From the IMG/VR virus record IMGVR_UViG_3300038409_000042: a stretch of 64,000 nt of DNA; one strand, 5' to 3'. This stretch comes from a virus. Its lineage: Duplodnaviria; Heunggongvirae; Uroviricota; Caudoviricetes. Below the pieces are notes generated by a model. The model saw nothing but the letters and a program-made list of their open reading frames with translations. It was not told the DNA's origin and did not search any database. This document shows positions 1-64,000 of this stretch, in pieces. Both the position numbers and the translations under genes were made by a program. How positions within the stretch are numbered: position 1 is the first letter of the stretch; each line of letters begins with the position of its first letter.

Positions 1-842
1 AAAAACGGAGGCTCTAAAGTAACATTAAGGGCTAGTTGCTGTGTAAAGAATGTTTGACTATTGACAAAGAATGGTGCTGAAATAGTCCTTTCTATTTGCT
101 GTGTAAAGAACGTGTTAGTGTTGGTAAATAGAGGCGGCTCTAATGTTTGAGCGCCGGATGGAGCTAAACTAAGGATAGTTAAAAAGGCATCATCCGTTGT
201 TCCGCCAGCTGCCCATGTAGCATCTATATCGTCACTTCCTGCCGATAAAGCATTAGAGTGTCCAGCAACAATATTGTTGTTTGCAGACGATTCTTGAAAA
301 TCAGCATCCTCGGTAGATATGTTCGTTAAGGTACAGGTAATGTTAGCTGTTGAACTTATTCCACCAAGTAAGAGGTATGCTCCACCACTAACTCTACTTA
401 AAGTCGCTGCTAAAGTTCTATCATTTGTAGCTGTAGCCTCATCTGTCCCGGTATTCTCCGGTGTTTCACTAAAATCGTCACCCTCATATATGACATATCC
501 GGCACGAATCATGGTTGCGGCTGCGCCGCCGCCACCGTCAGCCGTGAAGGTGAAAGCTATAGTTTGATTTCCGCCAACAGGAACATCCCCGACAAACCAT
601 CTAGCGCCGAATGAGGTGTTGTCTGTGCTTATATTTCCTACAACAGAAGAGCCTGAAACCGCAGTAAGAGACTCGCCACCAACAGAACACGTAGCCGGAA
701 TTCCATCTCCAGCACTATTTTTTCTACCCCAAATACCAACCCATCTTTTAGTGCCGGCTGTACCTGTTGGTTGAGTTGCTAAAGAATATGAGGATGTATC
801 AGACTGGTCTTCCCCGTGCCCTACATAAACAAGTGAAGCCAT
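1..842 (-). CDS. partial virion structural protein, Gly/Thr-rich and tail-fibre-like; 5' part of gene only, continues past window start
   Basis: Minus-strand ATG at 840-842 with an open frame to position 1 (no stop). Translation begins MASLVYVGHGEDQSDTS. Internal protein repeat NTFFTQQ occurs twice; the matching DNA repeats sit at ~37-60 and ~96-120. Not in the ORF track because it lacks a stop. Confidence 0.5.
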   Translation of the reverse strand, partial: MASLVYVGHGEDQSDTSSYSLATQPTGTAGTKRWVGIWGRKNSAGDGIPATCSVGGESLTAVSGSSVVGNISTDNTSFGARWFVGDVPVGGNQTIAFTFTADGGGGAAATMIRAGYVIYEGDDFSETPENTGTDEATATNDRTLAATLSRVSGGAYLLLGGISSTANITCTLTNISTEDADFQESSANNNIVAGHSNALSAGSDDIDATWAAGGTTDDAFLTILSLAPSGAQTLEPPLFTNTNTFFTQQIERTISAPFFVNSQTFFTQQLALNVTLEPPF

Positions 843-851
843 GAAGCATTC

Positions 852-1259
852 CTATAGCTGGAATATACCAGAGGCGTTCCAATTGATTGTTATATTCTCA
901 CCGTTTGGTGTTGCAGGAAGTCCGGTGACAGACGTATCGAGATATAAAACCAATCTTGAAGTTGCGGCGTTTCCAGTATCGATATAAATAATAAGAGCCT
1001 CGATCGTATCTCCGGTTACTGCCGTAAAGGTTACGTTGTCTCCATCAAAAACCCCAGAAGCAACAGTAGTATTGGTAATTGTCTGCGCAGTTCCTACGAT
1101 AGCAGCGCCAGCAACATCATCGAGGAAGTCATGCGCCGCCGAATAAGTGTAGTCCGCAGTATCAATGAGGGCAACTTTAACTGTGCCATCATTAAGGTCT
1201 ATATTTGAATCGCCATCAAGTAGGGCTTGCTTATAGAGTGGATATACTGCGTTCGCCAT
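852..1259 (-). CDS. hypothetical virion-associated protein, Thr/Ala-rich
   Basis: 135-aa ORF packed directly after the upstream gene in the minus-strand structural block. Similar size and composition to the next ORF (tandem pair). Confidence 0.5.
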   Translation of the reverse strand: MANAVYPLYKQALLDGDSNIDLNDGTVKVALIDTADYTYSAAHDFLDDVAGAAIVGTAQTITNTTVASGVFDGDNVTFTAVTGDTIEALIIYIDTGNAATSRLVLYLDTSVTGLPATPNGENITINWNASGIFQL

Positions 1260-1265
1260 TTGTTC

Positions 1266-1685
1266 CTATGCCAGTCTAATAATTGCGTTCTCTGCGTCCG
1301 GTATAGGAAATGTTACTATAAAGCTTCCGTTTACGGTAGGTCTTAGCATTCCAAAATCCAGAACAGCCACTGACCTATTAGCTTGTGTTGCATTATAAAT
1401 AAGCGCTGCACGCGCGCTGAAATCAGCTGCCGCCCAAGTTACATCCAGAAAATCAACCAACGCTACATTGTTCAGGATCGTCGGTAGCGCGACTGTCAGC
1501 GTCTCGCCCCCCGCTACGTACCCTGTTCCAGAAACCTCTCCAGAGGCTGTGTAGGCCGTTGTAAGCGTGTTTAGAGTGGCGCTTTCTAGATAGAGCGCAA
1601 TCTTGAATGTATGAGTTCCAAAGATGTGAACTCCTTGTAATAGTTCTTGCCTGAAAGAATTGGTTATTGCTTGGGTGATTGCCAT
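1266..1685 (-). CDS. hypothetical virion-associated protein, tandem partner of 852-1259
   Basis: 139-aa ORF. Thr/Ala/Gly-rich beta-like composition similar to 852-1259. Confidence 0.5.
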   Translation of the reverse strand: MAITQAITNSFRQELLQGVHIFGTHTFKIALYLESATLNTLTTAYTASGEVSGTGYVAGGETLTVALPTILNNVALVDFLDVTWAAADFSARAALIYNATQANRSVAVLDFGMLRPTVNGSFIVTFPIPDAENAIIRLA

Positions 1686-1996
1686 TTTGCGCGCTCGGTT
1701 GCCATGCCTATTCTTATATATTCAGCAATGATACTTTTGATGTTTTCTCGGAAGGCGTAGGCTTGCTCACGTATTTCCGGTATTGATTTGTCTGAAACAA
1801 GTAGAATAGTATTAACTGCTTTTTCAGCAAGAAGCTCGGGCTCCCTACTGGATACAGACTTGATGACGATAACATTTCCGATCTTAACGTCATTATACTT
1901 CTTCCTGCGCACGCCGTTCCTCCAGCTCAAGGAGAAGGTCTCGTATCTTAGATAGGGCAGATTCCATAGGCTCTCCCATTTTAATCTCCTTTCCAA
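1664..1996 (-). CDS. hypothetical protein
   Basis: 110-aa ORF. 22-nt overlap with the downstream gene. Mutually overlapping with 1893-2105 for ~100 nt in another frame. Confidence 0.4.
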   Translation of the reverse strand: MERRLKWESLWNLPYLRYETFSLSWRNGVRRKKYNDVKIGNVIVIKSVSSREPELLAEKAVNTILLVSDKSIPEIREQAYAFRENIKSIIAEYIRIGMATERAKWQSPKQ

Positions 1997-2105
1997 GCTC
2001 CAAGCTTATATCTGAGATTTCACGAAACAACCTATTACAATAAGATTCTTTAGGCTGACCAAACATTCCTCCATCTTCTTGCATCTTCAGGTAATATTTG
2101 TTCAT
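1893..2105 (-). CDS. hypothetical small protein
   Basis: 70-aa ORF abutting 2107-2742. Overlaps 1664-1996; one of the two starts is probably wrong. Confidence 0.35.
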   Translation of the reverse strand: MNKYYLKMQEDGGMFGQPKESYCNRLFREISDISLELGKEIKMGEPMESALSKIRDLLLELEERRAQEEV

Positions 2106-2106
2106 A

Positions 2107-2742
2107 TTATGTTCTTCCTATCTGTGGCTCAGGGGACTTAAATGCATCAGGCGGTCTATTCTGACCTTCTGCCATAAGTTTCAGTCTAACGATAGCTTCC
2201 TGATAATTTTCATTGTATGTTTGAAACATATCTGGATCGCCCTTTTCGTATCTATATGCCTCAATTAGAGAACCATAGAGAAGGGCGTTTTCTGCATTAT
2301 CTCCAAGCCAGTTCGTTGAGCTAGTAACAATAGACTCCGGTTTATAAATATAATGAAGTTCTGTTGTATATGTGTTATCTGGCGTAGGTCCTACAATGAA
2401 TGTGTTTTGATCGAACATAGCATAATAACGTGGCCTCCCCTGAACCGAAGCGCTTGGAAAAGCGGCCCGGATAAAACTCACGTCTTTAGGAAAAAGAAAC
2501 GATTGAGAGCCAGAATCTGTGACACTCAATTCCAAAGGGGACCAAAAATCTGTAGGCAGGGTAAGATATTGATTGCCAGTAACGAAATTACTGGTCGCAT
2601 TCTTTTGCAGGAATTGAAGCTGAACAGCTCTATAGATACGTTCTTCAGCTAACTTCACAATATTGGGAATATTAGCAACGAAAGTTGATTCGTTGTTCTC
2701 TAGGTAATCCTGAATAAGTTGCGAAAGCGTAGCATAATTCAT
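2107..2742 (-). CDS. hypothetical virion structural protein
   Basis: 211-aa ORF in the contiguous minus-strand morphogenesis block. Stop and start codons are tightly packed with neighbours. Confidence 0.5.
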   Translation of the reverse strand: MNYATLSQLIQDYLENNESTFVANIPNIVKLAEERIYRAVQLQFLQKNATSNFVTGNQYLTLPTDFWSPLELSVTDSGSQSFLFPKDVSFIRAAFPSASVQGRPRYYAMFDQNTFIVGPTPDNTYTTELHYIYKPESIVTSSTNWLGDNAENALLYGSLIEAYRYEKGDPDMFQTYNENYQEAIVRLKLMAEGQNRPPDAFKSPEPQIGRT

Positions 2743-3395
2743 TATCGCTTCGGAGGCTTACCACCATGGATATAGCCGCCGCCTCTATATTTCTTAACCT
2801 TCCCGCCCTTACGAAGACCAACCTGGACTCCAGAACTAGGACCAGCTCTAGTTTTACGTTGTTCTGGATAATCCGCAGAGGTATAGACTTTTGGCTCATT
2901 TATTTGAGGATCAAGATAGCTTCTTAAGCCAAGCAATCTATGAGGAGTCATATTCAGGAGAAAGTCCCCAACGTCGCCACCTCTTTTCATTCTCATAGGA
3001 GCGCGCGGCCTCATCATTGGCATGCCGCCGCCAGCTGGCATAAGCGTAGAGATACCTTGCCGGCCCATTCGATTAACGCCAGAAGCAGGACCGCCCATCT
3101 GCATTCTTTTAGCCTTGCTTCTACTTGGCTTTGGATAATTTCTTGGTTCTTCTATAGCAAAATATTGACCATTGTCATTACTTTCCGCTATATCATACGT
3201 AGGTTTATCCCCTTTATTGTAACCTACCTTTCCGCCGCGGGCCAATCTTTTTGATTTTGATCCAACCTTACCGCCGCCCATCATTCTATGAGGTTTATAA
3301 TTTCCTATATCTGATGCAGGTTTAGCACTAGGACTAATCTTAGTCTTGCTAATTCCTATCTTTCCTCCAGATTCCATTCTCTTCTTATGGGGCAT
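2742..3395 (-). CDS. highly basic Gly/Lys-rich protein, putative internal virion or DNA-binding protein
   Basis: 217 aa. Repeated GGKVG/GGK motifs, many K/R, Met/Pro-rich stretches. Low-complexity basic composition. Confidence 0.5.
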   Translation of the reverse strand: MPHKKRMESGGKIGISKTKISPSAKPASDIGNYKPHRMMGGGKVGSKSKRLARGGKVGYNKGDKPTYDIAESNDNGQYFAIEEPRNYPKPSRSKAKRMQMGGPASGVNRMGRQGISTLMPAGGGMPMMRPRAPMRMKRGGDVGDFLLNMTPHRLLGLRSYLDPQINEPKVYTSADYPEQRKTRAGPSSGVQVGLRKGGKVKKYRGGGYIHGGKPPKR

Positions 3396-3739
3396 TAATA
3401 TCTCACATTCGCTTGGCCTTGTTTGGCGCTTATGAGTGTAGCAGGGTTTCCAACAGGTTGAAACCCATTTAACGATCTCATTTGATCAAATTCAACGCTG
3501 TCAGTACGTGGATCATAGACATTCTGAGGGTCTACAATTCTTACTTCACTAAGAAAGTTCTGAGGATGATCTACATCGAAGCATTCATCGCAGACGCGGT
3601 TATTTACCAACCTTCCTTGGATAGTTTCTGAAACTAACTCTCTTAATAATTTTTCATGTCCGCATCGGTCGCAAATACCTGGAACATAATGACCCTTAAC
3701 ATAAACTCTTGTCATTAGCGTCCCGGCCTTCTGTTCCAA
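3395..3739 (-). CDS. zinc-ribbon protein (two CxxC pairs)
   Basis: 114 aa with CDRCGHE ... CDEC, i.e. CxxC-x18-CxxC. Confidence 0.5.
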   Translation of the reverse strand: MEQKAGTLMTRVYVKGHYVPGICDRCGHEKLLRELVSETIQGRLVNNRVCDECFDVDHPQNFLSEVRIVDPQNVYDPRTDSVEFDQMRSLNGFQPVGNPATLISAKQGQANVRY

Positions 3740-4392
3740 AGACCAATGAAGAAAGATTCCCTTCCGCGATCCTCCGATTGAGCCCGTTGCAATTCTTCTT
3801 CATACATAAGCTTAAGGGCTGTAAGACGATCCATTGGAAGCTCAGGGTTTTTTAATGCAAGCTGATAGGCGAGCCCGGCTGTGAACGCGTGAAGAAATCG
3901 GAACGGCAAGTCCATTGTGTTAAGCGGCGTGCCAGCGTCCTGTATCCGCCTGAGACGCCAGTAGACGAGTGTGTAGGCCCGATCTGGAACCGGCCATAGG
4001 TTAATCCTAGGAAAATCCACGAGCCTTTCCACCCATCCTTGTAGGGGGCGGCCCGTCTGTGTCTTGTTATGGATTTGCGCATATGTCCCGACACCTATTC
4101 TTTCCAGATAGTAATCTGTGCTGGAGTCGTCCCTAACAACAAACCGGATGACATCGACAGTGTCAGCCGGAAAATCATATTGAGCATCATTGGCAACTAA
4201 CGATATTGTTCCGCTATCAATCATCCAAAGGTTAATACCTCTGTTCGCCCATTCGCTTGTGAGAAAGTTCATGGAGCGAGAAGCAGAATCCCACTGATAC
4301 CCTGATCTTAATTCGAAGCCAGCTCTAGAGGCTGCTTCTTCCATTATTTCTAGGACATTTGGAGAGAACGCAGTGGTGCCACTAGTTGTCAT
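3715..4392 (-). CDS. hypothetical virion structural protein
   Basis: 225-aa ORF in the structural block. Confidence 0.5.
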   Translation of the reverse strand: MTTSGTTAFSPNVLEIMEEAASRAGFELRSGYQWDSASRSMNFLTSEWANRGINLWMIDSGTISLVANDAQYDFPADTVDVIRFVVRDDSSTDYYLERIGVGTYAQIHNKTQTGRPLQGWVERLVDFPRINLWPVPDRAYTLVYWRLRRIQDAGTPLNTMDLPFRFLHAFTAGLAYQLALKNPELPMDRLTALKLMYEEELQRAQSEDRGRESFFIGLWNRRPGR

Positions 4393-4406
4393 AGTGGCTC
4401 CTCATT

Positions 4407-4823
4407 TTACTTGCCAGCGGGCAAGATCGGTTTCGCCGTTATTCTACCAATAAGGACAAGGGCTGCGCCTACCGCCGTCATCAGTTGATCAAATATGCTG
4501 GCCGCCTCATCAGGAACAGTAGCATCAGCCTGAACTCCGAAGAGTTGAAGAACAAGAATAACGCCGCCCCAAAGAGTCTTTGAGGAAACTAGATTCTTTA
4601 TAACTCCAAATATTTTACCAAAGTCTTTCATGCTGATCTTGTACCATAAATCCTCAGGCACGTCTATAGACGCAACTCTAAAGCTATCTTCCTCGTTTGC
4701 GTCTGGGGACGCTTTCTCCAGCTTTTCTTGCTTCACTGAGGGCGATAGCAATAGCTTGATCTCTTGATTGGACTTTCGGCCCCTTTTTCGAGCCGGAATG
4801 GAGAGTTCCTTGTTTGAATTCAT
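4407..4823 (-). CDS. putative membrane protein with hydrophobic C-terminus; possibly shorter (start near 4631)
   Basis: 138-aa ORF. C-terminal hydrophobic segments WGGVILVLQLFG and AVGAALVLIG. The 5' 140 nt overlap 4684-4914, so the internal Met start at ~4631 is plausible. Confidence 0.4.
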   Translation of the reverse strand: MNSNKELSIPARKRGRKSNQEIKLLLSPSVKQEKLEKASPDANEEDSFRVASIDVPEDLWYKISMKDFGKIFGVIKNLVSSKTLWGGVILVLQLFGVQADATVPDEAASIFDQLMTAVGAALVLIGRITAKPILPAGK

Positions 4824-4914
4824 GCATCACCTTCTCTACCTTTCCGCCTTTCGCTCGCCTTTTCATAGGAGGCTTTGATATTTGATTTCTCATTTGTGCT
4901 CTAGAGTATGCCAT
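4684..4914 (-). CDS. small basic Lys-rich protein
   Basis: 76 aa. KRRAKGGKVEKV echoes the GGKV motif of 2742-3395. Confidence 0.4.
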   Translation of the reverse strand: MAYSRAQMRNQISKPPMKRRAKGGKVEKVMHEFKQGTLHSGSKKGPKVQSRDQAIAIALSEARKAGESVPRRKRGR

Positions 4915-5259
4915 CTATGGAGCCTGTATATATTCGACAAATCCAGTCACTACGCTAGCGGCTGTAGCGCCGATCTGGAATGCTTCTCCATCCGCACCAA
5001 TGAAATAGGGCTCGCCGCCGTCATAAGGGAACGGCAGAGTTTGGTTTTGTAGAATGCTGACAGAGGTTGTTAGGGCAGTCGTGGCTCTATAAAAGACAAT
5101 AGCAGTCGCCGCAGTCACGCTCGTAATATACATACGATACACGCGGAACTTCTGACCCGCTACGCCGGCAATAACAGACAGAGGATTTCCAATGCCTGTG
5201 CCAGTGACGTTCACCGTCCCTAAGGTGAAGTCCTTGTACCTTTTAGGCATCCAGGTCAT
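4915..5259 (-). CDS. hypothetical virion protein
   Basis: 114-aa ORF abutting neighbours. Confidence 0.5.
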   Translation of the reverse strand: MTWMPKRYKDFTLGTVNVTGTGIGNPLSVIAGVAGQKFRVYRMYITSVTAATAIVFYRATTALTTSVSILQNQTLPFPYDGGEPYFIGADGEAFQIGATAASVVTGFVEYIQAP

Positions 5260-5269
5260 GGCTTACCTC

Positions 5270-5722
5270 CTACGGAGTCAGGGCCACAAGCGGCAGAATC
5301 ATATCTGCAAAAAATGTCGCTGCGCCCACTGCGCTAGAGCCTCCAGTCTGTGTAATTCTGACGTGAAGTAACCCTCCGGCTGGAAATGAAGTAAAATCAG
5401 CCGCAGCCGCGCTAACTAATGTATGATTATAAACGCCAATTGCTTTCACAGTAGTAGAAGCAACATATTGAGCGCCGCCGGCTACGTTACCTACCGTAAT
5501 CAATGCATCCGTAACGGCTTCGAATGCCGTTGTAGTATGAGTTCTTAAATGCTCGATTGAAGCTCCTTCTGGGACTTCAAGAGTAAAATCAGTCGTAGCC
5601 TGTGCCGGAACAGTAATCGTCAATCTACGAGCTACTTGTGCCGCGCAATTGATCGATTCCTCTCCCTCAACGGCCATACCCTGCTTAGAGCAAATAGGTC
5701 CTGACCAATGTGAAGCGCCCAT
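5270..5722 (-). CDS. hypothetical virion protein, possibly head decoration
   Basis: 150-aa Thr/Ala/Gly-rich ORF immediately downstream of the putative capsid gene. Confidence 0.5.
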   Translation of the reverse strand: MGASHWSGPICSKQGMAVEGEESINCAAQVARRLTITVPAQATTDFTLEVPEGASIEHLRTHTTTAFEAVTDALITVGNVAGGAQYVASTTVKAIGVYNHTLVSAAAADFTSFPAGGLLHVRITQTGGSSAVGAATFFADMILPLVALTP

Positions 5723-5725
5723 CTA

Positions 5726-6628
5726 TTAGCTCCCGCCGCTAGAACCATAACCCCCGAGAGGATCGGTCGCACCGAATGAATACCGCTCTCTAGACTTATA
5801 CTTCATGTTGCCAGTATCGAAGTCCACCTCAGAGCCAGTCTTGATCGCCACTCTGTTGAACATCTTGAACCCGCCAGGAACATCGGTCAGAAGGAACCAA
5901 GCATTCGTATCCGTGAAGTAATGATTAACGCAGTAACCCTCAGGGATCGTGCCAAGTTGCCTCATTGCATTCGGATCATTGTCAGAAGTCGCAACCCGAA
6001 GTTTCGACGTGAGAATTCTTTCCGCCGTAAAGAGCAGAGCAGGCGGAACCGCCAACTTTCTTGGTCTAGCCGCAATAAGAAGCCCGCGTTCGTCCGTCCA
6101 GGCTGCAATTGCGATCGAAGCATTCTCAAGCGCCGTTTCGCTAAGGTCAGCCGCAACCCGATTGCTAAGCGTACCCCCAGAGATGAGCGGGTGGGCCGTG
6201 CTAAAGAGCGTGACGCCATCGCCCGTTTGGAAGGTCGTGAAGCCATCATTGAAGGTTGCCGCGGCCCTCACTTGCTTAGTGTGAGCCATAGACCGGGCCA
6301 ACGCTTTGGTATATCTGCTAGAAAGACTTCCGTAGAGATTATCTTCGAACGCTTCCTCGGTTAGAGCGAAGCCTTGAGCAATCGTAACGTGCGTGTATCT
6401 AGCCGTCCATGCTTCCTGAGCGTTGTCATAATCAACCGGAGAGCCTTCAAGCTTAACTCCAGCCGCCTTAAATCCGCCTAATTTTTGCTCTTCTTCGAAG
6501 GCCCGTTCCGAACTATCCATTTCGTATAGTTCAGTATGCTCTTCGGTATATTTCTTGTATTCAAGACCAAAGAGTTTATTAAGTCCAGGAACAAGTTCTT
6601 TAAGTAATTGTGCTCTACTAATTGCCAT
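5726..6628 (-). CDS. putative major capsid protein (HK97-fold-like)
   Basis: 300 aa. Sits downstream of the portal and scaffold-like genes in the same transcription direction. Composition and length fit a small capsid protein; assignment is by position and eye only. Confidence 0.5.
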   Translation of the reverse strand: MAISRAQLLKELVPGLNKLFGLEYKKYTEEHTELYEMDSSERAFEEEQKLGGFKAAGVKLEGSPVDYDNAQEAWTARYTHVTIAQGFALTEEAFEDNLYGSLSSRYTKALARSMAHTKQVRAAATFNDGFTTFQTGDGVTLFSTAHPLISGGTLSNRVAADLSETALENASIAIAAWTDERGLLIAARPRKLAVPPALLFTAERILTSKLRVATSDNDPNAMRQLGTIPEGYCVNHYFTDTNAWFLLTDVPGGFKMFNRVAIKTGSEVDFDTGNMKYKSRERYSFGATDPLGGYGSSGGS

Positions 6629-6631
6629 CTA

Positions 6632-7243
6632 TTATATCCCCGTCGCCGTTCTCCAGGTGGGGATATTGAAGACCACAATCAGATTAGTGAACGCATCCCC
6701 AATCGCGTCACCGGCACCTCTAGAAAAGTCCACAACCTTAACAGGAAGAGTAGCAGTAGCCGCCTCAGTCGCAGTATCAAGTTGAAGACCGGAATTACCT
6801 ATCGTTCCCGTAGGCTCGGCCGTTTGAATAATACCCGCATTGTTAAAGAGGAACGTTTGAGCCGCGGCACCATTAGCCTGAAGTAAATATCTTTGGTCAG
6901 GATCGGCCGTCACAAAAGCATCAATGTTCTCAGAGTTGGGAGGCGTAATGCCTCCAGGGTAATAATGGTTCCAAGTTGGCTGTCGAGTATTCGGGTCCGT
7001 GTATTGGACACCCACAAGAACACCTAACCAACCATTTGCCGGAGCAGTAACCGTACTAGTCGTTGCCGTTCTAGTCGCATTAAATCTTTCGATAAAACCA
7101 GTCGCTACGCCAATAACAGGATCGCCATTATCAATTCTAGTTGCATATCCTGCGGCGATCGTAAAATGATAGACCCCATGAGAATAGGGCGCTCCCGTTA
7201 CTCCAATAGGCTCAAAGCCGCGAGGTGCTGAAGTTAAAGCCAT
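6632..7243 (-). CDS. hypothetical head protein
   Basis: 203-aa ORF between the scaffold-like and capsid-like genes. Confidence 0.5.
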   Translation of the reverse strand: MALTSAPRGFEPIGVTGAPYSHGVYHFTIAAGYATRIDNGDPVIGVATGFIERFNATRTATTSTVTAPANGWLGVLVGVQYTDPNTRQPTWNHYYPGGITPPNSENIDAFVTADPDQRYLLQANGAAAQTFLFNNAGIIQTAEPTGTIGNSGLQLDTATEAATATLPVKVVDFSRGAGDAIGDAFTNLIVVFNIPTWRTATGI

Positions 7244-7246
7244 CTA

Positions 7247-7834
7247 TTAGTCTCTGCTCGATCCACTCTGTCTTACTGTTTGTTCCGAAAACAACGGCAT
7301 ACGTTTATCATTAAGTGTAAAGAGTGTTCTGTCAACTGCATCTATCTGATTTTGGTTCTTTCTTTTGTAGTATTCTTCGCGAGCTATAATTATCTCTTCT
7401 GGAATTCTACAAAGAACTAAATCCCCAATTTCTATTGCATCTGATGTCTCAGATTCATAAACGCTCAATTCAGCTATTGCGCTATAGGTAGGATCACTTG
7501 CTAATACAGGTCTCCAGCCCTCTCTCATCCTTGCGCCCCAATTAGTTGGATTCAGAACTCCCATAGTTGACTTAGCAACCCATCTATGACGCCATCCAGG
7601 TATCATAGGAACGTCAGGAAGAATATTAGGCTCCTTGTAAGTCGCTACTCTAATATCTGACTTTCTATCATCATACTCACGTGGCTTTCTATTAACTTCA
7701 TCTCTTTCTTCGGCATCTTCTAGATCAGTAACCTCATACGTATTGGTATGCCTTACGGACGTGGTTCTAGTTTGTTCCGCGCTTCTTTTCTCAAACGTCA
7801 CTAAATCATCCTTACTCATCTTCACTTTCTCCAT
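7247..7834 (-). CDS. hypothetical head morphogenesis protein
   Basis: 195-aa ORF. Confidence 0.5.
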   Translation of the reverse strand: MEKVKMSKDDLVTFEKRSAEQTRTTSVRHTNTYEVTDLEDAEERDEVNRKPREYDDRKSDIRVATYKEPNILPDVPMIPGWRHRWVAKSTMGVLNPTNWGARMREGWRPVLASDPTYSAIAELSVYESETSDAIEIGDLVLCRIPEEIIIAREEYYKRKNQNQIDAVDRTLFTLNDKRMPLFSEQTVRQSGSSRD

Positions 7835-8792
7835 GAACTCTTACATATTCTTTTGCGTATTCTTTTGGATCAATTTTATTCTTTTCCAAGAACTTCACTG
7901 TCTGAGCGCTAATCTGAATAGAACGCGGTTTCTTGACCGTATTCCTGCTAACAGGAGCGACATTGCTTTTCCCTCCGCCCTTTCCAGCTGACTTCTTAAA
8001 TTTCTCTGGAAATCTGGTTTTCATCTCAGTATCAATTCTTTTGTAATATTCATCTGATCCAGGATGAACTCCCTCATTACGCTCAATATTATTAGCAAAC
8101 AGAAGGGCATAGTTCGTCATATTGGGATCAACATCCTTACTTGCTCTAGGATCGCCGAACCAAGGATTATTTTTAGCCCAAGCCACAGCCTTAGGGTCAG
8201 GTTGCCTTACGTTTGTTTTAGTTTCTCTTTTTTCTTCCTTATCGTCTGTTGCTATTTTGTTCTGAGTCTCAGAAGCTTGCTCAAGGAAGGCGTCAACTTT
8301 AACAAGTTCAGCAGTTAGCTTCCCGATGGCGGCATTGGCCTTAGCTAGAGCCTTTCCATCTCCCTCATCGTAGGCGCTAGCGACCGCCTCCTGAGCTGCC
8401 TCAAGCTCGGCCTCAATGCGCTTCTTATCATTTTCGAGGGCTTTCTTTTTAGAGTCAGAAACGCCGGCTCTGAGCTTTTGGTTCTCCTCGATAGCGTCTT
8501 TAGCTATCTTGGCAACCTTCATCATTTCCTCGTCGCGATCAAACCTTGCGCGGTCCTGAGCTGCTAGCTTTTCTTCTAATTCCTTAATCTTAGCTTTAGC
8601 TCTACGAGAGTATTTAGCCATCTCTTCTTCAAGAGATTCATTTTCGCCATCATCGTCTATTTCATCTTCTTCGTCGTTCGTAAACTTACCAGTATCGGTA
8701 TCAATTTCGAACATTTCCTCATCAATCTCAGTAACTTCTGGATCGATATCATCCTCAAAGAAAGTCTTATTTCCTCTCTGAACTCCTGCCAT
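7812..8792 (-). CDS. acidic coiled-coil protein, putative scaffolding protein
   Basis: 326 aa. Very acidic N-terminus (EDDIDPEVTEIDEEMFEIDTD) and long predicted coiled coil (KIKELEEKLAAQDRARFDRDEEMMK...). Lies between the portal and capsid candidates. Confidence 0.5.
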   Translation of the reverse strand: MAGVQRGNKTFFEDDIDPEVTEIDEEMFEIDTDTGKFTNDEEDEIDDDGENESLEEEMAKYSRRAKAKIKELEEKLAAQDRARFDRDEEMMKVAKIAKDAIEENQKLRAGVSDSKKKALENDKKRIEAELEAAQEAVASAYDEGDGKALAKANAAIGKLTAELVKVDAFLEQASETQNKIATDDKEEKRETKTNVRQPDPKAVAWAKNNPWFGDPRASKDVDPNMTNYALLFANNIERNEGVHPGSDEYYKRIDTEMKTRFPEKFKKSAGKGGGKSNVAPVSRNTVKKPRSIQISAQTVKFLEKNKIDPKEYAKEYVRVHGESEDE

Positions 8793-9157
8793 TAAACTCT
8801 CCTTATCATGCTTGCGTCTTCAATAACTGCATCAATGGCATCATCGTTTATCAAACGAAACTCCTGCCCAGCCAACTTAAATCTTGTTCCAGTATAACTT
8901 CTAAACATAACAAAATCTCCTACCTTGCACCATGGCCCGTTTGGAAATCTCTTAGTATCTGTATAGCAATCACTTCCTAACTCTATTACCCTAGCAACAA
9001 GTTGAGCAACTTCTTCCCTACTTACGTGTTCATCGGGAAGATAAACGCCCTTCTCAGTAATTGCCGCCATGGTTGGTAATGCCACGAGGATTTTGTATCC
9101 ACATGGTTTTGGTATGTGCTTATCCTCTAATACTTCTTCATCACTATCAGACATCAT
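8792..9157 (-). CDS. GroES-like co-chaperonin (T4 gp31/CocO-like)
   Basis: 121 aa. C-terminal CKVGDFVMFRSYTGTRFKLAGQEFRLINDDAIDAVIE resembles the GroES segment VKVGDIVIFNDGYG...EEVLIMSESDILAIVE. N-terminal GYKILVALP resembles the GroES V-I-V-K strand. Confidence 0.55.
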   Translation of the reverse strand: MMSDSDEEVLEDKHIPKPCGYKILVALPTMAAITEKGVYLPDEHVSREEVAQLVARVIELGSDCYTDTKRFPNGPWCKVGDFVMFRSYTGTRFKLAGQEFRLINDDAIDAVIEDASMIRRV

Positions 9158-9338
9158 CTTCTTCGTCTTCTCGTTTCTTCTCTGCTTCTATAATTGACCT
9201 TATTATCCTAAAAGCCTCTAGTCGTCCAGCTATTCTCCTGTAGTCTTCCATGTTTCCGCAGATACCGTACACCATAGTGTGTTCGTCTCTGGAAATCTCA
9301 TAATCCATAGACTTTAGTATATTATCAAGTTTTGTCAT
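9147..9338 (-). CDS. small acidic hypothetical protein
   Basis: 63-aa ORF filling the gap between the portal stop and the GroES-like start. Confidence 0.35.
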   Translation of the reverse strand: MTKLDNILKSMDYEISRDEHTMVYGICGNMEDYRRIAGRLEAFRIIRSIIEAEKKREDEEDDV

Positions 9339-12258
9339 TCTTCTTTGGTTTCTTGGCAGCTGACTTTATTTTCTCTTTCTCAAGCTTATTCTTATCCTTA
9401 GCCTGATTTTCTGAAGACTCTCTGTCCTTATCCGACTGAGAAACCTTTGCGGCCCTATCCTTATTTGCCTGAGATTCCTGTGAAGTTCGATCTTTGTCAG
9501 AGTTGATCGCATCCATAATCATTTGTTTAACAGCCGTGCGCTCTTGACTTGACAGGGTATCCTTGCTTATCTGCCTCTTCGTTGCTTCACTTTGGGATGC
9601 TGTCTGACGTTTCGTAGCATCGTCTCTAGAAGATTGCCGTTCTTTTTGTGCCAAGTCTCTGGATGATTGACGTTCCTTAGAAGCCGTATCTCTTTGAGAC
9701 TTCCGGTCCTGCGCCGTGAGACTAGCCATCGTTGTACGACGTTTTGTTTCATCATCTCTCTGAGATTTCTTTTCTCCGGCCGCAATTTGCCTATCACTCG
9801 TATAACGCTTAGTAGCATCATCTCTTTGAGACTTACGATCACCAGCCAATATCTGAGCGTTACCTTGCCGAATCTTATTTTCTTCAGCAAGACGCTTGGT
9901 TTCATCATCCCGTCTAGATTTACGATCTGCCGAGGATAACTTAACTCCTTCAATAATCTCCTTAGACCGTATATCCTGGGCATGCATTCTCTCCTTGGCA
10001 GCTAGTTCTTCTCTAGCAAGTTGAGCATCAATGAGTTTTGCATCTTTTCTTTGCTCTATTTCCATGATATCAACCTGGATTTGAGGGTCCATGAGGGCTT
10101 GTTTTTGCTTAGCCATCTGAGCCTCAAGAGCATGTTCCTTAAGAATCTCTTCTCCTGCCTCCGCGGCCAATCTGGAGATAGATGCTTCCATATCCTCAGG
10201 TAGCGGCTCTCCCGGAGGAGGAAGTTGCATTCCAATCTTACGTTCTATATCTCTCCTATATCCGAAAGCTAAATGCTCCTGGACGTGAGAAGCCAGAGCC
10301 CCCATAACCACGTTGGCATTTGGACTTTGACCAACCAATTCTGCAATCTTCGGGTCTTGAGCGGCGGCGACGTGAGCCCGTATGTGGGCCTCATGATCTT
10401 GCCAAAGAAACGCCTTAACCGGCTTGCCAGTGAGCATCGCCATGTTCTCACTAATCGGGTCCATAGGTTGAACTTCGTCAGCTAATGGAACAATCCTTTC
10501 GGGGTTTTTAATTCCAAATATCTCTAGGGCGTCCCTATGGAGCTGCGCCATATTATAGACATTCGGGGCATTTTGGGCTAATTGCAGGATCGCATTGTAA
10601 ACAATAGCTCGTTGCGCTTGCGTAGCGCTATTCGGATCACTAACAGGAATAATATCTCGATTATCTGCGAAGTCATCTTGTCGATTGAATTGTAACTCCT
10701 GATCATATTCATATTCGGGAGGCATGAAGTTCCCAATGATGAAAGATATAGTCTGGAGTTCTTGTCCAAGGGACGCATGAAGCCTTGCGTGAACAGCGCT
10801 CATAACCCTCAGGGAGCGCTCAAGAAGGGCCATCATTGTTCCAACTGGAGCATTGGCGCTCGTATCGCCTAGCTTCATATCGGCAGCAGACGCCACGCGC
10901 CTAATCTCCCCAACGAAGCTTTCCATCATATTTGCAACAACGACGTTAGGTTCTTTTGTGGGCAGAAACGATATACCTTTATTAATATCGTCACTTCCTA
11001 TATCTACATCTCTAAACTCTCCAGGAGAAAGTGGCGTATCGTCTCCTACAATTCTAAATGATCTTGTTTTGAAACCACACGGAACAATTGAAAGAGTTCC
11101 AGCATCAATAAGTTGTCTGAGCATTGAAGTGACTGCTTCTGTTGGGCCTCCTATTAGATGAATAAGCCCTACACCATAAAACCCAAATCCAGGCATATAC
11201 CGATAAACCGTAAAATGGACAATCTTCGTATACGTGTCATCATCTTCAAGCCAATTGCGTCTGATAGACAGAACTCTTCCACTATCGTAGTCCAATGTTA
11301 TAACATAAGGAATTGGCCTTTCTGTTTCTGCGTTTGCCTCGTCAATGACATAGTCACAATGAACTTCTAGTATTAAATTTCTGTCATCTTCAATGTAAGA
11401 AGCTTCTAAACCATCAAGCTTATTCATTTCTTCTTTTATTTGATCGCTTTCTGGCGTACCTGGGAGAATCGGAATGTTCCGATAAAAACCAGATTCTTGA
11501 AGGGCTAAAAGTTCAGATCGAAATAGTCTTTGCCTGTGCGTGTATCTCGGGCATGTCTCAAGATCGCTTGCGCCAAATTGAATAACGAAATCTTCAGCCG
11601 GCACTAGACGAGCACAAGGGCGCTTCCGAACAGAGTCGAAATAAACCTTACGTAAGGCTACTCCTGAAAGTGGCAAACGGAACAGAAGATTATCAAGCTC
11701 AACTCTATATTCCGGCATACGGTACATCGTTTGGAAATTAAGCTCTTCCTTTTTTCTTCGCCCTCTCCTAAGTTTTTCTGTAGTTTCCTCTCCTATAATT
11801 TTATATTGCGCCGGCCCTCCTGGCGGACACAATTCCATAATTGCATTTGATTGGAATTGGACAACTGTCTCAGCTAAAATGGGATGGTATACGCCACTAG
11901 CGCCCATCCAAGGTTCGGTTCTATCCTCTACCTCAAATCCAAGAAGCTGAAGACCATTTCTGTATCTACGTTCCCATTCCTTTCTGGAGCTTAGGTCAGC
12001 GTCATATCCTTGTCTGAGATCGCTTGATATTTCCATCAAACGCGTCTCAGACATACTCTCTGCTAAATTCTCAAAATGATCATATTCGTATTCGACCAAC
12101 TCCTGCGATTGAGGAGCGCCATCTAAAAAAACCGTTGTAGAACCATCTTCCCCTTTGACTATATCAGATGGTTCTTCATATTCGACATCAATAACCATCC
12201 CATCTTCATCTGGAAAGATTACATTGTCTTCATATATAGTCTTTCTCTCTACTGGCAT
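9325..12258 (-). CDS. putative portal protein with long charged C-terminal repeat tail
   Basis: 977 aa. Lies immediately downstream of the terminase large subunit (stop/start adjacent at 12258/12259). The C-terminal ~200 aa carry repeats of DRKSQRDD(A/E)TKR with matching tandem DNA repeats at ~9400-9900. Confidence 0.6.
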   Translation of the reverse strand: MPVERKTIYEDNVIFPDEDGMVIDVEYEEPSDIVKGEDGSTTVFLDGAPQSQELVEYEYDHFENLAESMSETRLMEISSDLRQGYDADLSSRKEWERRYRNGLQLLGFEVEDRTEPWMGASGVYHPILAETVVQFQSNAIMELCPPGGPAQYKIIGEETTEKLRRGRRKKEELNFQTMYRMPEYRVELDNLLFRLPLSGVALRKVYFDSVRKRPCARLVPAEDFVIQFGASDLETCPRYTHRQRLFRSELLALQESGFYRNIPILPGTPESDQIKEEMNKLDGLEASYIEDDRNLILEVHCDYVIDEANAETERPIPYVITLDYDSGRVLSIRRNWLEDDDTYTKIVHFTVYRYMPGFGFYGVGLIHLIGGPTEAVTSMLRQLIDAGTLSIVPCGFKTRSFRIVGDDTPLSPGEFRDVDIGSDDINKGISFLPTKEPNVVVANMMESFVGEIRRVASAADMKLGDTSANAPVGTMMALLERSLRVMSAVHARLHASLGQELQTISFIIGNFMPPEYEYDQELQFNRQDDFADNRDIIPVSDPNSATQAQRAIVYNAILQLAQNAPNVYNMAQLHRDALEIFGIKNPERIVPLADEVQPMDPISENMAMLTGKPVKAFLWQDHEAHIRAHVAAAQDPKIAELVGQSPNANVVMGALASHVQEHLAFGYRRDIERKIGMQLPPPGEPLPEDMEASISRLAAEAGEEILKEHALEAQMAKQKQALMDPQIQVDIMEIEQRKDAKLIDAQLAREELAAKERMHAQDIRSKEIIEGVKLSSADRKSRRDDETKRLAEENKIRQGNAQILAGDRKSQRDDATKRYTSDRQIAAGEKKSQRDDETKRRTTMASLTAQDRKSQRDTASKERQSSRDLAQKERQSSRDDATKRQTASQSEATKRQISKDTLSSQERTAVKQMIMDAINSDKDRTSQESQANKDRAAKVSQSDKDRESSENQAKDKNKLEKEKIKSAAKKPKKNDKT

Positions 12259-13809
12259 TTAGTAATATTTAGCTTTCCTTATTCTCTTGTTTTCAAGTTC
12301 TTCGTCATCATTATCATCAGTTTCAGTCTTAACAAAACCCCCTCTTCTGAATCTAATCAATGCTTGCGTCGTAGTATCAACCAAATCATCATTTTCACCG
12401 TTTGGGAAGGCCGCTAGTTGTTCAATTGTGTGCTCATTTTTCCGATCTTTAGTACTATCACTCTGAGCAAACCATATACATCTAGACATAAACAAATCAC
12501 TGACAGAATTAACTCTGACAATCTTATCATTACCTCTGCTTGGAATGAAGGCCAATACAGGAAGCCTTGTCTGTCTTAATTCGTCCAATAATGGCGATCC
12601 TGCGGCTTTTTCTTCTACAAGTATCTGATCGGCCTTTGTGTCTTTAAATATTTGAATAGCCTTTCTTTTAAGGTCAGGGAATGCCATTCTTTCAAAGAAA
12701 GATTCAAGCAGAATAATACCGTATTCTCCTTCCTTCTCGAATATTCCCCATGTCGTACAGGCACAAAAGTCCGAAGTTTCTGTTTTTTTATAGGCCGTGT
12801 CCCAAGAGTTAATAATGTAAGAACAATGTGGCAGAGGTTGACCATCGGGCCATGGCTGCCACCATTCCCTCTTCACGAGAGCAGCTTCGTCTGAGGTTGG
12901 ATTCTGTTGATAAATGCAATTCCAGAGGTTAAGTGGCATCTCCGACTTAAGGCCAAGCCAATAATCCATCGGCCTAAGTTCAGGGAATATGCAGTGAGCC
13001 TCATCCGGGAAAATCGCAGGAAACTCTATGATCTCGAATTTCTCAACGCCTGCCTTACCCATATTCTTCTTAATACGTCCGGTAAGGTCTCGCTCTCCCC
13101 ATCGAGTCATAATGATGATCATCCTGGAGTCCGGCTCCATTCTTTGTCTAGGACCCTGGAGATACCAATCATAAACCTTGTCAAAGACTTCCGGCTTAAA
13201 TGCAGCAATCTTGCCGTCTTGTTCTGAGACAGGATCATCAATTATAAACAGCTTAGAATTTCGGCCAGCAACATTACCCTCTGTGCCGACCGCGAAGTAC
13301 TCCGCTCCATCTGTTGTCTTCCAGAAACCCGCCGCCTTCTGGGCGGGATTCAGCTTTACGTCTGGAAAGATATCAAGATATAAAGGCGTTTGAATTAGGT
13401 CTCTAACGTCCTTGGCCCACTTGAGACTGAATTCTGCCGTGTGTGTGGCTTGAATGACATGCTGACCTGGACATTTACCAAGGAAGAATGCCGGAAGATA
13501 AAGGGAACTCAGAAGAGACTTGCCCACGCGAGGGGGCATATTGAGGATGACCCTCTTCTTCTCTCCGGTCACGACCTTATCGAAAATATCGCCAATAATC
13601 TTATGGTGCGCAGAGATCGTACCTCCGGGATATACATACCGGACGAAATCTACAAACTTCTCTCTTGCCTTAACCTTAGTGTTTGACTTTTCATAAGCCG
13701 AGACAAGACGGAGTATTTCCTGTTGCTCGTACAGAGGTAGGCGTGCTATATCGTCTAAATTCAACATGATTAATAAATCATGGAGAATTATACATCTTGA
13801 CACACCCAC
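12259..13809 (-). CDS. terminase large subunit
   Basis: 516 aa. Walker A-like LNMPPRVGKS. Aromatic and acidic C-terminal nuclease-like half. First gene of the leftward morphogenesis operon. Confidence 0.8.
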   Translation of the reverse strand: MGVSRCIILHDLLIMLNLDDIARLPLYEQQEILRLVSAYEKSNTKVKAREKFVDFVRYVYPGGTISAHHKIIGDIFDKVVTGEKKRVILNMPPRVGKSLLSSLYLPAFFLGKCPGQHVIQATHTAEFSLKWAKDVRDLIQTPLYLDIFPDVKLNPAQKAAGFWKTTDGAEYFAVGTEGNVAGRNSKLFIIDDPVSEQDGKIAAFKPEVFDKVYDWYLQGPRQRMEPDSRMIIIMTRWGERDLTGRIKKNMGKAGVEKFEIIEFPAIFPDEAHCIFPELRPMDYWLGLKSEMPLNLWNCIYQQNPTSDEAALVKREWWQPWPDGQPLPHCSYIINSWDTAYKKTETSDFCACTTWGIFEKEGEYGIILLESFFERMAFPDLKRKAIQIFKDTKADQILVEEKAAGSPLLDELRQTRLPVLAFIPSRGNDKIVRVNSVSDLFMSRCIWFAQSDSTKDRKNEHTIEQLAAFPNGENDDLVDTTTQALIRFRRGGFVKTETDDNDDEELENKRIRKAKYY

Positions 13810-13933
13810 TAGGGGAGTCTACTTATGGAGATATAGCGGGGTAGATTAACGGCAGATCAGTAGGCTCATGCCCTACGCGTGTAGGTTCAACTCCTTCCCC
13901 CGCTCCCATCTCTTCTTGACAATGGATTATCAA

Positions 13934-14086
13934 ATGGCTAGAAAAAAGCCCGAAGAAAGCCGCGACGATTACGTAAACCGTAAGGTCGCCCACATGAATC
14001 GGATGGGCATTCCGGCGGTAATTTACCGTGGCGCAGCCTGTCCAGTTTGGCTGAAAGAGCAGCTAGAGAAGGACGAAAACAAGTGA
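13934..14086 (+). CDS. small basic hypothetical protein
   Basis: MARKKPEESRDDYVNRK... in frame with track ORF 13868-14086. First plus-strand gene after a TTGACA-containing divergent region. Confidence 0.3.
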   Translation: MARKKPEESRDDYVNRKVAHMNRMGIPAVIYRGAACPVWLKEQLEKDENK

Positions 14087-14103
14087 ACCAAGAAGACCCC
14101 GTT

Positions 14104-14838
14104 ATGAAGACGGCCGGCTGGCTAGTCCCACAAGGGCAGTTGGCCGTCTATATGCTTCTGGACCGCAGTGGCTCGATGGCGCATCGTTGGGAAGAGACAA
14201 TTAGCTCTCTCAATGCCTATGTCAGAGAACTTGCCGAAGGTGGTCAGGGCGATGCAGACATTACGATTGCTCTGTTTGACGAACATTGCGGTCTCCAGTT
14301 TGAGCTTGTCAGAGACAAGACGAAAGCCAAGGACTTCGTTCCTATAGACTTTCAACTCACGAGACCGAGAGGTTCAACGCCGCTCTATGATGCTTGCGGT
14401 AAGATTTATTCTCTTGCTGCCGAGAGGAATGAGCCAAAGACCGTTATGGTCATTCTCACTGATGGGCACGAAAACGCCTCCAAAGAAATGACCAAGAGTT
14501 TGGTCAAGAAGCTTATTGAAGACTTCAAGGCTAAGGTCTGGCAGACTGTGTTCCTTGGCGTTGACTTTGACGCCTATGGAGAGGCTGGCGCAATTGGTGT
14601 TCGCGCCTCCAATACCCTGAACACGCAATCAGCTTATGCTGGTCAAACGATGCGGTCTATGGCCTCCCGCACTGTAGCTTATGCTGGAGCGGCGACTCAA
14701 GACTTCGCAGAACAGGCCATGTGCTTCGATGTTGATGATACCGATCTTGGAAGTGGAAAACTTTCGATCGAAGAATGGTCAAAGCGCTACGAACAGAAGA
14801 TGAGGACTCAGAAAAAGGATGACAAAACCGGGCAATAG
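14104..14838 (+). CDS. von Willebrand factor A (vWA) domain protein
   Basis: MIDAS motif LLDRSGSM (DxSxS) plus downstream T and D residues. Start taken at ATG 14104; the track start (TTG, 14047) overlaps the upstream ORF. Confidence 0.7.
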   Translation: MKTAGWLVPQGQLAVYMLLDRSGSMAHRWEETISSLNAYVRELAEGGQGDADITIALFDEHCGLQFELVRDKTKAKDFVPIDFQLTRPRGSTPLYDACGKIYSLAAERNEPKTVMVILTDGHENASKEMTKSLVKKLIEDFKAKVWQTVFLGVDFDAYGEAGAIGVRASNTLNTQSAYAGQTMRSMASRTVAYAGAATQDFAEQAMCFDVDDTDLGSGKLSIEEWSKRYEQKMRTQKKDDKTGQ

Positions 14839-15085
14839 TCCCGGTAACTTTTGGACGGATGAAAAGTTAACGCTAACTGTAAATTTCTATTCTCAAGGGA
14901 TTCCGGTCAAGACGATCCGGGAGATTATCGGAGCAAAAACCGATAATCTAATAGTTTGTAAAATGTGGAGCCTCGGCGTAATATGGGGCGGCGGTATACG
15001 CCGCCGCGATAAAGAGCCTGAGCCAATCTATAAGCCCAAGTTCTTTACCGGCGACCGAGATGAAAGGAAGAGCATGCGTGTGTGA
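14819..15085 (+). CDS. hypothetical protein
   Basis: 88-aa ORF overlapping the vWA stop by 20 nt (coupled). Confidence 0.4.
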   Translation: MTKPGNSPGNFWTDEKLTLTVNFYSQGIPVKTIREIIGAKTDNLIVCKMWSLGVIWGGGIRRRDKEPEPIYKPKFFTGDRDERKSMRV

Positions 15086-15256
15086 GCCAGTAGGGACCGG
15101 GGACGCCCGGCGACTCCTGGGGTGGCTCTATTGTCAAGAAGTCCGGGCTGCGTCCATAGTGAAATACCTATAGCAGGCAGTGATCACACCGGATGCCACT
15201 TGACTTTTCTGGTTCGATTCCGGACACACGCTCCATTCCTTATTTAGGAGAAAGAA

Positions 15257-15676
15257 ATGACCAAGAAAATAACCGTAGTGATTCCAAAGCGCACGGCTGA
15301 AAACACTGTCGATGCAAAGGAACCACTGACAGTTAATATAACTGCTAGCGATATCCATGGCGCAACTCTTCTCAATCCAGAAAGTTGCGCCGCCGCCCGA
15401 TCCGTTAAGAGAACGCTCCATTGCCAGCGCGTGGAGATTTATCGTTCCAGAACTTATGTCTTCAATGGAAGAGGAAAATGGGTCAGATATAAAACCCCAC
15501 GATCTCTGAGAGAAGAAACGATTGTTCTGGACAGAGGCGGAAAATTCCAATCCGGCGAATACACATTCGATCAGCCGGAAGTCAGGACCTATAGGCCGGC
15601 GACTAAGGCCACAAAAACTACCAACAAAAAGTCTAAAGTCAGACGAATTTTAGCTGACGTTAGGCCAAGAGCCTAA
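15257..15676 (+). CDS. hypothetical basic protein
   Basis: RBS AGGAGAAAGAAATG. 139 aa. Strand-consistent with neighbours; the antisense ORF 15134-15550 is rejected. Confidence 0.5.
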   Translation: MTKKITVVIPKRTAENTVDAKEPLTVNITASDIHGATLLNPESCAAARSVKRTLHCQRVEIYRSRTYVFNGRGKWVRYKTPRSLREETIVLDRGGKFQSGEYTFDQPEVRTYRPATKATKTTNKKSKVRRILADVRPRA

Positions 15677-15679
15677 AGC

Positions 15680-15754
15680 GTCCCCTTAGCTCAATGGATA
15701 GAGCAGGAACCTTCTAAGTTCAAGATACGGGTTCGATTCCTGTAGGGGACGCCA
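15680..15754 (+). tRNA. tRNA-Arg (anticodon TCT), CCA encoded
   Basis: Hand fold: acceptor GTCCCCT/AGGGGAC; D-arm GCTC-AATGGATA-GAGC; anticodon loop CTTCTAA; T-arm ACGGG-TTCGATT-CCTGT; discriminator G then CCA. Confidence 0.75.
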
Positions 15755-15756
15755 AC

Positions 15757-15990
15757 ATGGGCATAAGGATAAAACCAAAAGACCTTAGAGAAGGAGATGT
15801 AATAGTCTCCAATAAAGACAGTATGTGCATGACCAAGGGAGAAAAATTCACAGTCTACAAGATTAACGACAAACCTTTTATCGTATGCTTCTATAGATGG
15901 GTTCATAAGCAATGGTGTTTAGAATCTCATCCTATCGGAAAAAGGCTTGATGATGAAGGATTTCTCGCTAACTTCTCGTGGCTAACGTGA
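15757..15990 (+). CDS. hypothetical small protein
   Basis: 77-aa ORF starting 2 nt after the tRNA. Confidence 0.45.
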   Translation: MGIRIKPKDLREGDVIVSNKDSMCMTKGEKFTVYKINDKPFIVCFYRWVHKQWCLESHPIGKRLDDEGFLANFSWLT

Positions 15991-16199
15991 ATAAACGTGT
16001 CTGCATAGACGGAACAACATCAGCAGGCTCTATATTAATAGACGGTAAGTTGTTCTGTTCTCTTCATCCAACTATAGAGGAACAATTAAACTCCAAGCCG
16101 GCTAGCAACGAAGCTGTTCGGGAAATGAAAATGCTACATTGCGTAGCAGACGCATTAGAAAAGTTCCTGGAGGAAGAGAGTAATGCAAGTCGTACATAA
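15978..16199 (+). CDS. hypothetical small protein
   Basis: 73-aa ORF overlapping the upstream stop. Confidence 0.45.
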   Translation: MANVNKRVCIDGTTSAGSILIDGKLFCSLHPTIEEQLNSKPASNEAVREMKMLHCVADALEKFLEEESNASRT

Positions 16200-16473
16200 G
16201 TATAAAGTCGCGCCGGATGGGTTCAATCACGGCATGTTCAAGATTCCTATGCCTGAGCACGCCGAGATCGTCCATGTGGACATAATCGATGGTCATCTTT
16301 GCTTCTGGGCAGAGATTACCAAAGAGAATAAGATGGAAGATAAACCCTTCCGTGTCTTCATGACTGGACAAGACGTAACGGATGGCGACGAATCCGAATG
16401 GCTAATCTACCATTTGAGAACGGTAGTTAATCATGATACGGGCGTTGTCATGCACGTCTACGAATACGTATGA
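16183..16473 (+). CDS. hypothetical protein
   Basis: 96-aa ORF with RBS GGAGGAAGAGAGTAATG. Confidence 0.5.
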   Translation: MQVVHKYKVAPDGFNHGMFKIPMPEHAEIVHVDIIDGHLCFWAEITKENKMEDKPFRVFMTGQDVTDGDESEWLIYHLRTVVNHDTGVVMHVYEYV

Positions 16474-16483
16474 GATAATGGTT

Positions 16484-16589
16484 GGTTCCGTAGCTCAGTA
16501 GTAGAGCGGCGATTAATAATCGCGTCAACACGTAGGATCGGCCGGTTTTATGTGTTATGCCCTCGGTGCAATTCCAGGCGGAACCACCA
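16484..16589 (+). ncRNA. atypical 106-nt tRNA-like element (canonical acceptor, D-arm and CCA; ~35-nt insertion and non-canonical T-arm)
   Basis: Acceptor GGTTCCG ... CGGAACC-A-CCA pairs 7/7. D-arm GCTC-AGTAGTA-GAGC. Hairpin GCGAT-TAATA-ATCGC occupies the anticodon-arm position. The remaining 37 nt (including GGCCGG) cannot be placed in a standard cloverleaf. Confidence 0.4.
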
Positions 16590-16593
16590 ATAT

Positions 16594-16667
16594 AGGCCGG
16601 TAGCTCAGCTGGTTAGAGCGCACGACTGATAATCGTGAGGTGGAGGGTTCGAATCCCTCTCGGCCTA
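16594..16667 (+). tRNA. tRNA-Ile (anticodon GAT)
   Basis: Near-identical architecture to E. coli tRNA-Ile(GAU). Acceptor AGGCCGG/TCGGCCT; TAGCTCAGCTGGTTAGAGC; anticodon arm CACGA-CTGATAA-TCGTG; T-arm GAGGG-TTCGAAT-CCCTC. No encoded CCA. Confidence 0.85.
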
Positions 16668-16744
16668 GAGCTAGTAGCCCAACGGCAGAGGCAGCGGTGT
16701 TAAGCTCCGTTCAGTGATGGGTTCGAATCCCTCCTAGCTCACCA
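16668..16744 (+). tRNA. tRNA, anticodon uncertain (loop contains TTAA; possibly TAA Leu-type or an expanded 9-nt loop)
   Basis: Acceptor GAGCTAG/CTAGCTC pairs 7/7. Discriminator A then CCA. Gln-like 3-bp D-stem GCC...GGC. T-loop TTCGAAT. Anticodon stem is imperfect: AGCGG-TGTTAAGCT-CCGTT gives a 9-nt loop. Confidence 0.5.
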
Positions 16745-16748
16745 TAAT

Positions 16749-16834
16749 CGACGGGTGGATGAGTGGATGAAATCGCCAGACTGTAAATCTGGCCCTTAAA
16801 AAGCACGCTGGTTCGAATCCAGCCCCGTCGACCA
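16749..16834 (+). tRNA. tRNA-Tyr (anticodon GTA), type II with long variable arm; CCA encoded
   Basis: Acceptor CGACGGG/CCCGTCG. Anticodon arm CCAGA-CTGTAAA-TCTGG. T-arm GCTGG-TTCGAAT-CCAGC. 86 nt; discriminator A then CCA. Confidence 0.75.
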
Positions 16835-16835
16835 T

Positions 16836-16907
16836 AGACCCGTAGCTTAACGGTAGAGCGCGCGCCTTATAAGCGTTAGATGCAGGGTTCGATTCCCGCC
16901 GGGTCTA
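16836..16907 (+). tRNA. tRNA-like gene, anticodon loop CTTATAA (TAT, Ile-like); weak anticodon and T stems
   Basis: Acceptor AGACCCG/CGGGTCT pairs 7/7. D-arm GCTT-AACGGTA-GAGC. T-loop TTCGATT. Anticodon stem has only 3-4 pairs. Confidence 0.45.
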
Positions 16908-16944
16908 CTTGCGTTACCCTAGAAATCAGAGATATTCTGGTCGA

Positions 16945-17970
16945 ATGACTCCCGGCCTTTTGATCCCATCTAAAACGTATAAGCCCTTTAGATATCCTTG
17001 GGCATTTGAATTCTGGCAACGCCAACAGCAAATTCACTGGCTCCCTGAAGAAGTTCCGCTTGGGGATGACGTTAATGATTGGAACAATAATCTAACACAA
17101 GAGGAGAAGAACTTACTTACTCAGATATTTCGTTTCTTTACACAATCTGACGTTGAAGTCAACGATAACTATATGGAACGATATTCCCGTGTGTTCGTGC
17201 CAACAGAGATTAAGATGATGCTCGCGTCATTCTCAAACATGGAGACCGTTCATATAGCAGCCTATGCTCATCTCTTAGAAACAATCGGCATGCCAGAAGC
17301 TGAATTCGCAGCCTTCCTCGATTATGAAGAGATGCGAGCCAAACATGAATACATGAACACTTTCACGATAAAAAACCGCACAGAGATCGTGAAAACTGTC
17401 GCTATGTTTGGAGCCTTTACAGAAGGATTGCAACTCTTTGCCAGCTTTGCCATGCTTCTAAACTTCCCTCGGTTAAACAAGATGAAAGGAATGGGCCAGA
17501 TCGTAACTTGGAGTGTCAGAGATGAAAGCCTTCATTGCGAAGGCATGATCAAACTTTATCACACATTCGTGCGTGAGATTGGCGGCATCGACGACAAGAC
17601 CAAAGATGAGATTGTTCAAATGTGTCTCAAGGTGGTCGAGATGGAAGATCGCTTCATTGACCTAGCATTCAGGTTGGGCGCGGTCCAAGGTATGACCCCG
17701 CTTGATATTAAGAACTACATCCGTTATATTGCTGACTGGCGCTTGCGCCAGCTCGAATTGCCGCCGATCTTTGGAATCAAAGAGCATCCCCTGCCCTGGC
17801 TCGCGTTGATGCTCAACGGCGTGGAGCATGCCAACTTCTTTGAAGCGCGTGCTACCGAATATTCCAAGGGGGCGACAAAAGGCGAATGGCACGGCGAGAA
17901 TGGCGTGTGGGCCAACTTCGATAGTTTCATGAAGAAAAGGACAGATTTCAGTGTATCGAGTGCAGCCTGA
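16945..17970 (+). CDS. nrdB: ribonucleotide reductase class I beta (small, R2) subunit
   Basis: Ferritin-like diiron motifs FFTQSDVEV, AAYAHLLETIG, FASFAMLLNF and SVRDESLHCEG (ExxH pairs). Start moved from the track TTG (16909) to ATG 16945. Confidence 0.85.
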   Translation: MTPGLLIPSKTYKPFRYPWAFEFWQRQQQIHWLPEEVPLGDDVNDWNNNLTQEEKNLLTQIFRFFTQSDVEVNDNYMERYSRVFVPTEIKMMLASFSNMETVHIAAYAHLLETIGMPEAEFAAFLDYEEMRAKHEYMNTFTIKNRTEIVKTVAMFGAFTEGLQLFASFAMLLNFPRLNKMKGMGQIVTWSVRDESLHCEGMIKLYHTFVREIGGIDDKTKDEIVQMCLKVVEMEDRFIDLAFRLGAVQGMTPLDIKNYIRYIADWRLRQLELPPIFGIKEHPLPWLALMLNGVEHANFFEARATEYSKGATKGEWHGENGVWANFDSFMKKRTDFSVSSAA

Positions 17971-18454
17971 CAAGAAGGTCTGGACGCCTGAATATTTCAG
18001 CGCCGAAGACTTTGTTCGTGAATCTAACGCGATTGAAAATATCTATCGTGATCCAACTCCAGAGGAAATAGCAGAGCATGAGCGCTTCCAGCGCTTAGAG
18101 AAAGTTACCTTATCGGACATGGAGCAATTCGTTTCTATCTACGCTCCAAATAATGTCCTGCGTCGACAGAGGGGATGGGACGTTCGAATCGGGGGCTACA
18201 TAGCCCCGAGAGGCGGCCCCGAGATCGAGACGCGTCTTCAATCTATCCTGGATAGGTGCGTTAGTCGCAATCCATATGCCTACGATAATGCATGGACAAT
18301 CCACGTGGATTATGAAAAACTCCATCCCTTCACGGATGGCAATGGTCGCTCCGGGCGAGCCCTCTGGCTATGGACAATGAATAATATGGCTCCGCTTGGG
18401 TTCCTGCGTCATTTCTATTATCAAACTCTCAGCAAGCAAAGTTCGATCGGATGA
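17951..18454 (+). CDS. Fic/Doc-family protein (AMPylation-type fido domain)
   Basis: Canonical Fic motif HPFTDGNGRSGR (HxFx[D/E]GNGRxxR). 167 aa. GTG start overlapping the nrdB end by 20 nt. Confidence 0.75.
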   Translation: MYRVQPDKKVWTPEYFSAEDFVRESNAIENIYRDPTPEEIAEHERFQRLEKVTLSDMEQFVSIYAPNNVLRRQRGWDVRIGGYIAPRGGPEIETRLQSILDRCVSRNPYAYDNAWTIHVDYEKLHPFTDGNGRSGRALWLWTMNNMAPLGFLRHFYYQTLSKQSSIG

Positions 18455-19005
18455 ACAAAACACCAGTCGTTTATGATAAAGTCTCCATGTCTGACAGGAT
18501 TGAAGACTTTATGGACAGTTTGCCGCTACCGCGCTTTGTCCGTTATCCTTTAACGGTAGCAAATGATGTAAAATGGTGGCTCCTTCATAGATTCCATCCA
18601 AAACATAGATATCATGTCCTTAATACCGGGCTTAAGCCAAACTATTATGACATAGATACGATCATGCTTCATGGATGCATGAAGCTCCTTGACCGCTATA
18701 TTGAAATAGAACGTAACGGAGAGGATAGGTTTGCAGCCTATGTTGTGGGTCTAGAGGAAGACCTGAAAAACCAAGAACTTTCCGAATATGAAAAACCCCT
18801 AGCGGAACAAGTGGAAAATGAAAGAATCGCCCTCGACATTTATCGTTGGTGGCATGATCGCGAGGCAGCCTGGAACAAGAATGACGAAGATTACGAAAAA
18901 AACCACGATATCAAGGCCCACCTTGAAAGAGAAAGAGAACTCTGGAACGAAGACGAAAAAAGGCTCACACAACTCGTTAAGATCAGAACTTCTCTGTGGA
19001 CCTAG
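18451..19005 (+). CDS. hypothetical protein
   Basis: 184-aa ORF with ATGA overlap to the Fic stop. Confidence 0.5.
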   Translation: MNKTPVVYDKVSMSDRIEDFMDSLPLPRFVRYPLTVANDVKWWLLHRFHPKHRYHVLNTGLKPNYYDIDTIMLHGCMKLLDRYIEIERNGEDRFAAYVVGLEEDLKNQELSEYEKPLAEQVENERIALDIYRWWHDREAAWNKNDEDYEKNHDIKAHLERERELWNEDEKRLTQLVKIRTSLWT

Positions 19006-19170
19006 ATATCCAATATTTCTAGCTCCAGATGATCCTAGAATCAACCATCCTGGGATAGGGCCGTCTATGATTCAGACCGCGAAAAAAACATCTCAGGCTA
19101 GAGAGGAACCTAAACCCGGAAAGGCATGGTCGTTCCGTAGCGAACAACACGGATACAAGAAGAGAGCAAA

Positions 19171-19548
19171 ATGATTCCAGTACTAGTCTGTGGCGGGAGG
19201 CGATACGATAATCGGAATCTCGTATTCAAAACCCTCTACAAGGTACATGAGGATCATGGAATTTTCTATCTTATCAATGGATGGGCTAGGGGAGCAGACG
19301 AGCTAGCACGGGATTTTTGTTGGCAGGCAAAGATTCCGTGCTGGAACTTTCCGGCTGATTGGGACAAAGAGGGGCTTAAAGCTGGTTTTCTAAGAAACAT
19401 TAAGATGTTGAATTTAGGAAAACCTAAGTTAATAATAGCATTTCCAGGTGGACCCGGCACAGCTGACATGATACGACGTGGCAAGCAAGCTGGGGTAACA
19501 GTACAGGAAATCAATGACCCAACAGCCATACAAAATAATTTTTCTTGA
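19171..19548 (+). CDS. Rossmann-like SLOG/DUF2493-type protein
   Basis: VLVCGGRRY ... GADELA ... AFPGGPGTADM pattern typical of the LOG/DprA-like SLOG fold. By eye only. Confidence 0.4.
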   Translation: MIPVLVCGGRRYDNRNLVFKTLYKVHEDHGIFYLINGWARGADELARDFCWQAKIPCWNFPADWDKEGLKAGFLRNIKMLNLGKPKLIIAFPGGPGTADMIRRGKQAGVTVQEINDPTAIQNNFS

Positions 19549-20008
19549 CGTTGACGGCGTTCTCAACCGGACCAGCGGTCCTAGTTTCCTGACAGTTCCT
19601 GGCCTCATGATGGCTCCGCCATTCATTGTCGAGCGGAACATTGTTGAGTACTTCGTAGAGACAATTAGTAAATATCCAGACATTCGTGTTGTCGTGTCAT
19701 CAACGTGGCGATTTCATTGTGACAGTCCAGAAATGTTTAGCGATGCTACAGGCGTCCCTCATAGACTCCTGCATCCTGACTGGCGTCTCCAGACCCTAGG
19801 AGGAGAGGATCGTCCAGAAGATGTAAAGCAGTGGCTTACACTTCATCCCGAAATCACTGAATACGTGATAATTGACGATACTAAATACGCCTTCACACTC
19901 GTACTTCAAAGGGAGCCTATTTTTGTGAGAACGAGAGAGGATCGGGGTTTAACTCAACAAAATCTACATCAGGCCCTTACAATCCTGGGCCTAGACCCAC
20001 GGAAGTAG
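19514..20008 (+). CDS. HAD-superfamily hydrolase (phosphatase/nucleotidase-like)
   Basis: Motif I FLDVDGVLN (DxDG[TV]). Downstream VVVSST and IIDD motifs. Confidence 0.65.
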   Translation: MTQQPYKIIFLDVDGVLNRTSGPSFLTVPGLMMAPPFIVERNIVEYFVETISKYPDIRVVVSSTWRFHCDSPEMFSDATGVPHRLLHPDWRLQTLGGEDRPEDVKQWLTLHPEITEYVIIDDTKYAFTLVLQREPIFVRTREDRGLTQQNLHQALTILGLDPRK

Positions 20009-20345
20009 AAGAGCAGCAATACTGTCCCTTGTATTCCTCTGGCAGACCCACCTCTTGCCGGCTCCTTACGCCATACAGAAGCCATTGCTCATAGCGGTAG
20101 CCGAAACACCAAAGAGCATGAGAGTACGACGAACGGCCATGGGGATTGCGACTGACCGACCTTCTCAGACGAGCTGCTATTCTTCCACGTTGAAACGCCT
20201 CCTTATCGCCCAGCCTTCCAAAGGCTGGAGTTCTTTTCTTTTTGTCATTTTCCTGTTTCTGGCGGCGCTCCTGCGCCGCTACCCGGATAGCCTCCAGTTC
20301 TGTATCCGCGCATTGATCCTCCTCACCCAACAGTACTGCTCCCAA
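19977..20345 (-). CDS. hypothetical basic protein (uncertain; competing plus-strand ORF 20055-20363)
   Basis: 122-aa ORF in a GC-rich stretch. Overlaps the HAD gene end. Confidence 0.3.
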   Translation of the reverse strand: MGAVLLGEEDQCADTELEAIRVAAQERRQKQENDKKKRTPAFGRLGDKEAFQRGRIAARLRRSVSRNPHGRSSYSHALWCFGYRYEQWLLYGVRSRQEVGLPEEYKGQYCCSSTSVGLGPGL

Positions 20346-20605
20346 GTGAGATCATCCCTATAGTTTCTCATGATCCGACCGCATGAGCAACGATAAACTC
20401 TGATCATCCATCGCTTCCTACCAGTCGGGCCAGTCACTTCCTTGCGGCTTGGTCTGCACAAATGATCGACTGGCAAGCCATTCGAGAGGATCGTTGTTTC
20501 GCTGGAGCCAAGCAACCTTGCTATCAGCTCCAGATCGCCAGGAAGGAAAGAAATCGTCAGGAACGTGCTCGATACAGTACCATCGCTGTAAACCATTCTG
20601 GACAA
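20279..20605 (-). CDS. hypothetical protein with CxxC pair (uncertain)
   Basis: 108-aa ORF with RVYRCSCGRIM. Overlaps neighbouring ORFs. Confidence 0.3.
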   Translation of the reverse strand: MSRMVYSDGTVSSTFLTISFLPGDLELIARLLGSSETTILSNGLPVDHLCRPSRKEVTGPTGRKRWMIRVYRCSCGRIMRNYRDDLTWEQYCWVRRINARIQNWRLSG

Positions 20606-20747
20606 CTCCTAGGCCGCCGAACTCGCCACAGTGACAATAATGACCCTTAATCATCTCCTTGGTCATCAGCTGGACGGATGAATCCAAGCCTGACGGCCTC
20701 CGCGTAGTAGCCATTGGTATTCCTATGATAGGCCAACTCGCCTGCAT
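20418..20747 (-). CDS. hypothetical protein with HYCHCGEF motif; real start probably an internal Met near 20654-20666
   Basis: 109-aa ORF overlapping both neighbours. Confidence 0.3.
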   Translation of the reverse strand: MQASWPIIGIPMATTRRPSGLDSSVQLMTKEMIKGHYCHCGEFGGLGVVQNGLQRWYCIEHVPDDFFPSWRSGADSKVAWLQRNNDPLEWLASRSFVQTKPQGSDWPDW

Positions 20748-20997
20748 CTGTCAGGCGAAAGCCGCCCTCTCTCTTTATCTTGCCTCCTGGCGGGCCTCCA
20801 GAGGATCGGGGCGGACGATGAATAAAACCCTTATCGGCCAATTCTTGCATCGTGCGACTAATAATCTGTCTGCGAATGCCAATCAGCTTCTCAAGATCAA
20901 ACGTAGTCGGAATGCGGTTATATTTAAGAAAATAATAAATGACAGCTGTAATAAGCCTTATTTCACTGCCATTTAGTTCAGATTTTTCTGTTCCCAT
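20647..20997 (-). CDS. winged-helix/HTH transcriptional regulator
   Basis: LIGIRRQIISRTMQELADKGFI is a helix-turn-helix-like segment. 116 aa. Confidence 0.5.
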   Translation of the reverse strand: MGTEKSELNGSEIRLITAVIYYFLKYNRIPTTFDLEKLIGIRRQIISRTMQELADKGFIHRPPRSSGGPPGGKIKREGGFRLTDAGELAYHRNTNGYYAEAVRLGFIRPADDQGDD

Positions 20998-21221
20998 TTC
21001 TTAAATTGATCAATTGTAAATGCCTCAAAATCCTTCTTAATTTCAGGCCACATTACTCTCGCCTGTTCCTCAGACAGAAATCCATGCGCCGAATGAAATA
21101 GTATCAAGTGTCCTAAGGCATAAGCAGTTCCATGGATAGCATCTTCCGGGTTCTCATTTTGGAGAGCCTGGATCATGTTCATGGCGATCAAATTGGATTT
21201 GAAACTTGGTTTTTCCAGCAT
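20973..21221 (-). CDS. hypothetical protein
   Basis: 82-aa ORF. Confidence 0.45.
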   Translation of the reverse strand: MLEKPSFKSNLIAMNMIQALQNENPEDAIHGTAYALGHLILFHSAHGFLSEEQARVMWPEIKKDFEAFTIDQFKKWEQKNLN

Positions 21222-21372
21222 GGCTCCATTGTCTAGCGATTGATTGGGGCAGTCAAGATTGTTTCTTTATCACACCTCTCGCTCTTTGATGCCGAAGCAA
21301 TCATGCTTGTAATTGCGAGACACATAACGGCAAAGATAGCAACTATTTGCCAGCCTGACAGTTTCATAGATT

Positions 21373-21975
21373 CTACCCCCTCGATTCTTCGATGACACAT
21401 TCTCTTGCCCCTGCCGAAATTTGGGCGGCAAAAGCCAGTTCAGATTCCTCACCTTCCTCTTGAATATCCTGATCTTTGGCTTTAGGTTCACACGAACGGG
21501 CTTTAGCTTCAACTCCAAAGTCAATAAGCCTTTCCAGGGCCTCACGAGCGCTCTCTTCCAAGACCCTGATCCTGTCTTGGAGGGTATCTACGTAGTTCCC
21601 ATCGAACGGGACGCGCTTAAGCGCTTCGTTAAGGTCTTCCGTCGCTTTGAGAGCTTCTGTCTCAAAGTTTGCCGCATCTGACAGGAGCGAAAATGCCTCT
21701 GTGTTGTTAGATATTTCTTCTAATACAACACCTATCGCTTCAACAATATCTGCCACAGACAGAATATTATAGAAAAGTGTGCTGATCACGAAGACAGCAT
21801 TGACCTTTGATTGGTCTTTCTCTTCTGTTAAGAATGATTCATTGATTTTATTGTCAAAATTATGCTCATAAGCAATCCCGGTCGTGTTCATATTGAACTC
21901 TACCGCAAGCTTACGTATGAGAGTGGCCGTTTCCTTGGCTTGAAGCGCTATTTTGGCATTGATTTGGGTTTCCAT
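21373..21975 (-). CDS. hypothetical acidic protein
   Basis: 200-aa ORF; first gene of a leftward unit diverging from 22005. Confidence 0.5.
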   Translation of the reverse strand: METQINAKIALQAKETATLIRKLAVEFNMNTTGIAYEHNFDNKINESFLTEEKDQSKVNAVFVISTLFYNILSVADIVEAIGVVLEEISNNTEAFSLLSDAANFETEALKATEDLNEALKRVPFDGNYVDTLQDRIRVLEESAREALERLIDFGVEAKARSCEPKAKDQDIQEEGEESELAFAAQISAGARECVIEESRG

Positions 21976-22004
21976 TTGCCTTACATTCCCTTAAAATTGA
22001 AGTT

Positions 22005-22643
22005 ATGGACGAACAAAGACCAGAGAGTGAAGTTAGCGACAATATCGTTCGCTTTCAACTACCTCCTAAGCCCGGTTCTACTGGTAGAGCTGGCCGTAAA
22101 CATCCTCATCTGGCCGACAGAAGTACGGAAAACGCCCTTAAAAAGGTGCGCCAACGGGCCGAGAAGCTGAATACCGGCTCTAAACCCGCAGACGAAAGCG
22201 GCACGACGGAGCTTGAGACGCAAGATGAAGATTTTTGCCAGTATATTGTGGCAGGATTTAGCATCGCCGGAGCCTATAGACAAGCGTATCAACCAGAAGA
22301 CCCCCACAATCCTAGGATTGCAGTACGCGCCTATGAGAAGGTCCGCAAGAATATAAGCATTATTCAGAGGATTAACTGTCTCTTAATAGAGAAACGCAAT
22401 ACTCTGGTCGATGAGGCGGAAAGAATCCGCTTTCTCATCCGTCATAGACTTGAGCATGAAGCCACGACGGCCCATGACGGTGGAACCAGACTCAAGGCTT
22501 TGGAGCTTCTTGGCAAAATCCCAGAAGTGGCAGCTTTCGAAGAGCGCCGAGTGAACGTCAGTATTGACGAGAACAGTTCGCCAGAGAAGATCAAGGCTGA
22601 GCTGGAGCAGAGACTTAAGAGGCTCGGTATTTCACCGAAGTAA
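22005..22643 (+). CDS. putative terminase small subunit (Terminase_2-like)
   Basis: FCQYIVAGFSIAGAYRQAY resembles the F..Y...GN...A...AGY HTH of small terminases. LKALELLGKIPEV resembles the LLGK motif. Confidence 0.5.
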   Translation: MDEQRPESEVSDNIVRFQLPPKPGSTGRAGRKHPHLADRSTENALKKVRQRAEKLNTGSKPADESGTTELETQDEDFCQYIVAGFSIAGAYRQAYQPEDPHNPRIAVRAYEKVRKNISIIQRINCLLIEKRNTLVDEAERIRFLIRHRLEHEATTAHDGGTRLKALELLGKIPEVAAFEERRVNVSIDENSSPEKIKAELEQRLKRLGISPK

Positions 22644-23057
22644 TCTCATCTTCTTCCGGTATCTGTTCAAGACAGCGCCGACAGTGTGAGCAGTTATTTC
22701 CTTGTAACCGAGGAAATACATAATCTCAGCGATCTTCACACGACCAACAGAATTTCCAGATTTGTACTTTACTGATTTATAAATGTTAATGATCATATCA
22801 TTGCGGTCAGGCAATGCCGCCACGGCCGCTTCTCTTACGGAAGAGACGTTCGCAGATCGCATCAACGCCCTCTCCCTTCTTTTGATTGACGGCAATAGCG
22901 ATTGCCAAGCACGCCATCCTGTGAACCGACCTTGCCGGATGTTCCCATAAATCGTCAAAGAGTTCCCTCGATATACATTTGTTTGCAATGGACACCTCTT
23001 CCCAAGTAACCTCTTCCTCTTCAAGAATAAACTCCAGTGAGGGACGAATTTCAACAT
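22632..23057 (-). CDS. hypothetical protein (overlaps 22807-23142; likely shorter, start near 22793)
   Basis: 141-aa ORF. The C-terminal ~54 aa look protein-like. Confidence 0.3.
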   Translation of the reverse strand: MLKFVPHWSLFLKRKRLLGKRCPLQTNVYRGNSLTIYGNIRQGRFTGWRAWQSLLPSIKRRERALMRSANVSSVREAAVAALPDRNDMIINIYKSVKYKSGNSVGRVKIAEIMYFLGYKEITAHTVGAVLNRYRKKMRLLR

Positions 23058-23142
23058 CCTCAGGTCCTGGATGTTGGAAGAGGAAGAGACTACCTTGGGG
23101 GTCTCTCTTAAGGGGTATTAACCGACCCTTTTGTGCGCCCAT
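22807..23142 (-). CDS. hypothetical acidic protein
   Basis: 111-aa ORF. Confidence 0.4.
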   Translation of the reverse strand: MGAQKGRLIPLKRDPQGSLFLFQHPGPEDVEIRPSLEFILEEEEVTWEEVSIANKCISRELFDDLWEHPARSVHRMACLAIAIAVNQKKGEGVDAICERLFRKRSGRGGIA

Positions 23143-23471
23143 TGAACAAGCTCAGCCATGAACTTCTTCTTCATCTTCAGCTTGGCCGGGTCCAGCTGCT
23201 TCAGCAACGACTCGTATGAAGAGACCGTCATCTGGTCCAGCGATCTCGCCAGACTGTCCAGTCGTTCCGAAACGACTGTGGACTCTTTCTGTGGCAATTC
23301 CACGACCTTGTTCTCGTGATTGAGAGGGAACATTCTTGCTTTCTCCTTTAGGGAGGGCCATCTGCCCTCCTGTTTCATTTTGCTCTTGAGCGTGTTGAAT
23401 AAGTCGATCAAGGTGGTGCCGGGCCTTGAGTAAATCAAGTACGCCGCCCTTAAATCGCCAGCGAGAAACAT
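23118..23471 (-). CDS. hypothetical protein (different frame from 23152-23631, overlapping ~320 nt)
   Basis: 117-aa ORF with protein-like composition. A shorter version from an internal Met (~23378 or 23333) is possible. Confidence 0.35.
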   Translation of the reverse strand: MFLAGDLRAAYLIYSRPGTTLIDLFNTLKSKMKQEGRWPSLKEKARMFPLNHENKVVELPQKESTVVSERLDSLARSLDQMTVSSYESLLKQLDPAKLKMKKKFMAELVQWAHKRVG

Positions 23472-23631
23472 AAGATATTACGCAGCCTTCCATGAAGCCA
23501 ATTTCATTTGCCAGGATATAATCCCATGGCTGGATTTTCATACGCAGATAGTGGACGCCTCCATATTGCATATTGGAGGCGCTACCCTTTTCCGGCAAAC
23601 CAATCTCGTCTTGATTCTGTTTCATCTCCAA
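23152..23631 (-). CDS. DUF3310-like phage protein; low-complexity C-terminal extension suggests frame problem
   Basis: N-terminal VHYLRMKIQPWDYILANEIGFMEGCVISYVSRWRFKGGVLDLLKARHHLDRLIQ matches the DUF3310 pattern (HY..I.P.D....F..GNviKY..R...KG...DL.KA..YL.RLI). Confidence 0.5.
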   Translation of the reverse strand: MEMKQNQDEIGLPEKGSASNMQYGGVHYLRMKIQPWDYILANEIGFMEGCVISYVSRWRFKGGVLDLLKARHHLDRLIQHAQEQNETGGQMALPKGESKNVPSQSREQGRGIATERVHSRFGTTGQSGEIAGPDDGLFIRVVAEAAGPGQAEDEEEVHG

Positions 23632-23709
23632 TCTAAAGAGACATTTCTACCATTAGGTCAACCATGACTCTTCTATGGTTGCCACGTTCCCATCACTTTC
23701 TGAGAACTA

Positions 23710-23985
23710 TCAAAAACCTTCGGAGCTGGCATAGGAAGATGTTTTCCAATGTCGTCTGCTCCTGGTTGCATCTTCGTAGCCTTCGGAATCCCCATAAATG
23801 TCCAGGCGTAAAGACTCAATTTTTTTTCCCGCTTCTTCACCGGCAAGCTCCCTTAATCTATCTCTAGCATTCTGATCCCAAAGGTGACTTTTGAGATGGG
23901 TTATAAGCCGATTGATCTTGGCCCTAACAACACAGCCGGGCTGTTGGTAAACCCTCTTAATGGGTTTATGTTTCTTTCTTCTCAT
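23710..23985 (-). CDS. hypothetical basic protein
   Basis: 91-aa ORF. Confidence 0.4.
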   Translation of the reverse strand: MRRKKHKPIKRVYQQPGCVVRAKINRLITHLKSHLWDQNARDRLRELAGEEAGKKIESLRLDIYGDSEGYEDATRSRRHWKTSSYASSEGF

Positions 23986-24003
23986 ACAATAACCCTCTAT
24001 GTC

Positions 24004-24897
24004 CTACTGTTTCATCTCTTCATAGAACCAGTCTGGAGTTTCATCCCTATTCTTTCGTCTAGTGACTGCGGCTCTATAACCCGCTATAGAGCGTCGCTGC
24101 TCTACCTTATCTGGATGCCAATATTCAGGAGCCTTATGTTTCTCATTTTTTAATTTTGTTATCAGACTTTTCTCTGAGCATCCCGCTTCTTCCGCTGCAT
24201 CTTTTGGGTGCAGCCCATGGCTTACTACCAGATCGAACCCTTTGTCCAGGGCCGCTCTTTTTAATCTGAATTTTTTTGAATCGCATAAATATCTCCCGCT
24301 AGTAAGTCTAAAGATTCTCCCGCTGACCGCATCATAGGATCGCTTTGGCCCCAGCTTAGCCGCTAGAAGTTGATGATGAATCACCCAAACTTCAATCCCC
24401 TGTTTCTTCCTCGCCAAGATGAAAGCATCTTCCTCTTCCGACCACAAGCGGACATAAGCATTCTTGGGGCTAGGATAATCGTTCTTCCGGTCGATCCATT
24501 GTGCAAGAGCATGCGCATATGTTCCGGCTTGGCGAATAGCGCGTAGATGCTTTCTGACGGACTGAGGCTGTATCCGCAACCTCTCAGCAATTGATTTAAT
24601 CCTCTCATTTGGAGAGCGAACATCCGCCTTGTTTTCGTAAATGTCAAGAACGCTCTGCCGCCGAGACTTACCAGGGACAATCCGTTTCCATGTCGGTTTA
24701 TCAGCTTCATAACCATACTTCCTAAGATTATAAATGTAGACCGCAAGTACCGGCCTACTGACGCCCTTATATTCAGAATAGTCATAGCGAGTGTACCCGG
24801 CATAAAGAAACCAAAGAAGCTCCAGCTCCCTCGGTCTCAAGTCAGGATAATGCCTTTGCTTACCTGTACGTTTCCATCTAGGCATTACACGAGACAC
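24004..24897 (-). CDS. DNA-binding protein with two LuxR/sigma-70-region-4-like HTH motifs
   Basis: HTH-like segments LRPRELELLWFLYAGYTRYDYSEYKGVSRPVLAVYIYNLRKYGY and IKSIAERLRIQPQSVRKHLRAIRQAG. 297 aa. Confidence 0.5.
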   Translation of the reverse strand: MSRVMPRWKRTGKQRHYPDLRPRELELLWFLYAGYTRYDYSEYKGVSRPVLAVYIYNLRKYGYEADKPTWKRIVPGKSRRQSVLDIYENKADVRSPNERIKSIAERLRIQPQSVRKHLRAIRQAGTYAHALAQWIDRKNDYPSPKNAYVRLWSEEEDAFILARKKQGIEVWVIHHQLLAAKLGPKRSYDAVSGRIFRLTSGRYLCDSKKFRLKRAALDKGFDLVVSHGLHPKDAAEEAGCSEKSLITKLKNEKHKAPEYWHPDKVEQRRSIAGYRAAVTRRKNRDETPDWFYEEMKQ

Positions 24898-25251
24898 CCT
24901 CTTAAACGCTTCAGAATGACCGTATAGCGGATTTTTCCAGGAGGTGGATATGGGACCCTATCTAAGCCAGAGAAATGCTCCGCGAAAAGATACGGACTGT
25001 TTTTTGATTATGAAATATTATAAACATCTGAGGGGAACGTCGAGTTCACGAGACGCTTAGCGAATATGTAATATATTAGACGTGTGAGCTAAACAGTAAT
25101 TAAATAAAAGGGCCATCGCGCGCAGGGCTTGGGCGGATGGGGTGCGGGTGGGGGTTGAAAATGTCTCCCTTGCTATATTTCAGGGCCTATCGTATCCTGA
25201 AGATGCGAGACGGGAGGCGATCCTGTCTCCCGTCGACGTGGAGTGCACACC

Positions 25252-25710
25252 ATGACACGCGACGAATTCATTGCCACTCTTCCTGAAGACATGAGGACGG
25301 AAATTGCCGGTCTCGGCGTTCCTGACGAAGTCATCAACCGGATGGCTGGCGTGGACGACAAGAAACGCAAGGGCGCGGTAGCTTTGATGCTGTCGAATGC
25401 CCGGAAACACGGCGGCCCGCGGCGCATTCGGGGAGAGGTGATAAGCCTCTTCATCAAAGCGGCAATCGACGAATACGGGGCGTGGAAGCCCGGCTCGAAT
25501 CGCGATGCGCAATGGCAACAGGTCGCATGGGCGATTCGGAAGCTCGATCCTGAGGGAACGATCGCACTTTGGTGCGGTCTCGGCGATCTCTACAAAAGTT
25601 TGCCGCCTGACCCGAAGGCCAAGACAGAGCAGCCGCCAACGCCACCCCCGCCTGCGGTGATTGTCGAGACCAAAAAATCTCGACAAAAGCAGCAAGGCAA
25701 GCGTCACTAG
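25252..25710 (+). CDS. hypothetical protein encoded in a GC-rich island
   Basis: ATG 25252 (GTG 25243 possible). Followed by a strong terminator at 25721-25757. Pro-rich, basic C-terminus. Confidence 0.5.
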   Translation: MTRDEFIATLPEDMRTEIAGLGVPDEVINRMAGVDDKKRKGAVALMLSNARKHGGPRRIRGEVISLFIKAAIDEYGAWKPGSNRDAQWQQVAWAIRKLDPEGTIALWCGLGDLYKSLPPDPKAKTEQPPTPPPPAVIVETKKSRQKQQGKRH

Positions 25711-25720
25711 TCTCGCAGCG

Positions 25721-25757
25721 CCCCGTCCCGGCGAAAGCCGGGGCGGGGTTTCTTTTG
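25721..25757 (+). terminator. rho-independent terminator
   Basis: CCCCGTCCCGGC-GAAA-GCCGGGGCGGGG followed by TTTCTTTTG. Confidence 0.7.
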
Positions 25758-25973
25758 CCCATTTCCCATAATGCATATTATGCGAGAAGTTTATCGAAAA
25801 GCGATAAGAGCCACTAGCTATCGGACTAGTAGTGCTTGTTTCACAGCCTTATCGAATGTTTCACGCCAGATACTTACAATCGCCTCGTATCCCTGGAAAT
25901 CGGGGCATGATGCCGGTATCATAGGATTGAGGCCAGATCGTGGCCTCTCCTTATATATACGGGAGTGAAACCA

Positions 25974-26225
25974 ATGGAAGTCCAATTGCTCGGCGTTGTC
26001 ATCGGCAAGTGTTCCAAATGGGACGATGGCTCTGACTTTGGCGAAGCGCAGTTCTACGACTTCACCCCCAACGATGTAGGCGAAAAATACAAGCTTCCGG
26101 CTTGTCCAATTCTTTGGATAGACTACGTTGGCGGACTCTTGCGGGTCTATGAGACCAAGGATGCTGAGAAGCATTCAATGCAGTTCGACTGCCGCAAGAT
26201 CATGCTCAATCTAATCCGCAGTTAG
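25974..26225 (+). CDS. hypothetical protein
   Basis: RBS GGGAG 8 nt upstream of ATG 25974. 83 aa. Confidence 0.5.
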   Translation: MEVQLLGVVIGKCSKWDDGSDFGEAQFYDFTPNDVGEKYKLPACPILWIDYVGGLLRVYETKDAEKHSMQFDCRKIMLNLIRS

Positions 26226-26231
26226 CGGAAA

Positions 26232-26266
26232 GGCCCGCTAGCCGAAAGGCTAGCGGGCCTTTTCTT
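26232..26266 (+). terminator. rho-independent terminator
   Basis: GGCCCGCTAGCC-GAAA-GGCTAGCGGGCC followed by TTTTCTT. Confidence 0.75.
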
Positions 26267-26383
26267 ATCCCGCTCCAGCGCAAGCTTAGCGGGAGATATC
26301 CCTAGAGATCGACACTGGCGGGGAGCTACTATTAATAATGGGCAATCTCACCCATAGGTCGTTGACAGAGACGGAGACAATCG

Positions 26384-26605
26384 ATGTGCTCTTATCATCA
26401 AGAACGACTCACCGAAGGACACATGGCGTTGATCCAGGAGAGATCGGATGTGGTCGATATGACCCCTGAAGACCTGGAGCATATCATGACAATGCTTCGG
26501 ACAAGAGGCGGCTCACGGTACAAGGACCTGATCGATGCTCTCGATTCGGTTCTGGAGACTGAGCCGAACCAAGAAGCCTTCCTTGTTATCAGATGCAAGG
26601 AGTAG
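26384..26605 (+). CDS. hypothetical small acidic protein
   Basis: RBS GGAGACAATCGATG. 73 aa. Confidence 0.5.
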   Translation: MCSYHQERLTEGHMALIQERSDVVDMTPEDLEHIMTMLRTRGGSRYKDLIDALDSVLETEPNQEAFLVIRCKE

Positions 26606-26609
26606 GGCC

Positions 26610-26768
26610 ATGGAGATAGTGTTAGCTATCACAGCTGGAATTGGTCTTGCCTTTGGCGCTGGTTATGCCATCGGCACAAAGAGAGGCCAAGAAGCTTGCG
26701 GCTATACCTGGAGTTGGCAAGCGTTCCTTGAAACCATTCCTCGATGGTGGAGAGGCACTGACAGCTAA
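26610..26768 (+). CDS. small membrane protein (one TM helix)
   Basis: RBS AAGGAG 7 nt before ATG 26610. MEIVLAITAGIGLAFGAGYAIG hydrophobic helix. Lies in frame inside track ORF 26535-26768. Confidence 0.4.
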   Translation: MEIVLAITAGIGLAFGAGYAIGTKRGQEACGYTWSWQAFLETIPRWWRGTDS

Positions 26769-26810
26769 CTTCCTGGCTAGGGGTCTAAAACCCCTAGCCT
26801 AAGTTCCCAA

Positions 26811-26868
26811 TAGTCAGCCTCCACGGGGCGGGAATGGGCAACAGTCTATTGTAGACTGGCTAATGACA
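26811..26868 (+). promoter_or_regulatory. conserved 5'-leader/intergenic motif, copy 1 of 6
   Basis: TAGTCAGCCTCCACGGGGCGGGAATGGGCAAC, then hairpin CAGTCTA-TTG-TAGACTG, then GGCTAATGACAG. Preceded by hairpin GGCTAGGGG-TCTAAAA-CCCCTAGCC. RBS and ATG 26885 follow. Confidence 0.6.
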
Positions 26869-26884
26869 GATTAGGAGTTGGTCT

Positions 26885-27247
26885 ATGTCTGACTTCAATA
26901 TCTATATCGCCAACATCGCACAGATACCGGCTATCGCCTTCTTCTCCACCAATGAGAAGGCCAAGGCTTGGTTGCTCGACAAGGCAAGGGGCGAGACATT
27001 TGATGTCAATGAGGCTAGCAAGCCGGACGCAGATGCAGTGATCATGGAAGACATTAGGAAAGCTATCCTTTCCATGGCCGAGATCGGGAGGGCAGGGTTC
27101 TCTGTGAAATGGGGGACCAATCCTGCTGATGCATATGCTGTTTGGCAAGCGTCCAAGGACATTAACGAGCGCATTGAAGGTGGGCTCGATGTATTCCAGG
27201 AGGGCGATCCTGGAGGGCCACTCAATCCTAAGCCTATAATGGTTTAG
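26885..27247 (+). CDS. hypothetical protein
   Basis: RBS AGGAG. 120 aa. Preceded by motif copy 1. Confidence 0.55.
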   Translation: MSDFNIYIANIAQIPAIAFFSTNEKAKAWLLDKARGETFDVNEASKPDADAVIMEDIRKAILSMAEIGRAGFSVKWGTNPADAYAVWQASKDINERIEGGLDVFQEGDPGGPLNPKPIMV

Positions 27248-27285
27248 AAGACAGGAGGGGCGAAAGCCCCTCCTTATATCCTCCC

Positions 27286-27354
27286 CAGGTCGGCGTCCAC
27301 GTCGCGGAGGATGGGCAATTGCGTCAGACAATGGGTCAGGCGCTAGCAAACGAC
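27286..27354 (+). promoter_or_regulatory. conserved 5'-leader motif, divergent copy 2
   Basis: CAGGTCGGCGTCCACGTCGCGGAGGATGGGCAA, then hairpin GCGTCAGAC-AATGG-GTCAGGCGC, then GCAAACGACC. A GC hairpin at 27253-27272 precedes it. Confidence 0.45.
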
Positions 27355-27370
27355 CTAAAGGGAAACTCAA

Positions 27371-27796
27371 ATGGCACAGTTCATTGATCCTCTGATTGCG
27401 GCGCTGACTGAAGAGACAGAGATGCAATCAAATCTTCGGAAGATGTATGACATGCTGACGCCGGAGAACTTCGCAGAAGGAGGCGTCGGCAGGGACGAAT
27501 TCAACAATCGTCTCTGCATCCTTGACGCTCTTGCGGTCGTACAGGGAAAGGCTCCGCTCTGGCAACGGAGCCATCCAACTAATGAAGAACTTGATCTCAT
27601 CTACGAAAGCCCTGAGGCCAATCTTCTCAACTGGATCGTGGATAACCGCCGAAACGAGTATCGCTCTCCCAATGGCTTCCACGCCAAAGCCTACGGCTAC
27701 AGCGACGGCGGCGTTCCTGTTGAAGACGTGCATCGGTTGATTGCTGCGGGCTATGTGCTCGCAGGCGATCTTGCCCAACAACTTCGGTTCATTTGA
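27371..27796 (+). CDS. hypothetical protein
   Basis: 141-aa ORF preceded by motif copy 2. Confidence 0.55.
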   Translation: MAQFIDPLIAALTEETEMQSNLRKMYDMLTPENFAEGGVGRDEFNNRLCILDALAVVQGKAPLWQRSHPTNEELDLIYESPEANLLNWIVDNRRNEYRSPNGFHAKAYGYSDGGVPVEDVHRLIAAGYVLAGDLAQQLRFI

Positions 27797-27825
27797 GCCA
27801 TGGGGCGCAAGCCCCATGTCCCCAT

Positions 27826-27882
27826 TAGTCAGCCTCTACGCGGCGGGGATAGAAACGACGAATATTTCGTCGGCTAATGACT
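27826..27882 (+). promoter_or_regulatory. conserved 5'-leader motif, copy 3
   Basis: TAGTCAGCCTCTACGCGGCGGGGATAGAAAC, then hairpin GACGAA-TATT-TCGTCG, then GCTAATGACTAG. Preceded by terminator-like hairpin GGGGCGCAAGCCCC. Confidence 0.6.
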
Positions 27883-27897
27883 AGGGAGTAAAGGACA

Positions 27898-28320
27898 ATG
27901 CGTAGCATTTCTTATCACAGCCTTGGAAGTGTTATGAAGCATATCGCGTCCAAAGAAGAAGCTCCATCATTTCGCAAGGTCCTGGGGTTCGTGATTGCTC
28001 ACTACCAGGACGAAAACAATTGGCTTCAGGGTGCGCCGTCAAATGACAACGGTTCCCGGCGTTGCTTGGGATTCAATATTCTTTGCGGCATCACCGGCAG
28101 CGGCCCTGAAGCGGGAGATCAAGTCTCGGTCGACAGAGAAGTCACGAATGCATTCCTTTCTCAACTCCAGCCGTTCTACCCGGAGAAATACCGGACAGGC
28201 GACGCCAGGGAGATGACGGCGGCATTCAACGACGATCCCGAAACGACCATTGATACTGTCCGGGGCGTTCTTGCGGCGGCCCTGAACAGCCTTCCACCGG
28301 AAGACGAAGCGGTCAATTGA
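27898..28320 (+). CDS. small Cys-motif protein family member (RRCLGFNILCGITG)
   Basis: RBS GGGAG. 140 aa. Shares the C-x-L-G...L motif with six downstream paralogs. Confidence 0.55.
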   Translation: MRSISYHSLGSVMKHIASKEEAPSFRKVLGFVIAHYQDENNWLQGAPSNDNGSRRCLGFNILCGITGSGPEAGDQVSVDREVTNAFLSQLQPFYPEKYRTGDAREMTAAFNDDPETTIDTVRGVLAAALNSLPPEDEAVN

Positions 28321-28350
28321 CCATGGGGGCTTTGCCCCCAGCCCTGCAAT

Positions 28351-28404
28351 TAGTCGGCCTCCACGTGGCGCAGGGCGGAAACTAGCGATGCTAGGCTAAC
28401 GACT
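28351..28404 (+). promoter_or_regulatory. conserved 5'-leader motif, copy 4
   Basis: TAGTCGGCCTCCACGTGGCGCAGGGCGGAAAC, then hairpin CTAGC-GAT-GCTAG, then GCTAACGACTG. Compensatory change AGTCG/CGACT versus AGTCA/TGACT in other copies. Confidence 0.6.
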
Positions 28405-28416
28405 GGAGCAACGATC

Positions 28417-28920
28417 ATGCAACCCACAAAAGAGCAACTTGAAGCCCGTGAACGCTTCCTCAACGCTCTTGTTCAGCACGATCTCACCCTCTTGATTGGA
28501 GACGTTCCGATCAAGATCAAACAAGGGCAAGGGCTCTTGGCGACCGAGCTTCCCCCAGAGGGAAGCCCGCACGAAGAAAAGACGCTTTACTGTTGTTGTT
28601 TGGGCGTCTCCTGTTTGGTCGAGAAGAATGAATTTTCTCCAAGATCGGACGGAGCTTACGCGTTCTCTCAAACGATTCACAACAAACGCTACAACAACAT
28701 CTCAGCCTATCCACAGACTGATTGGTTTTCGGACAAGTACGGCGTGAACGTCGACTATGCTGAGCCGATCATCTTCGGAGCGGCAGCGGCCAATGATGAG
28801 TTGAAGCTATCATTTAGCCAAATTGCAGCATGGCTGAAGCTTCAATTCGAGAATGCTGACAAGGGCGAACAAGTCCTTAATCCTCAGAGTTGGTGGGCCA
28901 ACAGAGGCAAAATCACCTGA
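28417..28920 (+). CDS. small Cys-motif protein family member (YCCCLGVSCLV); paralog of 29469-29915
   Basis: MQPTKEQLEARERF, CCCLGV, AAAANDELK and KLQFENADKG all align with 29469-29915. Confidence 0.6.
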   Translation: MQPTKEQLEARERFLNALVQHDLTLLIGDVPIKIKQGQGLLATELPPEGSPHEEKTLYCCCLGVSCLVEKNEFSPRSDGAYAFSQTIHNKRYNNISAYPQTDWFSDKYGVNVDYAEPIIFGAAAANDELKLSFSQIAAWLKLQFENADKGEQVLNPQSWWANRGKIT

Positions 28921-28950
28921 ACTTGGGGGCTCTGCCCCCAGCCCCGCATC

Positions 28951-29007
28951 TAGTCAGGCTCCACGCGCCGCGGGGTGGGCAACCTTTACAGGTTGGCGAA
29001 TGACTAA
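28951..29007 (+). promoter_or_regulatory. conserved 5'-leader motif, copy 5
   Basis: TAGTCAGGCTCCACGCGCCGCGGGGTGGGCAAC, then hairpin CTTTACAGG-like AACCT-TTAC-AGGTT, then GGCGAATGACTA. Confidence 0.6.
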
Positions 29008-29024
29008 ATCAAAGGAGCGAAACA

Positions 29025-29363
29025 ATGCAACCGAAAGATTATCTCACAACTGAGAGAGTTCGGAACACGCATCCTGAGAACGCAGCGCTTTATACCAAAT
29101 TGATCAAGCGGGCGTTCGGCGACAATATCGACGTGATCGTGGGTCATCATATCGGTTTCCAGGTGCATGAGCACATTGAGACCGAAAATGAAATCCCCAG
29201 CGCCGACACTTTGTTATTTGACCACGATATCATGTTCGCGGCATTTGGCGTGGATCGAGCATTGCGCCTCATGTCGGCAATGATTCGGGTTCCCTGCGAT
29301 CAGCGGGAAGTCATGGTGGCGAATGCCCTGGACGGCCTGGAGATCGATATTCAAGCAGCGTAA
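29025..29363 (+). CDS. hypothetical protein
   Basis: 112 aa with N-terminus MQPKDY. Same ATGCAACC start context as 28417 and 30049. Confidence 0.55.
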   Translation: MQPKDYLTTERVRNTHPENAALYTKLIKRAFGDNIDVIVGHHIGFQVHEHIETENEIPSADTLLFDHDIMFAAFGVDRALRLMSAMIRVPCDQREVMVANALDGLEIDIQAA

Positions 29364-29396
29364 GCTGCGGGGGCTTTATGCCCCTTGCTACCAAAA

Positions 29397-29450
29397 GGGC
29401 CGCCTCCACGTGGCGGTAGTGGAAACGACCATTTACGGTCGGCCAAGAGC
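29397..29450 (+). promoter_or_regulatory. conserved 5'-leader motif, copy 6
   Basis: GGGCCGCCTCCACGTGGCGGTAGTGGAAAC, then hairpin GACC-ATTTAC-GGTC, then GGCCAAGAGCC. Outer pair is GGCCG/CGGCC. Confidence 0.55.
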
Positions 29451-29468
29451 CCTAGAAGGAGAGCTAAA

Positions 29469-29915
29469 ATGACTCTATCGAAAGAGCGACTTGAAGCTCG
29501 GGAGAGATGGTTCAAGGCCCTGGAAGACCTCAATCTCATGATTGAGGGCCTTCCAATCAATCAGGGAAGGACGTACCTAGCCTTCAAACATGAAGAAGCG
29601 AAAGGCGTTAGTTGCTGCTGCTTGGGCGTTGCTCTTCTTGTCGAAAATGAGGACCATACGCCACTCTGCACGCCAGGAACTATTACCTTTCGTAAGGATG
29701 GAAACGAGTTATGCTCGTATCCTGCTACGGAATGGTTTAGCCAAACCTATGGCATTAGCGAGCAGAACGCCGACGAATTCATGAGAGCTGCGGCAGCGGC
29801 TAATGATGATATTCTGGCAAGTTTCCCGAGGATTGCAAGATGGGCTCGTCGACAATTTGACCGACTCGACAAGGGCCTGAAGGTGCAACGAATAGACCAG
29901 GAAGAACAAATCTGA
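29469..29915 (+). CDS. small Cys-motif protein family member (SCCCLGVALLV); paralog of 28417-28920
   Basis: Start corrected to ATG 29469 (RBS GGAG). MTLSKERLEARERW. 148 aa. Confidence 0.6.
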   Translation: MTLSKERLEARERWFKALEDLNLMIEGLPINQGRTYLAFKHEEAKGVSCCCLGVALLVENEDHTPLCTPGTITFRKDGNELCSYPATEWFSQTYGISEQNADEFMRAAAAANDDILASFPRIARWARRQFDRLDKGLKVQRIDQEEQI

Positions 29916-30048
29916 CTTTAGAAGGGCTGCGCGGCGAAAGCTGCGTGGCCCTTCGCTATTTATGAGGGACTAACTGAGCGAAAGCGAATTAGTCCTCTCG
30001 TAAGAGGGACCAATCTTGGCCCTCATTTTCCCTCGAAAGGAAAGAAAC

Positions 30049-30624
30049 ATGCAACCGACAATTCTCAAGAAGTCAAACAAGGCCCGCAATGTCAAGGCTC
30101 TGCGCCGCACGCGGGAATTGCTCACCCCTGAGAAGAACTGGATGAAGGGCGACTTCATCCAAACGGAAGATGGATATCAGACCGAAGTCAAGGCGCTGGA
30201 ACAACTCGCCCAAGGCAAGAGCTGCAAGTTCTGTCTGGCGGGTGCGTTTCGCGTGGCCTGCTATGAAGACGACAGATATCTGACGGCCCCAGACGGCTTC
30301 AATACCGAGCGCGACTCGTTTCTGTCAACCTTGATGAATGCGTGCATCGTGAAGGTCGGCGGCCAGAGCCGCAGCGCCATCAGCTTCAATGACTGTTTCG
30401 ACACGACGCATGAGCAGGTGCTGAAAGCCCTGGACTGCGCCATTGAAGAAGAGGCAGCGAGGCCAGAACCGAAAAAAGTCACGCGGACAATTGAAGTTGA
30501 ACTTCTTGTGTCCGATGCAGCCGAAGAGGAGCAAGCGCTTAATAGCATCATTGCCACCGTCAATAACTTCGCAACCTACAACGAGTCCATCATTGGAGCG
30601 ACTCGTTCTGGCGCGAAGAACTGA
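30049..30624 (+). CDS. small Cys-motif protein family member (SCKFCLAGAF; ALDCAIEEE)
   Basis: Start corrected to ATG 30049 (MQPTILKK). Shares the ALDCA motif with 32084-32572. Confidence 0.6.
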   Translation: MQPTILKKSNKARNVKALRRTRELLTPEKNWMKGDFIQTEDGYQTEVKALEQLAQGKSCKFCLAGAFRVACYEDDRYLTAPDGFNTERDSFLSTLMNACIVKVGGQSRSAISFNDCFDTTHEQVLKALDCAIEEEAARPEPKKVTRTIEVELLVSDAAEEEQALNSIIATVNNFATYNESIIGATRSGAKN

Positions 30625-30640
30625 GGACGAAACCTCGGAA

Positions 30641-30670
30641 GCGGGGGAGGCGAAAGCCTCCCCCAATTTC
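30641..30670 (+). terminator. rho-independent terminator-like hairpin
   Basis: GGGGGAGGC-GAAA-GCCTCCCCC followed by AATTTCCC. Confidence 0.55.
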
Positions 30671-30737
30671 CCACGGGTCGCGGAGTAAATGCTCCGCCTG
30701 ATGAGTCCCATCAGCCTTAGCGCTAAAGGAGCCAATT

Positions 30738-31067
30738 ATGGCAGAAGATTATGCAAAGATGATCAAGCAAATCAGGGAACAAGAAGGAATAACCCAATTG
30801 GCCCTGGCGACGAAGTTCGGCGTTCATGAGAACACCGTTAATCGTTGGGAGCGTGGCGAGGCTATGCCTCAGGTCATCTATCGGAAGAAGATGAAGGCCA
30901 TGCTGAGTGGCGAAACGCATCTTCCACGGAAGCGCAAGACCTTCGGAAAGAAGAGGGTCGCCAAGGACTCAGAAGAGAGCGACAATGGCAATGGAGTTCG
31001 TCGCAGAACATTCATGACGTTGCGACTGACGGCGGCCCAAGTCCAGAAGTTGCTTCTCGACGAGTGA
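30738..31067 (+). CDS. XRE-family HTH transcriptional regulator
   Basis: ITQLALATKFGVHENTVNRWERGEAMP is a Cro/C1-type HTH. RBS AAGGAG. Confidence 0.65.
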   Translation: MAEDYAKMIKQIREQEGITQLALATKFGVHENTVNRWERGEAMPQVIYRKKMKAMLSGETHLPRKRKTFGKKRVAKDSEESDNGNGVRRRTFMTLRLTAAQVQKLLLDE

Positions 31068-31119
31068 AAAATCGTTAATCCCTTGAATAAATCAACAAGG
31101 GATTGTATCATTAAGGATA

Positions 31120-31157
31120 GAGGGTTGCCGAGCAAGCTTGGCGGCCCTCTTTTTTTG
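31120..31157 (+). terminator. rho-independent terminator
   Basis: GAGGGTTGCCGAGCAAGCTTGGCGGCCCTC followed by TTTTTTTG. Confidence 0.7.
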
Positions 31158-31211
31158 TGGGGCGGAGTTCCATAACGGCTTCGTCTGACACAACTGCCTG
31201 GAGCGACAGCT

Positions 31212-31310
31212 ATGCCAGCGAAGTTCGTAGTAACGGCAGGCTTCTGTATCCTCTCGATTTTGACGTATGTGGCCTTCGTGGTCGCATTCGCCATAGCACA
31301 GGGAGGTTGA
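31212..31310 (+). CDS. 32-aa hydrophobic peptide
   Basis: RBS GGAG 8 nt upstream. MPAKFVVTAGFCILSILTYVAFVVAFAIAQGG; one TM helix. Below the ORF-track length cutoff. Confidence 0.3.
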   Translation: MPAKFVVTAGFCILSILTYVAFVVAFAIAQGG

Positions 31311-31313
31311 TTT

Positions 31314-31541
31314 ATGAAGCTAAAGCTCTTGGACATCCTCCATCATCCGGTCTGTCTGGCTTGCCAGCGGCACCGGAAAGCTATTCGGAAGCCCATGCTT
31401 CAGGGCGGATGGATGCTGATTGGAACCCATACCGCTGGTCTTGGGGGTATCCCTCCATTTGCTCTGATGGACCATCATTTGATCTTTTTGATTGGTGCTA
31501 TTGGAGCATTTATAAGCGCAATAGCGGCAGCATGGGAGTAA
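31314..31541 (+). CDS. small Cys/His-rich membrane protein
   Basis: RBS GGGAGG 7 nt upstream. N-terminal HHPVCLACQRHRK. C-terminal TM segment LIFLIGAIGAFISAIAAAW. Confidence 0.45.
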   Translation: MKLKLLDILHHPVCLACQRHRKAIRKPMLQGGWMLIGTHTAGLGGIPPFALMDHHLIFLIGAIGAFISAIAAAWE

Positions 31542-31546
31542 AGAAA

Positions 31547-31654
31547 ATGTTCATTTTTGCAGTGATGCTTGCCTTTTGGTTCATGTGCGAGATGTGCCTT
31601 ATGGCGTCTGACATGTTCCAGATGGCGATCAAGTCGGTCCTAGGACTTGACTGA
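31547..31654 (+). CDS. 35-aa hydrophobic peptide
   Basis: RBS GGGAG. MFIFAVMLAFWFMCEMCLMASDMFQMAIKSVLGLD. Confidence 0.3.
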   Translation: MFIFAVMLAFWFMCEMCLMASDMFQMAIKSVLGLD

Positions 31655-31661
31655 ATTAGGA

Positions 31662-31697
31662 GGGGACCGGAGGCGACTCCGGTCCCCCTTTTTTTAG
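31662..31697 (+). terminator. rho-independent terminator
   Basis: GGGGACCGGAG-GCGA-CTCCGGTCCCC followed by TTTTTTT. Confidence 0.75.
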
Positions 31698-31737
31698 GAG
31701 GGTCATTCAGGACTCTCCTTTAGACTGGAGCGAAGCT

Positions 31738-31932
31738 TTGATAGTCGACGCTTACAGCCCCACAGCATCCATTGATCACCTTGAGGCCAATATCCTGGAA
31801 AGGATTAGGACTGACTTTGAGGAAGAGCTGGGCAGCTCTAGTGATCAAGACCTTCTTGAAGCCTATGCGCGATGGGAAGAGTCTGGGGATGAATGGGAGA
31901 CCTTCCCAGATCACCTTTATACGGAGGATTAA
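31738..31932 (+). CDS. small acidic hypothetical protein (TTG start)
   Basis: RBS GGAG 7 nt upstream of TTG. 64 aa. Confidence 0.4.
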   Translation: MIVDAYSPTASIDHLEANILERIRTDFEEELGSSSDQDLLEAYARWEESGDEWETFPDHLYTED

Positions 31933-32027
31933 TTTGGAAGGCATGATGTGGATGTTTATCATCCTTCTTTTATTCTTTGTCGTTGCCAATTACTTCTTCA
32001 AAGGCGGCGGCAATTGAGATAGAGAAA

Positions 32028-32058
32028 GGGGTGCGACGCGAGTCGCGCCCCTTTTTTT
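32028..32058 (+). terminator. rho-independent terminator
   Basis: GGGGTGCGAC-GCGA-GTCGCGCCCC followed by TTTTTTT. Confidence 0.75.
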
Positions 32059-32083
32059 GTAGCCACAAAGACAGGAGGTCAAG

Positions 32084-32572
32084 ATGGCTTATAGGCAATA
32101 TAGAAAGCCCGATCGGAACTTGGTTGAAAAGGTCCGTGATTACTTCAAAGGCGATCGAAAGAGATGGTACAAAGGAGCGTTCTTTTCAGGGATCGGCACA
32201 ACCGGAGCCCTGAAAACAAAAACTCAGGACCATTGCTGCTGCCTTATGGGCGGAGCGCTCTTGATGGGAGCCAGAGAGGGTTATTTCCCTGAGGAGGAAT
32301 TCGGCGATCTGCATCAATTCAAGGAAGAATTCAGGAAGCTTATGGCCTCGTGCATGGTCGACGTAGCCATGAAAGACATGGCTGCGGACGTTTCCATGAC
32401 CGTGAGGGCCAATAAGCAATACAGGAAGGAGCGAATTGCCGAATTCGACAATGACGACTTCTATAACTTCAACGATGGCGGCACTTATGAAAGAGTCATC
32501 GAGGCTCTGGATTGCGCCGTTGAGGCCACGAAGCCTGGAGAGCCGGAGTACGGCCTACAAGAGTATTACTGA
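32084..32572 (+). CDS. small Cys-motif protein family member (HCCCLMGGALLMG; ALDCAVEAT)
   Basis: RBS AGGAGG. 162 aa. Confidence 0.6.
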   Translation: MAYRQYRKPDRNLVEKVRDYFKGDRKRWYKGAFFSGIGTTGALKTKTQDHCCCLMGGALLMGAREGYFPEEEFGDLHQFKEEFRKLMASCMVDVAMKDMAADVSMTVRANKQYRKERIAEFDNDDFYNFNDGGTYERVIEALDCAVEATKPGEPEYGLQEYY

Positions 32573-32581
32573 TTGATTAAT

Positions 32582-32620
32582 AGGGCGTTCCACGTGAAAC
32601 GTGGAACGCCCTATTTTTAT
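32582..32620 (+). terminator. rho-independent terminator
   Basis: AGGGCGTTCCACG-TGAAA-CGTGGAACGCCCT followed by ATTTTTAT. Confidence 0.75.
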
Positions 32621-32630
32621 GGAGGCTAAA

Positions 32631-33077
32631 ATGAAACACTCTGAATGCGGTCTGTTGGATGAAATCTTCACCCGTATCGATGACCGTACTGGAGAGGTGT
32701 TACACTTCAATGCAACAGCTCTCTTTAATTGGGCTCTCGAACACTCCGATCAAGTCATGCTGGCTACGGTGCCACTTACACATGATCTCATGACCGAAAT
32801 GTTCAATGATCGTCACATCGAACAATGGAAGATCGATAGGCTTAAAGAGCCATATAGTTCAATTCCAGCATTGGGCGTTGAGGATACCGATCACAAGCAT
32901 ATCCTCATTGACGGCAATCATCGGGTCTACAACGCTTGGAAGAAGGGTAAATCCGAATTCCCGGCGATCGTGGTTCCATTTGGTAAATGGGAGCCATTCT
33001 TGGTCACTGACTTTCCGAAGTGGCTAACTGATATAGCGGTGGATGACATCAAAAGGAACATCAAAGGAAATGGATAA
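32631..33077 (+). CDS. ParB-like nuclease domain protein
   Basis: ILIDGNHRVYNAWKKG matches the ParB/Srx DGNHR motif. Start corrected to ATG 32631 (RBS GGAGG); the track start lies in the terminator. Confidence 0.6.
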   Translation: MKHSECGLLDEIFTRIDDRTGEVLHFNATALFNWALEHSDQVMLATVPLTHDLMTEMFNDRHIEQWKIDRLKEPYSSIPALGVEDTDHKHILIDGNHRVYNAWKKGKSEFPAIVVPFGKWEPFLVTDFPKWLTDIAVDDIKRNIKGNG

Positions 33078-33118
33078 AAATTAACTGGAAAGTCTGGATA
33101 GTTTCTGTTCAGTTACAA

Positions 33119-33143
33119 GGGCGTCTTCGGACGCCCTTTTTTA
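33119..33143 (+). terminator. rho-independent terminator
   Basis: GGGCGTC-TTCG-GACGCCC followed by TTTTTT. Confidence 0.75.
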
Positions 33144-33171
33144 TGGACCCTTAAAAGAAAGGCCACATTAA

Positions 33172-34176
33172 ATGTCTCATGAATTAGACATGACAACGGG
33201 AAAGGCTGCTATGGCTTATACAGGGGAAACCCCCTGGCATAAGCTCGGCGAACGTCTGGAACGTGGCGCATCGATCGAACAGTGGGCCAAAGCCGCTGGT
33301 ATCGAATGGGAGGCCATCAAGATTCCTGGCTACATGAAGCTTGATGATCAGTTCGTGGAGGTTCCTAATCACTTCCACCTCATTCGCAATGATACTGCGG
33401 CTATCCTCGGTCACTTCACTGACAGCTATAAGCCAGTTCAGCCTAGTGAAATTCTAGGCTTCTTTAGAGACCACGTCCTATCGGACCCAAGGTTCTCTAT
33501 TGAAACGGCTGGAGCCCTTCGTGAAGGGCGCTTGATCTTCGCTCTAGCTCGGTTCGAAGAGGACCTAGAAGTAGCTGGAGACAAGCATGGCGTCTACATA
33601 GGACTGGCGACATCGTATGATGGAACCCTGTCCACGACGGCGCAAGGCACCTGCATACGTTGGGTCTGCAACAATACAGTTACAGCTGGCATGCTTGACA
33701 AATCAGCTGTAATCAAAATCAGACACAACCAATTGTTCACGACACCTCGTCAAGAACAGGCTGTAGCCGAGCTTACGGAAGCCCTGCAAGCCACCCAAAT
33801 CTATAAAAAGGTTGGCGATACGTTGGCCCTGAGAAAGCTCAACAACGACCAGATCGGAGACTTCTTCAAGTACTGTCTTGATATTCCTCTTGATATGCCA
33901 AGAGAGGAAATTTCAACAAGGAAGTACAATCAATTTGAAGCTCTACTCTTGTCGCTTCAGAAAGAATATGACGCAGGAGCCGACAAGAATACTGCTTGGG
34001 CCGCTTTGAATGCGGTCACGCGGTACATTGATCATGAGCGGACAGCTCGGGTCACTGGAACGGACAGCGCAATGCGTAATCGTGTGTACTCCGCGAACTT
34101 CGGTAGCGGAGCCACGATTAAGACCAAGGCGATTGCAGCGTTGGTCGACGGAACTTCGACGTTGCCAAGAGGCTAA
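33172..34176 (+). CDS. DUF932 (phage/plasmid-related protein, TIGR03299-like)
   Basis: N-terminus MSHELDMTTGKAAMAYTGETPWHKLG and 334-aa length match the DUF932 family signature (aamaY.GevPWHgLG). Confidence 0.65.
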   Translation: MSHELDMTTGKAAMAYTGETPWHKLGERLERGASIEQWAKAAGIEWEAIKIPGYMKLDDQFVEVPNHFHLIRNDTAAILGHFTDSYKPVQPSEILGFFRDHVLSDPRFSIETAGALREGRLIFALARFEEDLEVAGDKHGVYIGLATSYDGTLSTTAQGTCIRWVCNNTVTAGMLDKSAVIKIRHNQLFTTPRQEQAVAELTEALQATQIYKKVGDTLALRKLNNDQIGDFFKYCLDIPLDMPREEISTRKYNQFEALLLSLQKEYDAGADKNTAWAALNAVTRYIDHERTARVTGTDSAMRNRVYSANFGSGATIKTKAIAALVDGTSTLPRG

Positions 34177-34190
34177 ATCTGACCTTAATA

Positions 34191-34222
34191 GGCGTGTGGC
34201 GCAAGCTGCACGCCTATTTTTA
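34191..34222 (+). terminator. rho-independent terminator
   Basis: GGCGTGTGGC-GCAA-GCTGCACGCC followed by TATTTTTAT. Near-duplicate of the terminator at 34863. Confidence 0.7.
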
Positions 34223-34247
34223 TGGGGGACTACTAGGAGCATTACAT

Positions 34248-41200: not shown

Positions 41201-42686
41201 TCTTTATCCCAGCTGGGGGCTTCCTCGGATGCGCCACAAGGATCACATGGATATCATGATTCTGAGCAAACTTCTTGAGCTTGATTAGAAGCTTTCTTAT
41301 CCATTCTGTTTCAAACTCCTGACTACTTGGTCTAACTAATTGGTTGTACGGATCAAGCACTAAGATTCTAGACCCGTATCTCATAATAGCCGCTTCGGCT
41401 CGATCCAGAATGGACTCTATCGTTGCCTCAGCTTCATCACTATCAGCAATGAAGGCAAAGTGTTCTGATATCCACCCTATATATTGACCAATTTCAGATT
41501 CTTTCAAGGCGTTGGGATGCCTTGGATTAAAAAAAGGTCTCTTAGCAATCTTTTCTATTAGTTTAGCTACGTGTATCTCTGGACCGTTTTCTGGAGACCA
41601 AAGTACAGTATGCATTCCGTATTTCTCAGCTAGATTGAGTACGATGTTATCAACAAGCTCGCTCTTGCCATGGTTAGGGTATCCAGTAACAACAGTGAGA
41701 AATCCCATAGGAATGGAATAATGATCATCCAGAGCGCCGAGACCGCTGGAATAGCCTTTAGAGCCTTGCCCACGGAAGATAGATATGACTCTATCTAAGT
41801 AATCAGATGCCTCATAAAGACCATCAACAGGCAATGGAGAAGCCGCATTAACATACTCCTTTAGAGACTCAGCACCGAATTGAACAAGATATTCATTAGC
41901 ATCCTTGATGCCTTCCGGCCATTCACATATCCAGGTCTTGGATTTGCCAATGCGACGGATGAGGTCTTCTCTAAGCTTGTAGCCGGGATCATCGTTATCA
42001 ACAGCAATAATGATCCGCTTAGCATTCTTAAAATGGTGCAGCTCGGGAAGACAGCGCGTACCTGATTGAGCGCCGTCTGGAACCGACACAGAGTTTTCAA
42101 TGCCAGCCTCGACCATGGATAGGCAATCTATTTCGCCCTCAACAAAGATAAGCGTTGGATTGTCTGGATTGATTAGCCAGTCACCGTAAAAAGTAGTTCT
42201 GTTCCCAGAAGAAGACCAATATTTTCCTTCTATCGATCTCATCTTCGAAGAGTAAGGTGTATCATTTTTGAAGTAAGGGAAGGCAATTCCATCAACATCC
42301 TGCTTCAGTTCTCTAGCATAGAATGGACGCGGAAAAAGATGAACTTTCTTCGCGGTCTCTAGAGAGATGCCGCGGGACTCAAGGAATTCTACATGATGAT
42401 CTTGTAGGACAGGGAGATTGTTAATATCAAACACCACGGAAGAAACCTCGCTTGACTGCTTGTTTGGTTTCTTCCAGCGAGGTATCTCCCTGCTGGGCGT
42501 ATCTTTTGTTCGGCCTTTGAGCCCGCAATGATGGCAGTAGTAGAGTACGCTATCATTATCTACAGTCAAAGACAAGGTTAAAGTTTGCTGATGTGACGCA
42601 CGCCTATGCGGCGTGCAGCTCGGACAAATTGTTCTGGATTTACCTTTCACTGATTCGTTTAGCACATATTCTGCTAAATAATCCAT
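40998..42686 (-). CDS. bifunctional primase-helicase (T7 gp4-like)
   Basis: N-terminal zinc ribbon CPSCTPHRR...CHHCGLKG. TOPRIM motifs LIFVEGEIDCLS and IIIAVDNDDPG. Walker A GYPNHGKSELV. Walker B ILVLDPYNQL. 562 aa. Confidence 0.8.
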   Translation of the reverse strand: MDYLAEYVLNESVKGKSRTICPSCTPHRRASHQQTLTLSLTVDNDSVLYYCHHCGLKGRTKDTPSREIPRWKKPNKQSSEVSSVVFDINNLPVLQDHHVEFLESRGISLETAKKVHLFPRPFYARELKQDVDGIAFPYFKNDTPYSSKMRSIEGKYWSSSGNRTTFYGDWLINPDNPTLIFVEGEIDCLSMVEAGIENSVSVPDGAQSGTRCLPELHHFKNAKRIIIAVDNDDPGYKLREDLIRRIGKSKTWICEWPEGIKDANEYLVQFGAESLKEYVNAASPLPVDGLYEASDYLDRVISIFRGQGSKGYSSGLGALDDHYSIPMGFLTVVTGYPNHGKSELVDNIVLNLAEKYGMHTVLWSPENGPEIHVAKLIEKIAKRPFFNPRHPNALKESEIGQYIGWISEHFAFIADSDEAEATIESILDRAEAAIMRYGSRILVLDPYNQLVRPSSQEFETEWIRKLLIKLKKFAQNHDIHVILVAHPRKPPAGIKIAPPMGHDISSSAHWNNVTDFGITVFLSETWQTEVYIWKVRFKWHGKKGMVALEYDTDTGRFRKSDW

Positions 42687-43183
42687 ACGCTCTTTCCCAT
42701 CACGCTTTGGAACGTGATGGGAAGTTACATTATTCTAATCTTTAGAGGAAGTGCCATTGTATGGCAGAGTCCTACCGTTCGAACACAATTCGTATACGTT
42801 CCTAGGCACGTAAAGAGAAAGACACGGTACCTAGCATGCCCCCAAAAGGGCATGCTAAAGTAACTTACTTTCTTAAAAGTAACGCGGCGTCATTGTTAAT
42901 CTTTTGTTCGCCGCCGTAACGTATTACGTATGTAACACAATTCGTTCCTAAAGTCCAATGGAACTTTCGCGAAAACTCCGGTCTAATGTTTTTTCTTTCT
43001 TGGCGAATCATACGTTGCTGACGCGGAGCGTCAGCCCCCTCCCCCAAAACCGGGTCTGGCCCCTCCCCCACGGATTGACAAGCTAGTCCTGACCGCCTAA
43101 TGATCCGGGGTATCCTTAAGGAGGGTCCGTCATGAATGTCTTTTATGGTCTGCTATTCCCGAGTACCAACAAAGGAGTACTGA

Positions 43184-43345
43184 ATGGCAGACGGAGTATC
43201 TGGAAAGAAGAAACGGGGTGAAGCCGGCAAAAAGAATGCTGAATGCTCTCCCTATCGGCTCAATGGCGGCGGCCTCTATCCATTGTATATGCGTCGCATC
43301 CTTGGCCCGGTTCTTTCCGCCTTGATCGGCAAGAAGCCTGATTGA
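43184..43345 (+). CDS. 53-aa basic hypothetical peptide
   Basis: RBS AAAGGAG 6 nt upstream. MADGVSGKKKRGEAGKKNAEC... Below the ORF-track cutoff. Confidence 0.3.
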   Translation: MADGVSGKKKRGEAGKKNAECSPYRLNGGGLYPLYMRRILGPVLSALIGKKPD

Positions 43346-43392
43346 TCGATTGCAGGGGTCTAAAAACCCCTGCAATCACCTGGAGCCCAATA

Positions 43393-43881
43393 ATGAGGTG
43401 GCAAACATATCTTAAGCTCTGCGAAGTGAGAGACTCCAAGATTTGCGACATGATCCGACAGGGCATAGCTTTGCGTGAGATTGGTCCGATTTTTGGCCTC
43501 ACCTATGAGCGGGTCAGACAGATAGGCAAGCAGAACGGCGTCTACAGCGTCTGGCGGGCCAACAAGGTAGTGGAGATGGCTGCCCGGCGCAAGCTTGTAT
43601 TACGTAAAAGAAAAGAACGTCGCCAAAAGGCAATTGATGGACTAAAATTAATCAAGAGTGGCATGTCTATTCGACGGGCGGCTCGCAAGGTGGGGTTGTC
43701 TTCTAGCACTCTTGCGTTTAAGGCTGCTATGGAGGGCATTGAAAGTCAGCATGGCCCCTGGAAAGGAAAAGGATTAGCAGTCAGATGGGAAACGACAGGC
43801 AGTCTAAAGAAACTCTTATCCTCAAAAGGCCGCACGAAGAAAAAGCCGCTTGCATCGAGCGCTATTTCGCTAGTCGAGTGA
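43393..43881 (+). CDS. DNA-binding protein with two HTH motifs
   Basis: RBS GGAG. ICDMIRQGIALREIGPIFGLTYERVRQI and GMSIRRAARKVGLSSSTLAFKA are HTH-like. Start corrected to ATG 43393. Confidence 0.5.
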   Translation: MRWQTYLKLCEVRDSKICDMIRQGIALREIGPIFGLTYERVRQIGKQNGVYSVWRANKVVEMAARRKLVLRKRKERRQKAIDGLKLIKSGMSIRRAARKVGLSSSTLAFKAAMEGIESQHGPWKGKGLAVRWETTGSLKKLLSSKGRTKKKPLASSAISLVE

Positions 43882-44024
43882 GGAAGTTCCTAGCCAAGTC
43901 TCTGGGCGAAGACAATGTTGTCCAAACACATGGACATAGGCTCGTAGTTCAGAATAAGAAGGGAGAGCGGGCAATTATTATTGTGTCCCCAACACAAACA
44001 GCAATGCCCGCAAAGGTGGCTTGA
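43878..44024 (+). CDS. hypothetical small protein (GTG start coupled by GTGA overlap)
   Basis: In frame within track ORF 43785-44024. The GTG overlaps the upstream TGA stop. Confidence 0.3.
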   Translation: MRKFLAKSLGEDNVVQTHGHRLVVQNKKGERAIIIVSPTQTAMPAKVA

Positions 44025-44230
44025 TCCATATTCTCTACATCTTTCTGGCCTACTCTCTAATCGAGTTGGAGAGCTGGTTAGCCATCAAGAAATACGGTGA
44101 CGGTAGCTGGGAAATGTTCTTGGCTACCGCTCCACCTCATATTATAAATTACGTATATAATCTAAGCATTCTGCAAACGCTTATCTTCGCAGGGCTCCTT
44201 ACTGGCGCATTCTTTCCTTATCAGGGATAG
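44021..44230 (+). CDS. small membrane protein (TTG start)
   Basis: Two hydrophobic helices (ILYIFLAYSLI and LIFAGLLTGAFF). TTG start overlaps the upstream stop. Confidence 0.35.
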   Translation: MIHILYIFLAYSLIELESWLAIKKYGDGSWEMFLATAPPHIINYVYNLSILQTLIFAGLLTGAFFPYQG

Positions 44231-44507
44231 GCGGAAGAGGCCATAGTTCCGTGATAGCCTCACGTAGAATGAGTCCATACCGGAGTCTCTCATCCCGATC
44301 TGACCGCATCAGATAGGTCACACGATCGACCATTGCCTCGTAGCTCACGAAGGCTAGATCACATATTTGTTCGAAGTGATCCGTATCAACAAAGAACGAC
44401 ACAGCCTCTCTATGCGGACACATTGTCCCCGGTCTGGCGTTCTTTCTTGGCCTGTAACTTAGGTCGCCGATCATTCGGCATAGGAAAGCCTTCCACAGAC
44501 GAGACAT
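44199..44507 (-). CDS. hypothetical protein (start uncertain; track ORF runs to 44552 and overlaps RusA)
   Basis: 117-aa track ORF. Internal Met starts at 44507, 44474 and 44423. Confidence 0.3.
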   Translation of the reverse strand: MSRLWKAFLCRMIGDLSYRPRKNARPGTMCPHREAVSFFVDTDHFEQICDLAFVSYEAMVDRVTYLMRSDRDERLRYGLILREAITELWPLPPIPDKERMRQ

Positions 44508-44889
44508 TGATTGCGCATCTTGGGCTAGGTGATGAAAGCCCTCTAACGACATTTTTCCAAACTACCTGTCTATCATTAACATATATTAATCCCTGCATAG
44601 CGTCGAGTATAAGGCTCTCATCTAAATCTGGCCTCCACGACGCATATCGAATAACGATATCAACCTTAACAGCTCCTGTAAGGAGCGGGTTAATAACAGG
44701 ACAATTCTGCCTAAAATTCGCCAAATAACTAAGAGCCTTCTGGCTTTTCACGTTGAATATACGTCCGGCTCTCATTGAGATAATTCTTGAGTTCGCTTTA
44801 GAAGCCGGCTCCCCATCTATCACGAAAGAGATAACTGACTTGACCTTTAGGCTTTCGAACGATATACCGTTAAGGATATCGTCATACAT
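44410..44889 (-). CDS. rusA: RusA-like Holliday junction resolvase (C-terminus uncertain)
   Basis: FVIDGEPASKANSR and DLDESLILDAMQGLIYVNDRQVV match the RusA pattern (DiDNllKavlDaLtgvvyvDDsQiv). The last ~45 aa are low-complexity and overlap the downstream ORF. Confidence 0.55.
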   Translation of the reverse strand: MYDDILNGISFESLKVKSVISFVIDGEPASKANSRIISMRAGRIFNVKSQKALSYLANFRQNCPVINPLLTGAVKVDIVIRYASWRPDLDESLILDAMQGLIYVNDRQVVWKNVVRGLSSPSPRCAINVSSVEGFPMPNDRRPKLQAKKERQTGDNVSA

Positions 44890-44983
44890 ACTGGCAGATT
44901 ACGGAAATTTATGGGAGAAGTAAAGGGAAAACCCGGATTAGCTCCCATTACGGAAATGTGAGAGGAGGGTCTTGACAACCAAA

Positions 44984-45175
44984 ATGCCGGATATATCTAT
45001 GTGTCTACGAAAGGAATGCGATGTAAAAGAAATCTGCTACAGAAACCCGGCCTCAGGAACCGTACCGTCCCGGCGGCAATCCTGGATCAGGCCCTTGAAA
45101 CCGGGACGTGGATGCGAATATTTCTGGGACACTATTCCCAGATTTCAACCTGAAAAGGCAAAGGAAAATGACTAA
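44984..45175 (+). CDS. small Cys-rich hypothetical protein
   Basis: 63 aa (ATG 44984) with CLRKECDVKEICY ... CEYF. Confidence 0.35.
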   Translation: MPDISMCLRKECDVKEICYRNPASGTVPSRRQSWIRPLKPGRGCEYFWDTIPRFQPEKAKEND

Positions 45176-45527
45176 CGAAACCCCCGAATACAAACTGGAA
45201 ATGGGTATTCCGGTTCCGCAACGCAGTCACGGAGTAGGGATTAAGAGCCCGATCCGTTTAGCGCTCGAAAAGCTACACGCCGCTCCAGCGGAGACCTCAA
45301 TCTTTTTTGAGGGCGTGAAGTCGGTCACGGTCTCTGGCATAGCGACTTCTCTCGGCTCTGGCTGGTACACAACGCGCTCTGTTCGCGAAAATGGCCGCAA
45401 TGGCATCCGCGTGTGGCGTAGGGCCACAGAGCCTAAGGAAGAGGCCGCTAACGAGCCTACGCCAAGGGGAAAGAATAAGGGCATAATTACGAGGAACCGC
45501 CAAACTCCGGCAGGAGTTGCCGCGTAA
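45168..45527 (+). CDS. hypothetical protein
   Basis: RBS AAAGGAAA. ATG 45168 (MTNETPEYK). 119 aa. Confidence 0.5.
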   Translation: MTNETPEYKLEMGIPVPQRSHGVGIKSPIRLALEKLHAAPAETSIFFEGVKSVTVSGIATSLGSGWYTTRSVRENGRNGIRVWRRATEPKEEAANEPTPRGKNKGIITRNRQTPAGVAA

Positions 45528-45596
45528 TTTAAGTCTTGACATTGCTGACCAATGGGATCACCCGGTATCTATTATAAGAACCGGGTGATTGCCATT

Positions 45597-46007
45597 ATGA
45601 CATTTGATGTAGAAATTGTTGAGGTTGATGAACTTTATTTAATCAACGTCGGCCTCGACGTGGCGGCGAAAGTCTTTAACTTGTCGGTCAATGACCTTCT
45701 TGGACCGGGTCGTAATCAAGCCCTGTCCAGACCACGTCAGATGGTGTGGAAGATAGCTCGTGATAATTCAGAGCTGACTTTCGCACGTATTGCTTCGAAG
45801 TTCGGCCGAAAGGCTTCGAATGTGATTTTAGGTATCCGTTCTCTCGACAAGAAAATGAGAGATAATAAGGACACCTACTGGTCGTACCAAACTTTCGGAG
45901 AAGAAGTTGCTAAGAGGCTGATCGATGATCAACATAGAGGAACTGAACCTTCCCCCGAAGAGTCTGCCGAAACGGCTATGGAATCTTGCGCAGGCACAGG
46001 AGGATAA
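45597..46007 (+). CDS. DnaA C-terminal (domain IV)-like DNA-binding protein
   Basis: NDLLGPGRNQALSRPRQMVWKIARDNSELTFARIASKFGRKASNVILGIRSLDKKM resembles Bac_DnaA_C. Start after hairpin CACCCGGT...ACCGGGTG. Confidence 0.5.
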   Translation: MTFDVEIVEVDELYLINVGLDVAAKVFNLSVNDLLGPGRNQALSRPRQMVWKIARDNSELTFARIASKFGRKASNVILGIRSLDKKMRDNKDTYWSYQTFGEEVAKRLIDDQHRGTEPSPEESAETAMESCAGTGG

Positions 46008-46437
46008 AGAAAGCGATTTGTACCGAGCGCTTATAGAGGCGGCCTCGTCTCTAGAAGCTACTGACAAGCAGCTATTTGGTTACAAACTACGTGACCAACA
46101 GCAACGCGGTCTGATCTATGGTCTTCGTCATGAATGGCATATTGTTGCCCTTCAAGCTAGATCAGAGGTTCAAGTCCTTAAGCAGCGGATCGAACTGAAT
46201 CATGCCAGTAAGGCTCTGGTTCGTAAATCCAAGCGTATCAAGAATCTTCGTGACGACCTGGAGATTGCTGGCGTAGTTATCAAGCACTATGCCGACAAGG
46301 ACAAGGGTCTAGGCGCTAATGAGAGCCCGGCCGTCGCCTTCATTGAATTGAAGATGGCAAAGCGGCCCCAGGAGCCCGAAGCCCCTCCCCAGCCCGACCC
46401 GAGCGAGGCTCGGGTACTGGAAATCAAAAGAGACTGA
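45925..46437 (+). CDS. hypothetical coiled-coil protein
   Basis: 170-aa ORF overlapping the upstream gene by 83 nt. Pro-rich C-terminus. Confidence 0.4.
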   Translation: MINIEELNLPPKSLPKRLWNLAQAQEDKESDLYRALIEAASSLEATDKQLFGYKLRDQQQRGLIYGLRHEWHIVALQARSEVQVLKQRIELNHASKALVRKSKRIKNLRDDLEIAGVVIKHYADKDKGLGANESPAVAFIELKMAKRPQEPEAPPQPDPSEARVLEIKRD

Positions 46438-46515
46438 AAACAGAGTGGGGCGGGGGCTTGTCCCCCGCTTCCTCAATGTAAAACCTTAAAGAAAATTAAT
46501 AACTAGGGTTTTACA

Positions 46516-47016
46516 ATGACGACAGTGGCAATAAAGGGCCGCACAATAGCGGCCGATCGCCGGGTAACATGCGCTGGTATCGTGTGTTTCGAGACTGCTA
46601 AGGTCTCCAAGCTCACGGTCAGGAACAAGACGATCCTATTTGGCGGCGCTGGTCCGGTAGGCTGTATCGGAAAATTCAAGCAGTGGGCGCTCAGCAACTT
46701 GTTGCGGGCCGACTGGATCAAGCGCACGCCTCCGTCTGATCTAGACACCCTGGAAATCGGTCTTCTCAGGGAAGAGGGCATTTTCTATTATCAATCTGGC
46801 GGATGGGTTGAGATTAATGAGCCGCAATTGGCTCTTGGATCAGGTTACATGGCAGTAAATGTTGCTTTCTATTATGGGAAGAGCGCACCAGAAGCCGTGG
46901 CTGTAGCGTCTCAGTTTGACACATACACTGGCTCTCAAATAGATATCCTATCCCTCGATGGTCCTGGTCGCTCTCTGCCAGCTTCGGAGATATTAAGGCA
47001 TGCGAATTACCAATAA
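46516..47016 (+). CDS. HslV/proteasome beta-like Ntn-hydrolase peptidase
   Basis: N-terminus M-TTVAIKGRTIAADRRVT resembles HslV [21 protein letters not shown] (Thr1 nucleophile). LFGGAGPVGCIGKF resembles VIAGFAGGTADAF. LALGSGYMAV resembles IAIGSGGPYA. Confidence 0.6.
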   Translation: MTTVAIKGRTIAADRRVTCAGIVCFETAKVSKLTVRNKTILFGGAGPVGCIGKFKQWALSNLLRADWIKRTPPSDLDTLEIGLLREEGIFYYQSGGWVEINEPQLALGSGYMAVNVAFYYGKSAPEAVAVASQFDTYTGSQIDILSLDGPGRSLPASEILRHANYQ

Positions 47017-47953
47017 ATATAATCTGCCGGAACCTATTATCGAAGCAGTTAAGAATGATCCTTATTCAAAAGGAAAGGCAGATTTCTCTATTACAGAACT
47101 GATTGATAGCCCTAGGATCGCAGCGCTCAAAGCAAGGCACGATCATGAAATCGAAAAAGATGCTTCAGAACTTATCTGGCCCCTCCTTGGTAGGGCTGTG
47201 CATTCCCTATTGGAGCAGCATGGGAGAAAATTGGGAGGATTATCTGCTAAATCGGGATTATTTGCTGAACAGCGTATATATACGTCGATCAACGGATGGA
47301 CCATATCTGGCGCTCTCGACTTACAAAGGCGAGCGAACAACAGATGCAAGATCATTGATTATAAGTTCACTACGGCTAAGGCTGCTTTGGTTCCGAAGTT
47401 AGAGTGGGAACAGCAACAAAATCTATATGCGACTCTTGTTGAGAGTGAATATGGATTTGGCAATGATAGTCCCCTTGCGACCAAGGTCGATGAGCTGGAG
47501 ATCATCGCCATCATTCGAGACTGGAGTAAGGAGAAGATTAATTCTTCTTACGATTATCCAGCGGCACCGATCTTTCCGGTGTCTATTCCGCTTTGGAAGC
47601 CATTGGATCGCTATAACCTACTCGTGGAGCGATTACATCACCATATTGAAAGAAAGATATCGGAAAGTTTCGATAAGGAGCTTCCGCTGTGTTCCCCGGA
47701 AGAGAGGTGGATGAGGAATGAGGCATGGGCTCTCATGAAGAAGGGCAATAGAAAGGCTACAAAGATATTCTACAAAGAGATAGACGCAGAAAATGCGCTT
47801 AAGTCGTGCAGATTGGAGGATTATTATCTTGACTATCGCCCCCCAATCCCACTTAGATGCATGTCTTACTGCGATGTAGCAGATTTTTGCGAGCAATGGA
47901 AATCAGAACAAAAATCCGCAATGAAAGCCAGCTCGGAGCCAGACGATGATTAA
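47000..47953 (+). CDS. PD-(D/E)xK-family nuclease with C-terminal Cys cluster (Cas4/RecB-like exonuclease)
   Basis: ITELIDSPR, GRAVHSL, and ALD...CKIIDYKF ((D/E)xK). C-terminal C-x16-C-x3-C-x5-C (CRLEDYYLDYRPPIPLRCMSYCDVADFC). Confidence 0.55.
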   Translation: MRITNKYNLPEPIIEAVKNDPYSKGKADFSITELIDSPRIAALKARHDHEIEKDASELIWPLLGRAVHSLLEQHGRKLGGLSAKSGLFAEQRIYTSINGWTISGALDLQRRANNRCKIIDYKFTTAKAALVPKLEWEQQQNLYATLVESEYGFGNDSPLATKVDELEIIAIIRDWSKEKINSSYDYPAAPIFPVSIPLWKPLDRYNLLVERLHHHIERKISESFDKELPLCSPEERWMRNEAWALMKKGNRKATKIFYKEIDAENALKSCRLEDYYLDYRPPIPLRCMSYCDVADFCEQWKSEQKSAMKASSEPDDD

Positions 47954-47956
47954 AAT

Positions 47957-48631
47957 ATGCGAGATATCAAGAAGGCGGTTATAGAGGCCGCTACAGCCGC
48001 GATTAAATTAACTAAGACTGATGAAAATCAGAACGATGGGTACAGGTTCGTACCTATCGATGCTTTCTACGAAAAGATTGCCCCAGAACTCCTCAAGAGA
48101 GGTGTCTTCTGGACGGTTACAGAAGAGTCAGTAACTGAGTATTCTGACTCAGTAGGTTGGCGTCTCCGATTTGATCTTTTCTATGTTGCTGAAGAAGTAG
48201 AAGAGGAATGGGCGGGCGTCTGCCGCTGCACTATCTTCCATCCAATTGATGGTCCCCAAGCTACTGGCAAGGTTTTCTCCTACGGCGAGAAGGTTTTCAT
48301 GCGATCCCTTCTCAAGCTCGTTACTGGAGAACCTGACGCGGATGTAACGTCATCCAAATCTATAAAGCCGAGAGCGTTGTCGGCCAGACGATCGCCACAA
48401 AATAGCCATTCAAATGGCGTTATACCTGAGGCGATGACGCCACAAGCGGCACTTCTTGCCGCAAGTGCGATCGCAGAAGGGCTTAAGAAGGCCGTCTCTC
48501 TTGATGAGATGAAGGGAATCTTCACGGAAAACAGAGCCTTCATAGAAATGGAGAAGGGGAAGGGCAGCAAAGCATACAATGCTGTCCTTGAGGAATGGAA
48601 TAACAGTTATAAGAGGGTGACAAATGGCTAA
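47957..48631 (+). CDS. ERF-family single-strand annealing protein (putative)
   Basis: KAVIEAATAAIKLTKTDENQNDGYRFVPIDAFYEKIAPELLKRGV resembles the ERF N-terminal pattern. Follows a nuclease gene. Confidence 0.45.
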   Translation: MRDIKKAVIEAATAAIKLTKTDENQNDGYRFVPIDAFYEKIAPELLKRGVFWTVTEESVTEYSDSVGWRLRFDLFYVAEEVEEEWAGVCRCTIFHPIDGPQATGKVFSYGEKVFMRSLLKLVTGEPDADVTSSKSIKPRALSARRSPQNSHSNGVIPEAMTPQAALLAASAIAEGLKKAVSLDEMKGIFTENRAFIEMEKGKGSKAYNAVLEEWNNSYKRVTNG

Positions 48632-48962
48632 CCAACAGCAAAATGGCGAGAGAGTTAACGGCGTAGCGAGGCCAATGAGTAATAAGGGCGGACCTGATTT
48701 CTTAGGTACGGTTGCCCTATCAACTGAATTCGTGGCCGATCTAGCCAAGCGAATAAAATCAGGACAGGGTTCTGCGATTAGAATTGCTATGTGGAAGAAG
48801 TCCAATCAGTATGGACCTTTCATCTCACTTGCGCTCGAAACGTCTGATCCTTATGTACCAAAGCAGCGCGGCGGAAGTGGCTATGGCGGTGGTGGGGGAA
48901 AGCCCCAAAACCAAAATCAGTCAGGATCATTCCCATGGGATGAGAATGATACGCCCTTCTAG
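48624..48962 (+). CDS. SSB-like protein with Gly-rich linker and acidic C-terminal tip
   Basis: C-terminus GGSGYGGGGGKPQNQNQSGSFPWDENDTPF resembles the SSB tail motif (D-D-D-I-P-F). Confidence 0.45.
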   Translation: MANQQQNGERVNGVARPMSNKGGPDFLGTVALSTEFVADLAKRIKSGQGSAIRIAMWKKSNQYGPFISLALETSDPYVPKQRGGSGYGGGGGKPQNQNQSGSFPWDENDTPF

Positions 48963-48974
48963 GAAGGAAATATT

Positions 48975-49229
48975 ATGAGAACCGAAATTAGGATACAGAA
49001 TAGACTCAATCGAAAGGTAATCTCAGCTCTTGAAGAAGAGATTAGGCCATTCGGCGGAGTAATCCTAATGGTTACTCAGAGGAAGCATACAAAAGCCAAG
49101 GTTCAACTAGGAGACCAGACTAGAATGCTAGTCTGGTCTTCTTCGCCAAATGTGGACGACGAATGCATAGTGAACGCGATACGACGAGAGACACGTCGAC
49201 ATCTGAAAAGCTTGGGGTATCTCCAGTGA
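48975..49229 (+). CDS. hypothetical protein
   Basis: RBS GGAAGGAAA. 84 aa. Confidence 0.45.
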   Translation: MRTEIRIQNRLNRKVISALEEEIRPFGGVILMVTQRKHTKAKVQLGDQTRMLVWSSSPNVDDECIVNAIRRETRRHLKSLGYLQ

Positions 49230-49450
49230 TTGTCGTCAATGCAGAAGACTTCAAGACTCCATTTAGGATTACCGTAGAGTCGGCCTTAAATTATCTCTGG
49301 GATAAAGCTCAGATAGATGGGGTAAATAACGAGCATGGTGAAGAGTTAGTTAGGATCATGGTGAAAACCTATCTTGGCGAACTCTATACTCGCGGCTATC
49401 GTCTTTATAGCCAGGAAGAATTAAAGAATGGCCTCTTCCTTCAACTTTGA
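49226..49450 (+). CDS. hypothetical protein (GTG start with GTGA coupling)
   Basis: In frame within track ORF 49163-49450. Confidence 0.4.
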   Translation: MIVVNAEDFKTPFRITVESALNYLWDKAQIDGVNNEHGEELVRIMVKTYLGELYTRGYRLYSQEELKNGLFLQL

Positions 49451-49847
49451 ATGTCTCAAAGCAGGGTTCTCCCAAACAGCCAAAGGCTATGTCCTTAGGC
49501 TGTTAATTCATCCTGACGAAATTCCAAATGAGATCGTTAAGGCCCCGAACGGGCAGCGCTATATGGTTGCGCTTGTTCCGATGGCCGATGAGATAGAATC
49601 GGTCGTGGGCGTAGAGTCTCAGAATGCTCTTGTTCAAGCTGGAATTCTCTGTCGTGATCCGGCTTTCCAGAGCTGGCTTATTAACAAGATGAAGGGAGAC
49701 AGGGCAATCAATGAAAAGAATGCCGTTGAGTATCTTCATCAGGCGCTCGGGATAACGTCAAGATCGCAGATAAGAGATGATAGCGCAGTGAGGAAGAGAT
49801 TTATGGCTATTGTCAGGTTATATGATCACCATTTGAATAAGGAATGA
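49428..49847 (+). CDS. hypothetical protein
   Basis: 139-aa ORF. Confidence 0.45.
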   Translation: MASSFNFECLKAGFSQTAKGYVLRLLIHPDEIPNEIVKAPNGQRYMVALVPMADEIESVVGVESQNALVQAGILCRDPAFQSWLINKMKGDRAINEKNAVEYLHQALGITSRSQIRDDSAVRKRFMAIVRLYDHHLNKE

Positions 49848-49852
49848 TGTTC

Positions 49853-50500
49853 ATGAAACTCTCGGAAGACGATGACAAGATTATCTGCGAAATTCGGCAA
49901 GGGCAAGTCGAATTAGAATATGATAAAGATAAGCCGAAGGAGTTCGATGATGGCGTTGCTCTGGCGGTCCTTCTAGCGAAGGAAGTTGTTTTTATTAACG
50001 ATCATTGGTGGTTAAAGGACTGGCCCAAAGAGGCACAGAAGACGTTTTCCGTGAATGTCAATTGTAACGATGTTTTTGCATGGGGTTGCGCCGATGCGGA
50101 AGAAATGTTCATTGGGGACATTGAGGAAGTCTATCGGTATTGGGAAAAGGACAATGATTGTGGTCCTGCCGTTTGGTGTATGATCAAGCGTCGGGAAATG
50201 CCTCAGGCTCCGGCTATTAAGTACATCGAGAAGTCGGGCGTTTTCAATGTGGAAGAGCTGAGGGTTAAGCATAACCTTCGCCCCTGTTGGTACGATCTGA
50301 TGAGCAAGAACCTGGCCGATGCACAGTATGGCAAATATGCCGCATGGTGTGCAGAGAGAGGTGAAGCGCCGCTTGAGCGAAATTCTGTTAAATGGTGGAC
50401 AGGATGGACCGAATACGCCAAGGCGCATCCCGGTTGGGAGAAGGAAGATTGGTACGTCGGAGTGCGTGTTGCAACGAAGGCACATTGGGACTCGTTGTGA
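49853..50500 (+). CDS. hypothetical Trp/Cys-rich protein
   Basis: Third of three clustered ATGs, chosen on RBS spacing (AAGGA). 215 aa. Confidence 0.5.
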   Translation: MKLSEDDDKIICEIRQGQVELEYDKDKPKEFDDGVALAVLLAKEVVFINDHWWLKDWPKEAQKTFSVNVNCNDVFAWGCADAEEMFIGDIEEVYRYWEKDNDCGPAVWCMIKRREMPQAPAIKYIEKSGVFNVEELRVKHNLRPCWYDLMSKNLADAQYGKYAAWCAERGEAPLERNSVKWWTGWTEYAKAHPGWEKEDWYVGVRVATKAHWDSL

Positions 50501-50634
50501 AAATTCTTCTGGACACAATCAGCCTCATTTCGTAGACACGTCCTGCGTCTGGTTCGGACGTTCACAAGGCCGAATCACCTCCGTTCTTGTTTACGATTAC
50601 AGCCGGGCCAGACGCACCTTTGGAAGGGGAATAC

Positions 50635-51189
50635 ATGAAAAAGTTTGTTTTAGCGATGTTGGCGGGAACAGCGTTTGTTGGTTCTGCTTATGCTTTTCCG
50701 GCTTCTGATCCTTATTTTGAGGTTCATGCCGGAACTGTTACGGAACTTGAAGTAGAGGGTCTTGACCTAAACGGCGGCTCGAATATCGGAGGGCATGTCG
50801 GTCTCGACTTTGGCTTTCCCCGAATCGAAGCTGGAGTTGACCGACTTGAAGCCGAAGCTTTCGGAGGAATCGTCACTATCGATTCCATCACCTATAGCGG
50901 AAGCGCCCTCGTCGACATCCCGATTGCAAGAGGAATCTCGGCATTTGCGGGGTTGGGTCTTGACTATACGGCCGCCGAGGCTAACTTCCTTTCTCTGGCC
51001 TCCCTGGAAGCAGATGGATGGGGATGGCATTATGAGGTTGGAGGCGAATACAGAATGACGGACTATGCGTCCCTCGTTCTTTCCTACAAGGAACGTGAAT
51101 CGGAACTTGATACCGATTTTGGCGGGCCGTTCGGGTCGCTTGACACGAATGTCAGCTCGGTCAATCTAGGAGTTAAGTTCAGGCCATAA
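50635..51189 (+). CDS. secreted outer-membrane beta-barrel protein (OmpA/Lom-like moron)
   Basis: Signal peptide MKKFVLAMLAGTAFVGSAYA-FP. Gly-rich beta-strand composition. C-terminal NLGVKFRP. RBS GGAAGGGG. Confidence 0.55.
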   Translation: MKKFVLAMLAGTAFVGSAYAFPASDPYFEVHAGTVTELEVEGLDLNGGSNIGGHVGLDFGFPRIEAGVDRLEAEAFGGIVTIDSITYSGSALVDIPIARGISAFAGLGLDYTAAEANFLSLASLEADGWGWHYEVGGEYRMTDYASLVLSYKERESELDTDFGGPFGSLDTNVSSVNLGVKFRP

Positions 51190-51295
51190 TCTACTCACCC
51201 TGTGGACTTTGAGACGAGCCACAGGTGTAGCAACGCGCCCTAAAACATGCCTACTTCCTCCCCCCGGAAGCATGTTGGCGCGGAACTGAGTAGGT

Positions 51296-51334
51296 GAGGC
51301 GCAGTCTGGAAACGGACTGCGCCTCTCTTTTTTT
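51296..51334 (+). terminator. rho-independent terminator
   Basis: GAGGCGCAGTC-TGGAAACG-GACTGCGCCTC followed by TCTTTTTTT. Confidence 0.75.
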
Positions 51335-51344
51335 AGGAGGTACT

Positions 51345-51635
51345 ATGACAGACAAACCATTGTCTCCTGAGGAACCTACGGAGCCTCCTAAAGGCCCTCC
51401 GATCGTTTCAGTTCCTCCAAAAAAGAAGCTTAAGCCAGAATTCGCCTTTGGGCTGTTCGCCCTCGGGATGCTCGTCTGCGCTTTTGCGGCTCTAGGCGGC
51501 GCTGTTCTGATCAACCAGAACAGTAACGAAACTTTCGTAGCCGGCGTCCTTATTATCTTGTTCGTGGCTCTAGGGGTCATGTTCATGATTAGGAAGGCAA
51601 TTGAATTAATTTCATCGGAGTTTCACAAGCAATGA
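51345..51635 (+). CDS. membrane protein (two TM helices, Pro-rich N-terminus)
   Basis: RBS AGGAGG. FAFGLFALGMLVCAFAALGGAVLI and FVAGVLIILFVALGVMFMI. Confidence 0.5.
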   Translation: MTDKPLSPEEPTEPPKGPPIVSVPPKKKLKPEFAFGLFALGMLVCAFAALGGAVLINQNSNETFVAGVLIILFVALGVMFMIRKAIELISSEFHKQ

Positions 51636-52492
51636 AACAAAAAACTCTTCTACTTGCGACAAGTATTGCGGCGATTACGTTGCTTGTCGGCTGTGGCGAG
51701 CGCGTAAGGCCGGGATGGGTCGGTGTACGCGTCAACAACTATGGTGAGAGAGCCGGCGTTGTTGAGCAAGAATTGTCCCCAAGATTCTATTGGCATCAAT
51801 GGGGTTCGGATATTATCCAATTCCCCACGACTGTTCAGACGGAAGTCTGGCAAGATTGCGACAGTCAACGCAATTGTGAGAACGTTGGCGGCACGGCCGT
51901 TTCTTTCACTAATGCTGACGGTGTTGCTACGCGTTTAGCGATCTCGATGCAGCTCCGTGTAAGCCCTCCAGAAGCCTCTAGGATCGTCGGGCGTTACCGT
52001 TTAGGGTTTCAGGAGATGATTGACGGGCCGGTTCGTCGACGACTTCAAGACGCATTTGTGCGCTTTGGGCAGGACGATGAATTCACTTCCGAAGCGCTAA
52101 TCACTGGCGGTAAGGCCAATGATCTTCTCCAGCGAGTTCATCAGACAGTTTCCCGTCCTTTAGCCACTGAAGGCATTATTATTGAGAATATCTCATTGGT
52201 TGGGTCTCCAATTCTTCCTAGTCAAATCATTGATCGTATTAATGATCGTGTCGAGGCGGAACAGGGCGCTGAAGCTGAGGAACAGAAAGTTCGTATTGTC
52301 CAGGCAAAGGCCGCTCAAGCTATAGCTGAGGCAGAGGGCCGAGCGCGGGCCATTGCGATTGAGGGCGCTGCGCTCAATCAGAATCCTCAAGTTCTTAAGT
52401 TGCGCGAGATTGAACGCTGGAGTGGCAAAGGCTGTCCCCTCGACGCACAGACTTGCGTCCTTGGCGGATCGGCTCTTGTCCAGTCTCAATAA
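51632..52492 (+). CDS. lipoprotein with SPFH/band-7 (HflK/C, stomatin-like) domain
   Basis: Lipobox LLVGC after MKQKTLLLATSIAAIT. QAKAAQAIAEAEGRARAIAIEGAALNQNPQVLKLREIERW is typical of the SPFH C-terminal helical region. Confidence 0.6.
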   Translation: MKQKTLLLATSIAAITLLVGCGERVRPGWVGVRVNNYGERAGVVEQELSPRFYWHQWGSDIIQFPTTVQTEVWQDCDSQRNCENVGGTAVSFTNADGVATRLAISMQLRVSPPEASRIVGRYRLGFQEMIDGPVRRRLQDAFVRFGQDDEFTSEALITGGKANDLLQRVHQTVSRPLATEGIIIENISLVGSPILPSQIIDRINDRVEAEQGAEAEEQKVRIVQAKAAQAIAEAEGRARAIAIEGAALNQNPQVLKLREIERWSGKGCPLDAQTCVLGGSALVQSQ

Positions 52493-52662
52493 TAGAATTG
52501 CGCATGAATCCATGTCACCCCTGCGCGGGTGACACTCTTCCCGCTCCGTCCTGTTAGTGCGATGGCCCCACTCAGGTAAACGCCCTTGATGCTTGGCTAT
52601 GGGAGGGGCAGTCTATTGCCCGGACTGTTGGGTTTATAGCTAATCTTGGGAATGCCATCACT

Positions 52663-52938
52663 ATGATCTTTAAGAAAGAAGACCTTCAAATGATCGTCTG
52701 GGACGATCATGAAGACTATGAAGTCGTCGCAAGGGAATTCATAGGGACTAGACGCTGGTCAATAGATTACTACCTTGTGTTTAAGAACAAGGCTGGAGTC
52801 TATTACGGTGTATCCTATTCCGTTGGGGCCACCGAGCAACAAGATGAGCACCCATTCGATGATGAGGATGATGAGGTTGAAGTCGGCATTGTTGAGCCGT
52901 ATGAAAAGACGGTGACAGCATATAGGCTTAAGTCATGA
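52663..52938 (+). CDS. hypothetical acidic protein
   Basis: 91-aa ORF. Confidence 0.45.
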   Translation: MIFKKEDLQMIVWDDHEDYEVVAREFIGTRRWSIDYYLVFKNKAGVYYGVSYSVGATEQQDEHPFDDEDDEVEVGIVEPYEKTVTAYRLKS

Positions 52939-53303
52939 TGCTCAATCGAGACACGATTTGGAACTTCGCTCAGAACAAGCCGTCTCTCATTGTTAAAGAC
53001 TTACAAGGTTATGCGCCACCGAATGTGATTTACCGCTCTCTCTTACAGAGAGGCGTCTTTAAGTGGCTGGCTGTCCGACGCGATATCATTAAACTAAAAG
53101 AAAAATGGAAGGCTCGTTTGAGATATATCCATGGCGCTTGGCGGGTTGCTAGCGGCTATGAGAAAGCCTATCTCAAGGGGTATAGAGCGGCATTAGAGGA
53201 TTGCCGTAAGGAAGTCAGCGCCCTCTGTCACAGTGACCGATGGAGAGCCCCAGATTTCGATAGTCGCGCTAATCGCTGGCTTGAAGATTTTACCGGAGAT
53301 TAA
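52935..53303 (+). CDS. hypothetical protein
   Basis: 122-aa ORF with ATGA coupling. Confidence 0.45.
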   Translation: MMLNRDTIWNFAQNKPSLIVKDLQGYAPPNVIYRSLLQRGVFKWLAVRRDIIKLKEKWKARLRYIHGAWRVASGYEKAYLKGYRAALEDCRKEVSALCHSDRWRAPDFDSRANRWLEDFTGD

Positions 53304-53307
53304 CATC

Positions 53308-53586
53308 ATGATCATCTTTATGATGGTTCTCGCATCCCTTTCCTTAGTTTGCTGCATTCTCTCTATCTTTAGTCGAATTGTTAATAAGAACGCAGAGGAA
53401 AATCTATCAGCTATTGTATATGCCGCCCTGGCCTGTGGTTTCTTCATTGCCGCTGGAATTTGGGGCATAAAGAAGGAACTAGATTCTCTTCCATGTCAGG
53501 GGGTTGTCCAGGCCCCGATCCCGCCACAAACAATCGACATTCAATCAGAAAGCTATGGCATTTCGTTTGTGGTTCCGATAGACTAG
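53308..53586 (+). CDS. membrane protein (two TM helices)
   Basis: RBS GGAG. MIIFMMVLASLSLVCCILSIF and AALACGFFIAAGIWGI. Confidence 0.45.
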   Translation: MIIFMMVLASLSLVCCILSIFSRIVNKNAEENLSAIVYAALACGFFIAAGIWGIKKELDSLPCQGVVQAPIPPQTIDIQSESYGISFVVPID

Positions 53587-53593
53587 CGGCGCT

Positions 53594-54154
53594 ATGGCTG
53601 AAATATTTTTAATATCTGATACTCATTTTGGGCACGAAAAGACTTGTACCGTCTTCAAAAGAGACGATGGATCGCCCTTACGCCCATTCAAGAGCGCGGA
53701 GGAGATGGATGAAGAGATGATCCGGCGCTGGAACAGCGTCGTGCGTCCATTCGACAAAGTCTATCATCTCGGGGACGTTGTCATTCGAAAAGAGAATATC
53801 CGAATTCTCGATAGGCTCAATGGCAAGAAGAGATTAATTCGGGGTAATCATGATATCTTCCCCCTCGATCTATACGCCGCCTACTTTGATAACATATATG
53901 GCGTGCGAGTACTGGACGAAGTCATCCTTTCTCATATCCCTCTCCATGCTGACTCAGTCACAGAGCGGTTCGGGACGAATGTCCATGGACATCTGCACGC
54001 CAACGACATTCCTAGTGGGCTATATCTCAACGTGTGCGTAGAACACCTTGACTATACCCCTATGCCTCTCTATCTAGCTAAGGAACGGATCGAAGAGAAG
54101 CGCAGACGCTTTCCGATTAAGAGGCAGAAGGCTGATCACTATGGCCCAGGATGA
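53594..54154 (+). CDS. calcineurin-like metallophosphoesterase (Ser/Thr phosphatase-like)
   Basis: ISDTHFGH, YHLGDVV, RGNHD and GHLH motifs. Confidence 0.7.
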   Translation: MAEIFLISDTHFGHEKTCTVFKRDDGSPLRPFKSAEEMDEEMIRRWNSVVRPFDKVYHLGDVVIRKENIRILDRLNGKKRLIRGNHDIFPLDLYAAYFDNIYGVRVLDEVILSHIPLHADSVTERFGTNVHGHLHANDIPSGLYLNVCVEHLDYTPMPLYLAKERIEEKRRRFPIKRQKADHYGPG

Positions 54155-54395
54155 GCAACAATCCAAACTGACAAGGAGTCGGCGAATGTCTTTCGTTATA
54201 AAAGAGAGGACTCGCATCCAGGCGTCGCCCCCAACGGGGTTTGACGCCTCTTGGACGGAATTCCAAGTCTGGTCTGGAAAGAAGATCATTTCTCGCCACG
54301 ACACAAGAGGGCAGGCCGAAGGAGCGATAAAAACGCTCGCTAAGGCGATCCCGGGAGGCCCTTGTCCACGTGAGAGAACCGCCGATGAGCAATGA
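54141..54395 (+). CDS. hypothetical protein
   Basis: 84-aa ORF. Confidence 0.35.
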   Translation: MAQDEQQSKLTRSRRMSFVIKERTRIQASPPTGFDASWTEFQVWSGKKIISRHDTRGQAEGAIKTLAKAIPGGPCPRERTADEQ

Positions 54396-54661
54396 TCGCA
54401 ACGACGCCACGCTGCCATGTGTGGAGCGCTACGTACGCTCCAGGCTGCGCCTTGGTCGCTGAGACCGAATGGGAAGAGGCGCAATACGCGATAGTCGATC
54501 GAGAATGTCGCGAAGAGGAGGCGGCACGGCGCGGCTGGTTCATGCGGGCAATAAGGCGTCTTGCGCGCAGAATTCTTCCGTTTAAGCGGCGCGAGGGTGT
54601 GTGTAAATTATTACTGCATATGCGGCGAAGGATTCAACGTGGCCTTTGGAGCGCCAGATGA
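54392..54661 (+). CDS. hypothetical Arg-rich protein
   Basis: ATGA coupling. GC-rich stretch. Confidence 0.3.
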   Translation: MIATTPRCHVWSATYAPGCALVAETEWEEAQYAIVDRECREEEAARRGWFMRAIRRLARRILPFKRREGVCKLLLHMRRRIQRGLWSAR

Positions 54662-54693
54662 TCCTATCCTTTATGTAGAGAGGATAGGCAGAT

Positions 54694-54882
54694 ATGAATA
54701 GGCGATCTTTCCTAGCTTCACTGGCGGCAACGTTCGGGGTGGACGATCCCGCTGTTAACGGGTTGCTGGCAGGTTCGACTCCTGCGCCGCCAGCCAAGGT
54801 TCAAAGTTCATACTTCCAATGCGTTCGATACAAAGCCACCGAACGAATAGCTTACGGCTTTATTGACTCTAGAGTCCATTAG
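54694..54882 (+). CDS. small protein with twin-arginine (Tat) signal-like N-terminus
   Basis: MNRRSFLASLAATFG is an RRxFL Tat motif. 62 aa. Confidence 0.35.
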   Translation: MNRRSFLASLAATFGVDDPAVNGLLAGSTPAPPAKVQSSYFQCVRYKATERIAYGFIDSRVH

Positions 54883-54888
54883 TGGAAT

Positions 54889-54961
54889 ACCCGTGCGGCT
54901 GTGGTAGCCAGGAAGCCTCCAAAACTTCTGAGCGGCGGTTCGATTCCGCCCACGGGTGCCA
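54889..54961 (+). ncRNA. tRNA-like element with encoded CCA, 9-nt anticodon-position loop and missing nucleotide 9
   Basis: Acceptor ACCCGTG/CACGGGT pairs 7/7. Discriminator G then CCA. D-arm GGCT-GTGGT-AGCC. Stem GGAAG/CTTCT with loop CCTCCAAAA. T-arm GGCGG-TTCGATT-CCGCC. Only one nucleotide lies between the acceptor and the D-stem. Confidence 0.45.
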
Positions 54962-54963
54962 AC

Positions 54964-55548
54964 ATGAGTGGGAAAGACGCTTTAATAAGTGTGGCTGCTA
55001 GCCTAGAGGCTGCTATCTCCTTACTGGAGAGGGTGCCTCAGGCTAAGAAAGCAGTGGCTTCTGATCGTATGTTCGATCAGATGATAAAGGACTATAAAGC
55101 TTCTCTTGAGAAAGCTAGAAAAGAGCTTAGGGATAGTTTGATGGAGCCATCTCCCATGAGCCCTAAAGAAGAGCTAGACTTCCTTCGAACATCTAATAGA
55201 CTCCTCCGAGAAGAGGTAGTGAGACTGAGGAAAATGCGGGAAGACTCGGAGAATGGCCGTAAGATCGGCCGGCTCAAATACATCGGGGAGCTGCCGAATG
55301 GCTGCGGCCTATGGGTCGCGCCAAATGAGGCCGGTGGACGCACCTATTGGTCTAATGAGTGCGGTATCGAGACCTTCATATGGGACACTGCCCTTGTATG
55401 CCGATCTTCTGTTCTGGCTGCACTCGTGGCCGAAGAGAAGATTGAGTATGCAGAAGCAATAAGGAAGCATTATGAAGCCAAGGGCGATCCCACTGAGCCT
55501 GTTTCGGGTAAGGGAAAAATGTCCGCTCCCGATCCTTCCATCCTCTGA
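54964..55548 (+). CDS. hypothetical coiled-coil protein
   Basis: ATG 3 nt after the tRNA-like CCA. The track start 54901 lies inside the tRNA-like element. Confidence 0.5.
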   Translation: MSGKDALISVAASLEAAISLLERVPQAKKAVASDRMFDQMIKDYKASLEKARKELRDSLMEPSPMSPKEELDFLRTSNRLLREEVVRLRKMREDSENGRKIGRLKYIGELPNGCGLWVAPNEAGGRTYWSNECGIETFIWDTALVCRSSVLAALVAEEKIEYAEAIRKHYEAKGDPTEPVSGKGKMSAPDPSIL

Positions 55549-55757
55549 TGAGCATGCTGGAAGGCCATGGGACACGTCATTTACCGGCCTTCCTAGCGGC
55601 GTTTCATGTCATGGCTGTCACAAGACTTGGGTCTATCGAAATGGCGTCCTGGAGCCTACGTGGAGCGATTAGCGACACGATGCATCGCTACGTTGGCTCA
55701 ACAGGCGGGCCTTCCTCCTTCCAAGCCATAATAACTGAATAGTAGCTATGATTACTG

Positions 55758-55791
55758 CCGGCTGGACCAATAACAATCCAGCCGGCTTTCA
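55758..55791. terminator. bidirectional terminator between convergent genes
   Basis: GCCGGCTGGA-CCAATAACAA-TCCAGCCGGC followed by TTTC. Confidence 0.6.
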
Positions 55792-55832
55792 AATAGTCAT
55801 CTATTCGCGAGTAGGCAACGTAGCGCCTATAG

Positions 55833-56168
55833 CTAACTGACATGCTCGATCGCTTTATCAGGGTCCTGATTGCGCCAGTCAGGCCATTTCCTAGCCTTAT
55901 TCTTAGCCATCTTTTCCTTAAAAGCCCACGCTATTTCTTCTGGCTCATAACCAGCTCTCCAGGCTCCATCGAGAGCTAAAATAGCCAGATCAACCCATTC
56001 GAATAGATCGTCTGGCTCTTTCTCAACTTCTTCTATTTCCTTTCTGATATGATCAAGAACACCCTTTGTCCTTTCACCGGGTCCGAATGTTCTTTGGCTA
56101 AATTCTCTCTGATCAACAAGGTGATTTACTAGATCATATTCGAATAATATGTAGCACTCTGTTTTCAT
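55833..56168 (-). CDS. MazG-like all-alpha NTP pyrophosphohydrolase domain protein (putative)
   Basis: GVLDHIRKEIEEVEKEPDD...LFEWVDLAILALDGAWRAGY resembles the MazG/DUF550 E-x-x-E...D pattern. Confidence 0.4.
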   Translation of the reverse strand: MKTECYILFEYDLVNHLVDQREFSQRTFGPGERTKGVLDHIRKEIEEVEKEPDDLFEWVDLAILALDGAWRAGYEPEEIAWAFKEKMAKNKARKWPDWRNQDPDKAIEHVS

Positions 56169-56560
56169 ACGAAATAGTCACTTCCTCTTTCCCAGGCAAG
56201 TCTCATCCTGAAACCTATGCCGTCGCCTTCGATAACCCATTTAGGTCGCAAGCGCCAGACCAAAGTGTCATAACCAGCTGGCCTTCTTGCTTTATTAAGA
56301 AGTTCATTGAGATACTTTTCCAGCTTCTCATTGAGATCGGGATCATCAATATCGAGGGTAAGACTCTTCCCTCCATCCTTCATGAGTCCATTAAGATGAT
56401 AAGTGTTATAAGGCGTGCAATTATCAGTCATTGAAGCGGCTGGACCGTCAATAACTTTTATTGCCATCTTCTCCAAGATTGAAACAAAATTAAAGAGAAG
56501 TTGTTCTCGCTGCCCCTCCTTAATTTCCTTCGTGGTTCGGATCGAAAGATAGTTACTCAT
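56165..56560 (-). CDS. hypothetical protein
   Basis: 131-aa ORF with ATGA coupling. Confidence 0.45.
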   Translation of the reverse strand: MSNYLSIRTTKEIKEGQREQLLFNFVSILEKMAIKVIDGPAASMTDNCTPYNTYHLNGLMKDGGKSLTLDIDDPDLNEKLEKYLNELLNKARRPAGYDTLVWRLRPKWVIEGDGIGFRMRLAWERGSDYFV

Positions 56561-57369
56561 CCATATTTCCTTTCTAGGTCGATCATGCTGACAAAGTTTG
56601 TGCTCATGATTTCGCCATCCTTAACCGTCAATCCTAATACGCCATACCACCATCCAGTAGAAGCATGCTCGGCGTATTTTTCGACATGACCTTGAGGCAG
56701 GGCACATCCTGCGCTGATTGCAGTGACCTTATTGTTATCGCCGATCTTTGGACAGTCAACCATTTCTCTTAGGTGAGAATGTCCTTGAACAAAGGAGAAT
56801 TTTGTGTCATTAGCTGCTCTATGCATTCCGGTCTTTCCGCCGTAAGGCTTATTGGCAGTGTTACAGACATGATGAACAAAACCGACTCCTCCAATATAAA
56901 CAATTACTTTGTATTCATAGAGGGTCCAATTGAAGGTGGAAAACTTCGCATTGAGTTGGCTGACATAACTTCCCCTACTTGCAACGTTAGGGTGACTATC
57001 TTCGAAACGATCGGCTCTGAATTCGTGGTTGCCTTTTACCATGAGTTTCCTGCATCTGAAACCACTCAGTCCAAAATCGATAGCTTCAAGAGCCTCCTCA
57101 AGGCTGTCCAAATCATCGCAGAATTGAGGTTGCAGGCGCGCCGTGAGAGTGTCTTGAGCGCTATGAGTGGACAGGCTATCTAGAGTTAAGAAATCTCCTA
57201 GATGAACAACATAGTCAGGTTTACAATCTGCTATCCAACGTCCTATCCATGTGAAACGACTCTTGTCTGGAATTCTAGGATCATCATGCGTATCTGGGAT
57301 GACACATATTCGATAGATTATTCCAGGTTGATTTTTAGGTTCCTTTCTAGTGGAGCTATTCTTATTCAT
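56557..57369 (-). CDS. calcineurin-like metallophosphoesterase (second copy, distinct sequence)
   Basis: VIPDTHDDP, VHLGDFL, VKGNHEFR and GHSH motifs. Confidence 0.7.
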   Translation of the reverse strand: MNKNSSTRKEPKNQPGIIYRICVIPDTHDDPRIPDKSRFTWIGRWIADCKPDYVVHLGDFLTLDSLSTHSAQDTLTARLQPQFCDDLDSLEEALEAIDFGLSGFRCRKLMVKGNHEFRADRFEDSHPNVASRGSYVSQLNAKFSTFNWTLYEYKVIVYIGGVGFVHHVCNTANKPYGGKTGMHRAANDTKFSFVQGHSHLREMVDCPKIGDNNKVTAISAGCALPQGHVEKYAEHASTGWWYGVLGLTVKDGEIMSTNFVSMIDLERKYG

Positions 57370-57408
57370 GGAATTCCGTGTGGGCGGATTTTCAACTAGA
57401 AGTCAAGA

Positions 57409-60400
57409 CTATCTTGATTCCATTGGCTGAGGCTCCGCTGGCGTTATTTCTCTTGAAAATTGAGACCCCTTTTCTCTCAGAATAAAGCTCCTGATTGGCT
57501 CTGTGGAGGCTCTATATTCACGGACACGTCGTTGCCCGACCTTCATCTTCTCGCGATAAGTATCTTTAAGTCTTTCGTGGAATTCACGTATACTTTGTAT
57601 TTCCTGTTCTTTTTCTGCTTCTGATCTGTCAGAATCGGCTCTAATCGCTGCGATTTGTCTATTCATCTCAGCTTTAGAGTAACCAAGTTGTCGTTTCATT
57701 TCATCAACGTCACGTTCCATCCGGCGTGCGTTGCGCTCCGTCTGATCAACCGGGTCCAGAGCCCACGTGTTGAAGCCAAGGGCTCGCGCCGCCAGGGCCG
57801 AATAATCCTCTACATACTTGCCGCTAGTCGTGACGCCGTCTCCGAAAGTCTTATCCAGGAAGCGGCCCATAAAGCCGCTGGAGCCAAACTGTGGTCGCTC
57901 ATAGCCGCCAGCCAGAAGGTCAAGCTGTTGAAAGAGAGGGTCGACCATGCCGCGCATTATGGGGGGCATGTAATAATTAAATGCATAGGAAAGGAAGCCG
58001 GCTAATTTCTGTGTGTTACTTGCTCCCTCAGGCCAAAGATCATAGCCAGTGAAACGATCTTTTCCGGTTGTATAAGCAACTATGAAATCAATAAATGGAC
58101 CACCAGCACCAAGGTCAAATGGTAATTTCATGACAAGATTTGGCAGAATATCCTGATGGCCGCCTTCGAACATATTACGTCCAGCTTGGGCCATTGGTGT
58201 CCATGGGAGATAGACGCCAAGATCAGTAAGAACGAAGTTTCCATGAGAATCCCGAATTGGTAGCGGAATGACCCCAACATTTCTGCGGAGTTCTTTGGAC
58301 ATTGAGGCCCGAAGCGCTTCAGCTTCATCTTCATCAAGACCCATTAGTAAAGCCACGACGCTCCAGAGAAGTCCAGAATAGAGCATAATAGGAACTGATA
58401 GTCGCGTAATGTCCGACACGCCAGAGGCTAATATTTTTGGATTAATTTGCATAAATCCATCTCTGATTTTAGCCAATCCTCTTGTGCCGAGATCAACCAT
58501 CTTGGGGAAGAGCTTGTATTGCCAAGTAATGAATGGGAAGATAGTGTTTCTCAACAATCGAACAGCTGGAGGAACCAATGTATAGTCAGGTATCCATTCG
58601 AAGCTTTCAATAATGGCGTCTCCAGGAGCCATCTTTGAATGTTTCGTGTGGAAGAAAAACATTGTATAGCGGGCCATTGTGTCGTAGAAGTTGTAGAGGT
58701 CTGCCGCCTTGCCGCCAGCCTTCGTGATAATTCTTTCAACTTCCTTATAGGCAGTCTCTAATCCAGAAAGTGAAGTATTTTTCCTCTTAAGTTCTCTGAT
58801 CTTAAGCTCCGACAGAGCGTCAAGAGTTCTCCTGATTTCAGCCTCTGTAAACGTGCCTTGGATACCTCCGAGTTCCTTAAACAGTTGCCACATGGCGCTG
58901 TTCTTTTTAGAGTCGATAAGCGCCCTAGCCGCCCAAACCGTTGTATCGGCACCTAATGTATAGGAAGACCCAACGCCCCCAAGATAAAGTGTCATTATGT
59001 TCTGCATGATCTGCCGAACATGCGTTGGCGGGTTGAGAGTTGTGACAATCCTTTTGAACCCGCGCATAAATCGGCCGGTCGCCTTATCCACTAGTTTTTC
59101 AATCTCTGGCTGATTGACTGATGCAGCTCCAGCCATCCCGACAATGTCGTTGTAAATTGCCTTATGGACGATTAATCCAGAGATATCTCCATAAGCATAT
59201 GTGGTCGGGAGCTTTCGATACGTATCTTTATCAAACTGGACAATGTTTTCGAATGAAGTTCCAACACCAACCTTCACATTAGCATTCTTGAAGATTGTTT
59301 CTATTTCATCTATGAGTTCTTGGTTGACCTTTCTCAAGAAGGGATTTTCAAGGGTCTCTCTGCTGGCGGAAAGTCTACGAAGTTCATTCCCAAGCGCATC
59401 AAAGGTCATCGTTCTGCCGTGATATTTGACGAATTGGTGCGGGATAACCCATCCCATATTATTAATACCGGACACATCTGCCATATAGGCGATCTCTTCC
59501 ATGAACCTGATGACAGAGATATCCCGACCCTGACGAATAATGCCAGCATAGGTTAAGAAGAATGGATCGGTAATGAGACCGAGCGTAGCATCTTGCTCAT
59601 AAACTCTTCCCATGCTGGCCTTGTTATTTAGAGCCACACGGAATTGGTTCTGCATATAGTTATCGCCATAACGAGCGACAAACGTACCATTTTTCTTCTT
59701 TGGCTTAATGAAGCCAGAAGCATCTATCTTCTGTTTTACTCTTTCAAGTTCACTACGTGCCCTTGCCGCCAAGTTTCTTAAACCGTTGTGAGTAACTGAA
59801 CTGAGTTGTTTCTTTGGGTTTCTAAGGAATTCAATGAATTCATCCTTCTGAGTGATATTGGCAGTGTCCCATATCGGCTGCACGTCACGCCTCAATATCT
59901 CAACATTCATGGCCTCATCAACCACGTTAGAGGCGTTCCATATCTCCTGTCCGATGCTGTCTCCAAGACGCTGCTTGGTATATGACTGTCTAGAGGCTTT
60001 CAGGCCCTGTTGCGTAAGCTCCCTTTGGACGTATTCCATTAACATCCGTGGAAGGTACATACCCATGTATCTGGAATACTGAGCTGTATCCAGTACGCCA
60101 GTCTGCTGAAACTTCTTTCCGAGCCTCATAAACAGGTCTTTAGCCTCGATTGCTGCCGCTCTAATTTCTGGATTTGAAATTCCGAGAGGGGCCGCATTTT
60201 TATGCGTCATGTAGTAATTAAATTCGTCACGATCCTTCTGGCTTGCCGTGTTCATGAAGTGAATAAACTTCTGAGCGAATTCTTCGAATTCGTTAATGTT
60301 TCCCCCAGTTCTTCCTCTCGAAACGAGATAAAGATTCTGATAAGGAAGATCATTCAGAGTGAAATACCATCGAGTCCATTTGCTTGTTTTAAGAAGCTGT

Positions 60401-64000: not shown

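What the first reader, a model, noticed from the sequence alone, without database searches (positions are those of the whole stretch)
16484..16907. Five-gene tRNA cluster mixing canonical tRNAs with structurally aberrant tRNA-like genes
tRNA-Ile(GAT) (16594-16667, near-identical architecture to E. coli tRNA-Ile) and tRNA-Tyr(GTA) (16749-16834) are canonical. The first element (16484-16589) has a perfect acceptor stem, D-arm and CCA but is 106 nt, with a GCGAT-TAATA-ATCGC hairpin and ~37 extra nt where the anticodon/variable region should be. 16668-16744 has a perfect acceptor plus CCA but an anticodon arm that only closes as a 9-nt loop TGTTAAGCT (or as GTTAAGC with G32). 16836-16907 has loop CTTATAA (anticodon TAT) and a weak stem. 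Expanded or odd anticodon loops in phage tRNAs can indicate suppressor or frameshifting tRNAs. Given the Ro60 locus elsewhere in this genome, the 106-nt element could also be a Y-RNA-like or intron-containing species. The genes are packed with 0-4 nt spacers, suggesting one processed transcript.
Basis: seen in the sequence. Interest (0 to 1): 0.55.

Follow-up and report, generated by a model that had tools for sequence, protein, structure and literature searches.

The report
Phage tRNA cluster with tRNA mimic
A bacteriophage carries a tightly packed row of four ordinary transfer-RNA genes, preceded by a 106-base gene that folds like a transfer RNA but has two hairpins where the anticodon arm should be; the four are routine and the fifth is an unexplained one-off.

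Summary
The cluster at 16484-16907 (+) is real. Standard predictors call four of the five genes as normal tRNAs with 7-nt anticodon loops: Ile(GAU), Leu(UAA), Tyr(GUA) and Ile(UAU).

The "odd" gene at 16668-16744 is not aberrant. It belongs to a short (type I) tRNA-Leu family found in 74 phage records, always with a Leu anticodon and supported by covariation.

I found no sign of suppressor, frameshift, Y-RNA or intron function.

The first gene (16484-16589) is truly non-canonical. It has a perfect acceptor stem, an encoded CCA, a D arm, and every class-I tertiary-contact nucleotide. These include an A18/G55 elbow pair that covaries in many viral tRNAs. The anticodon arm, however, is replaced by two hairpins. 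One is a 15-nt hairpin whose loop, UUAAUAA, resembles a tRNA-Ile anticodon loop. The other is a 13-bp hairpin that forms only on this strand and contains four G·U pairs.

The element has no homologue in any collection searched, because the phage is a singleton. Selection therefore cannot be shown.

My best reading is a tRNA-processed, L-shaped tRNA mimic that is not a standard decoder. A decaying pseudogene and a decoding tRNA-Ile(AAU) with a giant extra arm remain live rivals.

The phage also encodes Ro60, Y-like RNAs and RNA-repair domains. Interest is moderate.

The parts
16484..16589 (+). 106-nt tRNA-like RNA gene (element 1), with encoded CCA at 16587-16589 and discriminator A at 16586
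   Evidence: Sequence. Rfam tRNA 36.7 bits only in the sensitive scan, with the anticodon arm unaligned. Not called by default ARAGORN. Fold -41 kcal/mol, z = -4.1. Helix probabilities 0.95-1.0 for the acceptor stem, D arm and both hairpins.
16484..16490 (+). Element 1 acceptor stem, 5' strand (GGUUCCG). It pairs perfectly with 16579-16585 (CGGAACC).
   Evidence: 7 of 7 Watson-Crick pairs.
16493..16507 (+). Element 1 D arm, GCUC-AGUAGUA-GAGC, with A18 and G19 in the loop
   Evidence: This exact D arm occurs in at least 120 IMG/VR contigs, almost always together with a G55 T loop.
16509..16523 (+). Hairpin A: GCGAU-UAAUA-AUCGC. It can also be read as 4 bp plus a 7-nt loop UUAAUAA, which is a tRNA-Ile-type anticodon loop with A34. 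It is 2 nt shorter than a canonical anticodon arm.
   Evidence: The core CGA-yUrAUAA-UCG matches the neighbouring tRNA-Ile(GAU) arm CACGA-CUGAUAA-UCGUG. ARAGORN at a lowered threshold reads anticodon aat.
16527..16556 (+). Hairpin B: a 13-bp stem with 4 G·U pairs and a GGCC loop. Its 3' strand sits where anticodon-stem positions 39-43 would be.
   Evidence: -12.2 kcal/mol on the + strand against -1.2 on the - strand. Not repeated elsewhere in the window.
16557..16578 (+). AUGCC (which fits A44 U45 G46 C47 C48) followed by the T arm CUCGG-UGCAAUU-CCAGG. The T loop has G55. The stem has one C·A mismatch, or in the alternative register a bulged C.
   Evidence: The tRNA-like fold with the bulged-C register is -39.0 kcal/mol against an MFE of -41.0.
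16594..16667 (+). tRNA-Ile(GAU), canonical, with no encoded CCA. It abuts the next tRNA with a 0-nt spacer.
   Evidence: Rfam 69.2 bits. ARAGORN. 81% identical to E. coli tRNA-Ile.
16668..16744 (+). Type I (short variable loop) tRNA-Leu(UAA) with encoded CCA; member of a phage-wide family
   Evidence: ARAGORN and Rfam at 36.7 bits. 74 phage records match, with tRNA-Leu the only annotation under the listed matches. In the 10-sequence alignment every anticodon is a Leu anticodon, and 12 of 21 pairs show compensatory change.
16749..16834 (+). tRNA-Tyr(GUA), bacterial type II (long variable arm), with encoded CCA
   Evidence: Rfam 58.9 bits. ARAGORN.
16836..16907 (+). tRNA-Ile(UAU), which reads AUA; no encoded CCA
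   Evidence: Rfam 57.9 bits. ARAGORN gives the 7-nt loop CUUAUAA.

Best explanation
The locus is a phage tRNA operon lying between a DUF7352 gene and nrdB.

Four genes are working tRNAs: Ile-GAU, type I Leu-UAA, Tyr-GUA and Ile-UAU. They supply decoders for the A/U-rich codons of this 47% GC phage, as the T4 tRNA set does.

The first gene encodes a 106-nt RNA that keeps everything needed to be handled as a tRNA. It has a perfect acceptor stem, A73 and CCA, and a D/T elbow with a co-adapted A18/G55 pair next to G19-C56. It also has the class-I core contacts U8/A14, G15/C48, G26/A44, G46 and U54/A58. Its anticodon arm is replaced by a fork of two hairpins.

I infer that RNase P and 3'-end trimming cut it out of the polycistronic precursor and that it folds into an L-shaped body. 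I also infer that it acts as a tRNA mimic rather than a standard decoder. It could be a decoy or scaffold for a tRNA-binding enzyme, for example IleRS, a modification enzyme, or a host tRNA-targeting nuclease or repair factor.

What is shown: the sequence anatomy, the strand-specific fold, and the calls made by the predictors. What is inferred: transcription, processing, and the mimic function.
For: - Four standard tRNA calls.
- Codon usage fits the tRNA set. AUU is 43% and AUA 22% of Ile codons, AGA is the commonest Arg codon, and UAU is 66% of Tyr codons. Stop-codon use is normal.
- Element 1 fold: -41 kcal/mol, z = -4.1. Pair probabilities for the acceptor stem, D arm and both hairpins are 0.82-1.0, nearly all at or above 0.95.
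- Hairpin B forms only on the + strand (-12.2 against -1.2 kcal/mol). It has 4 G·U pairs and no mismatch, which points to constraint at the RNA level rather than a DNA palindrome.
- The A18 D loop and the G55 T loop covary in viral tRNAs. At least 35 of 40 AG-type D loops have G55, against 0 of 131 GG-type D loops. The elbow of element 1 is therefore a matched pair, not decay.
- All canonical tertiary-contact nucleotides are present.
- Neither hairpin gives a canonical 5-bp stem with a 7-nt loop in the right register.
- The phage invests in tRNA and RNA conflict functions: Ro60 with Y-like RNAs, and a YAcAr domain and an RNA-repair HAD domain 2.6-3.4 kb downstream. The background for these is in PMC7824862.
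- There is a precedent for stable RNAs of unknown function inside a phage tRNA cluster: T4 rnaC and rnaD.
Against: - No homologue was found anywhere, so there is no covariation or conservation evidence for element 1.
- The other contigs carrying this phage are identical across the cluster.
- There are no expression data.
- The T stem has a mismatch or a bulge, and by thermodynamics alone the T arm has a pair probability of only about 0.2.
- No promoter or terminator signal delimits the unit.
- The mimic or decoy role is inference from anatomy and gene context only.
Confidence: 0.4

Rival explanations
1. Decaying pseudogene. A formerly normal tRNA gene, acquired horizontally with its A18/G55 elbow, suffered an insertion or rearrangement in the anticodon region and a T-stem lesion. 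It now has no function. It may still be transcribed and processed simply because it sits inside the operon.
For: - It is a singleton with no conserved relatives.
- It fails default ARAGORN and the whole-window Rfam scan.
- The anticodon hairpin is 2 nt short and the T stem is imperfect.
- Aberrant long tRNA-like genes also occur in other tRNA-rich viral contigs, for example L187 2560-2661.
Against: - The damage is confined to the anticodon domain. The acceptor stem (7 of 7 pairs), the D stem, the CCA and every tertiary-contact nucleotide are intact.
- The extra hairpin is a 13-bp RNA-only helix with 4 G·U pairs, 0 A·C pairs and no other mismatch. Neutral decay of a palindrome would not be expected to give this.
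- Phage genomes are compact, and the spacers around the element are only 4-10 nt.
Confidence: 0.3
2. A decoding tRNA-Ile(AAU) with an oversized extra arm. Hairpin A is the anticodon arm (4 bp plus loop UUAAUAA, anticodon AAU reading AUU, the phage's commonest Ile codon). Hairpin B is a 13-bp variable arm.
For: - The loop matches the xU-NAU-AA pattern of the two neighbouring Ile tRNAs.
- The stem core C29-G41/G30-C40/A31-U39 equals that of tRNA-Ile(GAU).
- It has A73 and an encoded CCA.
- AUU is 43% of Ile codons.
- ARAGORN at a lowered threshold calls it Ile(aat).
- A viral tRNA-Ile(AAU) exists in L083.
- A viral tRNA-Asn(GUU) carries an atypical long variable arm, L187 5506-5597.
- Engineered tRNAs with hairpin-extended variable arms are translationally active (PMC7590224).
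Against: - The anticodon arm is one base pair short, or else closes to a 5-nt loop with probability 0.96.
- Five nucleotides (AUGCC, which look like a class-I variable loop) follow the 'variable arm'. Hairpin B therefore occupies the 39-43 position rather than that of a class-II arm.
- A34 is rare in bacterial-type tRNAs (general knowledge).
- tRNA-Ile(GAU), 5 nt downstream, already reads AUU.
Confidence: 0.2
3. A Y-RNA-like partner of the phage Ro60 protein.
For: The phage encodes a TROVE+VWA Ro60 orthologue at 38700-40049. Bacterial and phage Y RNAs contain tRNA-like domains (PMC4201824).
Against: - Reported YrlA RNAs lie within 4 kb of Ro60. This element is 22 kb away.
- Three better candidates sit immediately upstream of Ro60, at about 38140-38520.
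- Element 1 is not permuted, and its ends form an acceptor stem with CCA rather than a Ro-binding stem.
- It has no GNCGAA motif.
- The Rfam YrlA model gives only 17.6-20.8-bit artefacts that span neighbouring tRNAs, and nothing on element 1.
Confidence: 0.05
4. An intron-containing, suppressor or frameshifting tRNA.
For: The gene is longer than a tRNA. ARAGORN can force an 18-nt 'intron' solution.
Against: - No group I intron or other intron family matches at E<=10.
- 30-37 nt is far below group I size.
- No single excision restores a 17-nt arm whose 3' strand precedes AUGCC (inspection).
- The look-alike long genes found with the same D arm are intron-bearing tRNAs of Micrarchaeota archaea, unrelated to a bacteriophage.
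- This phage's tRNA-Tyr is the bacterial type II form.
- Stop-codon usage and ORF lengths are standard.
Confidence: 0.03

Closest known systems
Phage T4 tRNA cluster with the stable RNAs rnaC (species 1) and rnaD (species 2)
   Same: Both are tightly packed phage tRNA operons that supply decoders for A-ending codons. Arg-UCU and Leu-UAA are shared with this phage. Both include small stable RNAs of unknown function, and T4 rnaC carries a canonical T arm. In both, some tRNAs lack an encoded CCA and abut their neighbours.
   Different: There is no sequence similarity. T4 rnaC and rnaD are 139 and 119 nt and lack a full D arm and acceptor with CCA; Rfam tRNA does not match them. Element 1 keeps the complete tRNA core. 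Homology was not shown.
YrlA / bacterial and phage Y RNAs (Rfam RF02553; PMC4201824)
   Same: Both are non-decoding RNAs with a tRNA-like D/T elbow that tRNA enzymes can handle. The same phage encodes Ro60.
   Different: In YrlA the tRNA-like domain is circularly permuted. The RNA ends form a Ro-binding stem where the anticodon stem would be, and the gene lies within 4 kb of Ro60. Element 1 has the normal order, an open acceptor stem with CCA, lies 22 kb away, and has no YrlA match.
Class II tRNAs and engineered tRNAs with aptamer-extended variable arms (PMC7590224)
   Same: Both have an extra helix between the anticodon arm and the T arm. Extended variable arms can be tolerated in translation, and a 'pseudo-anticodon' arm has been engineered as a protein handle.
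   Different: The extra helix of element 1 is 13 bp and is followed by a 5-nt loop that looks like a class-I variable loop. The other hairpin is 2 nt short of an anticodon arm. No Ile tRNA of class II is known to me (own knowledge).
Type I (short variable loop) tRNA-Leu: Streptomyces coelicolor tRNA-Leu(CAA) (PMC6614811) and tRNA-Leu genes annotated in many phages
   Same: The gene at 16668-16744 shares the conserved body, A73, the short variable loop and a Leu anticodon with tRNAs of phages infecting Mycobacterium, Corynebacterium, Bacillus, Enterococcus, Streptomyces, Pseudomonas, Erwinia, Myxococcus and cyanobacteria.
   Different: The window copy has G32, G37 and C38, a U31·U39 mismatch, and G1-C72 instead of the family's usual G1·U72. 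Charging by the unknown host's LeuRS is untested. E. coli LeuRS did not charge the S. coelicolor type I tRNA.
Intron-bearing tRNA genes of Micrarchaeota (DPANN archaea)
   Same: They have the same D arm, GUAGCUCAGUAGUAGAGC, a G55 T loop and a gene length above 100 nt.
   Different: In several of them (L245, L249, L250) the insert sits in a normal anticodon loop at or near 37/38 and pairs with the anticodon, so removing it restores a canonical tRNA. Element 1 has no such solution and sits in a bacteriophage.

Membership tests
Canonical tRNA (Rfam RF00005), element 1 | 7-bp acceptor stem, discriminator base and (in bacteria often) an encoded CCA | tested here: met
   GGUUCCG/CGGAACC pair at 7 of 7 positions, followed by A73 and CCA.
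Canonical tRNA (Rfam RF00005), element 1 | D arm and T arm forming the elbow (18-55 and 19-56 contacts, U54-A58, G53-C61) | tested here: met
   The D arm is perfect. A18/G55 is a covarying substitute for G18/U55 in viral tRNAs. G19/C56, U54/A58 and G53-C61 are present. The T stem has one mismatch or bulge.
Canonical tRNA (Rfam RF00005), element 1 | One anticodon arm of 5 bp with a 7-nt loop, between position 26 and the variable region | tested here: not met
   Two hairpins (15 nt and 30 nt) occupy this position. Infernal leaves the arm unaligned. Default ARAGORN makes no call.
Canonical tRNA (Rfam RF00005), element 1 | Score at or above Rfam's gathering threshold (29 bits) | tested here: inconclusive
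   36.7 bits in the sensitive 581-nt scan, but not reported in the whole-window scan at gathering threshold.
YrlA / Y RNA | Encoded within about 4 kb of Ro60 on the same strand | tested here: not met
   Ro60 is at 38700-40049. Element 1 ends at 16589, on the same strand but 22 kb away.
YrlA / Y RNA | Permuted tRNA-like domain closed by a terminal stem carrying the GNCGAA(N)G Ro-binding motif; Rfam YrlA match | tested here: not met
   The domain order is normal and the ends form an acceptor stem. The motif is absent. No YrlA match overlaps element 1 (gathering score 69).
tmRNA | tRNA-like domain plus a tag reading frame | tested here: not met
   ARAGORN in tmRNA mode finds nothing in 16400-17000.
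tRNA with a group I or archaeal-type intron | Removing the insert restores a canonical anticodon arm; a catalytic core or a bulge-helix-bulge motif is present | tested here: not met
   No intron family matches at E<=10. The only ARAGORN solution needs a lowered threshold and a mismatched stem. The stem strand 5' of AUGCC (GUGUU) pairs only with AACAC inside the insert.
Suppressor or frameshift tRNA (16668-16744 and 16836-16907) | Stop-complementary anticodon or an 8-9-nt anticodon loop | tested here: not met
   The loops are 7 nt, GUUAAGC and CUUAUAA, with anticodons UAA (Leu) and UAU (Ile). The phage uses all three stop codons normally.
Phage type I tRNA-Leu family (16668-16744) | Conserved body (GUAGCCCAA..CGGCAGAGGCAG ... 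UUCAGUG.UGGGUUCGAAUCCC), short variable loop, A73 and a Leu anticodon | tested here: met
   74 phage records match, with tRNA-Leu the only annotation under the listed matches. In the alignment all 10 anticodons are Leu anticodons (UAA, UAG, CAA, GAG, AAG). 12 of 21 pairs show compensatory change.
Phage type I tRNA-Leu family (16668-16744) | Leucylation by the host LeuRS | not testable with these tools
   The host is unknown. Type I tRNA-Leu is charged by S. coelicolor LeuRS but not by E. coli LeuRS (PMC6614811).

The most novel reading that the evidence does not exclude
Element 1 is a functional phage RNA of a kind not yet described. It is a CCA-ended, RNase P-processed tRNA body whose anticodon arm is replaced by a fork. 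One prong presents a tRNA-Ile-like anticodon loop and the other is a 13-bp helix. The RNA would work either as a decoy or adaptor in the host-phage conflict over tRNAs (alongside the phage's Ro60, Y-like RNAs and RNA-repair genes), or as a decoding tRNA-Ile(AAU) with the longest natural extra arm known.
Probability: 0.25. Interest if true: 0.65.

Novelty: new variant of a known kind. Interest (0 to 1): 0.4.

Why it matters
Phage tRNA clusters are now seen as tools against host tRNA-cleaving defences as well as for codon supply. A tRNA-shaped RNA that cannot decode normally, yet keeps every feature needed for tRNA processing and recognition, would be a candidate decoy or scaffold in that conflict. 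It would join T4's long-unexplained rnaC and rnaD as a tractable example.

Two by-products may be of wider use. The first is the A18/G55 elbow covariation in viral tRNAs. The second is the phage-wide type I tRNA-Leu family. Bacterial tRNA-Leu is nearly always type II, and E. coli LeuRS did not charge a type I tRNA-Leu in the one study read.

If element 1 is only a pseudogene, the locus is an ordinary phage tRNA cluster.

Tried and rejected
1. Search for homologues of element 1. Every attempt failed.
- megablast and blastn against 50,697 phage records found nothing beyond a 26-nt D-arm match to tRNA-Asn genes.
- Exact-pattern scans of IMG/VR for the D arm with the start of hairpin A, for hairpin A, and for the T arm with the acceptor strand gave 0 hits.
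- The neighbouring DUF7352 protein has only itself among 5.8 billion proteins, and no relative in IMG/VR.
- The other contigs carrying this phage are identical across the cluster.
- The nearest TerL relatives are at most 54% identical, and ARAGORN found no tRNA within the 8-10 kb flanks examined.
- NrdB relatives are at most 72% identical, and ARAGORN found no tRNA in the 30 closest loci.

2. Structural pattern search: A18 D arm, then 45-75 nt, then a G55 T loop.
- It gave 2 IMG/VR, 6 metagenome and 10 GTDB hits.
- 9 of the 10 genome hits are Micrarchaeota MAGs. Several of the metagenome hits are clearly intron-bearing tRNAs. They are not homologues of element 1 and were rejected as relatives.

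3. The idea that hairpin B is a repeat or mobile element was rejected. It occurs only once in the window.

4. The idea that hairpin B is a terminator or attenuator was rejected. No + strand terminator call falls in the cluster.

5. tmRNA, tRNA-Sec, YrlA and intron readings were rejected.

6. I did not build a covariance model of element 1.
Full report
**What is there.** The window is part of a phage genome of about 77.6 kb, known only from a few metagenome assemblies. The large terminase is at 12259-13809 (-) and nrdB starts at about 16945 (+). The nearest terminase relatives are at most 54% identical. The nearest NrdB relatives (68-72%) are in Brevundimonas and Caulobacter phages and in IMG/VR contigs.

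Between a DUF7352 gene that ends at 16473 and nrdB lie five tRNA-type genes on the + strand, separated by spacers of 4, 0, 4 and 1 nt. No sigma-70-like promoter or + strand terminator falls inside the cluster. Co-transcription with the flanking genes is therefore the simplest reading, but it is an inference.

**The four ordinary genes.** Default ARAGORN calls Ile(gat) 16593-16668, Leu(taa) 16668-16744, Tyr(gta) 16749-16834 and Ile(tat) 16836-16908, all with 7-nt anticodon loops. Rfam's tRNA model scores them 69.2, 36.7, 58.9 and 57.9 bits against a gathering score of 29.
- Ile(GAU) is 81% identical over its full length to E. coli tRNA-Ile.
- Tyr has the long variable arm of bacterial tRNA-Tyr, which points to a bacterial host.
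- Three genes encode CCA: element 1, Leu and Tyr. The two Ile genes do not. Ile(GAU) ends exactly where Leu begins.

The phage is 47% GC and prefers AUU (43% of Ile), AGA and UAU. AUA makes up 22% of Ile codons and UUA 11% of Leu codons. All three stop codons are used, and ORFs are long under the standard code. This fits classical codon supplementation, as in T4. T4's set shares Arg-UCU and Leu-UAA with this phage. Nothing supports suppression or frameshifting.

**The gene at 16668-16744 is a family member, not an oddity.** blastn finds relatives in 74 phage records. Their hosts include Mycobacterium, Corynebacterium, Bacillus, Enterococcus, Streptomyces, Pseudomonas, Erwinia, Myxococcus and cyanobacteria. 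tRNA-Leu is the only annotation under the listed matches.

I aligned ten representatives. They share the body GUAGCCCAA..CGGCAGAGGCAG...UUCAGUG.UGGGUUCGAAUCCC, the discriminator A73 and a short variable loop. Every anticodon is a Leu anticodon: UAA, UAG, CAA, GAG or AAG. Twelve of 21 pairs show compensatory change, and the 31-39 pair is weak in several members, as it is here.

This is therefore a type I tRNA-Leu, whereas bacterial tRNA-Leu is almost always type II. A type I tRNA-Leu is known in Streptomyces coelicolor. There its LeuRS charges it, but E. coli LeuRS does not (PMC6614811). Whether this phage's host charges the tRNA is untested.

**Anatomy of the first gene (16484-16589).**
- Acceptor stem GGUUCCG/CGGAACC, 7 of 7 pairs.
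- U8 and A9.
- D arm GCUC-AGUAGUA-GAGC.
- G26.
- Hairpin A, GCGAU-UAAUA-AUCGC.
- The linker GUC.
- Hairpin B, AACACGUAGGAUC-GGCC-GGUUUUAUGUGUU. It has 13 pairs, four of them G·U.
- AUGCC.
- T arm CUCGG-UGCAAUU-CCAGG, with one C·A mismatch or, in another register, a bulged C.
- A73 and CCA.

The MFE is -41 kcal/mol, with z = -4.1 and 0 of 200 shuffles as good. Pair probabilities are about 1.0 for the acceptor stem, the D arm and both hairpins. A tRNA-like fold that includes the T arm lies 2 kcal/mol above the MFE.

Hairpin B is -12.2 kcal/mol on this strand and -1.2 on the other. It is therefore an RNA helix and not a DNA palindrome, and it is not repeated elsewhere in the window.

Default ARAGORN and the whole-window Rfam scan both miss the gene. 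A sensitive scan gives tRNA at 36.7 bits with the anticodon arm unaligned and 33 nt inserted. ARAGORN reports Ile(aat) with a forced 18-nt intron only at a lowered threshold.

**The core of element 1 looks maintained.** If AUGCC is read as positions 44-48, every class-I tertiary-contact nucleotide is in place: U8/A14, A9, G15/C48, G19/C56, A21, G26/A44, G46, U54/A58 and G53-C61.

The two departures are A18 and G55, and they go together. The D arm GUAGCUCAGUAGUAGAGC occurs in at least 120 IMG/VR contigs. Among 190 distinct tRNAs on those contigs, at least 35 of 40 with an AG-type D loop have G55, while 0 of 131 with a GG D loop do. The elbow is thus a co-adapted variant. It differs from all other tRNAs in the window, so the gene is not a local duplicate.

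**The anticodon domain of element 1 is not canonical.** Hairpin A follows G26 as an anticodon arm would. Read as 4 bp plus UUAAUAA, it has the xU-NAU-AA loop and the C29-G41/G30-C40/A31-U39 core of the neighbouring tRNA-Ile(GAU). But it is one pair short, and it prefers to close to a 5-nt loop. Hairpin B ends exactly where positions 39-43 should be, but it has a GGCC tetraloop. Two hairpins therefore replace one arm, making a five-way junction.

**No comparative evidence for element 1.** I found no homologue in the isolate phage records, IMG/VR, JGI metagenomes, GTDB genomes or the 5.8-billion-protein neighbourhood route. The other contigs carrying the phage are identical here.

A structural pattern (A18 D arm, long gap, G55 T loop) mostly retrieved intron-bearing tRNAs of Micrarchaeota. 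These are unrelated, although they share the same elbow.

**Interpretation.** I favour a processed tRNA mimic that does not decode normally (0.4). The reasons are that the damage is confined to the anticodon domain, the extra helix shows RNA-level constraint, and the phage carries other tRNA and RNA conflict functions. Those functions are a Ro60 orthologue with three tRNA-like or Y-like modules upstream, and Fic, YAcAr and an RNA-repair HAD domain just downstream of nrdB (background). T4's rnaC and rnaD are the precedent for unexplained stable RNAs in a phage tRNA cluster.

The rivals are:
- A pseudogene (0.3). It is a singleton, the T stem is imperfect, and there is no conservation evidence.
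- A decoding tRNA-Ile(AAU) with a 13-bp extra arm (0.2). AUU is the commonest Ile codon. Viral tRNA-Ile(AAU) exists, and so does a viral tRNA-Asn with an atypical long arm. Extended variable arms can be translationally active.
- A Ro60 partner (0.05).
- An intron-containing or suppressor tRNA (0.03).

**Verdict.** This is an ordinary phage tRNA cluster plus one orphan, well-folded tRNA-like gene with an unusual forked architecture. It is moderately interesting, it is a new variant of a known kind, and its function is unproven.

Noticed in passing
window 38140-38520 (+) and ORF 38700-40049 (+): A Ro60 orthologue (TROVE plus VWA domains) is preceded by three tandem modules. Each starts with GUGGCGU(U)AGA...UUACUUCG and contains tRNA-like arms. 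One has the T arm, hairpin, D arm order of YrlA (Rfam YrlA 27.9 bits, below the gathering score of 69). Rfam tRNA matches lie at 38162-38225 (acceptor ends unmatched) and 38430-38498. They look like divergent phage Y RNAs that the Rfam threshold misses.
   Followed up: partly
IMG/VR loci L081-L200 (for example L081, L087, L133) and window 16497-16503 / 16566-16572: In viral tRNAs, a D loop AGUAGUA (A18 G19) goes with a T loop UGCRA or CGCGA (G55). At least 35 of 40 such tRNAs show this, against 0 of 131 tRNAs with a GG D loop on the same contigs. This looks like a covarying replacement of the universal G18-U55 elbow contact. The same pair occurs in Micrarchaeota tRNAs.
   Followed up: partly
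window 16668-16744; L251 330-403; L262-L269: A short (type I) tRNA-Leu family with any of five Leu anticodons is spread across phages of very different hosts. These include Erwinia and Pseudomonas phages, whereas bacterial tRNA-Leu is almost always type II, and E. coli LeuRS failed to charge a type I tRNA-Leu in the one study read (PMC6614811). How these tRNAs are charged is an open point.
   Followed up: partly
IMG/VR loci from sample 3300045988 (for example L084, L085, L111, L122, L135, L195): Near-identical tRNA-like genes (GGGAGAGUAGCUCAGUAGUAGAGCGCCAGGGGAAGNNNUCCUUGG...) differ almost only in three or four loop bases (UGU, AUU, GUU, GGU, GAU, AGGU). They have no U33, and ARAGORN assigns them to Thr, Ser, Pro or Leu with A34. 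The loop is hypervariable on a fixed body.
   Followed up: no
L187 (IMG/VR contig) 5506-5597, 5940-6082, 2560-2661: A tRNA-rich viral contig carries three unusual genes: a tRNA-Asn(GUU) with an atypical long variable arm, a tRNA with an insert of about 70 nt that splits a CUGUUAA anticodon loop, and a 102-nt tRNA-like gene with a non-canonical anticodon region. Over-long tRNA-type genes are therefore not unique to this window.
   Followed up: partly
window 17951-18454, 19171-19548, 19514-20008 (+): Directly downstream of nrdB lie a Fic/DOC-domain ORF, a YAcAr (SLOG) ORF, and an ORF with the HAD domain of 'Swiss Army Knife' RNA-repair proteins. This is an RNA and NAD conflict toolkit close to the tRNA cluster. 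A VWA protein lies at 14047-14838.
   Followed up: partly
L245, L249, L250 (metagenome) and L252-L258, L260, L261 (GTDB Micrarchaeota MAGs): In the three metagenome loci, tRNA genes carry inserts of about 35-45 nt at or near position 37/38. The intron pairs with the anticodon, and a 3-nt bulge (CAA or AAC) precedes the 3' strand of the anticodon stem. The GTDB loci were retrieved by the same D-arm and T-loop pattern and are almost all Micrarchaeota MAGs, but I did not read their sequences.
   Followed up: no
window 54889-54961 (+) and 13835-13908 (+): There are further scattered phage tRNA genes. Trp(CCA) scores only 34.8 bits and overlaps the start of a 215-aa ORF (54901-55548). Met(CAU) lies next to the terminase gene and Arg(UCU) is at 15680-15754.
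   Followed up: no
window 14482-14497 and 15251-15266 (+): An exact 16-nt direct repeat, AAAGAAATGACCAAGA, occurs twice, 769 nt apart, upstream of the tRNA region.
   Followed up: no

What the first reader, a model, noticed from the sequence alone, without database searches (positions are those of the whole stretch)
26780..29470. Six copies of a conserved structured ~60-nt element in the leaders of consecutive early genes
Upstream of genes 26885, 27371, 27898, 28417, 29025 and 29469, each terminator-like GC hairpin is followed by a conserved module. The module is TAGTC(A/G)GCCTCCACG(Y)GGCGGG-N3-8-GG(R)AAAC, then a short variable hairpin (stem 5-7 bp, loop 3-4 nt; CAGTCTA-TTG-TAGACTG, GACGAA-TATT-TCGTCG, CTAGC-GAT-GCTAG, AACCT-TTAC-AGGTT, GACC-ATTTAC-GGTC), then GGCTAATGAC(TA), then RBS and ATG. 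The 5' TAGTCAGCC and 3' GGCT-AA-TGACTA are inverted repeats. They covary between copies (AGTCA/TGACT in copies 3 and 5, AGTCG/CGACT in copy 4, GGCCG/CGGCC in copy 6), which argues for a conserved RNA or DNA secondary structure enclosing a sequence-conserved core. CCACGTGG is a perfect palindrome in copies 4 and 6. Candidate roles are RNase III-type processing sites between early genes (as in T7-like early operons), a phage-specific promoter/operator for a dedicated polymerase or regulator, or a translational control element. Copy 2 (27286-27354) is divergent. The six genes share no common orientation signal other than this motif.
Basis: seen in the sequence. Interest (0 to 1): 0.75.

Follow-up and report, generated by a model that had tools for sequence, protein, structure and literature searches.

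The report
Six tandem HDV-like self-cleaving ribozymes
The repeated 65-79-nt element in front of six consecutive phage genes is a hepatitis-delta-type self-cleaving ribozyme sitting flush against a hairpin, so the phage probably cuts one long transcript into single-gene mRNAs by itself. The ribozyme class is known; one ribozyme per protein gene, six in a row, is unusual.

Summary
In detail: six related elements lie in six consecutive intergenic regions, all on the + strand.

They are HDV-like (delta-type) self-cleaving ribozymes, not RNase III sites, promoters or operators.
- GCC-TCCACGN-GGC is P3 plus loop L3.
- The variable hairpin is P4.
- GGCNAA is J4/2, which carries the catalytic cytosine.

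All five helices form in all six copies, with compensatory changes. Rfam HDV models hit five copies, below their curated cut-offs. A model built only from other phage and genome examples ranks the six copies as the top six hits in the window.

The GC hairpins have no T-tail. Each ends -2 to +3 nt from the predicted cut.

Likely mechanism (inferred): one polycistronic transcript cleaves itself into monocistronic mRNAs. Each would start with a 5'-OH ribozyme fold and end in a flush hairpin with a 2',3'-cyclic phosphate.

A seventh element at 30621-30714 fits a textbook type II hammerhead core.

Verdict: new members of a known ribozyme class in a notable arrangement. Cleavage itself is untested.

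The parts
26775..26799 (+). GC hairpin 1 (GGCTAGGGGT-CTAAA-ACCCCTAGCC), no T-tail. Its 3' end lies 3 nt before cleavage site 1.
   Evidence: fold of the 40 nt upstream, -20.8 kcal/mol; not scored as terminator-like.
26803..26869 (+). HDV-like ribozyme 1. Predicted cleavage at 26802|26803. P1 26803-08/26830-35; P2 26811-16/26864-69; P3 26817-19/26827-29; L3 26820-26; P1.1 26836-37; P4 26842-58. Catalytic C at 26860. 15 nt to ATG 26885.
   Evidence: RF02682, 35.7 bits; 36.0 bits, E 5e-6.
27253..27274 (+). GC hairpin 2 (AGGAGGGGC-GAAA-GCCCCTCCT), no T-tail. Ends 3 nt before cleavage site 2.
27278..27356 (+). HDV-like ribozyme 2. Cleavage at 27277|27278. A1-U first pair; P1 7 bp ATCCTCC/GGAGGAT; long P4 27319-44. 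Catalytic C at 27347. 14 nt to ATG 27371.
   Evidence: 29.7 bits, E 1e-4. Not detected by the Rfam models.
27800..27817 (+). GC hairpin 3 (ATGGGGC-GCAA-GCCCCAT), flush with cleavage site 3.
27818..27883 (+). HDV-like ribozyme 3. Cleavage at 27817|27818. L3 is TCTACGC and P1.1 is AG, a compensated U-A pair. Catalytic C at 27874. 14 nt to ATG 27898.
   Evidence: (32.9 bits). One search gives only 16.3 bits, as a local match.
28324..28340 (+). GC hairpin 4 (TGGGGGC-TTT-GCCCCCA), flush with cleavage site 4.
28341..28405 (+). HDV-like ribozyme 4. Cleavage at 28340|28341. P1 7 bp GCCCTGC/GCAGGGC. Catalytic C at 28396. 11 nt to ATG 28417.
   Evidence: 35.4 bits; 44.0 bits, E 9e-8.
28923..28941 (+). 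GC hairpin 5 (TTGGGGGC-TCT-GCCCCCAG). Overlaps the first nucleotide of P1 by 1 nt.
28941..29006 (+). HDV-like ribozyme 5. Cleavage at 28940|28941. P3 is GGC/GCC (compensated). J4/2 is GGCGAA, identical to HDV. Catalytic C at 28997. 18 nt to ATG 29025.
   Evidence: RF00094 33.1 bits; RF02682 30.4 bits; 43.2 bits.
29369..29385 (+). GC hairpin 6 (GGGGGC-TTTAT-GCCCCT). Ends 1 nt before cleavage site 6.
29387..29453 (+). HDV-like ribozyme 6. Cleavage at 29386|29387. P2 is AGGGC/GCCCT with a 1-nt spacer before P3, as in HDV itself. Catalytic C at 29443. 15 nt to ATG 29469.
   Evidence: 35.1 bits; 31.8 bits.
30621..30714 (+). Candidate type II hammerhead ribozyme in the next-but-one intergenic region.
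- Stem II: GGAC 30625-28 with GUCC 30705-08, extended by CUGA 30621-24 with UCAG 30711-14.
- GAAA 30629-32.
- Stem III: long, containing the GC hairpin 30643-64.
- GUC with cleavage at 30679|30680.
- Stem I: 30680-97.
- CUGAUGA 30698-704.
   Evidence: the only hammerhead-descriptor hit in the window, against 0.07 per shuffle. Coordinates. The Rfam hammerhead models give nothing. The MFE fold prefers a competing CUGAUG/CAUCAG hairpin.
26232..26267 (+). Hairpin with a T-run (GGCCCGCTAGCC-GAAA-GGCTAGCGGGCC-TTTTCTT). Probably a real terminator that closes the preceding unit, so it would be the upstream boundary of the ribozyme-bearing transcription unit.
   Evidence: Read directly from the sequence. 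Not listed by the scan.
29921..29954 (+). 15-bp hairpin with a weak T-rich tail after gene 6. Possibly the terminator of the six-ribozyme unit.
31119..31150 (+). Strong intrinsic terminator (hairpin plus TTTTTTT) after the HTH gene. End of the gene block.

Best explanation
Each of the six elements is an HDV-like (delta-type, nested double-pseudoknot) self-cleaving ribozyme encoded on the + strand.

SHOWN from sequence:
- All six copies form P1 (6-7 bp), P2 (4-6 bp), P3 (3 bp), P1.1 (2 bp) and a variable P4.
- All six carry the conserved catalytic-core nucleotides: L3 U-C-C/U-N-C-G, and G-G-C-N-A-A in J4/2 with the C75-equivalent cytosine.
- The predicted scissile bond lies -2 to +3 nt from the 3' base of a stable GC hairpin that has no U-tract.
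- The ribozyme ends 11-18 nt before the next start codon, with the SD in between.

INFERRED:
1. RNA polymerase reads through the hairpins. It must, because P1's 5' strand begins at the hairpin base and there is no room for a promoter.
2. The polycistronic transcript, running from about 26.3 kb to the terminator at 29.95 or 31.15 kb, cuts itself co-transcriptionally into gene-length mRNAs of about 450-600 nt.
3. Each upstream product ends in a flush hairpin with a 2',3'-cyclic phosphate. That end gives 3' exonucleases no single-stranded toehold and gives poly(A) polymerase no 3'-OH.
4. Each downstream product starts with a 5'-OH buried in the compact ribozyme fold, a poor substrate for 5'-end-dependent decay, followed by a standardised short leader with a free SD.
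5. Every gene therefore gets the same insulated 5' and 3' ends, independent of host RNases and of its neighbours. The hairpin may also shield P1 from misfolding with the upstream ORF.

The confidence given is for the whole statement. Identity as HDV-like ribozymes alone is about 0.9. The mRNA-maturation role alone is about 0.6-0.7.
For: Rfam
- In E-value mode, RF02682 (the F. prausnitzii HDV-like ribozyme) hits five copies at 30.4-35.7 bits (E 6e-4 to 1e-2 over 6.5 kb). RF00094 (HDV) hits copy 5 at 33.1 bits.
- The two alignments shown that span P1 with few gaps (copies 4 and 6) start at my P1 position 1.

Structural descriptor
- It uses only five fixed bases (U20, G25, C75, A77, A78) plus the five helices.
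- It finds exactly the six copies on both strands of the 64-kb window.
- The stricter version finds five, against 0.025 per dinucleotide shuffle.

Features the Rfam models do not score
- P2, P3 and P1.1 together are 95.5% paired. Six of 11 pairs have changes on both sides. 0 of 500 shuffles reach this, and slid controls give 20-47%.
- This includes the C-G to U-A swap in P1.1 of copy 3.
- P1 is perfect in all six copies. It is mostly specific to the cognate copy (26 of 30 cross-combinations fail). The product of the shuffle probabilities is 6e-7.

Independent model
- A covariance model was built from 13 IMG/VR and bacterial-genome examples only, covering the 5' half.
- It ranks the six copies as the top six hits in the window: 44.0, 43.2, 36.0, 31.8, 29.7 and 16.3 bits. 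The next hit scores 11 bits.

Family level
- Among 45 distinct sequences, 99.4% of cells are paired and all seven P1 pairs covary.
- An A-U first pair, as in copy 2, occurs in 8 of the 45.

Hairpins
- None of the six is terminator-like.
- All end -2 to +3 nt from the cut.
- The same holds for 46 of 47 unique IMG/VR examples. 77% of those have an upstream MFE of -12 kcal/mol or lower, against 9% of controls.
- 17 of 48 unique IMG/VR examples are likewise followed by SD plus an ORF.

Genes
- Only g4 and g6 are paralogs, so the repeats are not a by-product of gene duplication.

Precedent
- Tandem hammerheads flank single genes in prophages and cleave in vitro and in vivo (PMC3088659).
- HDV-like ribozymes from phages are catalytically active (PMC10879173, PMC13635239).
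Against: - No cleavage assay or transcript-end data exist for this phage.
- All Rfam scores are below the curated gathering cut-offs (44 and 50 bits). Copy 2 is not detected by Rfam at all.
- Copy 3 scores weakly with my model (16.3 bits).
- Copy 2 has A1-U and copy 4 has G1-C in place of the canonical G1-U wobble.
- Copies 3, 4 and 6 have AAA instead of GCAA in J1/4, so they lack the C41 equivalent.
- In copies 1 and 5 the folded upstream hairpin overlaps the first 1-2 nt of P1 (in copy 6 only an alternative, extended pairing does), and it could compete with P1.
- The promoter, polycistronic transcription, and any gain in stability or insulation are inference.
- The host is unknown. In hosts with RNase J, a 5'-OH end can be destabilising rather than protective.
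- No related phage was found, so orthologous conservation of the array could not be tested.
- The IMG/VR comparison set was recruited with a pattern derived from these copies and then filtered by pairing, so the family-level pair counts are partly circular.
Confidence: 0.8

Rival explanations
1. The elements have the HDV-like fold but are catalytically dead or very slow. They would act only as stable 5'-leader structures, for example to protect mRNA or set translation efficiency.
For: - The G1-U wobble is missing in copies 2 and 4.
- J1/4 lacks the C41 equivalent in copies 3, 4 and 6.
- Rfam scores are below gathering.
- Some published candidate ribozymes proved inactive (PMC3088659).
Against: - Every residue known to be required for catalysis is kept in all six copies, although the flanking genes are unrelated: the C75 equivalent, U20/G25, the P1.1 pairs and A77/A78.
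- P1.1 is maintained by a compensatory change.
- G-C and A-U first pairs are common in the wider family (21 and 8 of 45).
- A hairpin placed exactly at the scissile bond makes sense only if cutting occurs.
Confidence: 0.07
2. They are self-cleaving ribozymes whose activity is regulated by a metabolite, a protein or the state of the upstream hairpin. They would then work as gene-control switches rather than as constitutive processing sites.
For: - glmS is a precedent, as is the reported modulation of the F. prausnitzii HDV-like ribozyme by GlcN6P (cited in PMC6765202).
- The hairpin overlaps the first 1-2 nt of P1 in copies 1 and 5 (in copy 6 only by an alternative pairing), which could gate folding.
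Against: - There is no extra conserved domain beyond the minimal HDV-like core.
- P4 varies in sequence and length, so it is not a ligand pocket.
- Six unrelated genes would all share one regulator.
Confidence: 0.05
3. They are recognition sites for a host or phage endoribonuclease (RNase III type), as in the T7 early region.
For: The position between consecutive genes and the conserved structure resemble the T7 R0.3-R1.3 sites (my own knowledge).
Against: - RNase III needs about two turns of dsRNA. The longest helix here is 7 bp inside the element and 7-10 bp in the hairpin.
- The conserved single-stranded nucleotides are those of the HDV active site.
Confidence: 0.02
4. They are DNA-level signals: a phage-specific promoter or operator, or repeated recombination sites that delimit exchangeable gene cassettes.
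For: - A 20-nt conserved core lies upstream of every gene.
- Hairpin-plus-ribozyme units 4 and 5 are 80% identical over 61 nt, which could promote recombination.
- The genes between them are unrelated.
Against: - The spacing between the conserved blocks varies from 17 to 33 nt (read).
- No sigma-70-like site coincides with any copy.
- Compensatory changes preserve pairing rather than sequence.
- G-U pairs in P1 and P2 would be C-A mismatches on the other strand.
- A role in cassette shuffling could still be a side effect.
Confidence: 0.02

Closest known systems
HDV-like ribozyme of Faecalibacterium prausnitzii (drz-Fpra-1; Rfam RF02682)
   Same: Best-scoring Rfam family for five copies. It shares the same fold, the same core words (CCUC-N-ACG-N-GG, GGCAAC, GGCUAA), and a full-length form with P4.
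   Different: - Scores are 30-36 bits, below the family's 44-bit cut-off, so these are not members of that narrow family.
- That ribozyme is a single copy upstream of glmM in a bacterium (PMC6765202).
- Here there are six copies in a phage, each coupled to an upstream hairpin.
Hepatitis delta virus genomic/antigenomic ribozyme (Rfam RF00094)
   Same: Nested double pseudoknot. L3 is UCC-N-CG, there is GGGCAAC after P1, and J4/2 is GGCGAA (identical in copy 5). Cleavage is 5' of P1 position 1 (my own knowledge of the HDV sequence).
   Different: - L3 is 7 nt rather than 8, and P4 is much shorter.
- The biology differs: mRNA punctuation in a dsDNA phage, against rolling-circle RNA replication.
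Theta ribozymes (minimal HDV-like ribozymes of gut phages; PMC10879173)
   Same: HDV-like ribozymes encoded by tailed phages, on the sense strand and outside ORFs.
   Different: - Theta ribozymes lack P4, and their cleavage site abuts tRNA 3' ends.
- These have P4, no tRNA is adjacent, and they sit between protein-coding genes.
Tandem hammerhead ribozymes flanking single genes in prophages (Perreault et al. 2011, PMC3088659)
   Same: Several self-cleaving ribozymes flank individual genes of varying identity in phage DNA. The proposed function is to process long phage transcripts into gene-length mRNAs. This is the closest functional precedent.
   Different: - A different ribozyme class.
- Two or three copies there, against six HDV-like ribozymes plus one hammerhead candidate here.
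- The passages I read there do not mention a hairpin at the cut site; I did not read the whole paper.
RNase III processing sites of the T7 early operon; synthetic ribozyme insulators such as RiboJ (my own knowledge)
   Same: Works like them. Intercistronic cuts give each early gene its own mRNA with a 3' hairpin (T7) and a context-independent 5' leader (RiboJ).
   Different: Autocatalytic rather than RNase III-dependent, and natural rather than engineered.

Membership tests
HDV-like (delta-type) self-cleaving ribozymes | P1 helix of 6-7 bp. Its 5' strand starts at the cleavage site and its 3' strand directly follows P3. | tested here: met
   P1 is perfect in all six copies, and 26 of 30 cross-combinations with other copies fail. 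The product of the shuffle probabilities is 6e-7. The alignments agree. All seven pairs covary across the family.
HDV-like (delta-type) self-cleaving ribozymes | 3-bp P3 closed by a 7-8 nt L3 that carries U20, C21, C22 and G25. | tested here: met
   P3 is 100% paired, and 2 of 3 pairs show compensatory changes. L3 is TCCACGN in five copies and TCTACGC in copy 3.
HDV-like (delta-type) self-cleaving ribozymes | P1.1: two base pairs between L3 positions 2-3 and the two nucleotides after the P1 3' strand (the inner pseudoknot). | tested here: met
   100% paired. Copy 3 has a compensated C-G to U-A change. The Rfam models that detected the copies do not model this feature.
HDV-like (delta-type) self-cleaving ribozymes | P2 helix pairing the segment 5' of P3 with the 3' end (the outer pseudoknot). 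| tested here: met
   4-6 bp in every copy. 91.7% of cells are paired and 3 of 6 pairs show changes on both sides.
HDV-like (delta-type) self-cleaving ribozymes | A catalytic cytosine in J4/2 (the C75 equivalent), followed by N-A-A before the P2 3' strand. | tested here: met
   GGC-N-AA in five copies and AGC-A-AA in copy 2. The C positions are 26860, 27347, 27874, 28396, 28997 and 29443. Only presence was tested, not function.
HDV-like (delta-type) self-cleaving ribozymes | A G1-U37 wobble at the cleavage site. | tested here: inconclusive
   G-U in copies 1, 3, 5 and 6. G-C in copy 4. A-U in copy 2. Across 45 distinct family members the split is G-C 21, G-U 16 and A-U 8.
HDV-like (delta-type) self-cleaving ribozymes | A score at or above the curated Rfam gathering threshold of an HDV-type family (RF02682, RF00094). 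| tested here: not met
   30.4-35.7 bits against 44, and 28.9-33.1 bits against 50. Copy 2 is not reported. In my judgement these Rfam families are narrow, and Rfam has no general HDV-like model (my own knowledge).
HDV-like (delta-type) self-cleaving ribozymes | Divalent-ion-dependent self-scission that yields 5'-OH and 2',3'-cyclic phosphate ends. | not testable with these tools
   Requires in vitro transcription and cleavage assays, or end-specific RNA-seq.
Theta ribozymes (minimal HDV-like, tRNA-associated) | No P4 domain, and a cleavage site adjacent to a tRNA. | tested here: not met
   P4 hairpins of 13-26 nt are present. The nearest tRNAs are at 16.9 kb and 38.4 kb.
RNase III processing sites (T7 early type) | An extended, roughly 20-bp, irregular double-stranded stem that contains the cut site. 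| tested here: not met
   The longest uninterrupted helices are 7 bp in the element and 7-10 bp in the hairpin.
Intrinsic (Rho-independent) terminators, for the six GC hairpins | A GC-rich hairpin followed directly by a U-tract. | tested here: not met
   None of the six is returned by the terminator scan, whereas 25720-49, 29921-54 and 31119-50 are. The tails read CTAAGTTC, TATATCCT, GTCCCCAT, GCCCTGCA, CCCCGCAT and TGCTACCA.
Sigma-70-type or phage-specific promoter | Two conserved blocks at fixed spacing upstream of a start site. | tested here: not met
   No promoter-like site coincides with any copy. The distance from AAC to TGAC/CGAC varies from 17 to 33 nt (read).
Hammerhead ribozyme, type II (the seventh element, 30621-30714) | The core C3-U4-G5-A6-N7-G8-A9, G12-A13-A14, A15.1-U16.1 and H17, enclosed by stems I and III (closed) and stem II (open). 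| tested here: inconclusive
   - The core is complete, with GUC at the cleavage site. Stems are 6, 4(+4) and 4 bp.
- It is the only descriptor hit in the window, against 0.07 per shuffle.
- A 3-bp pseudoknot between loop I and the 3' tail (AUG/CAU) is possible, as described for type II hammerheads (PMC3088659).
- Against it: no Rfam hammerhead model reports it even at E<=10, and the MFE fold prefers a competing hairpin.

The most novel reading that the evidence does not exclude
The array may do more than tidy up mRNA.
- Every excised gene-length RNA would carry a 5'-OH and a 2',3'-cyclic phosphate. These are the substrate ends of RtcB-type RNA ligases.
- The same phage encodes a Ro60 (TROVE/VWA) protein with Y-RNA-like tRNA mimics. 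In bacteria that module is genetically linked to RtcB RNA repair (my own knowledge).
- The phage might therefore deliberately make 'repair-type' RNA ends. The purpose could be to circularise or re-join its early mRNAs, or to hide them from host decay and defence pathways that sense 5'-triphosphate or monophosphate and 3'-OH ends.
- The hairpin-ribozyme unit would then be a general, terminator-independent device for forming 3' ends in phages.
Probability: 0.06. Interest if true: 0.85.

Novelty: new member of a known kind. Interest (0 to 1): 0.5.

Why it matters
Most bacterial and phage self-cleaving ribozymes still have no established function. Processing of polycistronic transcripts has only been 'suggested' (PMC6765202, PMC3088659).

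This locus is an unusually clean natural case:
- There is one ribozyme per gene for six unrelated genes.
- Each cut is placed at the base of a hairpin.
- Each ribozyme ends a fixed short distance before an SD.

It makes specific, cheap predictions: six cut sites and six C-to-U knock-outs. It also suggests that a host-independent 'ribozyme plus flush hairpin' unit defines both mRNA ends. The same bipartite unit recurs in 46 of 47 other phage examples examined here, upstream of ORFs and of tRNAs. It would also be a ready-made natural insulator part for synthetic operons.

It is not a new ribozyme class.

Tried and rejected
1. MAFFT plus RNAalifold on the six copies. MAFFT misaligns the P1 5' strand and P4. 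I rejected that extension because those pairs break in copies 2 and 5, where P3 is compensated.
2. Sigma-70 promoter and terminator reading of the hairpin and core: no support.
3. N4-type hairpin promoters for an injected polymerase. I considered this because of the 3-nt CAC loop and the 3655-aa virion-size ORF. I dropped it because the loops of the upstream hairpins vary, the CAC 'loop' is L3 of the ribozyme, and the same module occurs in unrelated gut phages.
4. Integron attC-like cassettes: no R'/R'' cores, and the fold is not a single bulged hairpin.
5. Hammerhead reading of the six copies (GAAAC, CUAAUGA): the core is incomplete and the helix order is wrong.
6. Relatives of the phage.
   - blastn of the region against GenBank phages: no match.
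   - tblastn of g4: none.
   - Terminase: at most 44% identity, to aquatic phages.
   - IMG/VR by protein: none.
   - The 5.8-billion-protein search returned only the protein itself.
   - The encoding contigs are the same phage at 99.9-100% identity.
   - DUF932 relatives in metagenomes are at most 38% identical and carry no ribozymes.
   - So no orthologous comparison was possible.
7. A phage-specific DNA pattern in IMG/VR: 12 of 13 hits were chance coding matches.
8. The same core pattern in bacterial genomes: only 9 of 120 loci pass the fold descriptor.
9. blastn of one unit against GenBank phages: only short chance matches.
10. A full-length covariance model was abandoned because P4 length variation wrecks the alignment. 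A 5'-half model was used instead.
11. More copies elsewhere. None in the window. None in 11.3 of the 13.5 kb of the genome that lie outside the window.

Full report
WHAT IS THERE

The window is most of a roughly 77.5-kb tailed-phage genome (contig lengths). Its terminase is at most 44% identical to those of aquatic phages such as Pelagibacter phage HTVC027P.

Between 26.3 and 31.1 kb lies a run of small + strand genes:
- g0a 26384-26605 and g0b 26610-26768.
- g1 26885, g2 27371, g3 27898, g4 28417, g5 29025, g6 29469.
- g7 30049 and the HTH gene g8 30738.

Only g4 and g6 are paralogs, at 42% identity. g3 and g7 are DUF6197 proteins. The rest have no family.

The 21-nt core matches four of the six copies, plus one unrelated coding site, at up to 3 mismatches. 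Zero matches are expected in shuffles.

IDENTIFICATION

A gathering-threshold Rfam scan of the window reports only tRNAs. In E-value mode, however, five of the six elements hit HDV-type ribozyme models.
- RF02682 (the F. prausnitzii HDV-like ribozyme) scores 35.7, 35.4, 35.1, 32.9 and 30.4 bits.
- RF00094 (HDV itself) scores 33.1 bits for copy 5.
- These matches span essentially the full models.

Mapping the HDV architecture onto the copies gives, in order:
1. P1 5' strand (6-7 nt).
2. J1/2 (2-3 nt).
4. P3 (GCC).
5. L3 (TCCACGN).
6. P3' (GGC).
7. P1' (GGGAAT, GGAGGAT, GGGGAT, GCAGGGC, GCGGGGT, GGTAGT).
8. P1.1 (GG; AG in copy 3).
9. J1/4 (GCAA or AAA).
10. P4 (the variable hairpin).
11. J4/2 (GGC-N-AA, with the C75-equivalent cytosine).
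12. P2' (TGACTA).

Copy 5 carries GGGCAAC and GGCGAAUG, the same words as the genomic HDV ribozyme.

TESTS OF THE FOLD

Descriptor search. I wrote a descriptor that demands the five helices plus only five fixed bases (U20, G25, C75, A77, A78).
- It returns exactly the six copies and nothing else on either strand of the window.
- The stricter version returns five, against 0.025 hits per dinucleotide-shuffled window.

Pair counts on the six copies. Two features are invisible to the Rfam models that flagged the copies, so they are independent checks.
- P2, P3 and P1.1 together are 95.5% paired. Six of 11 pairs have changes on both sides. No shuffle out of 500 reaches this, and slid controls give 20-47%.
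- P1.1 shows a C-G to U-A double change in copy 3.
- P3 covaries in copies 2 (GCG/CGC) and 5 (GGC/GCC).
- P1 is perfect in all six. It is mostly specific to the cognate copy. The product of the per-copy shuffle probabilities is 6e-7.
- G-U pairs in P1 and P2 place the structure in the sense-strand RNA.

Independent model. I built a covariance model from the 5' halves of 13 examples from other phage contigs and bacterial genomes, using no window sequence.
- With filters off, it ranks the six copies as the top six hits in the window: 44.0, 43.2, 36.0, 31.8, 29.7 and 16.3 bits.
- The best background hit scores 11 bits.
- The E-values of this model are rough.

No further copy is found in the window. 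None is found in 11.3 of the 13.5 kb of the genome outside it.

THE WIDER FAMILY

Of these, 48 unique sequences satisfy the full descriptor.

A model-guided alignment of 45 distinct sequences is 99.4% paired, and all seven P1 pairs covary. This alignment is fitted to the model, and the set was recruited with a pattern derived from the window copies.

The first P1 pair is G-C in 21, G-U in 16 and A-U in 8 of the 45. The A1 of copy 2 and the G-C of copy 4 are therefore normal for this group.

Downstream context among the 48 unique sequences:
- 17 are followed by SD plus an ORF within 21-56 nt.
- 15 are followed by a tRNA within 4-15 nt.
- 16 are followed by neither of these.

Arrays of 3-6 copies occur, but in the loci I inspected they sit in tRNA clusters.

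In bacterial genomes the same pattern is mostly chance. Only 9 of 120 loci pass the descriptor, mainly gut Clostridia.

THE HAIRPINS

None of the six GC hairpins has a T-tail, and none is scored terminator-like. True terminator-like sites flank the block at 25720-49, 29921-54 and 31119-50. There is also a hairpin with a T-run at 26232-67 (read).

Each hairpin's 3' end lies -2 to +3 nt from the predicted scissile bond. Each stop codon is only 20-34 nt upstream of the cut.

The coupling is general:
- In 46 of 47 unique IMG/VR examples the upstream hairpin ends within -2 to +4 nt of the cut.
- 77% of those have an upstream MFE of -12 kcal/mol or lower, against 9% of random 42-mers from the same loci.

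P1's 5' strand starts at the hairpin base, so there is no room for a promoter. The ribozyme can exist only in transcripts that read through the hairpin.

MECHANISM (INFERRED)

One transcript would run from a promoter between about 26.27 and 26.38 kb through g6, perhaps through g8. It would cleave itself six times, releasing RNAs of about 446-600 nt.

Each released RNA would have this form: 5'-OH, ribozyme (65-79 nt), an 11-18 nt spacer with the SD, the ORF, a flush hairpin, and a 2',3'-cyclic phosphate.

From general knowledge of bacterial RNA decay:
- A base-paired 3' end without an overhang and without a 3'-OH resists PNPase, RNase II, RNase R and polyadenylation.
- A structured 5'-OH end is a poor entry site for 5'-monophosphate-dependent RNase E. 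In hosts with RNase J the effect could be the opposite.

The arrangement works like the RNase III sites of the T7 early operon and like synthetic ribozyme insulators. It needs no host enzyme.

The hairpin may also keep upstream ORF sequence from mispairing with P1. An effect of that kind is described for HDV (my own knowledge).

A SEVENTH RIBOZYME?

The intergenic region before the HTH gene contains the only hammerhead-descriptor hit in the window, against 0.07 expected per shuffle. It is a type II hammerhead with these features (coordinates):
- CUGAUGA, GAAA, A15.1-U16.1 and a GUC cut site at 30679|30680.
- A 6-bp stem I.
- Stem II formed by GGAC, immediately after the g7 stop codon, pairing with GUCC.
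- A long stem III that again contains a GC hairpin, so the upstream product would again end base-paired.

Against it:
- Rfam's hammerhead models do not report it.
- The MFE fold prefers a competing hairpin.

I rate it at about 0.6.

The g6-g7 spacer (29916-30048) is strongly structured, with z = -7. It matches no ribozyme family. Its only Rfam hit is a weak one to the Rhizobiales sRNA Atu_Ti4 (26.5 bits).

COMPARISON WITH WHAT IS KNOWN

HDV-like ribozymes are a known class, and they are known in phages:
- Theta ribozymes are minimal, lack P4 and sit next to tRNAs (PMC10879173).
- An Ackermannviridae example has a crystal structure and measured activity (PMC13635239).

Tandem hammerheads flanking single genes in prophages were shown to cleave, and were proposed to cut long phage transcripts into gene-length mRNAs (PMC3088659). 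A 2019 review still calls this role only suggested (PMC6765202).

In the searchable library I found no description of either of two things:
- an array of full-length HDV-like ribozymes punctuating a protein-coding operon;
- the hairpin placed flush at the cut site.

The library is incomplete.

VERDICT

These are new members of a known ribozyme class in a striking arrangement that may be informative for function. They are not a new kind of element.

I put about 0.9 on the statement that they are HDV-like ribozymes. I put about 0.6-0.7 on the statement that they serve to mature the operon's mRNAs as described.

Noticed in passing
window 30621-30714 (+): A candidate type II hammerhead ribozyme lies in the spacer between g7 (DUF6197) and the HTH gene. 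The core is complete, the cut would be at 30679|30680, and stem III contains a GC hairpin. It is the only descriptor hit in the window (0.07 per shuffle), but the Rfam hammerhead models do not report it.
   Followed up: partly
window 29916-30048 (+): The spacer between g6 and g7 is highly structured (MFE z = -7). It holds a 15-bp GAAA-loop hairpin with a weak T tail. After that, GAGGGAC occurs twice around GTCCTC, which allows two mutually exclusive pairings, and a small hairpin overlaps the SD. There is a weak Rfam match to the Rhizobiales sRNA Atu_Ti4 (26.5 bits versus GA 40) that extends into the start codon. Function unknown.
   Followed up: partly
window 38130-40049 (+): A Ro60-type gene (TROVE plus VWA, 38700-40049) is preceded by three repeated units of the form GTGGCGTTAGA...GTTACTTCG. 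Each is fused to a tRNA-like domain.
- Rfam tRNA hits at 38162-38225 (partial match) and 38430-38498 (weak score).
- A weak YrlA hit at 38315-38381.
- ARAGORN calls only one tRNA-Ser, at 38428-38497.
This looks like a phage-borne Ro/Y-RNA module.
   Followed up: partly
window 57409-64000 (-), continuing beyond the window (L269 1-9961): The 2122-aa ORF at the window edge is part of a 3655-aa protein with an LPD23 'polyvalent protein' domain. That is the size of an injected virion protein. No polymerase domain was detected by Pfam in the window-encoded 2122 aa that I scanned.
   Followed up: no
L015 1303-5088, L079, L083 4198-6718, L115 7759-11546, L029, L046 (IMG/VR gut-phage contigs): Arrays of 3-6 full-length HDV-like ribozymes lie inside phage tRNA clusters. 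Each follows a hairpin, and many end 4-15 nt before a tRNA 5' end. This geometry differs from the published theta ribozymes, whose cleavage site abuts the tRNA. This window's own tRNA cluster (13835-16908) has none.
   Followed up: partly
window 27898-30624 (+): Four of the genes served by ribozymes share a Cys-Leu-Gly motif. g3 and g7 are DUF6197 proteins, and the g4/g6 paralogs carry CCCLGV. This suggests an expanded family of small accessory proteins. g4 has no homolog other than itself among 5.8 billion proteins.
   Followed up: partly
window 16484-16586 (+) and 54721-54793 (+): Extra weak tRNA-model hits that ARAGORN does not call: a 103-nt tRNA match (36.7 bits) next to the tRNA cluster, and a tRNA-Sec-model match (29.1 bits). 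Possibly interrupted or degenerate tRNAs.
   Followed up: no
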